A stretch of 64,000 nt of DNA from Dicyema japonicum. Taxonomy: Eukaryota; Animalia; Dicyemida. The translations under genes and the position numbers were made by a program. Location of the stretch: positions 531,225 to 595,224 of the forward strand of contig RDEW01000023.1 of assembly GCA_011109175.1 (NCBI GenBank). The letters run 5' to 3'. The notes below the pieces were generated by a model that saw nothing but the letters and a program-made list of their open reading frames with translations, searched no databases and was not told where the DNA came from. This document shows positions 1 through 64,000 of this stretch, piece by piece; the first letter of the stretch is position 1; each line of letters starts with the position of its first letter.

Positions 1-1110
1 GGGATGAGATCTTTTACATAGTCAAGCCGTAAACCACAATCCTGCTGCTGGAGCTACGGAAAGATTGAATTCAGTTAATAACTGACTCTTGTGAAATAAC
101 AGAAACTGGAAGACTTTTGGTAGGATATCCATCAATATAGTCTAGTAGCCTCGGGGGCTGTTGCCTAGAGGTCGTGTCTAAGGTTAAGGCCGAATAGGTG
201 GCAATATTGTAATTTGACTCAATAATCCTGAGGGCTGCGCGGATGTCTTTTTCGATGAGCTTTCGTTCTAGTCTTTTCTTTAGATTATTGCTTCTGAGGG
301 AGTCCACACTATCCTCCCGTCCTGGTAAGGGAATACCGCGATCCGCAAGCATAGTTTCCAGGTCAGCAGTCATAATAGATTAGGCATTACTCCTGATCTG
401 GAAACTAACAGAGGAGGGGGGAGTACAAAAGGAGCGAAAAGGAAGAGTCTCGTCCAGTCTTCAGGATGTTCGGAAGATAAGGCAGAATCGATGAAACATG
501 AAAGATTTTCTGCCGCAATGATTCTCAGTTTTTCTGATGCGGATTTTTATCCTCAATCTCAGATCAGAGAGCTGGGAGAGTATCACCCGTGGACAATCAC
601 TGAACGCGGATGGAGCAGACATTTTTCGGACTGGATAAAGAATGCATGAATCCAGGTATTTATTAACCCCGATACACCGAGAAAGAAGTTAAAGTAAACA
701 ACTAATTAATTGTATCCAGTTTCCACTTCTACAGATAGAGACCATCCGGAATTAAGGGTAAAAGACGTCCAGACTTGCAGTTGTGGAAACCCCTCCAGTG
801 GAGTGGGGGAGAGAAAATGATCCTTTTTCGTGACGGCCTGACATTGGACGCCACCTAGACAGGTGGATCACACGACTCCACTCTAATAGGAAGAGAAAGG
901 AGGAACAGACGAACAAACAGAAACTTCAACCAATTAGCAACGAAACACCATATTGCGCCACGCGACTAACATCCAAGTATTTAAAACTTCCTCAGTTTTC
1001 TTGGATAGTTTAACGCAGCTGATATGAAAAAAACAACAACGTTGGGAGCAGAAAACCCCCAATTTCGGGGAGTTTGAAAGGAGGCATATTGTACAGTTAG
1101 CGGTTTCGTA
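1..1110 (-). mobile_element. Decayed CRE-type (restriction-like endonuclease) non-LTR retrotransposon, N-terminal/pre-RT part, interrupted by a short element at 663-970
   Basis: Minus-strand translation near 1-70 gives IQSFRSSS..GLRLDYVKDLI (with a frameshift), resembling the SF..GS..G.DGLRP.HLKDL motif before CRE RT. ORF 71-373 is upstream and 980-1110 gives a PHD-like Cys/His pattern. Confidence 0.6.
663..970 (-). mobile_element. Short interspersed family B, copy 1 (~300 bp), with target-site duplication
   Basis: Near-identical to 13280-13590. Flanked by ATCCAGGTATTTA (~650-662) and ATCCAAGTATTTA (~971-983), a 13-bp TSD with one mismatch. Confidence 0.85.
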
Positions 1111-1149
1111 GGTTGTTTTGGTGGATGTACTGGTAGCATTGGGAGGATT

Positions 1150-1345
1150 ATCAATAGTATAAAGAGGGGATATATAAGGAATAGAATAGAACAGGATAGG
1201 CTAAAATAGAATTTAAAAAAAAAGGAAATACAAAAAAGAATAGAATAGAAGGGGTAAGTAAAAGATGATAGGATAGAATAGATCGGAAAGAAAGAGGTAA
1301 AATACGATGGGATAGAACAGAAGAAAAAAAACAGACGACCACAAC
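1150..1345. repeat. Low-complexity purine-rich (ATAGA/GATAG-like) tract
   Basis: Repeated atagaatagaa/ggatag units; the ORF called here is a composition artefact. Confidence 0.7.
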
Positions 1346-1539
1346 AACAACATGTTAATGTTAAAAATGGTATAGAACAGGGGTGGGAAACCGTGGTTCT
1401 TTGAGTTTTTTATGTGGCTCTTTCAATTATCGCAAATGATTACTTACATCTCCAATAGAATCATTATCAAAATAGTTATAATAATAAATTCTGTCTGTGG
1501 CTCTTCAACTATGTTTGTAAATTTAAATTTTTGAACCAA

Positions 1540-1680
1540 AAAACACCGTAACAGACATTATGCAATGCCTCCATGGAAGAATTTTTCGCCTATACTGTAT
1601 CTTCTGCATTCAGAGGACGTCCAAGAAGTTGTCTTCCAAGGACACTTGCGGAGGATTACGCTGTGATCGGGAGCCGACTG
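1540..1680 (+). mobile_element. RTE-clade LINE C-terminal fragment
   Basis: MEEFF..SAFRGRPRSCLPRTLAED matches METYY..RYRGRPRTTLPIVLHKD of the RTE copy at 38596-39327. Confidence 0.65.
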
Positions 1681-1843
1681 ATGGATGCGGATCAGGAAAC
1701 GAGCACGACAACGAAAAGGACGAAGAAGACAGAAAAGATAATCAAAAAAATGGAACAAGCAAAACCATAAACAGTGTTTACTGGTAACACGAATGTGCCT
1801 TAACTATCGACAACTAAGCACTGTAATAGTCAGAATGAAAAAA

Positions 1844-2103
1844 TTAGGTGATCTCGACCTCCCTCAACAGTCTTTGTATGCGGACTTGAAGGAAGTGTTG
1901 TCTAAGGACAACTCCTCTGGATGGTTGTTGACTAATGACTTTTTTTGGATATAAATTAGGATTATATCTGGCGCCATCAGAGATTGTGAACCACATGACG
2001 AACGCTAACAACTCAATTTCCGTGGAGCCAAAAAGGAAGAGTAGGAACAGAAAATCAAACAAAAAATCTTCAAATCAAGTAGCCACATAGGACCACACTA
2101 ACT
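1844..2103 (-). mobile_element. Diverged family-B-type 5' end (head, structured domain, peptide ending in a decayed 2A-like motif)
   Basis: The head matches 13800-13860. The downstream CCATCCAGAGGAGTTGTCCTTAGAC resembles CCAATCCAAGAGGAATGTCTTTCTTGGAC at the LINE 5' end (~16590-16625). The peptide ends RLLREVEIT. Confidence 0.6.
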
Positions 2104-2109
2104 TTGGAG

Positions 2110-3529
2110 CCACGTAGCAAAAAACATATGAAAATAAGTAAAAAACGGATAGAAAACGTCTTTTTCAAGCTTAATGGACTGAGACCTTTCCCATCATATC
2201 AGCTGACATTCCAAAATATCTTATTTGCCACGAAACATTCAACCAGAAGAAAAAGTCAAATCTGGAGAAACACTTTAATTCAAATCACGGTGATTTACAA
2301 GAAAATATCTAATTGGCTATTCACGAAAACTAGCTGCGAAGAACTCCAAAAATATTAAAATTAAACTTCAATATTATTGGAAGCAGTCTGCCAGGACTAC
2401 TAATATTGGAAGATTCATCGTTCGTCATGAGATTGCAAAAATATGAAAACTATTCCCAGATGGTAAATACATCAAATCCTGTTTTCTAAAATTGTCAACA
2501 ACTAATCCAAAATTTTACGAATAAAAAAGATATTTTAAATCAAATTAAAAATATACCGTTATCCGCAAAAACAATTGCGAATAGATAAGATTTCTTGCAA
2601 TGTGACGATGCAGCAAGTTGATGCCCTTAAAATAGCTTCTGCAATTTTGATGTGAGTAGATGAGTCTTGTGACATTAAGGATACGACTCGAGTTTTATCG
2701 AAGGAGTAGATGAGTCATGTGACATTAAAGATATGACTCAGGTTTTTATCGATGGAGTAGATGAGTCATGTGACATTAAAGATNNNNNNNNNNNNNNNNN
2801 NNNNNNNNNNNNNNNNNNNNNNNNNNNNNNNNNNNNNNNNNNNNNNNNNNNNNNNNNNNNNACTACTAATATTGGAAGATTCATCGTTCGTCATGAGATT
2901 GCAAAAATATGAAAACTATTCCCAGATGGTAAATACATCAAATCCTGTTTTCTAAAATTGTCAACAACTATTCCAAAATTTTAAGAATAAAAGAGATATT
3001 TTAAATCAAATTAAAAATATACCGTTATCCGCAAAAACAATTGCGAATAGATAAGATGTCTTGCAATCTGACGATGCAGCAAGTTGATGCCCTTAAAATA
3101 GTTTCTGCAATTTTGGTGTGAGTAGATGAGTCTTGTGACATTAAGGATACGACTCAGGTTTTTATCGAAGGAGTAGATGAGTCATGTGACATTAAAGATA
3201 TGACTCAGGTTTTTATCGATGAAGTAGATGAGTCATGTGACATTAAAGATATGACTCAGGTTTTTATGAACTTAATATTATGTTAGGTGTTTCTATTATT
3301 ACTTTATGTTTCTTGAGACTTTCTTAGAGAAGAATTTTCATTATTTCCGCTAAAGGGTCAAACAAGTGGAGAGGACATTGCCGGTGCCATACTTAAATAG
3401 ATGGAAATTAGATTCATATCAAGAATAGAAAGTTGTATTCCAGATTCATATCATATCGTCCTCACGATATTCGGGTCTACTTAAATGACAAATTACGACT
3501 TACCGGCTTAAAAGGTTGCCGACTCCTAG
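2110..3529 (+). mobile_element. hAT (SPIN/GTF2IRD2-like) transposon relic with a 3' terminal inverted repeat
   Basis: N-terminal ICHETF..KKSNLEKHFNSNH zinc-finger-like motif; repeated VDESCDIKDTTQ (hAT DE(S/T).D motif); terminal AAAGGTTGCCGACTCCTAG is the reverse complement of a CAGGGGTCGGCAACCT-type TIR. The middle is duplicated across the 78-N gap. Confidence 0.75.
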
Positions 3530-3649
3530 TATATAAACTTAAAGCTATATCAATTTGTATTTGACAGGCTGTAAGCAAACATGATGCTAGTCTTTTATAA
3601 TTCATCAAAGTAAATTATACTTTTATTGAATAAAAATCAAAGAAATTAA

Positions 3650-4993
3650 CTAAATAAGAATAGCCGGTAAACTATTCACTCCTTCCAGATGAGTTGATGA
3701 AATCTTTGACTTATTGCGTTTCCTGAATAGAATGTAAATCATCACAACAGTGAATAATATACAAATAGCCAAAATTGTGCAAAATATGAGCCAGAACAGA
3801 ATTGGTTTTTTCTTTTTAGCAGCAATCGTTGTAATGGGCTTAAAAGATCCTGTGTAAAGAGTAGTACTAGTCGGGGGCACACTCGTCACTCTGATACAGG
3901 TTCGCAGAGAATTCAGTATTTGTGGATAGATGCCATAGTCAAAAGCAATCTGAAGACAAATAATGTCATCATTTAATGTTTTCTCGTCAAGTTTTACCAA
4001 AAAGTCGGGAAAATTAATCAACATTCTCTGAGTAGTACGAATAACCGTCGAATTTCTCTTGAGTTTGATGATCGCATATAAACTAGTCAACATCTCAGAT
4101 TTGATTAAAATTTGTAAGAAACTTAAAAAACTTTCCTGTGAAGAATACAAATATTTAATTTCGAATTTGACGACATCGTTAGATTTGAGAAATGTAGTTC
4201 GGTCATTGGCACCACATTTAGTCAACTGTAAAATATTTTCTGGTAAAACAAAGTATTGGCAACGACAAGACATGGGAAATTCCTTTTTGACGAAGAGTCT
4301 GGGATTAAAAAGTGAGTTTGACGAAGAAAGTATTTTTTCGGTGTTCACAAAAACAGTTCTCTTGTCGTTTTTGATAGTTAACATTTCTAAAAACTTAACA
4401 CGATTGAAGATGGACAAATCGAATTTAAAAAAAGGAACTTGAATTTCCAGTTTTTTCAAATTTCCAAGATTTCTTATAAAGTTAGGAAGCTGTGGGGTTA
4501 CCAAATTGTCTTCAATCCAACTGAACCTTTCAAGTCTTTCTGCTGAAATTTCACCAAAGTTGTTAATTTCACATTTTACAACCTCAAGTTTTTCCAACAT
4601 TGGGAGGTTCAAGCTCATAGTCTCGAATTTTTGTGAATACAAAAACAAATTTTTGAGATTTCGTAGTTGCGAGATTTCCTGAGGTAAGTGTTTCAAGAAA
4701 TTATTGTTTAGTAGAAGGCTTTCTAGATTGCCTCCGATTTTCTTGAAGGTTTCTCCAATCTCTGATATCACGAGATCATTGATGTGAATATGAGAAAGTA
4801 GGGGACCAAACTGATGTTCAGATAAGTTAAGTTTGAAATCACTTATCAATATAATAGAAACTCCTTTTATCCGATAGTCCGACCCATTAACAAGGCGATG
4901 AAAAAATATACACGTGGTTTCTTCCTTGGGATGAATAATGATCGAAAAAAAAGTTTGAGGAAAATTCAACAATAAAAGACCAAGCAGAAACAT
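3650..4993 (-). CDS. Intronless LRR-containing type I single-pass membrane protein (447 aa)
   Basis: Hydrophobic N-terminus; LRR consensus segments (LESLLLNNNFLKHLP, LRNLKNLFLYSQ, LGNLKKLEIQ); Thr/Pro-rich stalk; TM helix ILFWLIFCTILAICILFTVVMIYILF followed by RKRNK. Confidence 0.8.
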   Translation of the reverse strand: MFLLGLLLLNFPQTFFSIIIHPKEETTCIFFHRLVNGSDYRIKGVSIILISDFKLNLSEHQFGPLLSHIHINDLVISEIGETFKKIGGNLESLLLNNNFLKHLPQEISQLRNLKNLFLYSQKFETMSLNLPMLEKLEVVKCEINNFGEISAERLERFSWIEDNLVTPQLPNFIRNLGNLKKLEIQVPFFKFDLSIFNRVKFLEMLTIKNDKRTVFVNTEKILSSSNSLFNPRLFVKKEFPMSCRCQYFVLPENILQLTKCGANDRTTFLKSNDVVKFEIKYLYSSQESFLSFLQILIKSEMLTSLYAIIKLKRNSTVIRTTQRMLINFPDFLVKLDEKTLNDDIICLQIAFDYGIYPQILNSLRTCIRVTSVPPTSTTLYTGSFKPITTIAAKKKKPILFWLIFCTILAICILFTVVMIYILFRKRNKSKISSTHLEGVNSLPAILI

Positions 4994-5154
4994 TTATAAA
5001 CCTAAAAGCGTTTCTTCAATTTATAAAGCGAACAATTTATAAAATTCGCTTCGTAATATTTTAATTTATGGTAAAAAATCAGAGATGAAAGCTACGTATA
5101 TTATGTTAATGGAAGATTATATTTCAAATTAATTCAATACTATAGGAAGTATAA

Positions 5155-5435
5155 GAAAACATTCGCATAGACAGGACACACACTTTGTTTAAGTAAAGAA
5201 CAGTTAATTTTAACTAATCGTAGAACCAAGGAATGATCTTTACTTCTTTTTTTTCTTATGTGTGGGTCCTTTTTAGACTGTCCAGTTCCGCAGTGAATGT
5301 CCACTGATGACGGCGTCACTCGTCAAGCCCTTTTAGCATCGTAGATGCGTGGATCCTTCCACCAGGTGAACAGAAGCGAGAATCAAACCCGTAACCTAAG
5401 CCACTTATCCCGACACCTAACCACTATGCCACCCA
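5155..5435 (-). mobile_element. tRNA-head SINE family A copy
   Basis: Minus strand has A-box-like GGTGGCATAGTGGTTAG and B-box-like GGTTTGATTC. The body is shared with 19569-19890, 24055-24382 and 25660-25872. Confidence 0.8.
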
Positions 5436-5894
5436 CCCGGCGACCTTTACCTATTGGAGAAATTTCAGAGTCTTATAGTCCAAATTGCTTCCAAACTTTC
5501 TTCTGACTTCCTAAGTCCCGAGTCAAGTCCAACTCAGCTTGATTCCTATCAGATGTTCTGTTTTGCACCAATACTGTCTAAGCTATCAAACCGAAATTGC
5601 CTACATGCATCTCTTGGATTAATCGGTAAATGAAAGCACTTTTGAAACTAATAGGTGATGACTCATCACCTTAATGTTTGCATGAACCACCGATGTGAAT
5701 GCTGGTGGACAGTTGACTCAAAAATATGGATCGGGAAATATGATTTCCTCGGATGATTAAGACTCAATTATTGGTTAGGATATCATGCTCTTACATTCCG
5801 TCGTGGGTTCGATTCCCTCAGTTCCTACGAGCATATTAACCTTGAATGTTTCACGAGGCTCTTAATGCTAGAACATCGTAAAAAACAATAAGTA

Positions 5895-6075
5895 TATCCA
5901 TTTCCCGATGTCTCGGGGAGACAAGTCCTTCAAAGAATCTCTCAAAGAAATGATCCAGTGGGGTGGGAAAAAAGCAAATATTCAGATGCCGTCTTGACAC
6001 TTGGCACCTCCTGAGACATCCAAGATTAATAAAACTTGCCGAGAAACGGTTGAATCAAACCCATGATGCATTGTT
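5895..6075 (-). mobile_element. Highly diverged family B copy
   Basis: Retains tgtctc-agg-aggtgcc-aa-gtgtc..ggcat-c-tgaa, a CCCCACTGG block and a hairpin tail like the other copies. Confidence 0.45.
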
Positions 6076-6401
6076 AGAGTATAATATCTAAACTAGCATC
6101 GATTATTTACTACCTATCCTGATTGTCACATTATTTGTCCGAAAATTAATCAATGCATGCCAATAATGCTTAAATTTAATTCCAAGTGCATTTCGTCACT
6201 TTTAATCGTACTAAAATATGTTTATTTATCGAAGTTTTAATTCCATTAAACTAAGTGTGAATGGATTTTACAAAAAAAAATCTAAAAAAGTCTTCTACTA
6301 TACTGGGATNTTAAATTTAATTCCAAGTGCATTTCGTCACTTTTAATCGTACTAAAATATGTTTATTTATCGAAGTTTTAATTCCATTAAACTAAGTGTG
6401 A

Positions 6402-9400
6402 ATGGATTTTACAAAAAAGAATCTAAAAAAGTCTTCTACTATACTGGGATATTCAGACAAACAGAAATTCGATGAAGTCATCTTTGGATACATCACACCG
6501 GATAATTTTCCAGAACAGAGACCGAACTCAGTGCGAATTTTTGTTAGTTCTACGTTCACAGGTGAGGGTATGTTGTCAGTTCTAGACACAATTGTTGAGA
6601 GGAATGCTCTGATAGAAAAAGTGTACCCAAAACTGAAAAAATACTGCAGGGAGTTCAACTTAGAATTTCAGGTATATTATAAAAACAAATTCTGAGGCCA
6701 CTGATATGCGATGGGGAATACAGAATTCATCCAGAAATGACCATTCTACGGTCAAACTCTGTCTTGATGAGTTGAAAAAGTGCATGAATCTCTCAATCGG
6801 TCCTTATTTTCTAGTAATTCAATATTTACAACAATTAAGGGTATCATCGGACAGAAATATGGATGGAGATGTTTGCCCCCAACAATCCGTCGTGAAATAT
6901 ATTCCACAATAATCGAAACGTTAGTCGAGGTTGACGTTGATGTGTCAATTCTAAACATCTGGAATCGGTTGGATACGAATTCTTCTCCAAATCTACATAT
7001 TCTCCAACCAATTGATTCGATTCTTGGTGTTTTCGTATTTCATTTACGAACAGGAGATGATGTTGATAAGTGGAACTCTGTTGAAGACGAATTAAGGAAA
7101 AAACTGATTTTTGTACTTGGCCACAGTGTGGAGCACGATAAACTTGATCAAGAGGATTTACAAGTCATCGGACCTTCTGGTGAAGTCTAATTTGCTTAGA
7201 CATAGTAACTGAAATAGAAATTATGCACGGATTGGGATATTCTGGAGACAAAAGTCTATATGCATTGATTTGCTTCAGAAATATTGAGGACATAAACGAA
7301 TACATCAATCACAAAATCACTGGTGCCTTTATCGACAAAAATGAGGATGAAGTTGACGAAGAAGCCAGCAACTATCGCTGGAGATTGAAAAAATTTCTCG
7401 AAAAAAGACTTGACAAGAGTTCATATAGCCATTTCAAGTTGAGTTGGAGAGAGTTACACGACAAAACCAGTCAGGAACATTCTAACTACATCAACAAGTT
7501 CTCTTCATATGTTGAAAAACAGGTAACCCACAATATCTAAATGAGATAATTAACTTGATAAGGAGGAACCTAAAAAAATGGAGTCCTGTCTATGAAAACG
7601 AACTTTTTCTCGAAGTCCTCCATCACTGGGTCATAGCAAAAACCAAATCCGAGATAATGACAGAAATGTCAGATGATGTTGAAAAAGTGATGACATATCT
7701 ACAAATCTCAACTACTTATCCCTTAATCATCAATCGAGATATTGGTGACAGGGGTAGCATCCTTATTTCCTACTGCATGTTGAATATGCGAGGTAAGTTT
7801 ACGGTCGTTTATAAAAAAACTGCAATTATCATCAGGTTTTTGGTTTTTGACAAATTTTAAGGTTTTGTGCAATGTCGGCAAATTCAAATACTAGTTATGA
7901 GATCCTGAAAAGCATTTGTGAGCAAATTGCCTCTATTCGTNCCTTATTTCCTACTGCATGTTGAATATGCGAAGTAAGTTTACGGTCGTTTATAAAAAAA
8001 CTGCAATTATCATCAGGTTTTTGGTTTTTGACAAATTTTAAGGTTTTGTGCAATGTCGGCAAATTCAAATACTAGTTATGAGATCCTGAAAAGTATTTGT
8101 GAGCAAATTGCCTCTATTCGTGGAAATGACTATCAAGTATTGTCAGAAGAGCCTACTTTCCTAATCGATTACCTTAATGATGTCTTTCAGTTTGGAATAC
8201 CCGACATCAATCTGCTAATATGTATTTGTAAAATCGACAAATTGGAGGCTGATGAGGATTGCCAATTCAGTCAGTGGCTGACTCCGAGTCTCCACGAAAA
8301 CGTGAAAATAATCATTTCTACTTGTGATGTTAATAAAAACCTCGACTGGCTTGTTGAAGATCGGAATGTTCATTATCTTTCAACAAAAACTTCCAAGTAT
8401 TCGTTAAAATTAATAAAAACTTTGTTGGACAAAAATGATAGATATTTGACATTCGAGCAGTGGAAAATTGTTGAAAAAATCGCCAACGATTGCCCATTAA
8501 CACTTCACTGTAAATTAATTGTCGAAGAAATCAGGATTTGGAAATCTTACGACGACTGCAAAAACCTTGTTCTACAGAATACAATCTTTGGTTCAGTAAA
8601 ATCTCTTTTCAGACGTCTGGAAGAGAAACATGGGGAACTCCTAACCAAGCACTTCCTTTGCTACATCACAATTTCTAAAACAGGGTTTACTAGGTTTGAT
8701 TTTGTTGAAGTACTCCTTAGAGGTGAATTAGAAGACATTTTTTCGATTGATGACAAAGTTCTGAAAGAAATATTCCAATTTTGGGTTCCACCAATGCACC
8801 GGATCCCCCCGGTTATATTATCAAGATTGGAGATGGATTTGACCAACTTTATTATCGAAACGAACACGAATGGATTTACCACACTTTGCTGGATGCACGA
8901 AGAGGTCGGCCACGTGGTTAGAGCTCTTTATTTTTCCGACAAGAGCCTAAAGTTAGAACTCCACAAAAATATCGCGGAATATTATGAAGGTCTGTGGAGC
9001 GGAAAAGTGATGAAATCTTTCGAGTAACAAATCTTCTAAACTCAAAGATTTTCTGATCGCCTACAAAAAAGACTGGGTCTTTCAAGTCCTAATTCTGAAG
9101 CTTGTCGCTATGTGCCCGAGCAACCACTGGAATTTGTTTACAATAACAAGAAGCAACTAAATCTACGGAAGATTGTTGAATTGTCTTACTACTTGTACAA
9201 AGCCAAATTGATGAAGTCTCTCAAAGAGAACGTTTTATCAGACTACAATTTTATAATCGCCATTACTTCCATATTTTCCGTTAAAAGAGTCGTACAAAAC
9301 TATCACTATCTTTGTAATCACGAAGACGTCAAGTTGATAATGAATGCTCTGCTAATGGGAAGTGAAGCTATCAATCATAATAATAACCTCGTGGGTATAG

Positions 9401-12400
9401 AAATTACTGGAAGATTATTACGATACTACAAATCACACAAATTGATAAAGAATTTGATTGACGAATGCGACAGAAATGCTGTGAGTTTGAATCCCTTAGT
9501 TCCCGGTTGGCAGATTCTTAATGGGCCTGGAGGAATTTGTCAACTTCAATATTCTCTTGAAAAATCAAAACTTTCAGATATAAATATATCCATTGTAGAC
9601 GGAAAACAGACGGTTTTAATGGTCAAGACTAATGGTGGAACCCTTTTGAACTCCTGGCTTCTAAGTACTTCGGAGAAACTGTCAAAGATCACGTTATCAA
9701 AAGGAAAGTTTACCCCAACCAACAACAACGATGTGTTTTTTATCACAATCACTGATACCCACGTGGTACTGATGCGTCATGATGAGATTATCCGAAATTG
9801 GTATTTTGGAGAGACGACTGTTCATGATATTACGGCTGCCACTCACAATGCAGCCATCTTTTTAAATAAATCCAACACAATTTTGGTTAACATGGGACGA
9901 CTCAAAGATGAAACTATCCCGGTTTTCTGCAAAGCGGGGAAATTCAACAAAAAGGAAACATTGTTTGTCGGACTCACTAGACGTTTTGTCTGCGTTTACT
10001 GCATGAAATTCAGAAGAATTATTTGCAACGTGGAGAACCGGGAATGCTTTTCTCTTTCTTTGAATGACGAAATTGGCAGAATTTACATGATTGGTGATAA
10101 AATTGTCCAGTATTTCGAAATTCAACAAAATTCTTCTCCGGTCAACACCCTCGTAAAAGAAGACGGTATCGAAAAGACTGTTCTATCAAACAATGGTAAT
10201 TATCAATTTATTTCAAGGAAAAATGCTGTTGATTAACTGCAAAAAATATTTATTAGTTTTTGATTCAAAAACCACTAAATTTTTGTTCAGAATCAGAGAT
10301 ATACCTGACAAAGAATTTACCGAAACGCTCTCCAACTATGAAGATGCCGGTTTTAACAGTACAGACTCATTTATAGTCGCAATCAGGTTGAAAGTAACGG
10401 ATATTGTAGGCACATATACATTTGTATGTGGAGTTCTAATAAAGGAGAATTTTTAAAGCTCATTGATACCAATGTGACTATAAGTCAGATACTGTTTTCT
10501 TCCGTGGCCAATAAAGTCGTGACACTACATTCAGATTGCAGCTTTAGAGTTTGGTGCAACTCATAGCTTAGATATGGAATCTGGCAAGTATTGATAAAGA
10601 AGGTGAAGATTCATTGGCACTTATGCGTGGAGCTGTGAAATATATTGAACTTTCTTCCGACGGAATCATAGCAGCAATTACTTCCGCTAGAACTCATCAA
10701 CCTTTGTTTAGATTGTACAACACACAAAAAAACATTCCAATGGATCTTTTGACTCAGTCAGATGACGGACGTGTTACAATCACATCAATTTCTCTTTCAA
10801 AGTCTGGAAAATACTTTTTTGTGTTTTCTCGAGACGAAAATAATCAAATGTCACTTCCATGGATTGAACTCCACGAAGTCACGCTTTGGGAGTCAGAGAC
10901 AAATAGAAAAATAGTTCATTCAATTAATGCACGAGACGCTTTGTTTGATCAATCTGAGACGTTCTCAATCACCATTATATGCCACTATTATGATCCTCAA
11001 TCTCCTTGGAATAAATCATTTATGGCCGTTATCAGGTACAGGACTCGTAACGTTTATAGAAATTTGAATAAAAAGGTAGAAGTGAAGGTTCCTCTTCCAA
11101 ATGGAGATATTATAAACAGACCTTTCGTGCTGGACAATAAAAAACTCGGGATTTTGATAGCCAAGAGAAACACTACGACCGATTTAATCACAGGAAAAAC
11201 AGAAAGCACGTTTCAGTTGAGTTTTATTTCAGTGAAAATGTGAACATTTATTTCCTACCATTGGATAACATTATGACATGGCAGAATGTAAAACCGTTGG
11301 ATATTCAAAGACTGATTCTCCAACTCCGTGGACATTACAAACCCGTCACTATACTCAAAGTGACTGGTGAAAATGTAGCTCTGGTTGTTGCAAAAACTAG
11401 AAATCTGTAAAATAATTTCATTTAGCAAGATTTAACTACGATAATAACGGAACGGTCATTCTCGCCGATAATAACCCCAAATCACTTATAATTTTCAATC
11501 CGACCAACCAGATTGTTCAAAATATCGTTCCACGTTTCCTAGAATCACAAATAAATATTGAAACAGTAAAATTTTCTAAAAACTGGAGCATAGCGGTTTC
11601 CGAAGAACTATCGGTAGTTAATTGTCATAATGCAGCTGTTCGATATAACTACAGGTGGGATTATGAGAAAAATCAACCTTGAGGATATCAATGGTCAATT
11701 TGTTCGATTAATTCTCGATGGTCAGTATTTTGTGTCCTTTAACAAATTTAACAATATTTTTCTACTCATAAGAACTAACGACTGCAAAGTATGTGGCCAA
11801 TGTAACATTGGAGCTTTTGGTACGAGCATTTGCGTCTCTTCGGACGACAGGTGGTGATTCTGGTCATTTTAAAGGACTGTTTTTGTAGGGACCAACGATG
11901 GTCGGTTAATGATGTTTGTGGTTGTCGTAGACATCCAAGATTTTTCAGAATTGCCAATCAGTTTGTACAGCCGGCAAACCACGGGAAACTTGAAAATTCA
12001 GAATTACGAGATTGAGCCGTCGTCTTCAGACTCGGACCTAAATGAGATCATCTTTAGGGAGTTTGGTATCAAGGACACGGAACCAATGAGACTTTCGAAA
12101 ACTTTTGAACCTCGATATTCTTTTATAGAAGCTGAAGAGGATTATTTTATTGAAGACCAAAAGGATGAAGTATATTTTACTGAAAAGTCCCCTTTGATTA
12201 GTGAAAATGAAGAAAATGAAACAAAACTTGTCCAGAAAGGGGTGACCTTTGAAGAAATTGAAACTAATGATGAACCTATTGAAGTCATTGATGAAGTGGA
12301 TGATCTAGAAAGTATTCGACATAGTTTGACGGAAGCTTTAACGACTCTCCCAAAACATAAACTTGACAAAAATAGACCAAAAAGCGAATATAAACAAAGA

Positions 12401-13225
12401 AATACCAAAGTTAATAAAAATAAGATTAAGAAAACGATGAAAGATCAACTCAAGGTTGACCTGTTAGTCACAAATACAAAAAAGTTGAAAATGAATGAGG
12501 ACCATAATGACTCGAAATCCTCAAAAAACGAGATCAAACAGTTAACTGAGGTCGACAATTCGGTTGACAAAGAATCGATTTATGTAAAAAAATCCGAATG
12601 TAATTCTTTCTACGATTACAGCTATGGAACGAGACTTATCGCGGATAATTTGTATGATATGATCAGCACAAAATCCCTATCTAGTTACAAGAAAGATATA
12701 GTTAAGGAAAATCACGTTCGGAATCAATATACAACTCGGAAGGAACCAACTACACAAAGTGAATCAAACGAATTTTTATTTGTAAGAAAATATCAATGCT
12801 CACTTGGTTCCAAGTCGGCAGATGTTCAGAAAAGAACAGAATTCAAACAGAAAGGTGAAAAAAGGCGACATGTTAATAGTGCAAAATTAAGACAGAAGAA
12901 TACTATTTTAGATCTTTGTTCAGCTTATTCGGCTTCATTATCGAAGGATTGTGATCAATCTCGTATGGGGATTGTTATAGATGAAAATAGTTATTTTGGA
13001 TGCAAAAGTGTCTCATCAAGTAGAAACTCAAATTTGCCAAGTGGATATCATGTGTTTCGCTACCCATTTCAGAATAATTGCAATATTTGTGTGGTTGGGA
13101 TCAAAATTAGAGCTAAATCAAGTAACGCAACAAAAAATGATAAAACTTTTAAGGAAGACTACTTAAATTTACCGAATGCATCGATCTATTTGAGGAATCG
13201 ACTTGATTACTTAAAGAAACTATGA
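6402..13225 (+). CDS. NWD1/NWD2-like DUF4062-NACHT-WD40 protein with a long low-complexity C-terminal extension; multi-exon
   Basis: SVRIFVSSTFTD..ERNAL..VYPKL..YCRE..LEFQ..DMRWG; ELED.FS.DDKVL..W.PP..R.PP; WD-like repeats after ~9.5 kb. Introns of 24-27 nt join the frames, e.g. 6562-6585, and a 24-nt intron near 11852-11875 links to the 11909-13225 ORF. Not every exon was resolved. Confidence 0.85.
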
Positions 13226-13279
13226 TTTTATTATTTTAAAATTCACTCTTTAAACTTGCATTAAATTATATACTTTCAA

Positions 13280-13590
13280 TTAACTCGGGATACACCGACA
13301 AAGAGTTAACAACCAATTAAGTGTATCCAGTTTCCACTTCTACAGAAACAGAGTCTATCCGGAATCAACATAAAGGGTAAAAGACGTCCATACTTGCAGT
13401 TGTGGAAACCCTTCCAGTGGATTGGGGAAGAGCAAATGATCCTTTTTTGTGCCAACCTGGCACTGGGCGCCACCTAGACAGGTGGATCACATGACACCAC
13501 TCTAATAGGAAGAGAGAGGAAGAACAGACGAACAAACAGAAACTTCAACCAATTAGCCACGAAGCACCACATGGCGCCACGCGGCTAACA
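13280..13590 (-). mobile_element. Family B copy 2
   Basis: Colinear and highly similar to 663-970. Confidence 0.85.
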
Positions 13591-13599
13591 TCACAGTTC

Positions 13600-13860
13600 T
13601 ACTAATTAAGTGTACCCAGTTCCCACTGTCACACAAACAGAGTCCTTCCAATGTCGACAAGTCCACTCAGAACTAGCGAAAGGGTATAAGACCTCCATTC
13701 CTAGCAAATGATCCTTTATATATATGCCTCCCTGGCATTGAGAACCACTTGAGACAGGTTGATCACATGATGCTACTCTATTAAAAAAGGAAGAGGAGGA
13801 ACAGAAGAAACAAACAAAAAATCTTCAATCAAGTGATCACATAACACCACGCGGCTAAAG
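13600..13860 (-). mobile_element. Family B copy 3 (diverged, in tandem with copy 2)
   Basis: Shares the head, GTGATC...GGATCAT and GTGG(G)AACTGG(G)TACACTTAATT blocks. Confidence 0.75.
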
Positions 13861-14042
13861 AGGGCGGGAATACTTCTCTACCTTTCTTCTGAAACGGAAG
13901 CATGTAATGGACTATCGGAGGATGGATTTGGTTGGCACTAGCAGACGCTCTTCCTTGGGTTCCTTCCTTAGGTTAATTTGTTGTGATTGTTTGTGCTGGG
14001 CTTACCAAAAGATTGCAAGTCTGGGGTTAATAAGTAAATCAA

Positions 14043-14961
14043 TTAAAGAGAAATAATCCACATGGAAAAACCGAAAAAATAAGCACAAATAGAATAATGT
14101 TTGTATCTCCCTTCAAGACTATAAACGGCGTCAAAGTTCGGAACTCCCAGAAAATTACAGATAGAATGAGCCATCACTGAAGTCAGGATAGTTCCAGTTT
14201 TCAGTCGCAGGTGAGAGGAGTACATGCCAAAGAGTGAGGTGAAAACTATCTGGGAAACTAATCTTTAAATTAATCAATACTGCATTGGGAGATACTGCAG
14301 GATCCTTCCGCCCAGTGAACCACGTGAGCTAACAAAACAGACAAAATAAATACCAAATCCAAATATAGGAGAGATAAAAACCACGAGTTTAAAGTGGCTG
14401 AAATAAGGAGTAAGAATGGTCAGTAGGTATCCCCTGTAAGTCAGTTCCTCAAAAAAGGGCGCCTGTAAATGAAGAACAGATAAATACAAATACACAAATT
14501 CTGATGAAGGGAAGGGTCCAAATTGAAGAATTTGAAGCGAAAAGAGAGTTGCTCAGGGAACTTTTATTTTCAAGGATAAAAGTTAATAGTGGACCAAAGT
14601 AAAGAAGAGAACACTGCAAAATTGGGAGAAGAAAAATACTGACTGGACATTTCAAGGAAAATCCAGTAAAATATAAAAACGATGTCTGCACATAATAACA
14701 AAAAGTAACCAAATCCACGTGGCATTGTCTCCAAAGTACAAAAGTGGTTAAAGTACATGAAAATATTGCTCCATAAATGCGATTAACAACATATTTCCTG
14801 CTATTACTTAAAATAAGCGTAAAGTAAAAGTACACTGAATGCAAATATGAGGAAAACGACACTATCAATGGGAAACTAAGACTGATGAATGCAGCATAAA
14901 TTACTGCTGAATATAATGAAGTGCAACAATTAATTATTGCTCGATTGTCTTTACAAGACAT
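14043..14961 (-). CDS. RCE1: CAAX prenyl protease 2 (Rce1/CPBP family), multi-exon
   Basis: APFFEELTYRG (EExxxR motif), a hydrophobic multi-TM sequence, and AHSICNFLGVP (HxxxN motif). Confidence 0.85.
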
Positions 14962-15146
14962 TTGTTTTAAAATTAATAATTTTATGGATGGGATTTTTAT
15001 TTAATAAATATAATTTTTTATTAAAAAAAATAAACATTGAAAGTACTGACTCGACGATTGACACCGTAATCAGTAAACATCTCATTGCGGAACTGGATTG
15101 TCTACAAAATGACTCACACTCAACAAAAGAAGAAAGAATTGAATAG

Positions 15147-15272
15147 CATTCTTTGGCTCTCTCTCATCGATTTGTTATGATAACTGTTCTTTACTTAAAA
15201 TAGTGTGTTCTGCCTGGGAGGAGCAACAACTAATATGGCTCTTCGTAAAGTGCAGTATTTTATTTATTTTTA
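15147..15272 (+). mobile_element. SINE family A 3' fragment
   Basis: ATAACTGTTCTTTACTTAAAAT...GCCTGGGAGGAGC..CTAATATGGCTCT matches the family A tails. Confidence 0.75.
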
Positions 15273-15289
15273 TTAAAAGTAATAGTTGC

Positions 15290-15580
15290 TCCCACTTCGC
15301 TACTCACGTGATCTTAGGCTTTGTGCCTTCTTCGAATCCTAATAGGTGTCATGTGATCCTAGTCTAATGAGATGCCAAATTCCTGATTGGCATCCAAAAA
15401 GGATCTCTCTTTCTTACTTCACTGGATAGGTTCCTACAGTTGGGGACATGAATGGAGTTGCATGGAAAAGACGCGTCTCACTTCGACCTTGTAAACTGGA
15501 TGCAACTTAATTCGAAGTTAATTAACACATAGCCTTTTCCCGATACATTTGGGGTTATTAAATAAATAAACAGGCAACTG
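15290..15580 (+). mobile_element. Family B copy 4 (diverged)
   Basis: GGTGTCATGTGATCC...GATGCC...CAAAAAGGATC core, hairpin tail and TAAATAAATAAA end. Confidence 0.7.
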
Positions 15581-15599
15581 TGAAAGAAAATATTTTATT

Positions 15600-16400
15600 A
15601 TTAACAACAACATAGAATCTATAATTCTATTTGTGCCGAGTCTGCATGATCCTCAATACTAGTCACTCCCACCCTCTCCTGTTCGATGCGAGGCTCCGCA
15701 GACTACTGAGGACTTCACCGTCCTTAGTGTTCTGTTGACTCAGGTCATTTAGGACTTCGGAAAGCGTTGTAAGCAGATGTTTCGAACAATTCTTCTATGA
15801 TGATGTTTGCTGGCATGTCTCTCTCCATTTCTAGAAGGTTACCAAACGATTTCCAGCGCGTCTTCATCATCAGTGTGCTCAGATATCCAGAGGAGTTTCT
15901 TCTGTGGAATGGTTCACCCCTTACACGCATTGGTCACTTTAATCCCAAGAGAGATCGAAGTTGCTTTCTATGAAGTGAGTCGAGCCATCGGTTTTCGAGA
16001 TTTTCCATTTGCCAGAGTTGTAAGTAAGGATCGGTTTCATGAAAACCTCGTACAACCTGAAGCAGAGTGATGGAGAGACGTCTTTAATCCATCCTTTCAT
16101 AAACATTTGCATGGTCACTGTAGATAAAAATTTCCTTCTCGGAATGTCTTCGGAGTCCTCGAGAAGGGAGCCAAGCATTATTTTCTTCCTGCATGGTTTC
16201 ATTCGCTTGATCTCGACGATATCCATTTTCGAGGTGTTCATTTTATAGAGACCATTTACCAGGCGGTCTGGTGCTACCTCCAGGAGACGTCGAAGTGCTT
16301 TTTTGTTACTTGAAACAAAGTCAACATCATCACCGTAAACAATTTCCATAATATCGTCACTGTAATAACCCCTGAGATTTCGTAAAGCTAATTAAAGGTA
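15600..16400 (-). mobile_element. RTE-clade LINE 3' fragment
   Basis: YGDDVDFVS (YADD-like), LGSLLEDSEDIPRRK and KPILTYNSGKW, all homologous to 38596-39327. Confidence 0.8.
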
Positions 16401-16585
16401 TACAGCGAAAAAAACCGGAAAAAATTTTCAGTTTTAATCGCTAATAATCAAAAAACTCTGAAGAGTATGATCGTCTCGTATAACAAGATAACCTTTTACA
16501 GCGAAAAAAACCGGAAAAAATTTTCAGTTTTAATCGCTAATAATCAAAAAACTCTGAAGAGTATGATCGTCTCGTATAACAAGAT

Positions 16586-19390
16586 AACCTCTACGTCCAA
16601 TCCAAGAGGAATGTCTTTCTTGGACGGTCTCCCCACTGGCCTCTCTCTCCTGCCTTGATGGAAGCCCACCTAATGCTTTCCGGCGATGTGAACCCCAATC
16701 CTGGACCACGAAAACCCATTATTTTGATTCAACTAAACATAAATGGAGTGAAAGGGAAGATCCTCGAACTCAGAAAACTCTTAAAAAGGTATAATATCGA
16801 TATTTGCCTACTCCAAGAAACAAGACTGACTCCGTCTTCTTCCACTCCCGTCTTCCCAAACTATCACGTCATCAGGCGCGACCGCCCAGTTGGGCGGGGT
16901 GGTGGACTGCATACCCTTATCAAAAAAGAAATTCCGTACGCAAACGAAACTTTTGTCAACCTCAAGTCTCCCGTCGAATATATTGGTATTTCAGTCAAGA
17001 CAGCATCGGAAACATAAACATATTGAATGTGTATGTGCCACCGCCCAACTCATGCCCCAAGGAATTCAGGTTCTCCTTATCAGACATCGAAAAATCAAAA
17101 AATATGTTACTTTGTGGAGACCTAAATGCAAAGCATCCGACATGGTTCAAGAACCAACCATGCGATGACAGAAGAAACCAATTGTTATCGAATCTGGATG
17201 ACCTGATAATATTAAACAACCCTAAATTCAATACAAGGACTCCCTATAGACCGAATGACAGGACGTCGTCCCCCGATCTTACTCTTGCCTCACCAAACAT
17301 CGCAACATTAACAAAATGGACAGTACTATACGAGACCAGCAGTGACCATAATCCCGTTATGATTACGTTTGAAGAAAGAGTGTCAATTGTAAAGAAACCT
17401 GTTTTATTTACCGACTACAAAAATGTCGACTGGAAAAAGTTCTCAAATTTTGTCGACTATTATCAACTTGACTTTCATTTATCCAATTTCAACTCCATCG
17501 ATAAAGCACTACACTATTTTAATAGAGTGGCACGCGAGGGAATGAAAATTTGTATTAAAAGAAGACCACTGACCTCAAGAAAGAATTCTTCCCCCAGAGT
17601 CGATCCACTCATAAAAGAAAGAAATTACCTAAAAAGCCTCCAAAAGCAATTCTGGGAAAGAAGATTGAGAATTCGTACATTAGAAAAAGAGATCAGGAAC
17701 AATGCAAAGAAACAAGAGAAAGTTTGGAAAAACCTCATGTCCAATTTAAAGAAGCAGAACTCCCTTACAAAAACGTGGAAAACACTTAGAAGCTTTAGTA
17801 ACGCTGACAACCCGGCCACACGTGATGAAAAGAAAAACAAGATCTTCCTAAACACACTTATGAAGTACTACTCTTCCACGAGTTTCATCCCACACAAGAA
17901 ATTCGAAGGTCCATTAATCCTAGCCCTCAAACCTAAAAGAGCCACCTCTCCGATTGTCCTCTCTGTGGAGAACGTACAGAATATGGTCAAGGGTCAAAAG
18001 TCGAATTATTCTTGTGGTCCGGACGGAATTCCTGCAATAGTTTTGAAAAACATAGGCCCCTATGCTATCATGGCCCTCACAAACATTTTCAATTTTTCAA
18101 TCAACGAAAATTGTATTCCTTCTATATGGAAGCTATCAAACATACGACCAATCCTGAAACCCGGGCGACCAAAGAAATCACCAGCCTCATACAGACCAAT
18201 ATCTCTCCTATGTGTTACATCAAAACTTTTGGAAAAGCTGATTCTTGAACTAATCAAATCATACCTTCCTGATGCACCTTTTCAACACGGATTCAGAAAA
18301 AGACACTCCACAGAAACGCATCTTACATGCCTTACAAATTTCATCAAGGATGGACTAAAGCGCAAACCTCATCAGAAGTCTTCGTTATGCTCCATCTATG
18401 TAGAAAATTCTTTTAATACTGTCCCAAGAAAGCTTTTGACAAGGAAGATCTTTACGTCAAAAATTCCGAACAACCTGAAAATCTGGATCGCTAATTTCCT
18501 AAATGGAAGAAGAGGAAGAGTAACTGCTGGAAAAACTAGATCAGTGACCAAGTTCCTTCCAAATGGAGTCCCTCAAGGATCTCCACTTTCACCACATTTA
18601 TTCAACCTATTTTTGAATGATATGCCCTCCCATACCAGTGACGATACTCTGGTTTTGACATATGCGGATGATATAATCGTCGCAGTCAAAGACCAGTGCG
18701 TTAATACTGCTGTTTACCGGATACAAGCTTTATTGGACGATCTGAACTGTTGGCTCGTTAAGAACATTCTACATACAAGTCCCGAAAAGTCTTATACAAC
18801 AATTTTCACAACAAACAGAAGATTGACAAACTCCGCTCCATGTGTAACCATAAATGGAAACTCAATCCCCACGACCAACTCGGTCAAGATACTGGGCGTA
18901 ACTTACGACCCACTCTTGACCTTCAGCAAACACATCGACAACGTCATCTCTTCGGCACAACAAAGGCTAAATTTTGTTAAAACACTCCTTGGACAATAAT
19001 GGGTGTTTCAACTCAAATTTGGACTCGCTCTACGTGCAGTATATTCAACCGTCTCTAACTTACGGGTGTGCTGCATTGGGAACCAACCTATCAAACAGGA
19101 ATATATAAAAAATCAATACCTTCCAAAAAATGGCCAGTAAGGCTTTGCAAAGGTTTTCTTGGAAACCTCTAAACCCTACACCCTTTGAGGAATTAGTGAG
19201 GAAAACCGAAGCCTTACTACCCTCCAAAAAAGTTAGAAACCCCCACCCAATCCGGAAATGTGTTGGAACCCAGGAAGAACATCGAGCAAGAATAAGATGG
19301 CTACTCGAGGCGGTCAGAATCACCTGACGGCTATGTAGTTAATTAATTCGTCGGTGATTTTTGGTTTTTAATAATAATAATAATTAACAA
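16586..19390 (+). mobile_element. Near full-length single-ORF APE-RT LINE with an N-terminal 2A-like peptide (Ingi/Vingi-like architecture); frameshift at ~17010 and stop at ~18999
   Basis: LMLSGDVNPNPGP; APE motifs QLNING, LLQET, LCGDLNAKH, SSDHNP; RT motifs GVPQGSPLSP and YADD; tail ends in (TAA)n. Confidence 0.9.
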
Positions 19391-19568
19391 ACTTCTTAAT
19401 TGTTTGCTGCCGAACATCAATGGAAGCGAAATTTCTCTATCTCGTAAATTTGAAAACCATAATACCTTTTTTTCCTGGTCGACCTTCAATTTACAGTCAT
19501 GTCAGATCCATATGACTGATCTCTGGGACTTCCGTCTTTTATTGCTAATCACACGTTATCCCCTGATT

Positions 19569-20030
19569 GGTCGGGTAACGCAGTGTAACGAGTGACGGGC
19601 GAGAGAGACCTGATAACCCTAGTTCGAATCCCTCTGCTTACATTTCGGGTGAAGGGTCCACGTATCTACTATGCTTTGGCTTGACGGGTGACGCGTCATC
19701 AGTGAACATCTCACTACGGAACCAGATCGTCTATAGAGGACATACACCCAACAAAAAAAAGTGGAGAGCATTCCTTAGTTCTACGATTAATTATCATAAC
19801 TGTTCTTTACTTAAAATAAAGTGTGTGTCTTGCCTGAGCGGAACTATAGATAATATTACTCTGCGTAAAAGTACAGTTTTTAAGCGGAAGTTACAGTTGA
19901 GAGCGTCTCCATTTGTACTGGAAAGAGCATCGAGCGGAACTATAGATAATATTACTCTGCGTAAAAGTGCAGTTTTTAAGCGGAAGTTACAGCTGAGACC
20001 GTCTCCATTTGTACTGGAAAGAGCATCAGG
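19569..20030 (+). mobile_element. SINE family A copy with an 88-bp tandem duplication at the 3' end
   Basis: B box AGTTCGAATCC and conserved body; 19843-19930 is repeated at 19931-20020. Confidence 0.8.
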
Positions 20031-20199
20031 ACCAAAGGGATGCGTAGACTTTGGGATCCTTGCTGAAATAGTTCGGAATGAACGACATTATGAGATTAAA
20101 CTGACTCAAGGTCCAGTCTTCATTTTGCTGAGAAATTTCTCTGATGAGACCAAGAGAGGGAGAGCAATGACAGATTTCAAATGCACATCAAGATGCCTG

Positions 20200-21350
20200 G
20201 GAAGTCTAATGCAGCCTAGATGAAAAAAATTTATGCACTTTGCACAAGGCAAACATCATTTTCGCGTAATGACTGGAAAAACCATGGAACCCATAAGCAA
20301 CAGCAAAGAACTCGAATTTACGAACTCTTCTAAAAATACACTTGGTAAATGGAGACTTCGAAGAAACGTCACGCATAGATATCCTTAGGTCAGAGAGCAC
20401 CAGCCCAAATACCCGACATTGTAAAACCCCCTATACCGAAGTAATAAAAGGAGGGATCATTTTTAGTTGCCGGCCAGGAATTGGGGGTCTTTGGTAATAA
20501 AAATCTAAGAATTGAAGAAGGCTGAAAAGGAAAAAAATCCTATTTTAGATGCAGACGCTATTTTTCAAAAATGATATTATTGAAGAGAGGAGTCCCACAG
20601 GTATGAATTTTGAGCCCTCTATTGTTTAATGTTCTAATGGCCGGTTTCCCGTGTCCGTCTACACCGAGTACGAGATCTCTGATATAGGCAGACGACGTGC
20701 TATTGTCTGATGTGTCTAGATCGAACATGATCTCAGAGAAGAGACTCAATGTGTACATGGAAGAGATAAAAAACTGGTGCGGTCTTCATGGGTTAAAACT
20801 GTCAGAAGAAAAATCTAGTGCAATGAGGTTCTTTGGTAGGAATGGTAAAGGAAATCGGAAAGACTTCGTATGCGGAATCAACATTGTGAGCTCCCTGAAG
20901 TATCTCGAAACAGCTTTTGAGAAATCTGAAAGCATGATGTGGATTTTAAACTCAAAAGGAAGAAAGCCCACCATGCGATATTGTGTATGAAAAAAATTGA
21001 GACTCGATACGGATATGTTTTTATTTATTTTTTCACGTACGATCATTCCATTGCTCCTTTATGGACTGGAAGGATGGTATAACATGAGCGTTTTATCTTG
21101 CTTCTTGAAAAATTGAGGAGAGCAAGGATGAAGATTGCCCTACACAAAAGGCTCGACAAGAAGCTAGATGAAGATGAAAATTTGCTAGTAATGTCGATAA
21201 GAGATGCAGCAGAAAAAAAATGGAAAACTAGCTGAAAAGAGATGCCATCACTGACTCGTATGTTGCAGCACAGAATAAACGATATAAAAGGTCTGAGAGC
21301 ACAGAGAAGATTCCAAGCGTTTTCAGGACTTGCGGCATGAGGCCAAATAA
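20200..21350 (+). mobile_element. Decayed non-LTR RT fragment
   Basis: RGVPQV*ILSPLLFNVL and *ADDVLL, with in-frame stops. Confidence 0.65.
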
Positions 21351-21578
21351 CCCTCCATCTTTAATTTTTCATTGCTAATAAAGTTGTTAGTTAAATTTAA
21401 AGAAGGCTGAAAGCAAGAAAAAAAACCTTCAACAAAATTGATAGAAATGCGAGAATGAAACCACATTTTAATACGAGGCGAGGGGGCTGACCACTAAATT
21501 ACAGCGATAATCAATTTTTTCAATAGTAATTTAAAAATATGGATTTTCCCGTGACAAATATATTTTAAACATAAATTA

Positions 21579-22983
21579 TTAAATGTTGTGACTTTTAAAA
21601 CACTGATACATAATGGCAATAGTGCGAAGAAACTGAGTGTCTTTTGGCTTGTCAAGACCACGAGAAATTGCTTTTCTTAGCAAAGACAAAAATTCGTGGT
21701 TACTCAAATGTCCGTCGCCTACATTAAAGTAAATTAACATCACCATTTTCGTCCAAAACAGTGAAAAGAATTTCAACCATGACGGGGGACAGCTCACGAC
21801 CGGTCACAATACGGCTCAGTCTCTTAAGTGAGTCCCTATCAAAAGTAACATCAGCAAGGTCGTAAAAGTCGAGGACCAGAACAAGATCATCTATTCTGGT
21901 GAGAAGATCGACAAAATGAGAATAGTCTTCATATGAAACGTATAACTCGTCTTTATGCGATTTCAACCTTTTGAGGACATTTCTTTTCTTAGCAGAAGAC
22001 ATATGGGTGTAGTACGAGAAGTTTTCAGCAAAATTCAATGCGGAAATCTGATAAACAGAAAAACGGTGAAACTGCGATAATTGTCATAGGTTACCTCAAA
22101 ATCGGCCATATCTTTTTGAAGTCGCGATAAAAAATGTACAAACTGCTCCAATTTAATCCCTCCGTCCAAAGAGTCCCCAAATAAGTATTTCTCCACAGAA
22201 CAAACTCCTTTCTGTGAGCTTGTATGTGTTCCATGAGTAGTGTCTCGATGTCTGCTACCAATACTTGACCTTTTAAGAACTAGTTCTTTCATCTTTAGGA
22301 TTATGCAGGACTTAACCTTTTTGAACTCATCCAATGTTATAAAACCATTCGAATCCAAATCCATCATATTAAAGCACACCTCAACGTGCCAAAGGGGGAC
22401 TAGGGCTGTATAAGAATCGTTAACTTGAAATAAGCGCAGTAATCAGCAGATAATCAACAAATTCAATAACCCCCTTCTTAAATATATCGCCCATCAAAGT
22501 CCCTGTATGTTTACTATCCTTCAATTCTTCTAATTTCCTTATGTTGACAGTCCTGAACTGGTCAAGTCCATAGTCTGCCATTAACGGGAAAATTACTATT
22601 GGGTTGTTTCTCGCCGGGGGTGATGGCTCGATAAAAATCATCGATTGTCATATAAACGGATTCTCCAACACGCAATGTGGCAAAGTACCTAAAGATTTTA
22701 TCGGGAGTTGAGAAGGTCCGTATTCTGTTTTCATATTCAGCAATCTGGGAATAATATCTTTAATAACCTTCTGATCACGGAAGGATAGCTCCTTTTTAGC
22801 TTCTCTAAGAATTTATAATAGACCTTACTCTGTATCGGATATACCAGCATAGAGTGCAGTACCAGCAGCCATTGAACTTATGAAGACTTTACGGCCATAT
22901 GATTTTGATGGCTTTCTAAGACTACGGAAAGATGTCATCGGTCGAATATTGTTATATGTAATTCTTAACAAGCGAAAGAACAT
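21579..22983 (-). CDS. MICU1: Calcium uptake protein 1, mitochondrial (EF-hand), multi-exon
   Basis: Arg-rich presequence [10 protein letters not shown]..; [20 protein letters not shown]; [13 protein letters not shown]; C-terminal [12 protein letters not shown]. Introns of 23-24 nt were checked at the 5' end. Confidence 0.93.
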
Positions 22984-23099
22984 TAATTTTGATTAATGAC
23001 TCACAACAATTTTATTTTTAAAATAATTTCGCTTTTTATATTAATAAGTTAATATATTATACTAAATTTAATCTATATTATTCATAAGAGCTCTGTGTG

Positions 23100-23650
23100 G
23101 AAGGTAAAAAGGGTATTTTAGTTGCTATGAAGAAAAAGGATTTGTAAAAGCGCCAAACACTATTGCCTGGACGCTTGATAGTAGCTTGCCTCCTACATGC
23201 TAATGAGGTCTGGGGTAACTAACTGCATATTGTTCATTAGTAGAGAGAAACAATATTGTTTACAGTGTGTTTTTCAAATGTCCTGAACTACTACCCTCTC
23301 TGTCTACCGCATCAAATTTGACCGATCTATGGGAGCTACCGGTATTTGCCGCGTTCCACCTGGTCTTATATAAGTTAATGAGGCCGAGGTTACTTAACCA
23401 ACTACTAAATTAGAGTTTTGTCGAACACCTCTCTTAATGTTTTCGTCTTTATCATACTCTCAGTCTAGTGGAAAGGATAGTAAAGAGTGTGGTGCAAGCA
23501 AAATCCTTAGAATTCATATGGTTATAAGAAGAGTACAGGCGCTTTTAACTAAGTAGAGAAAACATCATGCGGAACTAAAACAGTATTTACCAAGATTAGA
23601 AGGTCGACAAACTCTGCATTAACCATAATTCTTAATGGCTAACAAATCCA
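23100..23650 (-). mobile_element. Very decayed non-LTR RT C-terminal relic
   Basis: Fragments resembling LY..V.P.LEY and A.R.VFGAF motifs. Confidence 0.3.
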
Positions 23651-24054
23651 TTGAACGAACACAGTGAAAATATTGAGAGTCGATTTACTCATAAATTTTG
23701 GGAAACGTGTAAACAACGTTATCCTTTTTTCTCAAAAATCCAGGAAAGCGGGAGCAGTTAATTATCCAGGTGCATCTTCAGCGATACAAGCTGAAAATGG
23801 TCATTTTTGGTTTTACAAAAATAAAAGCAACGCCAGCTCGTTGAACACCAGTCAAAAAACCCTTACATTCAATTATTGATGGTTAAGAGAACTCGAGAAA
23901 TCAAAAGTGTCTAATATAGAAACGAGAAGTAAAGCTAAAGAAAGGACATTTATATCAATCAGTTATTATGAAACCCATGAGGTTATGAAGTAAACGATGG
24001 CCTGTGTATTGATAGATTCATTCAATCAAATAAGCCCAAGTATAGAAATCTATA

Positions 24055-24382
24055 ATAATAATACTGCATTTTACAAAGAGCCATATTAGCTATAGCTCCT
24101 CCCAGGCTAAACACATACTTTATCTTTAAGTAGAGAACAGTTATCATGACTAATCTTGAGAGAGAGAACAGAGGAATGTTTTCACTTATTTTTTCTTTTT
24201 GTTGGATGTGAGTCGTTTATAGATGATCCAGTTCTGTAGTGAGATGTTTACTGATGACGGCGTCACTCGTCAAGTCAAAGCATCGTAGATGCGGGAACCT
24301 ACAGCCTGAATGTACAACAGTGATTTCGAACTAGGGGCCATCAGGGCTTTTGCCGGCACTCGTTACATTACGCCACACATAG
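24055..24382 (-). mobile_element. SINE family A copy (most complete)
   Basis: A-box TGGCGTAATG, B-box AGTTCGAAAT, body, RTE-like tail and (TAT)n end. Confidence 0.85.
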
Positions 24383-25289
24383 AAATCTATATGATACGCA
24401 AAACTGGTCCGTCTAGTAACAAATCAACTGTATTTGTTGTTTCCCGAGTTTGTCAATCAATCAATATTTAAAATACGAAAAAGAATTAAAAAAGTTAATA
24501 AATACAATCCGTCCCAATAAATTACTCTCAAAGGCAAGCCTAGCCACACTTGCAGATTTTTCACAGTAAATAACTTGAATCTCTTTCATCATTTTCTTCT
24601 GTCAAAATCTAGAGCAAACAACATCCTCCAATAACATGTCCCTAGCCTCAAGTGCCATTTATGCAAAATATAATTTATGACTAATATTTATTGGATTCAA
24701 TGTTTTTGCCTTCCACTAGATAATAAAAAAACAGAACAATTTTCGTCGATTGAACTATTTTTTAAAATAATCGAATTAGATTTTATGGATAGGACAAGTG
24801 TCATTTAAGGAGTCGATTTTTATGAATGTATCATATTCTGCTTATTTGAGGTTGGAGATTTACGATTCAAAATTCTTTCATCAAAAGTACCATAAGGGTC
24901 AGCGGACCCATGATATTTCTTACATAATTGTTACATTTTTGTGGGGTAGGATTACGTCGTAGGCTTAATTTTTGTTACTAGTTAATCTTCTTTAGGAAAT
25001 CTGATCTCTCCCTTGTTATATTTATTTTTTTTATATTTATTAGTAGTGGACCCAACGAAGACTTCTCGGTCGAAGTGGAACGTATCCTTTTTAACCATCA
25101 TGTCCTTTACACGTATCTTTCATTATGTGAACCACTTTATTGGAGTAGGGAAAAGAGGGTCCTGCTTGGATGCCCAGGAATTGGCCGTCTCCTATGTGGA
25201 TCCATGATAACTATAGGAACTGAAAAAATCAAAGAGCTGAGAAGAAATCTTTCGACAACTAGGTAGCGGTGTGGAAAATCTACTTTATT

Positions 25290-25400
25290 ATTATTATTAA
25301 GGCACTTTCACGAAAGCCATAATGATTGTAGCCCCGCATGTGCAACACTCAAAGAAACAATATTTATAGTTAGTCTTTTCCATCTTCCTCTGTCGAATGC
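25290..25400 (-). mobile_element. RTE LINE 3' tail
   Basis: Matches 38459-38530. Confidence 0.7.
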
Positions 25401-25659
25401 GAGTGATCTCAATACTTTAGAATATCAAATCTACTTTAGAATATTAAAAGATCCTTCAGAACAAACTCAAAAAGCTTTGAACGTTAAAAATAATTCAATG
25501 GAAGAAAGTAAATCAATGGATGAAGAATTGCAGATGTCAAGTTTTTCTACTTAGAAACTATAATTAGAGCTTATTGGCAAGCAAAAAATCCATTTTAAAA
25601 GAATATGGAAACCTCATTAAATTTTATCGATGTTTATCTGATAACTGCACTTATACACA

Positions 25660-25872
25660 GAGCCATGTTAGCTCAGGCAGGACACACTTTATTTCAAAAC
25701 AGTTATTATAACTAATTGTAGATGGAGAGCTAAGGAATGCTCTTCACTTCTTTTTTTGGGTTATGTCTGGTTCCGCAGTGAAATGTTCACTGATGCGTGG
25801 AAACTTCCACCGAAATTTACAGTAGCGGGATTCGAAAAACTTGTCCATCAGGCCTCTTGCCCGGCACTCGTT
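25660..25872 (-). mobile_element. SINE family A copy with internal deletions
   Basis: Shared head, CAGTGAA...CACTG hairpin and tail. Confidence 0.75.
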
Positions 25873-26149
25873 TGTCTGATAGTGACTTTCAAAAATTAGA
25901 AATTTTCCACGTGTCGTCACTTTTTTTATTTATTTTCGATTTTAGAAGCATCTTACATTTGTAGGAAAAAATTCCAAAAATNCACTCGTTTGTCTGATAG
26001 TGACTTTCAAAAAGTAGAAATTTTCCACGTCCCGTCATTTTATTAATTTATTTTCAATTTTAGAAGCATCTTACATTTGTAAACAAAAATTCCAAAAATA
26101 AAATATCTAAAGTCAGCTCATATAATCATACTAACTAGCGTCGTGGCTT

Positions 26150-26585
26150 CTAACTAATGATCCTCGAAGTCTTCGATTTTAGGGTTGATGGGATTCAAAC
26201 TCGGATTATACGTTCATCCAACACTTCACTTGTTCAGAAGTGTGAGTTTCCAATGTCTCTTGAGTTCGTTATCACGTCTATACTCACAAAAGAGGGAAAA
26301 CAAAGGTCTCTCTCAGAGACCATTTCTGTTTCGTTCCAATCGCTCTTGAAACCTCTGGAGTGGTTGAGATATTGAGTAATGGAACCGTTGTCGATATCAA
26401 AGGCTCACAAAAGAGGGAAAACAAAGGTCTCTCTCAGAGACCATTTCTGTTTCGTTCCAATCGCTCTTGAAACCTCTGGAGTGATTGAGATATTGAGTAA
26501 TGGAACCGTTGTCGATATCACGGGCGTAATGCACCTGCGACAGGTACTGATTCGGAAATTGTTTAGGAATGCCATAGCATGTTGA
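26150..26585 (+). mobile_element. CRE-type RLE C-terminal fragment with a ~120-bp tandem duplication
   Basis: FCFVPIALETSGV resembles the F.P.A.ET.G motif of restriction-like endonucleases. Confidence 0.6.
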
Positions 26586-26658
26586 AGTGGTCATTTTCTT
26601 CTGGTAGCTAGAGATTTTTTTAAATTGATTAAAAATATTTGTCCAAAAACATCAAAAA

Positions 26659-26890
26659 TTATTTATTAATCTCAAAATTATTATCAATTGAAATATTAAT
26701 ATTCTTTTCTTTGATATATTTCTGTAAAAATAGAATAAATAAAAACCATAACACATTCCTGATATGTCTTGAATTTGTCTCCACAATCATCTTCGAATTC
26801 TCCTTTGAGGAATTTATCTCTCAGCCATACTTTAAAGCATTTTTCATATTCAGCTTTCATTCCATTGCAACGCGGATCGATGCTATCCAT
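26659..26890 (-). CDS. TRIAP1: TRIAP1/Mdm35 twin-CX9C mitochondrial lipid-transfer cofactor; two exons
   Basis: MDSIDPRC..MKAEYEKCF..W..DKFLKG..DDC...FKTYQECV; a 25-nt intron gives KYIKEKNI.. and a stop at 26659-26661. Confidence 0.9.
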
Positions 26891-27009
26891 ACACGAGAAT
26901 TACAACCTGTTTAGTAACTCTTTAGTATTTAAAAATTAATATTATTTTAATTAGTATTTTATTTAGTAAATTAAATTCTTTCTATAAGTTCACAAAAAAA
27001 TAGATTTGG

Positions 27010-28860
27010 TTTCCAGACGACAACTCCCCGACCTCAGCTTCCTCTGAAAGAAAGGCATATATATCTTACTTTCGGGCAATGTTGAGCTGAATCCAGGGCC
27101 TCAACTAACCATACTGCAACTGAACGTCAATGGAATAAGATGGAAAGTACTATAGCTACGGACATAACTAAAAAACAAAGTATCGATGTGACTGCCATCC
27201 AAGAAACCAGACTAATACCTTCTTCCATAACTCCTTTTTTCCCGGGATACAACTGTATCCGCTTGGATCGGTTAAACTGAATTGGCGGAGGTCTCCTGCT
27301 CATTATCAAAAACAGTTTGCATTATACAGATACCACAGGTGAATTCAAGGCGACAATTCAATACGGCGTATCAGAACTCTGGATTTACCTTAAACACTAA
27401 ATTTGGAATAACCATCATTGCCCTTATTAGAACAATTCTCTGCCTTGTCTATTCTTAACAACCCGAAGACCCACACTAGGATCCCATATAAGGATAACGA
27501 ACGTTTTACCTCTCCGGATCTTACACTATCCACGGCTAACTTATCTTCGGCCATCTCATGGTCAGTAGACTACGACCTTAATTCGGATCAAAATCCAATC
27601 ATCGTCAGGATTCAGAAAGCTTTTCCACACATGAACAAGACTATGTCCTTTTTCAAATACAAGAGGGCCAACTGGGAGAGATACGCCAATTTCACCGACA
27701 CAATAATACAAAATTTTGATGCTAAACTGTTCAAATCAATTGCTGGAGCAGTCAAGTGCTTAAACGAGGCGATCTATTGGGCAGAAAACTATTCCAAAAT
27801 GCACTTTCAAACGCTACGACGAAAATATGGATCGGAAGGTAAAAATTCTCATCAAAGAAAGGAACCTTCTAAAAAAGAATCTCCTTCCTATGTCTGATTA
27901 AGAAATCAAATCAAGAACCTCAGTGATGCTATCACTGAGAAGCTCAAAGCTTCACAAAGAAATAGATGGCAAAAACAAATCAAAATGCTTGAAAAAGAAA
28001 AATCTAACAACGCATGTAGAATCATCAAAAAATTCGGACCTTCCAAGCAGTGAACAAAAACAGAACAGAAAAATCAACATGAATTGAACAAACTTATGAA
28101 ATATTATGCTAAGATCTGCCACAAGAAATACTTGAGGATAAGTACGTATTTGACCCCCACAAGAGCAAAGAAATAAAGCTCACCTATTGCATAATTCACA
28201 CTGAAGTTGCGACGGAAATTGCCAATACAAAATCATGCACCAGTACCCAGTACCCTCTGTTCGAATCGGATAAAAGACTCGGAAACAGATCTATTGACTT
28301 ATATACTAACAATACCAAAATCTTTTTCACAAAGAACCCATAGATTTTGGGCATCACATTTGATATCCAAATGTGTTTTTCCCACATATTGAAAAGACCA
28401 TCGGGACCTGCCAGAGGAAAATTGGACTGATCAAATCGCTATTTGGAGGTCTAATAAAGAATCCTTTTCCACCCATTGGATCCTTATACAAATAATTCAT
28501 TGAACCGATCATTGCTTATGATATCCAAATGTGTTTTTCCCACATATTGAAAAGACCATCGGGACCTGCCAGAGGAAAATTGGACTGATCAAATCGCTAT
28601 TTGGAGGTCTAATAAAGAATCCTTTTCCACCCCTTGGATCCTTATACAAATAATTCATTGAACCGATCATTGCTTATGCCTGGGAATAAACGTCTCATGG
28701 ACGAACTGTCTGAAAAATTGAAGCCTGTCTACGCCAGGCGGATACGTCAATAAAATACATGGCAAAACTGGAAGAATTATCCATACACAAACTAACTAAT
28801 CACGTGATCCCAGCACTAATTCCTTTAATTAACTGTTGGTGATTTTGAGTTAAAAAATCT
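27010..28860 (+). mobile_element. Decayed, internally deleted APE-RT LINE with a 2A-like peptide
   Basis: ILLSGNVELNPGP followed by LQLNVNG, AIQETRL and TSPDLTL..SDQNP; RT C-terminal fragments and a tail similar to 19310-19385. Confidence 0.8.
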
Positions 28861-29099
28861 TCACAAAGGCCTCCATATATATTATTATTTCGCGAAATGG
28901 CTTTAGAAGATGAATGTATAATGTAGAATTGTTCAGAGGACCCCTTTAAATTTGGATGACTCTATTGCAACACTGCCAGCAAACCATCCCGCNCTGTTGG
29001 TGATTTTGAGTTAAAAAAATCTTCACAAAGGCCTTCATATATATTATTATTTCGCGAAATGGCTTTAGAAGATGAATGTATAATGTAGAATTGTTCAGA

Positions 29100-29430
29100 G
29101 GACCCCTTTAAATTTGGATGACTTTATTGCAACACTGCCAGCAAACCATCCCACCGGCTGTAGAGTATGCCTCTGTTGCGTGGAGATTCGCGCTATCAGA
29201 GATTATGCTTCACATAATCAACTCAATTTACCGAACAACCATTCGTATGCTGGGCACTCATACTGAATCATCAGTCAATCCCATACTCACAAAAGCTACG
29301 ATCCATAATCGTGGATTCGAATTCCTCAGCGTCATAAAGATGGAATGCCTTTCGTCTGTTTCCAAGGCAAAAGAAAACCGATTGGCCCATAAAGTTCTCA
29401 TCTCCAATCAGATTCCTCTTCAGGAATAAA
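29100..29430 (+). mobile_element. Non-LTR RT C-terminal relic
   Basis: IPPAVEYASVAW resembles the (R/P)..LEYA..VW thumb motif. Confidence 0.5.
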
Positions 29431-30017
29431 AGAAGATACTTTCGTATGGTAGCGGAAATAATAGAAGACCACAGAAGTTGGGTAACAAGTTAATTGCGGA
29501 AATTGGAATTATGTCTGTCTCATGAGTCCTAGTTTAGCGCTTGGATTTTTTGTCAGTATTCTCCTCTTAATAGCTCTTCTCAAGTTCTGATATGAGTCAA
29601 GAATTAGATTTTTAATCTTCTTATAAACAACATCTCGTAGAAGGCCGACCAGACCATCCTCCTTTCCACTCAAAAACTCATCCAACCTTCACTAAAAGAC
29701 AAAATTAATTGCCGCCTTTTTTGTCTTTTCAAAGTATATTGAGAATTTCCAGAACTACGTGATCCCAACACGTTCCAGTAGTGGGCTCAGCTCGTCATGG
29801 CGATCGTCTCTTTAGCCCACATAGGCACATACTTCATGAAGGTTATGTGGAACGAGGCAATTGCTAAAAATTATTCAGCAATTTGTAAAAGGATTTGTCT
29901 AAAAAATTTAAATATGGAAAAGCTGGTGTCAAGCTATTGCGCAAATAATTTCTATTAAAAAAAATTAAATTAAATATTTAATTGTTGTTTATTTAATTAA
30001 ATAACCGCCAAACATTT

Positions 30018-31179
30018 ATGGAGTTGTTTGTTAAAAGTGAACGTCAACGTAATCAACGAGATAAACTATCATTTGTAATAATGATCTTAAATGTTAGATT
30101 AAAAACCGTTTTTACGTGCAAAAGAAGCTAGGAGAAGGTACATTATATTAATAAAAACAGGTACATATGGGATTGTCTACAAGGCATACGATCTTTTGCT
30201 TAACCAGGTCGTCGCAATCAAACAGTTCAGGATTCTCAATATTCACGACCCGGGAATTCACCCAACCACACTTAGAGAAATCAGCATTATGAGAGAAATT
30301 AGACATCCAAACATTATGGGGTATTGTTTTTCACGTAGTTCAGTTTTTCTGAAATTTTGACTGGTCCTCGAGGAATTTACCTTATCATGGAGTTTATGTA
30401 TGGGGGTGACTTGGCCCAGTTCATGAAAGCCCACAGAAGCAACCGTCAGCGAATTGATCCAGATGAAATTAAGGTTTTATCTGTTTTTATTCGCAGTCTT
30501 TAAGCTTTCAGATTCTACTTGGGCTGGACTATTGCCATTCACGTAGAATTATCCACCGGGACCTCAAACCACAGAACCTTTTAATGGACGGTCGCGGAAA
30601 TGTAAAAATAGGAGACTTTGGATTGGGTCGGGTAGTGGAAATCCCGATGGGAGTTTATACCCACGAGGTTGTGACTCTGTGGTACCGCCCTCCTGAGATA
30701 TTGCTCGGTGAAAAACGGTACTCGCTTGCATGTGACGTTTGGTCCGTTGGCTGTATAATTTCTGAAATGTTCTTGTTGTCAGTACTTTTTCAAGGAGATT
30801 CTGAAATTCATCAACTGTTTAAAATTTTTGAGTATTTGTGGTGATCATTTCGTAGAGTTTTGGGTACCCCATCGGAAATGATTTGGCCTGGGATTTGCAA
30901 GATGCCAGATTATTGTCAAAGTTTCCCTCGATGGCCGAAACGACAACTTGCTGGGGTATTGGACAAATTCGTAGACTCACCTGAGGCATTCGAGATGATT
31001 GATGTTTGTTTGAAAGTTATTCTTAGAGCATGCTGACTTATGATCCCTCACAAAGGATGAGTACTACAAGAGCTTTGGATTTACCATATTTTAATGATTT
31101 GGATAAGGAATCCTTTGATGGATTCGTTTATGCTAGAGATGTTTATAATGAGATGGTCAGGATTGTTTCTGGGATGTAA
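30018..31179 (+). CDS. CDK1/CDK2-like cyclin-dependent kinase; 7 exons
   Basis: [41 protein letters not shown]. Six introns of 23, 23, 23, 23, 24 and 23 nt restore a continuous ORF (first three at 30075-30097, 30138-30160, 30321-30343). Confidence 0.92.
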
Positions 31180-31589
31180 TTGTTTCTGTTTTTCTTTTTT
31201 AACTTATCATACTTCTATTTATTAATAAGAGGCTGTCTTTCAGATCGTGCCCTGGCGGACCATGGTAATTCAAAAAAATACGAACTGCTTACCAGAACGA
31301 CGACAAGGATTTTTATCTATCATGAAGGTTAAATAGATATTTCATGTAATAAAGTTACGTCAACCTTCAAGTCAATTTATTCAATTTGAAATTTTCAAAG
31401 AATCTTTTTCGACAATGACATTAATGAAGCAAAGTACACTGTTCAGATGTCTAGGCATGTGTTAAAATCCATTATGTATAAAGTTAGTGAAGGCTTATAA
31501 GTGGGTCGAAGTAGACCTTGCCGCTTTAAATATGTTGAAATACCATATACAGGAAAGAGTCTTTAATTTTTGAGTCTTTAACTTACCAG

Positions 31590-32100
31590 GATTTTCGACA
31601 GAGTGACGCGGCTAGCCTATAGGAAGCGGACCCTTCTTTGTTCTTCCTCGTTTGAGAATAGGGCAGAGGTGTGGTTGCTTCCACAAGGTTTTATCGATAG
31701 AGTGATTGTATATCCTCGCCAATGTAGTGATCCCCTAATCACCAGGATTCTTTAGTCGGATCATTGGGATTTCGTCCGGCCAGTTAGAGGAGATTGTTTT
31801 TACAAGCTTCAACACATACTCCAATCGTTTTCCGTAAAGTATATAGATTCCGGCTCCTTTTTCTGTTTACTGGGAGGTATGTGTGGTACTCTGACTTTTT
31901 ATGATTCTTGTGGGAAATTTTTACGTAAAATTAAGTCAGCTTTCTGGTTTTTATTTCCTCGTTTAAATCCATCATTCGGTGTTTATCCTACGTAGTTGAC
32001 CTAACAGCCCATATGAGTCGATTTCTTTCAGGAAGATGAAGACGAATTCAGGCGCGTCACCAGGGAGAGTATCTCTAGGAGGTAAGTGTCTAATTGACTT
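31590..32100 (-). mobile_element. Heavily deleted LINE relic (APE/RT junction)
   Basis: Minus-strand IRLKNPGD*GITTLARIYNHSIDKTLWK resembles the pre-RT region of 16804-18999. Confidence 0.45.
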
Positions 32101-32579
32101 TTTTGAGTTGCATTAGGTTGCCTCTGGGCGTTTCCATATGCTTATGGATAACGCAGGAGTGCTCTTAGCTAATTAACTAAATTTAACATTTTATAATCTG
32201 AGATAACTAAGGAGGAGTACCNNNNNNNNNNNNNNNNNNNNNNNNNNNNNNNNNNNNNNNNNNNNNNNNNNNNNNNNNNNNNNNNNNNNNNNNNNNNNNN
32301 NNNNNNNNNNNNNNNNNNNNNNNNNNNNNNNGGAGTGCTCTTAGCTAATTAACTAAATTTAACATTTTATAATCTGAGATGACTAAGGAGGAGTACCATA
32401 GAGACCCCTCGCGCCTGTTGAGGACAACAGAGATCTTTTAATTAGTTGGTTTAACTACTAATAAATAATTTTAGGACAGGACGTGAATACTTACATTCAA
32501 GATACGAAAGTCAAGTGTGGACTAGATGAGTTGCATAATGATTACCGAATCATCCTCTATCAACAGAATCTCACTACAA

Positions 32580-32830
32580 TTATTATTATTTAAGCACTTC
32601 ACGAGAGCCATGCTACTTATACCCCCGCATGTGCATCAAAAGAAACAATGTTAGATGTCATCCTTTTCCATGCTCCCCTGTTCCTAGCAAAGGCTCTCAT
32701 AGTGTCAAGGTCGTCGGGAGTTTTTAAATTTTTTTTAATATTAACCAGGTCTTTTTTGTAAAACTATTGGTAGGGTTGTTATAGGTCTTCCACGATAGCG
32801 GCCTTCTTGACTAACAATCTCACTACTATT
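32580..32830 (-). mobile_element. RTE LINE 3' end
   Basis: Near-identical to 38459-38680. Confidence 0.8.
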
Positions 32831-32907
32831 GAAATTCAATATACAAGTGTTATTGTGTGGACGACTGGATGATAGTCTCATCCATATGTGGGAACTTAAT
32901 TAGTATA

Positions 32908-33951
32908 CAGTAAACCCCCACTCATCCGAACTTCAATAATCCGAATTTTTTTGATAAGTCAGCGAAATTTTACTGTTTCCATACCAATAGGCTTCAATAA
33001 ACTGAAACTTTATAATCCTCAATCTGATAGACTTTACTAAAAATTTCGGATTATTTATTTGGTTTATATTCTACATTTAAATGAATTTACATTTTAAATT
33101 TGTATTTGATGAAAGCTTGAGTCCAATTATCTTGAATTTAGTAAAGTCTATACAAATTTAAAGTAAGATTTAATCTTAAACTAAAAGTTCTTGGAAAAGT
33201 TAGCACAAGATGAAATTAATTTTAATAGACTCTTAAAATAAAAGTTCTTATTGGAGAAGCTAACAGCTTAGCACAAGATGAAATTAATTGTAATAGACAA
33301 GATATGATTGATAAGTTAAAATAAATTGACCCTGAAGTATTTCTAAACATGGATGAAACTTGAATCTATGCTAATGCAACTGAAACAATAAAAATTAAAC
33401 TTATTGTCATTGGGCATAGCAATACCAAATTGTGTAAAAGATTTTGATTTTGAAAATTATTGTACTATGCAAAAAAAGGATGACAGCAGAACGTTTTAAT
33501 GTTTCATTAGCTATCCTATTGATGAATTAAAATTTTACGAAAAAAGTTTTTTACTATTTTGGATTATGTGGAAGCTCTTGATTTGAAAAAAAAATTTTTT
33601 GTGAATTTACGAAAAATCATCATTATGGTACAGGGGCAATTAAATGTCTTTATTAATTTGATAATGAAGATATCATGCAAGATTCTGTTTTAAATAACTA
33701 CTGGAAGAACTGGAAAAACTTGCTAATGAGAAATAACTCAGAAATGCCCGAACAGAACGAAATCGTTATTTTTTGTGAAGATTATAATGTCAACGAAAAA
33801 ACTATTAATGCTAAAAATGGAGAGATTATTATATATGAAAACATAAATATTAATTACAATGAAATTATTATATTTATTCCCCTCAATCCGACAACTTTCA
33901 CAATCCGAAAGACATCAAAATTTTTTTGTTCGGATTAATGAGGGTTTACTG
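32908..33951 (+). mobile_element. Tigger/pogo-like DNA transposon, non-autonomous relic
   Basis: ~24-bp imperfect TIRs CAGTAAACCC..ATCCGAAC at both ends, flanked by TA; internal FLNMDET and KIKLIVIG remnants of a DDE_1 transposase. Confidence 0.85.
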
Positions 33952-34059
33952 TATTTGACATTTTGTTCCTGTGATAATATTAATAATAATATGTTTTCCA
34001 TTTGTGTAACCAAATAAATTTACGTTGCATATTATACTTATTAAAATCAACGTCATAAA

Positions 34060-34310
34060 ATTCAGGTGCGGGAATAACGATTTCGTTTCCATACACTAAG
34101 GCTGACTCCTCCCCGTACGACAGGTGTACAAGCCGGCCAATTTATGACGCTCCCATCAAGCAAGTCTCCAAAATACAGTCCTTCCTTAACAATTTGAAGG
34201 CATTCGATATATCAAGCTTCAGGCCTAGGCATCGGGCTTGGCGATTATTCTCTCTGAAGAAACTCCTTGTTGCGTGCACAGTTGTTTCATTTGCAATTAC
34301 ATAAATTTTA
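34060..34310 (-). mobile_element. CRE-type RT fragment
   Basis: ETTVHATRSF..KLDISNAFKLLRKD resembles EAAVHA.R..KLDF.NAFN..RD. Confidence 0.6.
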
Positions 34311-34969
34311 TATTATAGCATCACGTTGTTCAATTGTGTAACTAAATAACTTCTACGTCGCATATTACACTTTTTATTAACACCAACGTCATTGCAGCAC
34401 AATAGTACAACACAGGTAGTTACACAAGAGTATTGTCAGCAAAAATCAATACTTAAATTTTTTTGTTAATCTCATTGCTGCTTGTTCACATGTCATCAAA
34501 GTCATTGACTACAAATATCCCGCCAATTAATATAAAACATGTAAGACTAATAATTTCTTAGAGTTGCCTGAGGATTAGCTTATTTAACAAAAAATATTGG
34601 AATTGAAACAGCTCGAACGCTTACCAATATGCTACCAGCCCTTATTGATTTCAAAACTAATTTATAATATTATTCTGACAGATTCTTTCAATTTTGGGCT
34701 AGACGAGAATCAAACACGTGATACGACACGCCTTCTTATCAGAACCTCGGGTTTCTAAAATCTCGTGAGTCGATCTTGTCCATGCTTACAAGAAAGAAGA
34801 TAAAGACTTTCAACTAAGTAGAAATTCCGTACAATGAGTTACATTACCACCTCAACCCCTTGGAGAATTTAACAACGTGGCTAAAACAATTAATAAACTT
34901 GATGAATATTTTTTAAATAAAACTTAATTAATTAAAACATAAATATATTTTAATCAAAAAATATTACTT

Positions 34970-36964
34970 TTAGAACACATAGCCCATTCCAAATTTTCTA
35001 CTATCACCCCATGCTTCGGAATTATCACCGTCATATCTCGCTCCATTAACAATGTTTATTGGTTCATGCGATAAATTTATTGTATACCCCATATTTTCAA
35101 GTTTTTTTAAAATATCTTGATTAAAATTATCTAAATTCATTTAAATAGAATGTCAACTTTCATAAATGATGTGTGGTTGGCTTAAAATGTGAATGCGAGC
35201 ATCTTCAATTGATTCTTTCAAACTCATTCCACGGAAAATTACGTTAATTAAAACATAAGCTACTCCTAAAATGAACTTCAAAAGCAAACCGGTGACTATT
35301 CTTGTCCCATTAGTCCCTCCAATACTCCACATTCCCCCAGTATCCTTATCCATAATAATAATGGGAGACATTGCAGACCGCGGTCTCCGTCCTGGTGATG
35401 GATAATTATTCTAATGAATAAATTTGAGAGCAACCGTCATATTGGGAATTTCAGTGGGAAAAGTGAAGTCATCCATTTGATCATTCAGAATTATCCCATC
35501 TTCGGTCATCAAAAACGATCCGAACCAACGGTTAATTGACCTGAATATAATAGTTCTATGGTACATGGTCATTGATACTGCCTGTCCTGTTTTGTCGACT
35601 ACGGAAATGTGAGATGTTCCAATAGTGTCATCATTAAAAGACATATCTGTTGATACAAAGCCTTCTTCGACTTGCCCCTGCATTACTGCGTTGTAAACTT
35701 TGTTAACAAATTGATCACTGCACATCATTATTATTTGAAACCTTAAAACCGTATTCAATTCTCTCTCAACTTCTGGTGAATTATCTCCAAATTTTTCTAC
35801 TCCTTTATAAACGTGGCGAAACGTCTAAAATGAGACTGATCAAACTTCTATGATTTTTCTGTATGTCTCGGCTCGCTTAAAATCCTCAGAATGAAAGTTA
35901 AACTTGTCAAGGACTTTTAAAACAACGAGAACAAAGCTTGAAATGCTTGGTGGAGGTACTGCATACAAATCCTTCCCTAAATTGATTGAGTGATAAAACC
36001 TCGAACGGATACGTGAATTGGGTCTTTGACATTTACTTCGTAGCTCTTTAGATCATTTAATGACATGATTCCCCCATGGCTTGCAACCTGAAAGGATAAT
36101 AAATTGATATACCGTTGATATTATGTTCTCAGCGAATACACCATTATAAAATGGGTCAATCCCTTCGGATGCTATTATACTCAACGTTTCTGACAATTTT
36201 TCTCGTTCCACCTCATCTTTCTCTTTCTTAAAACAGCAGTTGTTGCTTTCATATGTTGTATAAATGTTCGCAATGTTCTCATACCGTTTGAATTCCTCAT
36301 ATCTAATTTTTCTCATTGAGATGGCTACAAATGAACCATAACATATAACCCATGGAACGAGATATCCCGACTCCTTCACTGAGCTTAATTGCGTCATGAA
36401 AAAGCTTAATCCAAGGCAGCCTACATACGTAATGAATCAAATAAACTTTCCATATCGTTGATGTATCTCATATATTCCCTTCAGATATCCAGGAACTCCC
36501 ACAGATAATCCTCCCTATAATCTAAAAAAATACAGTGAACAATTTTGGACTGATTTCTGTTTTTGAAAATGTCAGGTTTGATTATCATAGGAGCTGTTTC
36601 TCTAGCATCAAACACCTTAACGTCTCCAGAACTATTTCGAACGACGATAAAAGCTCCTCTAACAATATTTAGACTATTAAACCCTCCAATTCCTGAACTC
36701 TGAGCATTAACAACCCCTATGCACAAGCTGATCGTAATGGCAGCGTCTACAGCAGATCCCCCTTCTTTTATAATGTTTTTTCCGTACACGGAACACACCG
36801 AGTCGCTACTACTAACAGATCCGTGCATCCTAGCTGACTTACAAATTAATTATTTTGATTACATTGTTCCGAATTAGGACAGTGTCAGTTATGAGTGCGA
36901 TAAAAACACACACAGCCATCGTTACAAGGAATATGACTATTAAGTGAAACTTGGTAATTATCAT
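34970..36964 (-). CDS. GGT: Gamma-glutamyltranspeptidase (type II membrane anchor), multi-exon
   Basis: N-terminal TM; GGSAVDAAI..CIGVVNAQSSGIGG; DARETAP; catalytic GTSHISVVD; NDQMDDF; RPRSAMSP; stop at 34970-34972. Confidence 0.92.
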
Positions 36965-38454
36965 TAAAATTATTCAAACTAAACACTCAGTAACAGTTTA
37001 ATTGATCGTTAGCGCTATTTTCTGATTTAAATAGATTGATTAACTTAAAATGCGTTTTGTGACGTGTTACCAATTAGCTAGGTATTTTTTTATATTTATT
37101 TTATTGAATCAAAATCACTTGGTTAAAAAAATAAGTGATCCATACAGACAAGATGAAGTTCGATACCAGAGAGGACGGGCATTATATACTGCTCTTTCAC
37201 TAGGCTGATGACAGCTAATATTTTGTTGGATTTTCGAGGTGGCTGTTTAGTAGGTTGGTTTTCTTTAGGAATCAATAGTCAAGAGTTCTAGCAAAAGCAC
37301 TTTAAGAGTCACAGACTCCGAATTAGGTCCCGCTGACTCAGTTGGTGGCTTCCTGCACTTTTGTAGGTCAATAGACTGCATATTATTTTTAAAATTAAAT
37401 TTATTGAATCAGAAAACATGTATGATGACAAGGAAATGAATTAATTAGATAAAATAATTACCGAGGGACCTACTAACGTGATTGCTGCAATTGATCCTCA
37501 AATAACGTATCCTTTTTTTTACGAGAATCCTCACCAGCCATCTACCTGAATTCCACTTCTTTTTAGGACTGTGGGTTCGCCGCTTCGCCAGTGTAGTGAG
37601 TTGCCCGCTCTTCTAGCGCCTCGACGACTATAGGATTTACTCAATTGGTGTCTTGACTCCACGTTTGTGCTCGACAATCATACTTTCTAATGTTTCTTTT
37701 ATTGGCATATCAATAGACAAAACTTTCAAATAATTTCTGTACCAAGTGGAGATAATCCCGTCCCATGTCAAAACCACTGGGATAATTCTCATAGGAATTC
37801 TCCAGCGCGTAAGTCAAACTTGTGTAGCTTTTCCACTTTTGTATGCTTGAGTACTTCTTGTGAACTGATTCTAACTTTGTAATTACAATCTCATTTTTCA
37901 TCTTGTAGACATGAATTACTATATTTATCGCTAATATATCAATTTATAATTCCAAATTTAGCACTAATACAAACTTGAAGGGGTCATTTTGCTTTTAGAT
38001 ATGGGAGATGGGAAGGTTTGGGGATAAGATCGAACTACCGGTAAATTTGTCGTTTAGTGAATTTTGATGACGATTTGAAACAGGCAGTATATAATAATAC
38101 CGCACTTTCGCAGGACCCAGGTCATGGCCTCCGCATCTGCAGTCAACAAGACAAAACTTTATTAAAAAGAGACCGTTAGCTAACTAACTAAGGGTTGTGA
38201 GGAGATTTATCCAAGGGAGATACCGAAATTCCAATTCCTCTTGTTAAATTCCTTTTTAGTTAACATGCAGATGTTAAAGTGAAATTCCAGAAACTTCCTT
38301 CGTGTTAACTTTCCAAACTTAACACGCCTTTTGTAGCGTGTGAGCCACGTCACCAGCTCAGCCTTTCTATATATCCAGATCTCAAAAACTAATTACTGCA
38401 ATCACCTTTGAATATGCTAACAAAGATTATCCCCTAATCCTTCATTTTTTAGAA

Positions 38455-39600
38455 TATTTATTTAAGCACTTCACGAGAGCCATACTAATTATAGCCCCGC
38501 ATGTGCAGCAAAAGAAACAAGGTTAGATGTCATCCTTTTCCATGCTCCCCTGTTCCTAGCCAAGGCTCTCATATTGTCCAGGTCGTCGGCATTTATTAGA
38601 TTTTTTTGATATTGACCAGGTCTTTGTGTAAGACTATTGGCAGTGTTGTTCTTGGTCTTCCACGATAGCGGCCTTCTTGACTAACATAGTATGTTTCCAT
38701 GGATATGTTAGGTGGGGATGTTAATTTTATCCTCAGCACGTGTCTGAAGAGCTTCCATCGGGATTCCAGTACTTCTAAGCTGATAGGTCTAGTGCTGCAT
38801 CTCTTATATAAAGCATTCCTCGATATTCTCGTAGGCCAAGTAGTTACTGTTATTTTTCTCAGCTGACCTCTGTGGAACGAGTCTAGTTTTTCCAAATCCG
38901 CTGATGAGGTCGCCCAAGTTCCAGCGTTATATAAAAGTACGGGTTTTATGAATGAGTCGTATAATAGGATTCTCATTTTCGTGTCTATGCCTTTTTGATT
39001 GAGCCATTGATTCTTCAGTTTATATAACGCAGCATTGGCTAGAGTTTTCCTACGTAAAATATCTTCGCTATCTCCCAAAAGTGAACCGAGTTTCTTTACT
39101 TGTCGCCACTTCTCTTCTAGGACGTTACTTATCCTTCTTATCTCTGTGAGTTCTGTTTTCTCTCTGTTCACAGTAAGAAACCATTTCCCTAGTACATCTG
39201 GTGCTTTTTCTAATAGGTTTTCCAGGACCTCTTTGTCTTCAGAAATTAGGTCTACATTGTCCGCGTAGATTACTTCTTCCGTTTTTCCTTGGTATAACGG
39301 TCTAAGTTCCCTCATAGCGGCCTCCAAATAAATTGTGAATATTAGAGGAGAAAGAGAGTCTCCTTGTGGAGTGCCCGTGTTTGTTTCAATTTTCTTTCAA
39401 AGAGGAATAGAAGAATTTATTTACCTTAACGTTGATATAATAACCAGGAACAATCATACAATATCACATAGAAGTGTAAATTCTTTAAATATTCTAGGAT
39501 TTCCAAACCAAATCTTGATTTTTAAGATAAGGGCATCAATTATAATGATGAAAAATTTAAAGTAACCAAAATTATGCAATAGTGTACTGGGTTAGCTGTC
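38455..39600 (-). mobile_element. RTE-clade LINE 3' half
   Basis: GTPQGDSLSP, YADNVD, KLGSLLGDSEDILRRK, RGRPRTTL; the 243-aa ORF is intact to its stop and is followed by the tail. Confidence 0.9.
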
Positions 39601-40557
39601 AGATCATTTATCCCTAACTTAATAGAAGCTAGAGATGCTTTTCAAATTCAAGAGACTACAGTTCCTAGTAAGACTTAGTTTTGAAATGCCCAGCAGTAAA
39701 TAGCAAGTACAATCCTTAAAAACAATAGATCTAGAAACAGATTGTTTTTCATGTGGGCAGTCTCAAGGTTCTGGAAATAATTTGTAAACTAATGAAGGCT
39801 GCGAATGATGCATATCCGAGGCATTTAGGTAAAAAAATTAGTAAACTTAATATATAATAGCTAAACAATTGGAAAAAATATTTGCTAATGGCGGAAATGA
39901 AGAAAACATCTAGTCCTTGCAGTTGTTGGAAGTCCTGCAGTGATCCTGTTTTGTACCACCCTGACACTGAGCACTACCTGAGATAGGTAGATCAGTGATG
40001 CCACTTTTGTAGAACGATGTTTGTTAATTAAGATAGCCCGGCCTCACCAATTTGTAGGAGACAACCGACTATTAAATAGAACGCGGGAAATACCAGTCGC
40101 TCTCATAGATCGGATTTGTGTTTAAGTTAGTTTATGTTGAGTTGAACGATTTTCAGGAATTAACCGTTTTCGTCGAGTCAGGGATTCTGTTCAAAGACCA
40201 CAGTGAGAATTAGGAGAAACCAACCCGATCTTTGAGAGCGATAGCTTTGCACCAGTACAGTAGGCGCTATTCTTTAGTTTGACTTCCTTGAAAACAGAGA
40301 ACCAGTTGATAACAAAATATTTGTGATTATTTTATTGCTTACTAAGACTAACATTCAATTGTCGCCGCGTGACCCAGAGATCTGTCAGGTGTATCTGCTC
40401 TGGCGCAGAACTCGAAAGGGAAATTGAAAATTTAGTACAAGAGAAGGAAAAAAAATAAAATTAATATATTTGGTAATTAAAATGTATTTTAATCATGGAT
40501 TTTTAAATAAAATAATTTTTGCCATAGTTTCAAAAATCCACTTAGTTTGATTGAAAA

Positions 40558-42236
40558 ATGCCTCCAAAAAAGAAAGCTGCTGGAAAAAAGCCTGAAAGTC
40601 CCCAACCATTGCCTGAGGTCCTTAATCCAGACGAAAAGAAAGTTTTCATCAAAGTAATTCAAGAACTTGAAAACCGAATAAACAAGTAACTTTAAAAATT
40701 TTAAAGATAGATATCAAGGTCTCTGTGACTACCTGAGCGTTACTAACACAAAGTATGAAAACGAGCTGAATCAGCAAATATCCGAGAAAAAGGACATAAC
40801 AAACTACCTCAAGAAAAACCTTCAATCGAAAGGTTTCAATGAAATGTGTAAATTGTCAGGATTCGAAATATATCAGCTAAATAACAAATTGACAGACTTG
40901 AATGAAGAAAAGGACAAAGAGCGGCAATCTTTTGAAAGCCAGCTGAGGTTACTAAAACAAGAATTTCAGGAAACCAAGGACGCCTTGAGTGTAGAAAATA
41001 TTACATTAGGTTTTGTCTTTTGGTTAAACTCAAAGCCGGAAAGATTGCCTCTTTAGAGGAATTCAAGGTACAAAAGGAGGACATTTTGTCAAAAATAAGC
41101 AGATTAGAAAATGAAATAAAGGAAAATGAGGTCAAAAGAAAGGAAGAGCTATATCAGCTAGAAAAGCAAAACATCCTCGATCGTCACACGTAAATTCTAA
41201 TAACACTAAAGACTCCAAAAAGTAACTCTGCACAAACTAATCGACATCTCGACAAAATTCCGCGAGGAAACTAATCGACAGATGGCAGAAACAACGATAC
41301 GGTCAATTCAAGAGAATACGGCCTTATCTAATGACTACAAGAAACTCAAAAACAAATGTGCGGGAATTCTCGAGGAAAATAAAAAATTAAAAGAAAGGGC
41401 AGCGATTCAAAAAGTAAACGAAGAAATATCTCAGGCTGTGAAAAAAAACCTATCAACCAAGAACATTAGCCTTATCGGGGTATGTTTAGGTTAACAATCC
41501 GAAAGATCATCAAAATACTGATGGAGACAAACAAATGTCTTAAATCCAAGCTTAAAAGCCAACAGTTCAAACAACCGATGGATGAAACTCCAAACATACA
41601 AGAAAGTGAGGATAATGAGCTGAATAATTCAAAACTAAATAATGACACAAACGACTCCCAGTTACTTGAATTGACTATCTCGGAGTCACAAAATAATGAG
41701 TTGTTGCAACGAAATTATTCAGTTTTTCAGAGAATTTTGAAATTCTTGATCAAAATCTATTATTTTTTAAATTCAGTATTCGGCATGCTTTATTTAGGAA
41801 TTTGACAATTTAGAAAATCGCAAAATTGAGGAAGAAGAGTTAAGTTACGAATTAATTTCAATGACTTCTCTAATAACCTCTTTAGGAGTCCACGATTCTG
41901 AGCAGGAAGAAATATATAAGAAATTACAGTCCGTCCCACATCAAGAGGAATTTGAAGAAGAAAAAGAGTAGCCTTCGTTTAATGAGGGAGATTCAAATTT
42001 TCAGCTCCAGAAGAAAAGTATTTCCACTACCGAATTGGAGATGCTGGAATAGTTCCAATGGAAAGCGATGTCTTTTTAGCAAATATAAAGAAGAAAAAAT
42101 CTAGGCTGATAGGGGACAACAAAACATACATGAAATATCTTATTAAAAAAATATCCGATAAAGTTCAGTGATGTACTAATTTTAGATTGAGACATCCGTT
42201 AATGAAGAAATATCTTCTAATATTGTTGAAGACTAA
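40558..42236 (+). CDS. CFAP157: Cilia- and flagella-associated protein 157-like coiled-coil protein, multi-exon
   Basis: MPPKKKA..; EFQETKDALSVENITL; LEEFKVQKE; QMAETTIRSIQEN match CFAP157 as recalled. First intron is 25 nt. The 3' exons are tentative. Confidence 0.75.
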
Positions 42237-42424
42237 TTTTTAATGACTTTTAATAAAATAATATTTATTTCGTCCAGTAACATATGTTCGAAAGTTCACA
42301 GGGACACTTTGATGTACTCAGTAAAGATCGATCGGATAATCTCTGAAATTGAGTCCTTTGCTAATTTAATCAATTGAAATGTCTCCGAAATCACTCGAAT
42401 TACAACGTAAGATGTTCCCTTAGA

Positions 42425-42860
42425 CCAGTGGTTCCAACCTGGGTTCCGCAATTTAATAAAAATAAAAATTTTAATTAAAAAATTAGCACGTTATATATTT
42501 AGGCTCAGTTCAAAATACGGAATAAATATACCGGAAACTGCAGATTGCGTAATATGCAAGCCATTAATGTCAGACACCTCTATTGCTCCTGTGAGACATT
42601 TACCAATGAAGCGTTCTCATATTAAAAACAAGGATTTGGCTAACATCTGTTTATCAAAAGGAAATCGTTTGCTTTTTTGTTTTAAGGAAAATCTTCATCA
42701 ATCAAGGACTATATTGTATTCAGTTGTACTTGAAGACATCAAAGGTCATCTAAAAGCATACATGAAAACATTATTAAATATTTTCCTGAAAATTTTGATA
42801 AAGACTGGATCAAAAATCTATTCTTAGGTAGTGAGCATTTATTGAAAAATGTTCGTTGTA
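42425..42860 (+). mobile_element. hAT (Buster/Charlie-like) relic
   Basis: 5' TIR-like CAGTGGTTCCAACCT and CLSKGN (RWLS(R/K)G motif). Confidence 0.55.
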
Positions 42861-43810
42861 TTTTGATATTCTAAAAAGCAAAAATTTTATTTAGGAAAGA
42901 AAGGAGAGCAAATGATCACATAGCGGCTGACTGCGTGGCTATTCTCTCTCAGGAAGACAAGTGAGATTCGCTCTAATAACCAACAGCGCTCAGGAAGGTC
43001 TTCTGATCGTGTAGAAATCCGATTCCCCGAACGTATTCTAAATTATAGACGTTAACCCAAACGGTCATTTTTAACAATTTGTTTTGTTCGTTATTCATCT
43101 CTTTTATAGGCGTTTATAAGGAAGACTTACTGTTAGTTCCTGTTTTCAAGATAATGCTAATCATTTTTTAATTATTTTTACTTAATTTTTAATTTAGATG
43201 AAATTTACTGTATTTTATAAGTTATGACGAAATCAATATATTTTTTATATAATTAATGGGTCCAAGAAAAGTCGGCACTCTTTTTTTTATGTAACCTTGA
43301 TGACCACCGGCAGATATGAAATTTACTGTATTTTATAATTTATGACGAAATCAATATATTTTTTATATAATTAATGCGTCCAAGAAAAGTCGGCACTCTT
43401 TTTTTGATGTAACCTTGATGACCACCGGCAGATCACGTTCTCTCGTGTCCTAGCCCGCTATATGTGTCTTCCCCACACGTAATTAACCCTTAGGATCTCT
43501 GGGAATGTCAGTTATTGACAGTTGCCAGGCAAAAGGCCTGATGGTCTCAGGTTAGTTTTTAATTATCAATTATATAAAAAGATTTAAATTATTTGATCCT
43601 ACAAGAACAACTTATTGGTTGTTTTACAGAGATCTCTGGGAATGTCAGTTATTGACAGTTGCCAGGCAAAAGGCCTGATGGTCTCAGGTTAGTTTTTAAT
43701 TATCAATTATATAAAAAGATTTAAATTATTTGATCCTACAAGAACAACTTATTGGTTGTTTTACAGAAAATATAAGAAAGAATATTTTAAGTCAAATAAA
43801 ATTAATCAAA

Positions 43811-44248
43811 TTAAAATTGGTCTTCAACGTGGAAGTATTCTCCTTTCCAGTTTTTTCTGAACAATTGACCTTTCCCGTGTACTCTGTAAACGTATGTCCC
43901 GTCAAGATTTACATATACGACATGTTCTCTAACATGATTATTTCTTCTTTTTTTAATAAAATAAGCTAAGAATTTTTCATATAACAATCTCATTAGCTCA
44001 ACAAAAACATCAAGGAAAACTTCAGATAGTGTCATCATAAACATTCTAAAAACATCTGGAAACAGTTGATAACACATTAACATTATTTCTACGCAAACAC
44101 TTGGATTTATTGTCGTATGATACACCATGAATGTCATAAATATGTTAACGTCGATCTCCTCGGGATAGTTATTTAAAAAGTATAGAAAAACTTCTATATC
44201 CAACATGTTTGGGTATTCTAAATTATAGACGTTAATCCAACCGGTCAT
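43811..44248 (-). CDS. Orphan intronless ORF (~145 aa, hydrophobic/helical)
   Basis: Open frame from ATG at 44248 in AT-rich DNA; no family recognised. Confidence 0.4.
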   Translation of the reverse strand: MTGWINVYNLEYPNMLDIEVFLYFLNNYPEEIDVNIFMTFMVYHTTINPSVCVEIMLMCYQLFPDVFRMFMMTLSEVFLDVFVELMRLLYEKFLAYFIKKRRNNHVREHVVYVNLDGTYVYRVHGKGQLFRKNWKGEYFHVEDQF

Positions 44249-45129
44249 TTTTAACAATTTGTTCGTTCGTTATTCTTCTCTTTTATAGGCGTTCATAAGA
44301 AAGACTTAACTGCTACTTCCTGTTTGTCGGTATATTTAAAATTCAATTTCAATTTATAGTTTCTAATTTACTGAGCCACTATGGTAGTTGCCTCAACTTA
44401 TTAATGAACTCACCCTACATCAACTACTACGGGCCGATCTAAAACAAACCTAAAAAAGATCGCCTTCCATGCAACAGTTACACAAATCCTCCAACGTTTC
44501 TCGACTATCCTGTTACGACCGACACTATCCGAAACTCTTATGAAGAGAACGGAGGATCAAATAATAACCCCGAAATACCGGTGTGTTCCCCAAGTTTATA
44601 GAAAGTCTGTTGGGTCGCGGGAGGAATATTAAGAAAAGTTGAGAAGGCTGCTAAGCGAAGCAGGAATCACCTAGTGGACTGTATAATAAAGACCCTTGGA
44701 AAATCTAGTATTGTGGTGAGATCAAAAAGCTTTTATATTTATCTTCAACTCAATGAGCTTAATTATAAGCTGAACACACTAATTAACTGGCTGCGATTTC
44801 ATGTCTTTTTTTATGGCATCAGCTGGTCCAACTATTCAGAGGAAACCACATGTTGTGTTGCAGATGAGGAATCAGGGTTAACAAATTCCACTCCATTGAG
44901 TTTTATTGGTAACCTCTTAGGTGGTGTACCAGTGATGTCTAACATTACTACGGAGACCAAATCAAAGAATTTCGTCAACATACCTCCGAATTCTTTGCTA
45001 GTTTACGGGACTGACTATTTCGCAATTAGGTGACGCCATATGGGCTTTAGTTCGAAAGATCTGTAAAACTTTCAAACACTGGAGTAGATTTTGGAGAGAT
45101 TCGAAGAAGATTTTTGTACTGTAAGCCCA

Positions 45130-46320
45130 ATTATTATTTATTATAAGCAGCATGCGTAAAATCATAATATTTATAATTTCACTCGTGCAGCATTCAAAAT
45201 AATCCTCCACCAACTTCTTCCAACCTCCTCGATTGTAAGATAGTTTCCTTAGATCGTCCAGGTAGTCTCCACCTTTTAGACTTTTGTTTACGAACTTTAG
45301 ATCTCCGTCAAGTGTTTTGTAATACGCCGGCGTCCACGAAAACACGGTCGCTGTCTCATGAAGTAATCCTCTATTGCTATGCTGGATCACTTAAGTCCAT
45401 ACTTATGATATGTCCAAATAGCCTCCAACGCATATCAACTATTTCGAGACTTAGTGGACCCGTACAACATCTCTTATATAGTGATTCCTTGTTTATTCTT
45501 GCTGGCCAGTTCAGATCTAGTAAGGATCTAAGTTGTCTTTGATGGAAAGAGTCAATTCCAAGTTGTTCAGTTTTGGACGTCCCTAAGGTCGATGAATTGT
45601 ATATTAGGATCGGCTTGACAAAGGCTTCACACAATCTCAAACTAAGTGATGTGCAGGATCGTCGTTTGTCAATCCACTCTTTCTTCAACTTGTTCATCTT
45701 TACCCAAGCGATGGCCTTCCTTCTGGCAATATTTTGACTGTCTCCAGGTAAAGAGCCAAGTTTTTTTCGTTTTTCGCCATGTTTCACTTGATCTGCTTTC
45801 CATTCTCCTGATTTCCACAATGTCGGATTTTGCGGTGTTCATTCCAAGGAATCACCAATTTGTTTTTTGACACAAAGAAGACGTCGTCCGCGTAAGCAAT
45901 TTCGACGATGTTGTAATGAGTACCAACATTGCACGTAAATTCACAGAAAAACGTCTTACCGACCCGCACTCTGAGCTTCGTGCTAGCTAGCAACACTCTG
46001 ATCATAATGACAGAACCAGGGTCCAAGAATTGTTCCAGTATCCTGATAAGTAGACCACAGCGGACCGTGTCAAAGGCCCTAGAGAAGTCTATTCCCAGGA
46101 CTGTTGTTGCACTTTCAAATCTCTGGTTGATAGCGCAGCGCCACTTGTTGCTCATACTACATCAGCAGTGGATCTTCCTGTCCTGAATCCACTGTGACTA
46201 GGGGATAGATAGTTGTCAACTTGTTCTCTGATTCGGTTTAACGTAACTAATGCCAGAAGTTTCTGTAAGGTGTTTAGCAGGATTATTGGACGTAGGTTTT
46301 CAACAGGACCAGCATGCTTG
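45130..46320 (-). mobile_element. RTE-clade LINE RT fragment (decayed)
   Basis: LGIDFSRAFDTV, IAYADDV, KLGSLPGDSQNIARRK, VKPILIYNS. Confidence 0.85.
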
Positions 46321-46429
46321 TTAGAGTTTCCATTTTCTTTGATCCCAAATAGCTGAAATTTCGGATAGACAAATTGCCAAGATCAGTAATCAAATGTGGG
46401 AATACCACGTTTAAACATTTTTTAATTAG

Positions 46430-46900
46430 TCGCAGAGGACAAGGTCTCCATTATGGCCTGCATGCATTAAACACGCAAAGCGAGTCACTCCTCATGATTG
46501 CCAAGCCGTCCAATTAACCTGATTAACTCAGACGTGCTCGGACCAAGAACGCCAGACGCCTCAACGGAGATCGGCTGGAATACGAACAGATCAGTAATTC
46601 CGCAGTACTTTCCCCTTTTCGAATCTTTAGTATTACTCGCTGCAGAAGCCGTGCGCAACGACGACTTGATCAGATTTACGGCTGAGAAAGTGTCCTTGCA
46701 CGTTGAATCCCAAACAAATCACCTCCCTTGGCTACACAGCGAAATCGTTAGCCATCCATCCTCTTGCCGTCACCTCTGTGAATTCCGACGAGTTCCAGAA
46801 TACAAGTAAACCTGGTGTCTTCGATAGCCCTCCTGACAGTCGAATTCAACGGCGTGACGAGAGATCTCCCTTGCGAATCTTTGGCAAAAAGTAAAATATC
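46430..46900 (-). mobile_element. CRE-type RLE C-terminal domain
   Basis: LNSTVRRAIED..ILELVGIHRGDGKRMDG..FVWDSTC..KYCG..FQPISVEASGVLG, with frameshifts. Confidence 0.75.
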
Positions 46901-47029
46901 GTGAATTATTAGTAAGAATATACTCGTTATTCTGTTTGAATTATGAATAATTGTGAAATTTTTATTATTCAGTTTATTATGAAGAATTATTAGATTAGGA
47001 GCGTTTTCAATTATTATTATTAATAGCAT

Positions 47030-47780
47030 CCCTTTCAACAGATGTCAAAGGATCTTGGGTGTGACAATTGATATGCATCTCTGTTTAACACCACACGTAG
47101 AAAATATTCTATTGAAATGCGAGAAGAAACTGAACGTATTGAAAAGTTTATCGGGAATATGGAAGAGTGGTACTCACCCAGTCTTGATGAACGTGTACAA
47201 CAGTACATCGAGCCATGTTTCTCATATGCATGCGCCTCATGGGGACCGTCCATATCTTGGACAAATATTAGGAAAATTGAGGAAATCCAAAAGAGGGCTT
47301 ACAGAGTAACGGAGCGTTGAATTTGTGGAGATCACAGAACCGGAGGCCCTAATGAGATTAGACTCCAGATCACGGGAAGGTGGCCCTGAAAATTCAGGCA
47401 GTCGTCCTATACGTTCATGCGCGNAACAGTACATCGAGCCATGTTTCTCATATGCATGCGCCTCATGGGGACCGTCCATATCTTGGACAAATATTAGGAA
47501 AATTGAGGAAATGCAAAAGAGGGCTTACAGAGTAACGGAGCGTTGGATTTGTGGAGATCACAGAACCGGAGGCCCTAATGAGATTAGACTCCAGATCACG
47601 GGAAGGTGGCCCTGAAAATTCAGGCAGTCGTCCTATACGTTCATGCGCGAGCACAAAGGAAGAACACCGGGCAAAGATGAGGTCTCTATTAGAATGCATC
47701 GGAATCACGTGATAATTAGTTTGGTTTTACCGTGGTCTTGGGTTAAATAAATAAAAAAATAAGTAAACATAGAGTCATAT
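47030..47780 (+). mobile_element. 3' fragment of the 2A-type LINE family (partly duplicated around the N at 47424)
   Basis: LGVTIDMHL, YIEPCFSYACASW, ..EEHRARMRSLLE, homologous to 18890-19320; tail GGGTTAAATAAATAAA. Confidence 0.8.
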
Positions 47781-48699
47781 TGACAATGATCCAATACATG
47801 CCACGAAGGAAGAACACCGGGCAAAGATGAGGTCTCTATTAGAATGCATCGGAATCACGTGATAATTAGTTTGGTTTTACCGTGGTCTTGGGTTAAATAA
47901 ATAAAAAAATAAGTAAACATAGAGTCATATTGACAATGATCCAATACATGCTTCTTGACAGATGATCTTCAAGTTTTTTCAATTTTCGACTAGAAAATGT
48001 CAATTGGTCAATAATATAGTGATGACACATGGGTATGGTGACAGACTCAAGATACTTCGGAAATCCGAAGTTTTGAAGAAATTGTATATACTTGATCTAA
48101 AGAAAAAGTATAAATAGTTTTCTACCGTTTATGATAGCAGTTTTATTATAGTAGAAAAATCCTTCATAATAAGGTTACATGNCATGCTGCTTGACAGATG
48201 ATCTTCAAGTTTTTTCAATTTTCGACTGGAAAATGTCAATTGGTCAATAATATAGTGATGACACATGGGTGTGGTGACAGACTCAAGATACTTCGGAAAC
48301 CCGAAGTTTTGAAGAAATTGTATATACTTGATCTAAAGAAAAAGTAAAAATAGTTTTCTACCGTTTATGATAGCAGTTTTATTATAGTAGAAAAATCCTT
48401 CATAATGAGGTTACATGATGTCACCACATCCATACGAAGAATATGCTAAAAAAGTCGCCAAAAGATTTTAACACTTCTTGGCTCACGTTTGTATATCTCA
48501 TAAAAAATCTCGTTTTTAATTTCTCCGGTCAGTAGATGTCTAATATTTCCCTCTGCTATGCTATCTTTTAAGATCCGCTTTCAGCGTTCCCCACGTGTCT
48601 GAGTCTTACAGTTTACGAATGCATTTAACTCCAGAATGTACATCATTTTTCTGTGCCTTTGGCATATCAGCAAGTCATCGATGGCTCCAAACGATATTA

Positions 48700-49330
48700 A
48701 CGGTTAACTTTCCCCGTCTAAATCTGTTTTAATTTGAATTAATTTAATTTATTAATCCAATTCAGTAGTTTCTTAGCGTGGCGCGGTGATCCAACATCGA
48801 GTCCACACAAGCATATATTAGAGATGTTGGAGTTCCAAAAATCCATTGGTCTGTCACTCTGTATGTTCTTTTCTGTGCGGTCGTATCTTAAGGGTATTGG
48901 TCCAAGAGATGAATGGATCCCAGGAAGCACATACATAGGAGATGCATTGTTCGATGAACTGTTTGTAAACAGAATTCAGGACTGACAATAGTTAGGCCAC
49001 ATCAAGCTTTCCCCTTTCCCCTGAATAAAGAAGTCTTCCGACATGAAGACCCTTAGTTAAAATTTTCCGTTAGTTTCTTCAATTTCTACCTCCTTTGTTG
49101 CTTCTATTGCACCAAAACACCATATTTTCATGCTTGAGTCGCCGCATAGGATCAGGTTTTTGCAGAACTTAGTCATCTTTTTTCATTTCTCGAAAAATTT
49201 TCTGCAGAACTTCCAACTGCGACTCATCCATATTGTTTGAACGTCTATTACCACAAATTCACATTAGGGAGATCCAATGACTTAGATTTCACGTCTCTAG
49301 ATCATATCTTTAGAACAAAGGTGTTTCCGT
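48700..49330 (-). mobile_element. Internally deleted derivative of the same LINE family (APE fragment joined to the C-terminus)
   Basis: NLILCGDS (APE) lies ~200 bp from YKQFIEQCISYVCASW (C-terminal region). Confidence 0.55.
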
Positions 49331-49440
49331 CCCAGCAACCGGCCTTCCGCTTATCTTATCTTCAAAGCTTAGGGGGAGGGGGTTTCAAAGTTTGATCTTT
49401 TTCTCGTTTATAATGAAGATATCGACTACTTTGACCGCCA

Positions 49441-49806
49441 TCAGAAAAGGTTGTTCTCTGTTTTTATTCTTAGCACAAGATTTTCAGACCATGGATTATT
49501 TTTACATAGTTCTCTGGGCCCTCCAGAACCAGAGCCATTATTTTTTAGTAAATTCACCTCCGACTGAAAACCATTGTCTTCCTTCTTACCGTGAACCTGG
49601 AAGAGATGATTGAAACTCAAATTTCTGAAAAAAGGAATTTTCGGGTGAACGTAAGATCCGGATTCTATTCCGTCCAACCAAAAATTAGAAGAACTTGAAG
49701 GATCAAAAAAATCAAAATCAGATTTTAATTTAGCCAATTTGATGGCTTCAAATTTTTTAAACAAATAAGAAGAATAACTTAAAATATGACTAATATCCAA
49801 ATCCAT
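49441..49806 (-). CDS. Unidentified ORF fragment (121 aa), possibly exons of a truncated gene
   Basis: Open frame with plausible amino-acid composition; no family recognised. Confidence 0.25.
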   Translation of the reverse strand: MDLDISHILSYSSYLFKKFEAIKLAKLKSDFDFFDPSSSSNFWLDGIESGSYVHPKIPFFRNLSFNHLFQVHGKKEDNGFQSEVNLLKNNGSGSGGPRELCKNNPWSENLVLRIKTENNLF

Positions 49807-50089
49807 GAATTCAAATCGTTAATATTAGAATATTTCCTTAGAAATTACTCTTGCTCTTTGTCCGTTGAAAAAGTTTCCAAACCAAATTTTCAATTTTTTG
49901 GAACGTTAGAGCCAAAATATTCCTAGTGAGTAATTTCCTCTGAATCGAGTCAAAAGTTTTCCGTGGTTTCAAAAAACGTAGAACCACATGTTAGAACAAT
50001 TTATGAATGATTGAATTTATTAATGAATAAACTCTTTATTAAAATAAAAATAAATATTTAAAAATAAATCTCTGTGTTCATTGATTCGT

Positions 50090-53000
50090 TTATGAGTACG
50101 AAAATACCGAAGATGATAATGACAACAACAATCGAGATATACAAATACCTGGTGATCTAACAGACTTTCAAGCTTCTGTCCACTTATTTCAGTTAATTTA
50201 CGACCGCAGGGGTGCGAGAAAACGATGATTATCTGAAGCATCCGTAATTTTAAGAGATTTTTGTTTCAATAAATAACAGGAAAATCCTGAATATTACCAA
50301 ATTATCACAAATCCAATGGATATGAAGTCGGTCGCCTGAAGTATTAAGAAACGTAATAAATCCTTTTCAGAAGTTGTGAGTGGTCTAAAGCTTATATTTG
50401 ACAACGCCATGTATTACAACGAGGCTGAACTCCCAAATTCATAAAGCACTATATTTATAAATGAAGGATGCCAATACACTAAAAACACAATTTCCTCTTT
50501 ATTGATGACCCACATGCTATAATTTGAACAGAGATCCCTCTTCGTTCTATAAATTGGTAGCTGATCTTCAAAGCAGTGATGAAGACGGAAAAACAGATGA
50601 CGAAGAATGCAATAGTTCTGATTCCCTAGGTCCCTTAGAATTCGTCCTCTCACAGAAGTTTGCTTCAGCAAATTATTTTTCTCATTCAAAGTCGGATCGC
50701 TGAGTTGTATAAACTTTAAACATTGTAGTCCAGCTCCGTGTTAAACGAGGGAAAAGTCACTAAGGAAATGGATAAATTTAGTAAACAAAAATTTCGAAAT
50801 TTGGGAGAAATGCGTGCAAAATTTTCATCATTTTTGGAAAATAACCCAAGTCCTGACTTTAATTTCTCCCTTTCTTCTGAAGCTCAGAGATTATTTACCG
50901 AGTACGATCGCCTCTATACAAAACTGAATGACACATTTCATCACCTTTTATTAGTACAGGGAATTTTTAGTTTTAGGACATTGAAGAGTCTACTATTTTG
51001 CATATTCAGAAAATCCCCGAAAAATCGAAGAATTCTGATTATTAATAAGTTGTAGAAACAAGCCAATTGATTGAAAATGATTTTTTCTAGGATTAACGGG
51101 TAGAGGTACTCATTGGCTGTATTTGCAGTATAACCACGTGGGTGAGATGATCAACGATTTCAAATTACTGATAAGAAATGTCAGAGTCTATAACGGGCCA
51201 AAGTTTCAAATCGTTCAGGATTTTATTGTTTTTCTGATTGACTGGAGAAGTTCAAATCTTCCAAAAGTTCAAAAATGAGGTTATTTAAACAAAATATCCA
51301 GAATTGATAATCAAAACTCAGTCCAGTCTGCCCTCTCTATGCTTTATGAAAATCTCACATCTTTGACTGTTGACGATAACCGACGATTGTTTATTCCCTT
51401 CAAGACCCTTCATTCAAAAATTGTAATATTGATTGATAATTTGTAAAAATTTAGGGAATACTACGAATTAATATCCCAACCTATCGATTTAGGGACAATT
51501 AAAAATAACATTTCTATTAATTACTATGCAAAAATTGAGAATGGGTTCAGCGATTTTAAGAAAATGTTGGACAATGCACTCTTTTTTAATGATCTACGCT
51601 CTCAAATATACAGGGATAGGACTGACGACTTAATCTACGATACTTTACAATTATACCATCCACTAGTGGAAAATATTTCACATTATTATATGCAAACAAG
51701 GTTATTGCCTGATCATCAAGTCGAAACTTTTCTAGTCTTTGTAGTAATTTTCGTAAACTTATAATCTAAAGGTGAAATTATCAGATAAATACTAGGATGA
51801 GGAATCTGTGAATTCAGATAGTCTGTCATCAAAGGAAGTGAGTTTTACACTGATTTGTACGATGACGAATTCGACGCCTTCTCCAAGTCTCAGATATTAG
51901 AGCACAAGTAAGTAATATTCTCTACTTAGAAATTACTTAAGTTGGGATAAAAAATTGCCAAACGTTTATTTGAGGTATTAAGATGTATTATTTTAGGGAT
52001 TTTACCGAAGATTGGATGCATTTCAGAATGATATACTCTCAACCATAGAATACAGCATTAAATTCTCACAGTCAGAATCGATGGTTGCTTGTTTTGTAAA
52101 GTTAGATGTATAACTATTCAATCAAACTAAGAAAATTCTACTATGATTGTAGAGACAAAATAACTGAGAAAGGGAAGGTGCTATGGTCTCCAGCATTGAA
52201 GAATACCGCCTCGAATGATTCGCTTTTTCTATCAAAGGCAGATTCTGGAATAGAATTAGTATTATTGCTTATATACTCCAGGAGACGTTCCTGTCAATAA
52301 GCCTTAATGGTGACTCTTATTCTGTAGGGGATTACGTATATATCAGATTAAAGTTAGTCTTGTAGTTATCCCAGTACAGGACATAAACGAATTATGCTGA
52401 TTTTTAATTTATTTAATTATTCTAACACGACTTTTGCCATAGGACCCACATTTTATAACCCACATTAAGTTTTGAAGATGTGTGAGGAAATTGGGAGTTT
52501 AAAAGCTATGCATCAGGTTTTTGCTTTGTTTTATTCCAAGGAGGTTTTCAAAGCAGTTGAGAATTCTGAAATATCTGTTCAGTTTTTTGAGGGAAAGTGT
52601 TTTATTTTATACATAAATGATTACTATAATTTGTACCCACAAGTTTGAACCGTGTATTTACTGTAGAATTTTGATAGTGGGGATGTGTTTATGTGTGAGT
52701 TCTTATTCAGTTCAAAGAATAAAAAATTTATAAAAATTGATGTTTTCACTTTGTTTTATATTTAGAATTGGGATACTATTTCTAGTTCTGTGCAACTCAT
52801 TCAGAGGAATACTAGTGTGGACAATTTTCGTCATGATTTCAATTCCGAGTCTTTTTCTTACATGTCTAATGTATTACTAACCTTGTATGTCTATTTTAAT
52901 ATATATTCGAAATTAATTGAAAGAAAGCAGCACTACATTAAAATCAACGGTCCATCTTTGATGGGACTTTTAAGAATTGGATGGTTTTATGTTCATTTCA

Positions 53001-54202
53001 GGCTTTTATTACTTGATCAGAGTAGGGGATGTGGATAAATATATTTTGTGCGAGCAAATTTGAATGTTTAAAACAGTTTGTAATATTTAGTGAAGAAAAT
53101 GGTGAAACCTATATTGAAAGAGTAATATATGATTTTATGCAAAATTATGTGTCTTCTAATTTGTCTCCTAGTGGATTTTTTAAAGTAATACTAACGTCTT
53201 TTCGACATCAGTATTTACTCAAGCATGTTAAGTGACGAGTTGATATTGTTGGATTTAACAAATTCTGTTCATGTATGTTTTTGACTTTATATTAGCTAGA
53301 TCAACTGAGATCCCTAATTACAAGTTTTATTGTGTCGTGACGCTGTTCACAATGATTTGATTGTCCCTCTTCCTAATGATTACAATTTGCCAAAGAATTT
53401 TGGATTTGAATTTAATGCTTTTATCAAACAAGAAGAAATTTTTCACTTCTCGGGACCTTTCCCTTTTCTGTACAATTAATGTTTATTTTCTCAGCAATTT
53501 GTTTCCTGTGGTGAAATGAATAGCGTTTATGCTGCAGATGCAGTGATGCCGATGACTATATTGCCAAATTCTTTTAGTAATCAACTCTATGGGCATAATT
53601 TGGATGCTACTATAAGTAATTGTGGATTACATTGTTAGATACCCCCACATCTTTTATGCCAAAGAAACGAAGATGAAGGAAAGTTCATAATTTAATATTA
53701 AGTGGCAGATTAAATGATTTCTGAGGCATCTTTAGTTGCTTATTATTTTATTTGAATATCAACCACCTCCCTCGCAAATTAAAAAAAATTATCTGATTCA
53801 GGTTCCCCTGGTTTTTCTATCCAAGGACAAACTCATTCTGATTTCCAATCACGGATACCTAATCTTTCTGTTTGTGCGAACACTTTGATGTCGAATTATC
53901 CATGTAAAATGAACGTCACTGACGAATCCCTTAAGTCTCAAGTGCGCCCTGAATTGTTGGATGTTTATAGAAAATTTATAGAAATAATGAAAAATAAGAG
54001 AAAATTATTAAGCGATTGGGATTCCTATTTGAATTTTGGTATTAGAAACCTTAAGCGTCCAATTGATGCTCATGTTGCTGAAATTTTGTTACAACAAGAT
54101 TTGGGGGGATTGAGTCAAGAACAACTTGCTGTTAAATTGGTACAATATAGGGACCAGTTAATTGCAGATTTAATTAGTATCTCTTGTATTAATAAAATGT
54201 AA
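50090..54202 (+). pseudogene. PBRM1: Polybromo-1 (BAF180)-like gene, 5'-truncated and disabled
   Basis: Tandem bromodomains (EYYQIITNPMD..IFDNAMYYNE; EYYELISQPIDL..DNALFFN), BAH domains (VGDYVY; KEVFK..GKC..DVFMCE), and C-terminal VYRKFIE..SDWD. In-frame stops at 50226, 50337 and ~52363 and a frameshift near 50430. Confidence 0.75.
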
Positions 54203-55619
54203 TCTTTATTTTAAAATATGAATTAGTATGCAGTTCTCTTGATTGAGCGAATTATCACTTGCAATTTGCAAGGAAATGGTTTCGATTAACTATACAATTA
54301 ATTAACACAGCCATCCATCCAAAGTGAACCACGCCGACAATATCGACAATATCTATAACCGAATTGTGTTCATTAATTTCCAGTTCAGTTCGAAAGGAAT
54401 GAGCTTTTCTAAAATTTCCATAAAAACAGTTCTGTTGATTAAAAATAGCAGAATTCCTCCAAATATCCATCCCCACCCCTCATCTTATACAAACATTACG
54501 AAGAAGTAGTCTCTGAGTTTTCCAATGGGAATTTCAACCTATGGAAGTGGAAGGTATGGGATATTCTATAAGGTTATAGAACAACCATTCTCTGAATCCC
54601 TCAATAATCGATTGCCATCAGAAACCTACTAGGTTTGAGGTGTATTAATGATTAGTCAGACGAGGAATCCAATATCCCCATAGTAAACAGTAGATTATAT
54701 TTAGACTTATCCTATGTCACCCCGTGATATGACTCACTTGGATCCCTCTAATACTATCAAAAAAGATTAACAGTCACCACAGACCACGTGGATCTTCCCA
54801 ATGACCCAAAGAAGGCCAGACTATCACCACAGCCAATGTGATTGTACCTAATATCAACTCTGAGTGCACAGACCATGAGGGTGTGCCTGATATCTCCACC
54901 AAATTCTTAAAATCGTCTTAACAATTTTGTAAAAACTCCTCAAATCCGAGAATAACGGAAAACCGACGGGACTTCAAGGTAGAACAGTCCTCTGTTGTGA
55001 AGGATTGAGAAGATACTAGGGCGTGATAAAGAGAAGATCTTAAGCCAATGGAATCTCTAGTTATTAGAAAAGGTTTAAATTCTATGTTAACGGATTTCGT
55101 ATTCCCGGAAATTCCGGAGATTTTAAACTTATGGAATTCATAATTAATTTTTTAATATTTTTATATTAAAGCTTCAAATCATATTTATTATTTAACTTAA
55201 TTAATCACTTATTTCACCTAAATATTAAGTTTTTTACTGAAAACTCTAATTTTATAATTATTTCGCAGATTTATTGTTTTACTCTGTATAGTTTCTACCT
55301 TTCAACCTGCTTTGTATATTCATTTGATAAATTGTACATACAATAATTTTATGTTTTTATTTTTTTTTGAATTTGAAACATTTTATAATTTAGAAAGAGG
55401 CTTGTAAATTGGCCAACGATTTGGAAAATGAAAATGAAGGTTAGTATGAAAAAAAATCTTTGGAAAAGATAGATGGTTTAGATTTGTAATAGTATTAGAA
55501 AGTAACAATTGGAAATACGGTAAACAGCAATTGAAACGTTGTTTTTAAATTATGATGGGGGATCTCATTACAATTGTTATTAAAAGTCTCTGTTTCCACA
55601 TGCCGTGACCGGATCGATT

Positions 55620-56060
55620 ATTTTACCTACAGCCTCTCTCCTGCAGAAAAATTGCAGTCAGATTTCCCAGACACTAGTTTTTGAACGAAGTCGTTAGGCG
55701 AGTTTTGGACAATCCCACTATGCTCGAACCAGTCGGTCTTTATTGGAGTTATAAGAAACAACCAGATGAGATTGAATCTTCCCTTTTGAAGCCGGGAAAC
55801 CTCTTGTCTGGGACGTCACATGCACCGAAACGTTTGCCCCTTGCAACCTACTGGAGACTGTTCTGCATCTGAGAAGGCCGAGTAGTTGAAACGGGAAAAG
55901 TACGAAGTCCTATCAAGTATTTTTTATGTCTTCCACTCACCGTTGAGACGTTTGTTCCCTTGAGCCTGCGAAACGGGAATTTTTGAGTCGTCTAAGGAAT
56001 CGTATTTTTAATGAGCACGAGATCCCCGTGACTCCTGCGGGTTATTTTAACGGGCTGCTT
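55620..56060 (+). mobile_element. CRE-type RLE C-terminal domain
   Basis: LNEVVRRVL..MLEPVGL..KQPD..GKPLVWDVTC..KYEVL..PLTVET. Confidence 0.75.
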
Positions 56061-56999
56061 TATGATCATTTGCTCTCTTTTCTTTCCTAAATAAAATATT
56101 TTTATTTAATAAAAATTTATGATTTAGAAATATTTATGAACTGAATGTGGAGTGAAAGATTCAACAAAGGTTGAGACTTGATTAAGTTGATTGCTGAAAA
56201 TGCTGAATTATGCGATCCCCATTACGAGGAAAAAATCATCTAGAAAATAAAACTTTTTAGTGAGTTTGATTTTTATTGTAAATTAGTTTTAAAAATTTTG
56301 CAATTTTCAAAATTAAAAATAATTCCTTAGAATTCTGTATGTTTGAGTTTCAATTGGCCTTTGAGTTAGCCGGACAGTAATTCAAGATGAGAGTTCTAAA
56401 ATAACTAAAATTGAGTTTTTATATCAACCAGGTTTTGCAAAATATTATTTTAGATTATAAACCTATTGATTTGGATATTTTCACGACGAATATATTAAAA
56501 CGGGCTTGTAAGGCCGAAACCTCAGCAATTGGTTGAAAGCCGTTTTTCAATTTCTTTTTGTATTTTAAACTAATTTGTTTCTATTTTAGTTTATCTGTAC
56601 TTCCTTTGTAATTTATTCGATATCAGTGCCGAGTACAACATGAAGTGAATTTCGACAATAAGTGACCACATTGGTTTTTTAGGATTGCTGTGATTTTTAT
56701 AAACTAAGAGAAACTTTCTGCAATCAAACTATTTCTTAGATTAGCGCAGGACAAGGATGAATTTTTTGATTTCTTCTATATTGAATCAATGTACGGATAT
56801 TTTATATTTTGATTTGTAATAGTTTTCTAGTTTCTTTGATATTTTTGATGAATGTTCGGACGTTTTATATAAATGGGATAGGGACGTGTTACGTTGTATT
56901 GTTAATACAGCCAAAAATCCTACGGAGTTCCATTGACCATCTTTAATAGGTTTGACATATTGTCACCTAAAAATACATTTTTTAATTTTTCAATTTCGT

Positions 57000-57260
57000 T
57001 TTTCGTTTAATTTTTGAACACCACGTGACTACATGAACTAAGATTAACGCTTACTTACTGATCACACCAAGTTGCAAGGTGATCGACAGTTTTTTTTGCT
57101 GAGTTACAATGTCCACATTTACTTTCTCCGTTATCAAAAAATATGTTACGATCTTGAACTAGACACAGCGTTCCATCGGTTATAGGGGAATAAATACCAA
57201 GCACAAGCCATCCAGAGAATTCATTATTAATCAAATTGATGATCAATGTCGCTTTCATTA
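57000..57260 (-). mobile_element. R4/Dong-like RLE non-LTR C-terminal zinc-knuckle fragment
   Basis: VQDRNIFF..KCGHCNSAKKTVDHLATWC (CxxC..H...C). Confidence 0.55.
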
Positions 57261-57269
57261 ATCTCTGAG

Positions 57270-57900
57270 ACTATCCAATGAGCAAATTATGTTAATAGAG
57301 TCATCAAGTCCAATTGGAATTACCTTAATATTTGACATTATAGCGAATGATCTACCAATTCCACAAGATTACAACGACATGTACAGTCTTATGCGGATGA
57401 CATAGTCGTTGGGTGTGAGTATTACCGACGCGGAGTTACAGGACAGCCTGAACAATCTAAGTTTGTGACTTTATGGAAATCAACTTAGAGCAAGTCCATA
57501 TAAGACCCTTTTAATGTCAAACAGAAGTCAAGAGGAACTATTAATTGACGTCTAGTTAGATGGGAAAACTTTCCGAAAAATAAATCCCATAATGTCGGAG
57601 TTACCTTCGACAGTTTCTTAATATTTTCAATCCACGTTGATAAGGTAATAACGGCTTATACGAAGAAAATTAACTTCATGAAGGCTTTGCTGGGAAATCT
57701 AAGAGACTCCAAAAATCTAAATGGATTTGATTTACTCTACAAGCAGTACAATGAACCTAAATTAATTATGCATGTGCTGGTTGGGGGACGAAACTTGCCG
57801 TAATGAACATGACTAAAATCTATAACCTTCAATCAAAGGAAATTGAGGAAATCTTTTGCAATGAAATCCTGCCCATAAGCTTTGAATCTATAGTTAATGT
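57270..57900 (+). mobile_element. Decayed APE-LINE RT fragment
   Basis: YADDIVVG and NYACAGWG fragments. Confidence 0.55.
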
Positions 57901-58099
57901 GAGTGTGGCAAATTTTGGTAGAGGATTAGTGCGTTTGAATTTGGTCCTTATCTAGATATTCCAGTACACAGTCTGAAACTAGTAAAAGATGCCAAAACTG
58001 ATAAGGATGGCGGGATTATCTGAATTTTTTCGTTTTAGTTATGACGGTGGTTTTCTGGTTCAATAAATTTAATATCTAAAATCACTATTTAAGAAAATA

Positions 58100-58520
58100 T
58101 ACAATATCAAAATTTCTACCTCTTCTATCAAGAACCTACCCACATAGTCCCTTGAAGAAATTACCTAGAATTCAGAGAGTATTCTTTTCACATTTTGTTA
58201 TAACATTTTCAAACAGAATGACATATGAATGTCGAAAATCACCCCAACAATCTTTTGTGATTTTCTAACTGGAAAACACTATGTTTGTTTTTAAGTCGAC
58301 CATTCGTCTTTCCGGTCTCTTGTATGATGTAAAGAGAACTGTAACTGACTTATCAGTTTTAGTCGATAGGTGGTTCTTCAGCAACCATTCGTTAAGGCGG
58401 TCCAGGTTTTGTTTCAAACTTGAAGTAACAATCTGGATGTCCTGATCACGTAAAGCTATGAAAATGAAGTCGGCGTAACTGAAAGAATATCATTTTGGAC
58501 TGCCGATGTAGGGAGAAATT
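58100..58520 (-). mobile_element. Decayed APE-LINE RT fragment
   Basis: YADF..LDRLNEWLLKNHL..KS..LFT, homologous to 18660-18830. Confidence 0.6.
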
Positions 58521-58583
58521 GTTAGAATTTTATTTTATGAATAATAATTTATTTTAATATAAAATTGAATAAATATTCAAATA

Positions 58584-59465
58584 ATGGAGGGAATGGCGGT
58601 TTCTTTTGATGTTGATAAAATAATGGAATTTTTCAATATCAATTATGGAGCAAAATTGTTTCCGAGTTGGATTTCAAATTGTGATGAGTGACTCATTACT
58701 TCATTTCAAGTTTTACTTAAGCTTCTTCCGTGATAGAAAACTCGATCAAAGGCAATCTAAATTCTACACATACTCCCTTAAGAGACATAATAAGAAGAAA
58801 AGGAGGCCAAACTCAACGATGCCAGAGGATCACTCGTCTACTGTGTGATCGAGGGAAGATCTGATTTCAAGACTATTGAATTTGATTACAACACAATTTT
58901 AATGTTGATATACCAGCAATGGCTTGTATCTGATATTAAAAACTCCATAGAACCTTCCCTTCCCGATTATAACCACAAAAAAGACCTCATAAAGGAGCTC
59001 TTCTTAACAGGTTAACAATTTAACTAATACAGATAAAATCCTTGGTAGATGTGAGTCGTTCCCTTTACAGTCAGTACTCCCAAATAGAAGAAACTGAAGA
59101 TGAATCTGGAAATTTTCTAAAAACAATTATTTAATGCTTTTAAAGTAGACTCACAAAAAACAAATCTTGCTACGTTTGACTGACGGAACCGTAGAACTCA
59201 AGGCTACTGAATGTGACTTTATTCCTATATTGCCGACCGACTTTAGTCCTGGCAAAAAGGTTTTGGCTTAGTTTACTCTAGTGGTGATTTCCAGATCAAT
59301 TCTTTGCAGAAATGGAATTTTACTGATGAGAAAGGAAAATATTCAAACACTTGAGTCCAACCAGGTCACCTCCTTCAAATATGCAGACTTTTTGAAACAT
59401 ATACAGTGCTCTTGCTTTAGATTCTTATGGATTGTGGAACAGAGGTGGGATTTGCTGCTGAAATG
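58584..59465 (+). pseudogene. RMI1: RMI1-like (N-terminal OB fold) gene, disabled by an insertion and frameshifts
   Basis: YQQWLVSDI..PSLP; IKSLVDVS..YSQ; LRLTDG..KATE..FIPIL..DFSPGKK; RNGILLMRKENI. Several single-base frameshifts and a 153-bp insertion. Confidence 0.75.
58711..58863. mobile_element. Short insertion inside the RMI1-like exon with an 8-bp TSD
   Basis: ATTTCAAG occurs at 58703-58710 and 58864-58871; removing the insert gives LLHFKTIE..IYQQWL. Confidence 0.6.
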
Positions 59466-60689
59466 ATATAATATTGTTGCTGCTGCTGAAATGATATAAT
59501 ATTATATATATTTGCTATAATACAATATTGTTGCTGAAATGAATAAATTCAAGTATTCCACTTATATAACTTAGAAATCCTCAGATTCCTGCAAAATCTG
59601 TGTATTATGATGTGGAAATTACGATAATCTACTTGAGACATTCGAAATTGCTTTTTCTGAGGAGTTCTTGTGGCATTTATTGAAAGGATAACATTTTTGA
59701 AGATACTGAGTTCCACTTTGATTTAACAGTGGACTTGATTTTGCAAGCTTGCTGTGAGGAGTCCCCATATTCCACTTTCCGTTCACATATATACCCGCGG
59801 TGAAGAAAATGGAGACGATTGAGGGGGGTGGAAGGTACTTTAAGGGTTAGGGTGGTGATGATGGTAGTTCTAAAATATTACCTTATTGTGAAAGTTGTCC
59901 AGTATTGGATAACTAGATGTTAGCTGGGTGTGAGGTTAAACGACTGGTGTGGGACTGCTTACTATGATATGAATGACCATGTGTGTTTGTGTATGTAATT
60001 TGTAGGTAGAGATCATTGATTGGTTATTCTGCTGATTGGGTCGAGGTTGTTTGCTTTAATATTGTAGAGTCAATTTTCGATTGTTAAATGAAGAACTATC
60101 CTCAGTAAGATAAGGGGGATAGGATGAGTAATTTGTCAATTTATCAAACAAAACATAATTCTATACTATTAATTGTGGAAGACCGCTAGAATAGACAGTA
60201 AATATTTTTCAAACGAAAACTTTAAAAAAATGAGCCTTTGCCGTCATTTAATTTAAGAAACAGTGACCAACCCCGCACTAGACAATCCCAAACAGATAAT
60301 TATTTGTTTAGCTACAATTTACTCCCACAATATTTAATTTAGGAATTCAAACAAAAATGTACAGATAATAATTTATTTTTCTAGCTATAAACTAAATGTT
60401 TATGGAAAATCAATTAAAAATCGAGAATGATTTATCAATTTTTTTACAAATATTCAACGACTATTAATATTATAATGATTTATGGATTTCTCTACATATA
60501 CAATTATGCATCACATTTACTAATATTGAGTAATTTGCTTCTCTCTCATCAGGAATATGACCATATTTTTTTATTTTAGATGGATTTTATTTACGAAGGT
60601 TTGGAATGTTATTTATTACATTAAGTATTACAGATAACTATTGCACGTGTTAGTTCACTATAATATATTTGATAATATTTTACATCCCC

Positions 60690-61250
60690 CATGACAGAAA
60701 TTCCTTTGTTCATTCATCTTATTATTTCTTAATTTGTGGATACTGCACTTCAAAGCCGCGTGGATGAAATAAGATACTTTGTCTATGGCTGCCAATCTCC
60801 CAATATCCCCGCACGTACTAAACACTTTGGGGAAGTCCTTTACAGTGGCTCAAAACGGAAGAGTATGAATTATGAGTCCAAAACTTAAGTTGATGTACAA
60901 TCAGTATTTAGAGTATAAGTCATCCTTCATTCCGTCTATCAATAATATTCCAGCGTACCCCCAGTTACCCGTGACATATTCTGTATCGCGGATAATATGT
61001 CCTTGAAGGAGAAAAGGGGACATGACCACTGTTGAAGATCACTTTGCACTCTTCAAAGATCTCCAGATTGTAGATTCTCGATATTATCAAATATTTCCTA
61101 GCAAGTTGCAGAGGAACTCGAAGGGAATTTAAGTCTGAATGACTTCCAGCACGAGAAATTGTGACATTTCTTCCGTCAATCTCTCGCAAGTGCTTCATCG
61201 AGTCATCACATATTTTACAATTTAAATTAAAATTTAAATTAATTTTAATC
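60690..61250 (-). mobile_element. Possible Ty3/Gypsy RT relic
   Basis: RVPLQL..RIC and GLIIHTLPF..KVF..DI loosely resemble Gypsy RT motifs; heavily decayed. Confidence 0.3.
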
Positions 61251-61439
61251 ACTGATATTAAATTATTTTTTTATATTGACTAAAGGTTAAATATTTCTTA
61301 TGAACTAGCCTCGATTTGTCAAAGAGATGAATGGGCCCCATATACCACATGCGCAAGAGATGCATGGTTCAATGTATTGTCAATATATAGTGCTCAAAAC
61401 AGTATGATTTCCGTTCTTCCAGAAGCCTGTAGGCATTTC

Positions 61440-63089
61440 AAAACATTGGTTTTTTTCGCATTCTGTTATAACGCTTTCAACATGGGGCGAAGCATTAAAT
61501 TTGATGCGATAACAAGGCACAAATTATTGTCAAAAATAACTTAACTGAAGAGACTTTTTTCCTACTCTGTAAATTTTGGGACACCTGAACTGTTTGGGCC
61601 CGGTACGATGTATTTCATCAAGATCAGCTGGCATGTTGAAATAACTTAACTGAAGAGACTTTTTTCCTACTCTGTAAATTTTGGGACACCTGAACTGTTT
61701 GGGCCCGGTACAATGTATTTCATCAAGATCAGCTGGCATGTTGAAACACAGAATCGAAAATCCAGAACTGCATAATATCACTTTCAAACATTAGTCTTGT
61801 GATTTATTCACTCCCAGTCCACTCAAGTGAAAGAAACCGGTCGATAACATAACAAGAACGTAATTACCAGTTTTGCCTCACAAAATCGGATCCCTAAAGA
61901 ACCTTCGACGTTTCCTACTTAGAGGAAACTCTCTTTTCAATTCCGGAGACAATATCTGAGCTTACTTTGTTGAAGACCTTAGATTTGTCTGACAACAGCA
62001 TCTCCACCATCCCGAGAAGCTTCATCTTTTCTCTAGCTGATGGGAAACTACTTAAAAGACGTCTGAAGACTTTAGATTTGTCTGACAACAGCATCTCCAC
62101 CATCCCGAGAAGCTTCATCTTTTCTCTAGCTGATGGGAAACCACTTAAAAGACGTCCCAAAAAACTTATTGAAGTCAAATTCGTCCATTTGTTTTTTGAA
62201 TATTTAAGACAGAGTTCCGTCCAGAAGGCAATCAAAGGCTGTGTAAGGAAAGTAGATCTCTTAATTCTTCAGGTCATCGGTCCTCCAAAGAGTGGGAAAA
62301 CTAGCTTAGTTAAGCAACCTCATCAAACATAATTCAAAGTTTTTCCCTACAACAGACTATCACGACGTTTGTGGGGTCTCAGACTGTTTTCGGCAAACAA
62401 AATACGTTTTATCTGTACGATGTGAAATTCCGGGAGGGCTTTGTAGAATTTTTGCAGTTGTACAAATCCTCTAAGGCTCTGATTCTGTTTGTATTCAATA
62501 TTGATGACTTCAAAGACTCAACAGATCAAATCCACAGTTTACTTAGAATCCTTTACCTGAATTGTCAATATGCGAGACTGTCTCTAGTGGGAGCCACCTA
62601 AAATGAGAATAACCTGAATTGTCCAGATGCGAGACTGGCTCTAATGGGAGCCATTATGCATGGGAATAACCTGAATTTAAATTTGGCGGGGAATTTTGAA
62701 AATTCTGACTATTTTTCAAATGTAGCGGATTATTTGGAGGAACTAAAATTTCTATTTAAAGTATCCACAGAAACGAGCTATCGAGTTCATTGGAGGACTA
62801 TGGGGAAAACTCATTTATCGAGCTCACTCGGAGAAAGTCCTCAAGAATGAACTCAAACTGGTCAACTGTGGACTCGTTATCACAAATTTCACGGATACCC
62901 TCTTTCCTTGGAGGGAACCTTTCGAGAAAACCTTGGAGCGAATCGAACATCTTGGTACCCATAAAGATGGACGGATATTCTCTCTTTATTGGGAACATGT
63001 CTTAAATCGTCTAAAAATGGCTGTCTAAAAATTGTTCATCACGTTAGAAGAGGCCTAAAAAGTAGCAGTAATGGAAAAGATACGAGACT
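61440..63089 (+). pseudogene. LRR-ROC(-COR) Roco-like gene, fragmented
   Basis: LKTLDLSDNSISTIP LRR; P-loop GPPKSGKTSL; ALILFVFNI..LSLVG ROC-like segment. Frames are broken by stops and short tandem duplications. Confidence 0.6.
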
Positions 63090-64000
63090 NCCGATCACAA
63101 GTCGACAGCAATCTTCGATAAAATTCAGCTAAAAAAACTGTCCATAGAATAGGCCACATTCCACATTTTTTTCCAAGTACGTATAGATTAACCGAAAGCA
63201 TCAAGTTAACGAGATGAAGGATTCTCCCTGCAGTATAGTCTCATGAATTTTTAATTGTCGGCATTTTAGTGTAATCATATCTTCGATTAGTAAATTAATT
63301 ATTATATTGAGCAACTTTAATGGCTAAGTATTTTACCTTACAAGATAAGACCTCGAAACAATCAGTCCCACGAGATACTAGTATATTTTAACATGTGTAA
63401 CGCCCCAAGCAATGTTTCAACCATTAGCGAATGGGAATATCGTTATCCCTTCGGGGCGTTGCCATCGCAAAGGAAGAAACTAGTTGTGGCCAGCAGAAAA
63501 AGTGCATTTTTTAATGTCAAGTTGTTACCTCGGGGACAGCCATAAATTAGCTTAAAGGATGATAACCATCGATTCAGCGTCCACAAATGAATTTTCATTA
63601 ACACAAAATAAGGTCAAATCGGAGCAAGGTAGCTATTCTCACTGCCTCTTTGTCAGAACGTTGCCAATTTTACCACATTGATAAACATTCAACCAAGCAT
63701 TTGTTGAATAATTTCTAGTCGTCTTGAAGCAGACCTTCTAGCATCATATTGCTCTCAAGGAAATCTTTCTTTTTCAAAAACATATCTTAATGTGATTTCA
63801 GATTAATTCGGTCATTTAGATCATTATGGAAATGTCCTCCTAAACGTCCAGAGATCCTGAAATAAGAGAAGTGGTAAAGTCAGAATAAACTTATGACATC
63901 CACATTTGTTGCGAATAATATTAAGGATACTAATAGCATCTATAGTCATCAAATGTATATTTAAAATTACTTTAACAGTTGACCTAATTTTACTGTCAAG

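Follow-up and report, generated by a model that had tools for sequence, protein, structure and literature searches.

Does a 63-nt segment buried within a short repeat of Dicyema japonicum encode a self-cleaving ribozyme, or is it a structured RNA module of another kind? The question arises at 13436-13498 (minus strand) of a 64,000-nt stretch of genomic DNA, here called the window, for which the first-pass annotation proposed an HDV-like ribozyme conserved by covariation among five copies.

The repeat and its shared core

The window consists of AT-rich eukaryotic DNA (~36% G+C) and is rich in LINE and SINE-like repeats. The repeat that bears the focal core, here termed family B, is a SINE-like element of ~340 nt whose sense strand is the minus strand at 13255-13600. 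This copy (85-88% identity to the one at 662-973) is complete, comprising a head of ~90 nt (13509-13600), the core, a body, and a 3′ stem-loop formed by GGAUACAC and GUGUAUCC (13288-13328).

All five copies claimed in the first-pass annotation are present where they had been placed and on the strands given; a covariance model built from them scores 59-97 bits on each. The focal core (13436-13498, minus) matches this model at 96.7 bits. Its sister (817-879, minus) lies in the element at 662-973, with 88% identity across the element. A diverged core (13708-13774, minus) occupies the element at 13601-13850, which abuts the focal element head to tail, and the most diverged one (1935-2002, minus) belongs to an element at ~1830-2110. 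The fifth (15345-15407, plus) is found in an element with an unrelated upstream part, and here the sequence in common with family B is limited to the core and part of the body. In addition to these five, blastn and the covariance model revealed a sixth intact core (39940-40002, minus; hereafter the 39941 copy), which begins ~16 nt past the apparent tail of another element. At the junction of the 13708 and 13436 elements (13600/13601, minus), the tail of the upstream element is shortened; the pair may represent a nested insertion or a true tandem unit.

The covariance model also detected three degenerate relatives. One (5968-6033, minus) lies behind a tRNA-like head and has lost the 5′ strand of P1 and both strands of P2; the L3 motif, P4 region, body, and tail are present, and a competing hairpin exists. 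The other two are of the 15345 type: at 25146-25221 (minus), the UCU loop motif is gone and mismatches are found in both P1 and P2, and at 20443-20520 (minus), the 5′ half of the core is unrecognisable. The tRNA-like head, GGGTTTGATTCAACC (6040-6110, minus), stands ~25 nt ahead of the 5968-6033 core and receives no call from ARAGORN.

No segment other than the core recurs in every copy, and among the copies it is 71-79% identical. Ahead of it, the 15345, 39941, and 5968 copies show no relationship to the head of family B; the unrelated sequences that precede the core number at least three, namely the head of family B, the upstream part of the 15345 type, and the tRNA-like head of the 5968 copy. 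The 63-nt repeat is certainly genuine, and its presence in multiple copies is beyond chance. A 21-base gapped pattern retrieved no relatives outside the window from genome_contigs or viral_contigs; in a metagenome search, the same pattern gave 13 matches, all attributable to chance (best, 17.5 bits).

Several other features surround these elements. Long ORFs run from 8053 to 13225 (plus), one of them with an NWD1-like winged-helix domain, and end 30 nt before the focal SINE; the last ORF of the run (438 aa) has no detectable relative among 5.8 billion proteins. At 35153-36828 (minus), consecutive parts of gamma-glutamyltranspeptidase (Pfam PF01019) are matched by four pieces of ORF; this apparent host gene with introns lies downstream of both the 39941 element and a truncated RT fragment (38596-39327). 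A further SINE family, whose members have their 3′ part in common, is represented at 19540-19840 (plus), 5178-5430 (minus), 24054-24218 (minus), 25644-25756 (minus), and 15107-15264 (plus). It carries a clear B box, GTTCGAATCC, at ~19622-19631 in the 19540-19840 copy, and its 15107-15264 copy ends just ahead of the core-bearing 15345 element.

Comparative support for a knotted fold

The layout of the core was defined on a 91-column alignment (A2) of the six intact copies. In the focal copy (minus strand throughout), P1 is predicted to pair GGUGUC (13493-13498) with GGCGCC (13466-13471). A 2-nt joiner, J1/2 (13491-13492), leads to P2, in which GUGAUCC (13484-13490) would pair with GGAUCAU (13436-13442). 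P3 is formed by ACCU (13480-13483) and AGGU (13472-13475) and closed by the L3 loop GUCU (13476-13479); P2 continues into P3, and the 3′ strand of P3 into that of P1, with no gap. After J1/4 (13464-13465) comes the P4 hairpin (13449-13463; GUGCCA with UGGCAC), and a run of six A (13443-13448) precedes the 3′ strand of P2. Among the six intact copies, the loop motif UCU never varies.

Every helix quoted in the first-pass annotation was recovered. The 13436 copy has GGUGUC(A)/(U)GGCGCC and the 15345 copy GGUGUC/GAUGCC; most copies share GUGAUCC/GGAUCAU; and the 1935 copy combines a P2 of GUGGUU/AGUCAU with an unrelated 7-bp P4, GAUAUAA/UUAUAUC. Its copy numbering was inconsistent with its coordinates, however. 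GGUGUCA/UGGCGCC had been assigned to the second copy listed and belongs to the 13436 copy, and the copy that has no C before the A-run is 13708 rather than 13436.

An unbiased all-against-all helix search of the six-copy alignment ranked P1 (columns 11-18/37-44) first and P2 (columns 19-25/75-81) second. The two together make a pseudoknot, and the strand order P1-P2-P3-P1′-P4-P2′ that had been proposed is thus supported. RNAalifold, which draws no pseudoknots, recovered P1 and P4 unaided. Folding of single sequences selected P1 in two copies and P2 in three, as expected when a pseudoknot is squeezed into a nested model. Standard pairs fill 84-85% of the cells, versus 31-48% after the 3′ strands have been shifted by one to three columns. 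Changes on both sides were found at six pairs, among them 14-41 (G-C to A-U, two copies), 25-39 (C-G to U-A), 24-76 (C-G to U-A), and 47-65 (G-C to A-U); given the double change at 25-39, the helix borders may shift to 5 bp for P1, 5 bp for P3, and 6 bp for P2. The U-G pairs 15-40 (five of six copies) and 19-81 (four of six) can form only on the sense strand.

The copies differ considerably in what they contribute. When the substitutions of each copy were re-placed at random on the focal sequence and the retained pairs counted, random placement over all copies retained fewer pairs than observed (total P = 0.024). In the 39941 copy, 13 substitutions, nine of them in paired columns, leave all four helices intact and 22 of 23 pairs retained (P = 0.015). 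The 13708 copy carries compensatory A-U pairs in P1 and P4, and lacks a C between P4 and P2′. The 1935 copy maintains P2 through one double change and two wobble changes, has a P3 of 3 bp with a 7-nt loop, and has, in the position of P4, a perfect 7-bp hairpin of unrelated sequence. The differences between the 817 and focal cores fall at random relative to the helices (P = 0.95), consistent with young, random decay as expected of a dead insertion. In the 15345 copy, a rival 8-bp hairpin, GAUGCCAA/UUGGCAUC, occupies the 3′ strand of P1. The earlier claim of covariation therefore stands in part: compensatory change is present, but with six sequences it is modest.

Control analyses temper this picture. 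A helix-order descriptor with perfect helices found 233 loci in the window versus 179-203 in block shuffles, and the score of the focal copy was equalled in most shuffles. The HDV helix order alone is thus at chance frequency in the window. A looser scan, in which mismatches were allowed, matched almost everywhere and was discarded for this strict version. Single-sequence folding gave z-scores of -0.6 to -2.5, and the fold in any single sequence is not beyond chance. Shuffle controls matched the real alignment in 11-17 of 500 trials, a range that unconstrained related sequences can reach.

Could the core, then, be only the oldest piece common to related repeats, with no selected RNA structure at all? 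On such an account, its complementarity (for example, the GATC-containing TGATCC/GGATCA) and its few compensatory changes would be products of chance. The ~190 loci in shuffled windows that have perfect helices in order and scores equal to the focal copy agree with this, yet P1 and P2 were ranked as the top two helices by a search that had no prior layout to favor. The folding z-scores are weak and the shuffle controls indecisive, but the wobble pairs are strand-specific and the 39941 copy has kept its pairing through nine substitutions. The fold is not preserved in the 817 copy or in the three degenerate ones, and competing hairpins are available to the 15345 and 5968 copies; against this, the 1935 copy has gained a new perfect hairpin in place of P4, and the core persists behind unrelated heads. 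The last two observations favor a real structure on qualitative grounds, and chance complementarity is regarded as unlikely. Comparative support for the fold is real but modest, drawn as it is from six sequences in one window, and the probable fold of the core is a knotted RNA whose helices follow the order seen in the hepatitis delta ribozyme.

Catalytic features and position within the element

Topology alone does not make a ribozyme of the HDV type. The HDV-like family is defined by a nested double pseudoknot, scission at the first nucleotide of P1, and a core composed of L3, J4/2, and P1.1, and P2 is stacked on P3 (PMC4908430). P1.1, in which L3 forms one or two pairs with the strand that lies between P1′ and P4, sets the second pseudoknot (PMC4908430). 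The predicted fold of the family-B core has only the first of the three defining features, the nested pseudoknot. No conserved P1.1 was found across the six intact copies: a CU/AG P1.1 can be drawn for no copies but 13436 and 39941, and there only when the last pair of P3 is opened; the other four have AA or AG. In the structures of the HDV and CPEB3 ribozymes, P3 spans ~3 bp and an L3 of ~6-8 nt forms the active site, whereas four of the six copies combine a P3 of 4-6 bp with an L3 of 4-5 nt and only the 1935 copy has the 3-bp, 7-nt arrangement.

The remaining signatures are similarly irregular. A G-U wobble forms the first pair of P1 at the HDV cleavage site, although it is variable among retrotransposon members of the family. 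A conserved G-U is absent from the base of P1 in the core, where pair 11-44 is G-C in three copies, A-U in one, G-U in one, and unpaired in one. In HDV-like ribozymes, the catalytic C is unpaired and stands at the start of J4/2. The residue for which this role had been proposed, column 65, is C in three copies and covaries with column 47 as a Watson-Crick pair (G-C in two copies, A-U in three, A-C in one); it thus appears to behave as part of an ordinary closing pair of P4. An additional unpaired C follows column 65 in the 15345 and 1935 copies, and none is found in the 13708 copy.

Rfam searches of the whole window at the gathering score returned no ribozyme, tRNA, or other small-RNA family. 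When four core regions representing four subfamilies were compared with Rfam 15, including the HDV, CPEB3, and drz models, no match to a ribozyme, tRNA, or other small-RNA family was obtained at E values up to 10. The step from topology to self-cleavage thus drew no support from any computational test that was run. Other ribozyme classes were also considered. Twister variants, whose conserved blocks are GUCCCAAGC and GAGGG (PMC8501958), were ruled out because both blocks are absent from the core, and hammerhead ribozymes were ruled out by eye, with no conserved CUGANGA or GAAA.

The position of the core bears directly on cleavage. In retroelements with HDV-like ribozymes, the cleavage site at the first nucleotide of P1 is also the 5′ end of the element. 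All six intact copies of the family-B core have homologous sequence (CUAnUAGAGU or similar) over at least 10 nt directly 5′ of P1, four retain the ~100-nt head, and none of the copies in the window starts at P1. Because homologous sequence lies 5′ of P1 in every copy, the RNAs that were reverse transcribed were uncut at this position. This internal location is the strongest argument against efficient self-cleavage, and the caveats raised at the outset, namely that the canonical P1.1 is missing and that the fold sits ~100 nt inside the element, have both held. A general form of the argument was made by Kojima, who pointed out that a ribozyme within the body of a SINE would truncate it (PMC5786205).

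An active, non-canonical HDV-like ribozyme that cuts just 5′ of P1 nevertheless has points in its favor. The role of general acid would fall to the C that ends P4 or begins J4/2, and P1.1 would consist of one or two pairs between the CU of L3 and the AG before P4. Such a ribozyme could trim read-through or tandem transcripts, with head-bearing copies derived solely from the uncleaved fraction, and the head-to-tail arrangement of the 13708 and 13436 elements would suit this role. The order and sizes of the helices fit the family, as does a C ahead of an A-rich J4/2 (PMC4908430), but the L3 of most copies is short on a long P3, and the Rfam ribozyme models are uniformly negative. A single-pair P1.1 is sufficient for activity in L1TcRz (PMC3185411), and the CU/AG pairing can be drawn in two copies once the last P3 pair opens; its lack of conservation, together with the variable pair at the base of P1, speaks against the proposal. 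The invariant UCU loop counts in favor of the proposal, but the C assigned to catalysis covaries with its partner across P4 and the 13708 copy has no such C at all. HDV-like ribozymes are known in non-autonomous relatives of Ingi-clade LINEs (PMC4035085), and the LINE of this window seems to begin at the first base of a 7-bp helix; the fold of family B is internal, though, with its 5′ flank conserved in every copy. Taken together, these observations make an active, non-canonical ribozyme unlikely. Much the same holds for a bolder version, in which the core would represent a new self-cleaving variant or class that has the HDV topology and a different active site and is used across the genome, both by LINEs at their 5′ ends and by a SINE superfamily as its internal core; this, too, is considered unlikely. 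The active site of such a class would be built from a short L3 with the invariant UCU and a long A-rich J4/2, with no canonical P1.1.

A structural module of possible LINE origin

The reading preferred here, tentatively and at somewhat less than an even chance, is that the core is a conserved structural RNA module, of probable LINE derivation and without efficient self-cleavage, carried by non-autonomous retrotransposons. The 63-nt segment would be the core module common to a modular group of short elements, placed behind its various upstream parts and ahead of LINE-like 3′ stem-loop tails. Its sense strand would most likely fold as an H-type pseudoknot in which P1 pairs across the 5′ strand of P2, with the P3 hairpin at the junction and the variable P4 hairpin and A-rich linker within the long crossing strand. 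The module may have begun as a structured LINE 5′ end, of the Ingi, Vingi, or RTE type, and been captured by several short elements. Family B would then keep it for its structure, perhaps as a handle for the protein of the partner LINE. The core is unlikely to be an efficient ribozyme, since the copied RNAs all retained sequence upstream of P1. The 5968 copy lacks P1 and P2, and if its subfamily is mobile, the pseudoknot would be dispensable.

Both the LINE origin and the protein-handle role are suggested by analogy. There are documented SINEs whose bodies stem from the very 5′ ends of RTE and Vingi LINEs (PMC5786205). The 5′ RNA of R2, part of which is a pseudoknot region, is bound by the R2 protein and switches on cleavage of the second strand (bioRxiv 10.1101/2023.04.07.536001). 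In the window, the core covariance model matches neither the 5′ end of the resident LINE nor any place beyond the SINE-like copies; the proposed LINE origin therefore leans on the literature. Six LINE clades, Ingi among them, carry ribozymes at their 5′ ends.

The LINE of the window (plus strand) encodes an N-terminal 2A motif followed by APE and RT domains, and the closest relative of its ORF in the protein collection is at most 32% identical. Upstream of this 2A-LINE, a 96-bp tandem repeat or satellite (16380-16593, plus) loses register at 16593/16594. Position 16594 is also the first base of a perfect 7-bp helix, CGUCCAA (16594-16600) with UUGGACG (16620-16626), and the loop that it encloses holds UGUCU, similar to the L3 of the SINE core. 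The 2A motif, GDVNPNPGP, follows at ~16683-16709, with no ATG upstream within the stretch read. The region at 16594-16710 (plus) is a possible 5′ processing structure of the 2A-LINE, with its end set by a P1-like helix.

At the other end of the elements, the family-B tail (13288-13328, minus) has an 8-bp stem, a loop containing UUAAUU, and then TAA-rich sequence. The 3′ end of the 2A-LINE (19322-19390, plus; stem at ~19322-19357) has an 8-bp stem, CACCUGACG/CGUCGGUG, with one bulge, a loop with UUAAUUAAUU, and then TAA repeats. Compared by eye only, the two are alike in shape and unlike in stem sequence, and this likeness suggests the 2A-LINE as the mobiliser of the SINE. A tRNA origin of the core or of the family-B head received no support, as ARAGORN detected no tRNA anywhere in the window, in agreement with Rfam; strings resembling an A box and a B box were noted by eye only. 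The 13708 and 1935 copies have T6 runs in the head region, and T6 and T5 runs are found across their head and linker (13785-13860 and 2013-2100, minus); T4 runs precede the tail in the body of the 13436 and 817 copies. Such T runs inside the elements sit poorly with transcription by pol III, which would have to extend to the 3′ tail.

The core can be compared with several characterized systems. It shares the helix order P1-P2-P3-P1′-P4-P2′ with the HDV-like ribozymes of non-LTR elements (R2, RTE, and L1Tc/Ingi, together with NARTc, RIME, SIDER, and the R2 SIDEs). Further likenesses to the retrotransposon ribozymes are its length of ~63-68 nt, variable P4, A-rich joiner before P2′, and location within retrotransposon RNA. 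Unlike these ribozymes, it has neither a conserved P1.1 nor a conserved cleavage-site G-U, bears a short L3 on a longer P3, has a candidate catalytic C that is apparently paired, lies ~100 nt inside the element rather than at its 5′ end, and matches no Rfam model. Its head-middle module-LINE-like tail organization resembles that of SINEs whose bodies derive from LINE 5′ ends, such as SINE2-1_AMi and SINE2-1_ACar from Vingi and the Ceph-SINEs and WALLSI from RTE, in which the module is also swapped among families with different heads and tails (Kojima 2018, PMC5786205). In contrast to those SINEs, the core has no LINE 5′-end homologue in the window, and the family-B head is not recognisably tRNA-derived. 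The R2 5′ RNA offers a precedent for a non-catalytic, structured 5′ RNA that is recognised by the protein of its element, and thereby a reason for non-autonomous elements to retain such a module; that region differs in being ~300 nt long with three "claws," and it has no similarity to the core in sequence or fold (bioRxiv 10.1101/2023.04.07.536001). Another comparison is provided by the hammerhead, a different ribozyme class whose core motifs are absent from family B. The SINE-like Sm-alpha elements of schistosomes carry an internal hammerhead ribozyme downstream of the head, sometimes in tandem.

Why SINE superfamilies retain conserved middle domains is an open question. If the preferred reading is correct, a pseudoknot that survives the exchange of heads, tails, and even an entire hairpin would provide a concrete structural answer, and it would tie the bodies of SINEs to the structured 5′ ends of LINEs. 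Should the fold instead prove to cleave, the HDV-like family would gain a non-canonical core as well as an internal location within a SINE, raising the further question of how the element avoids self-truncation.
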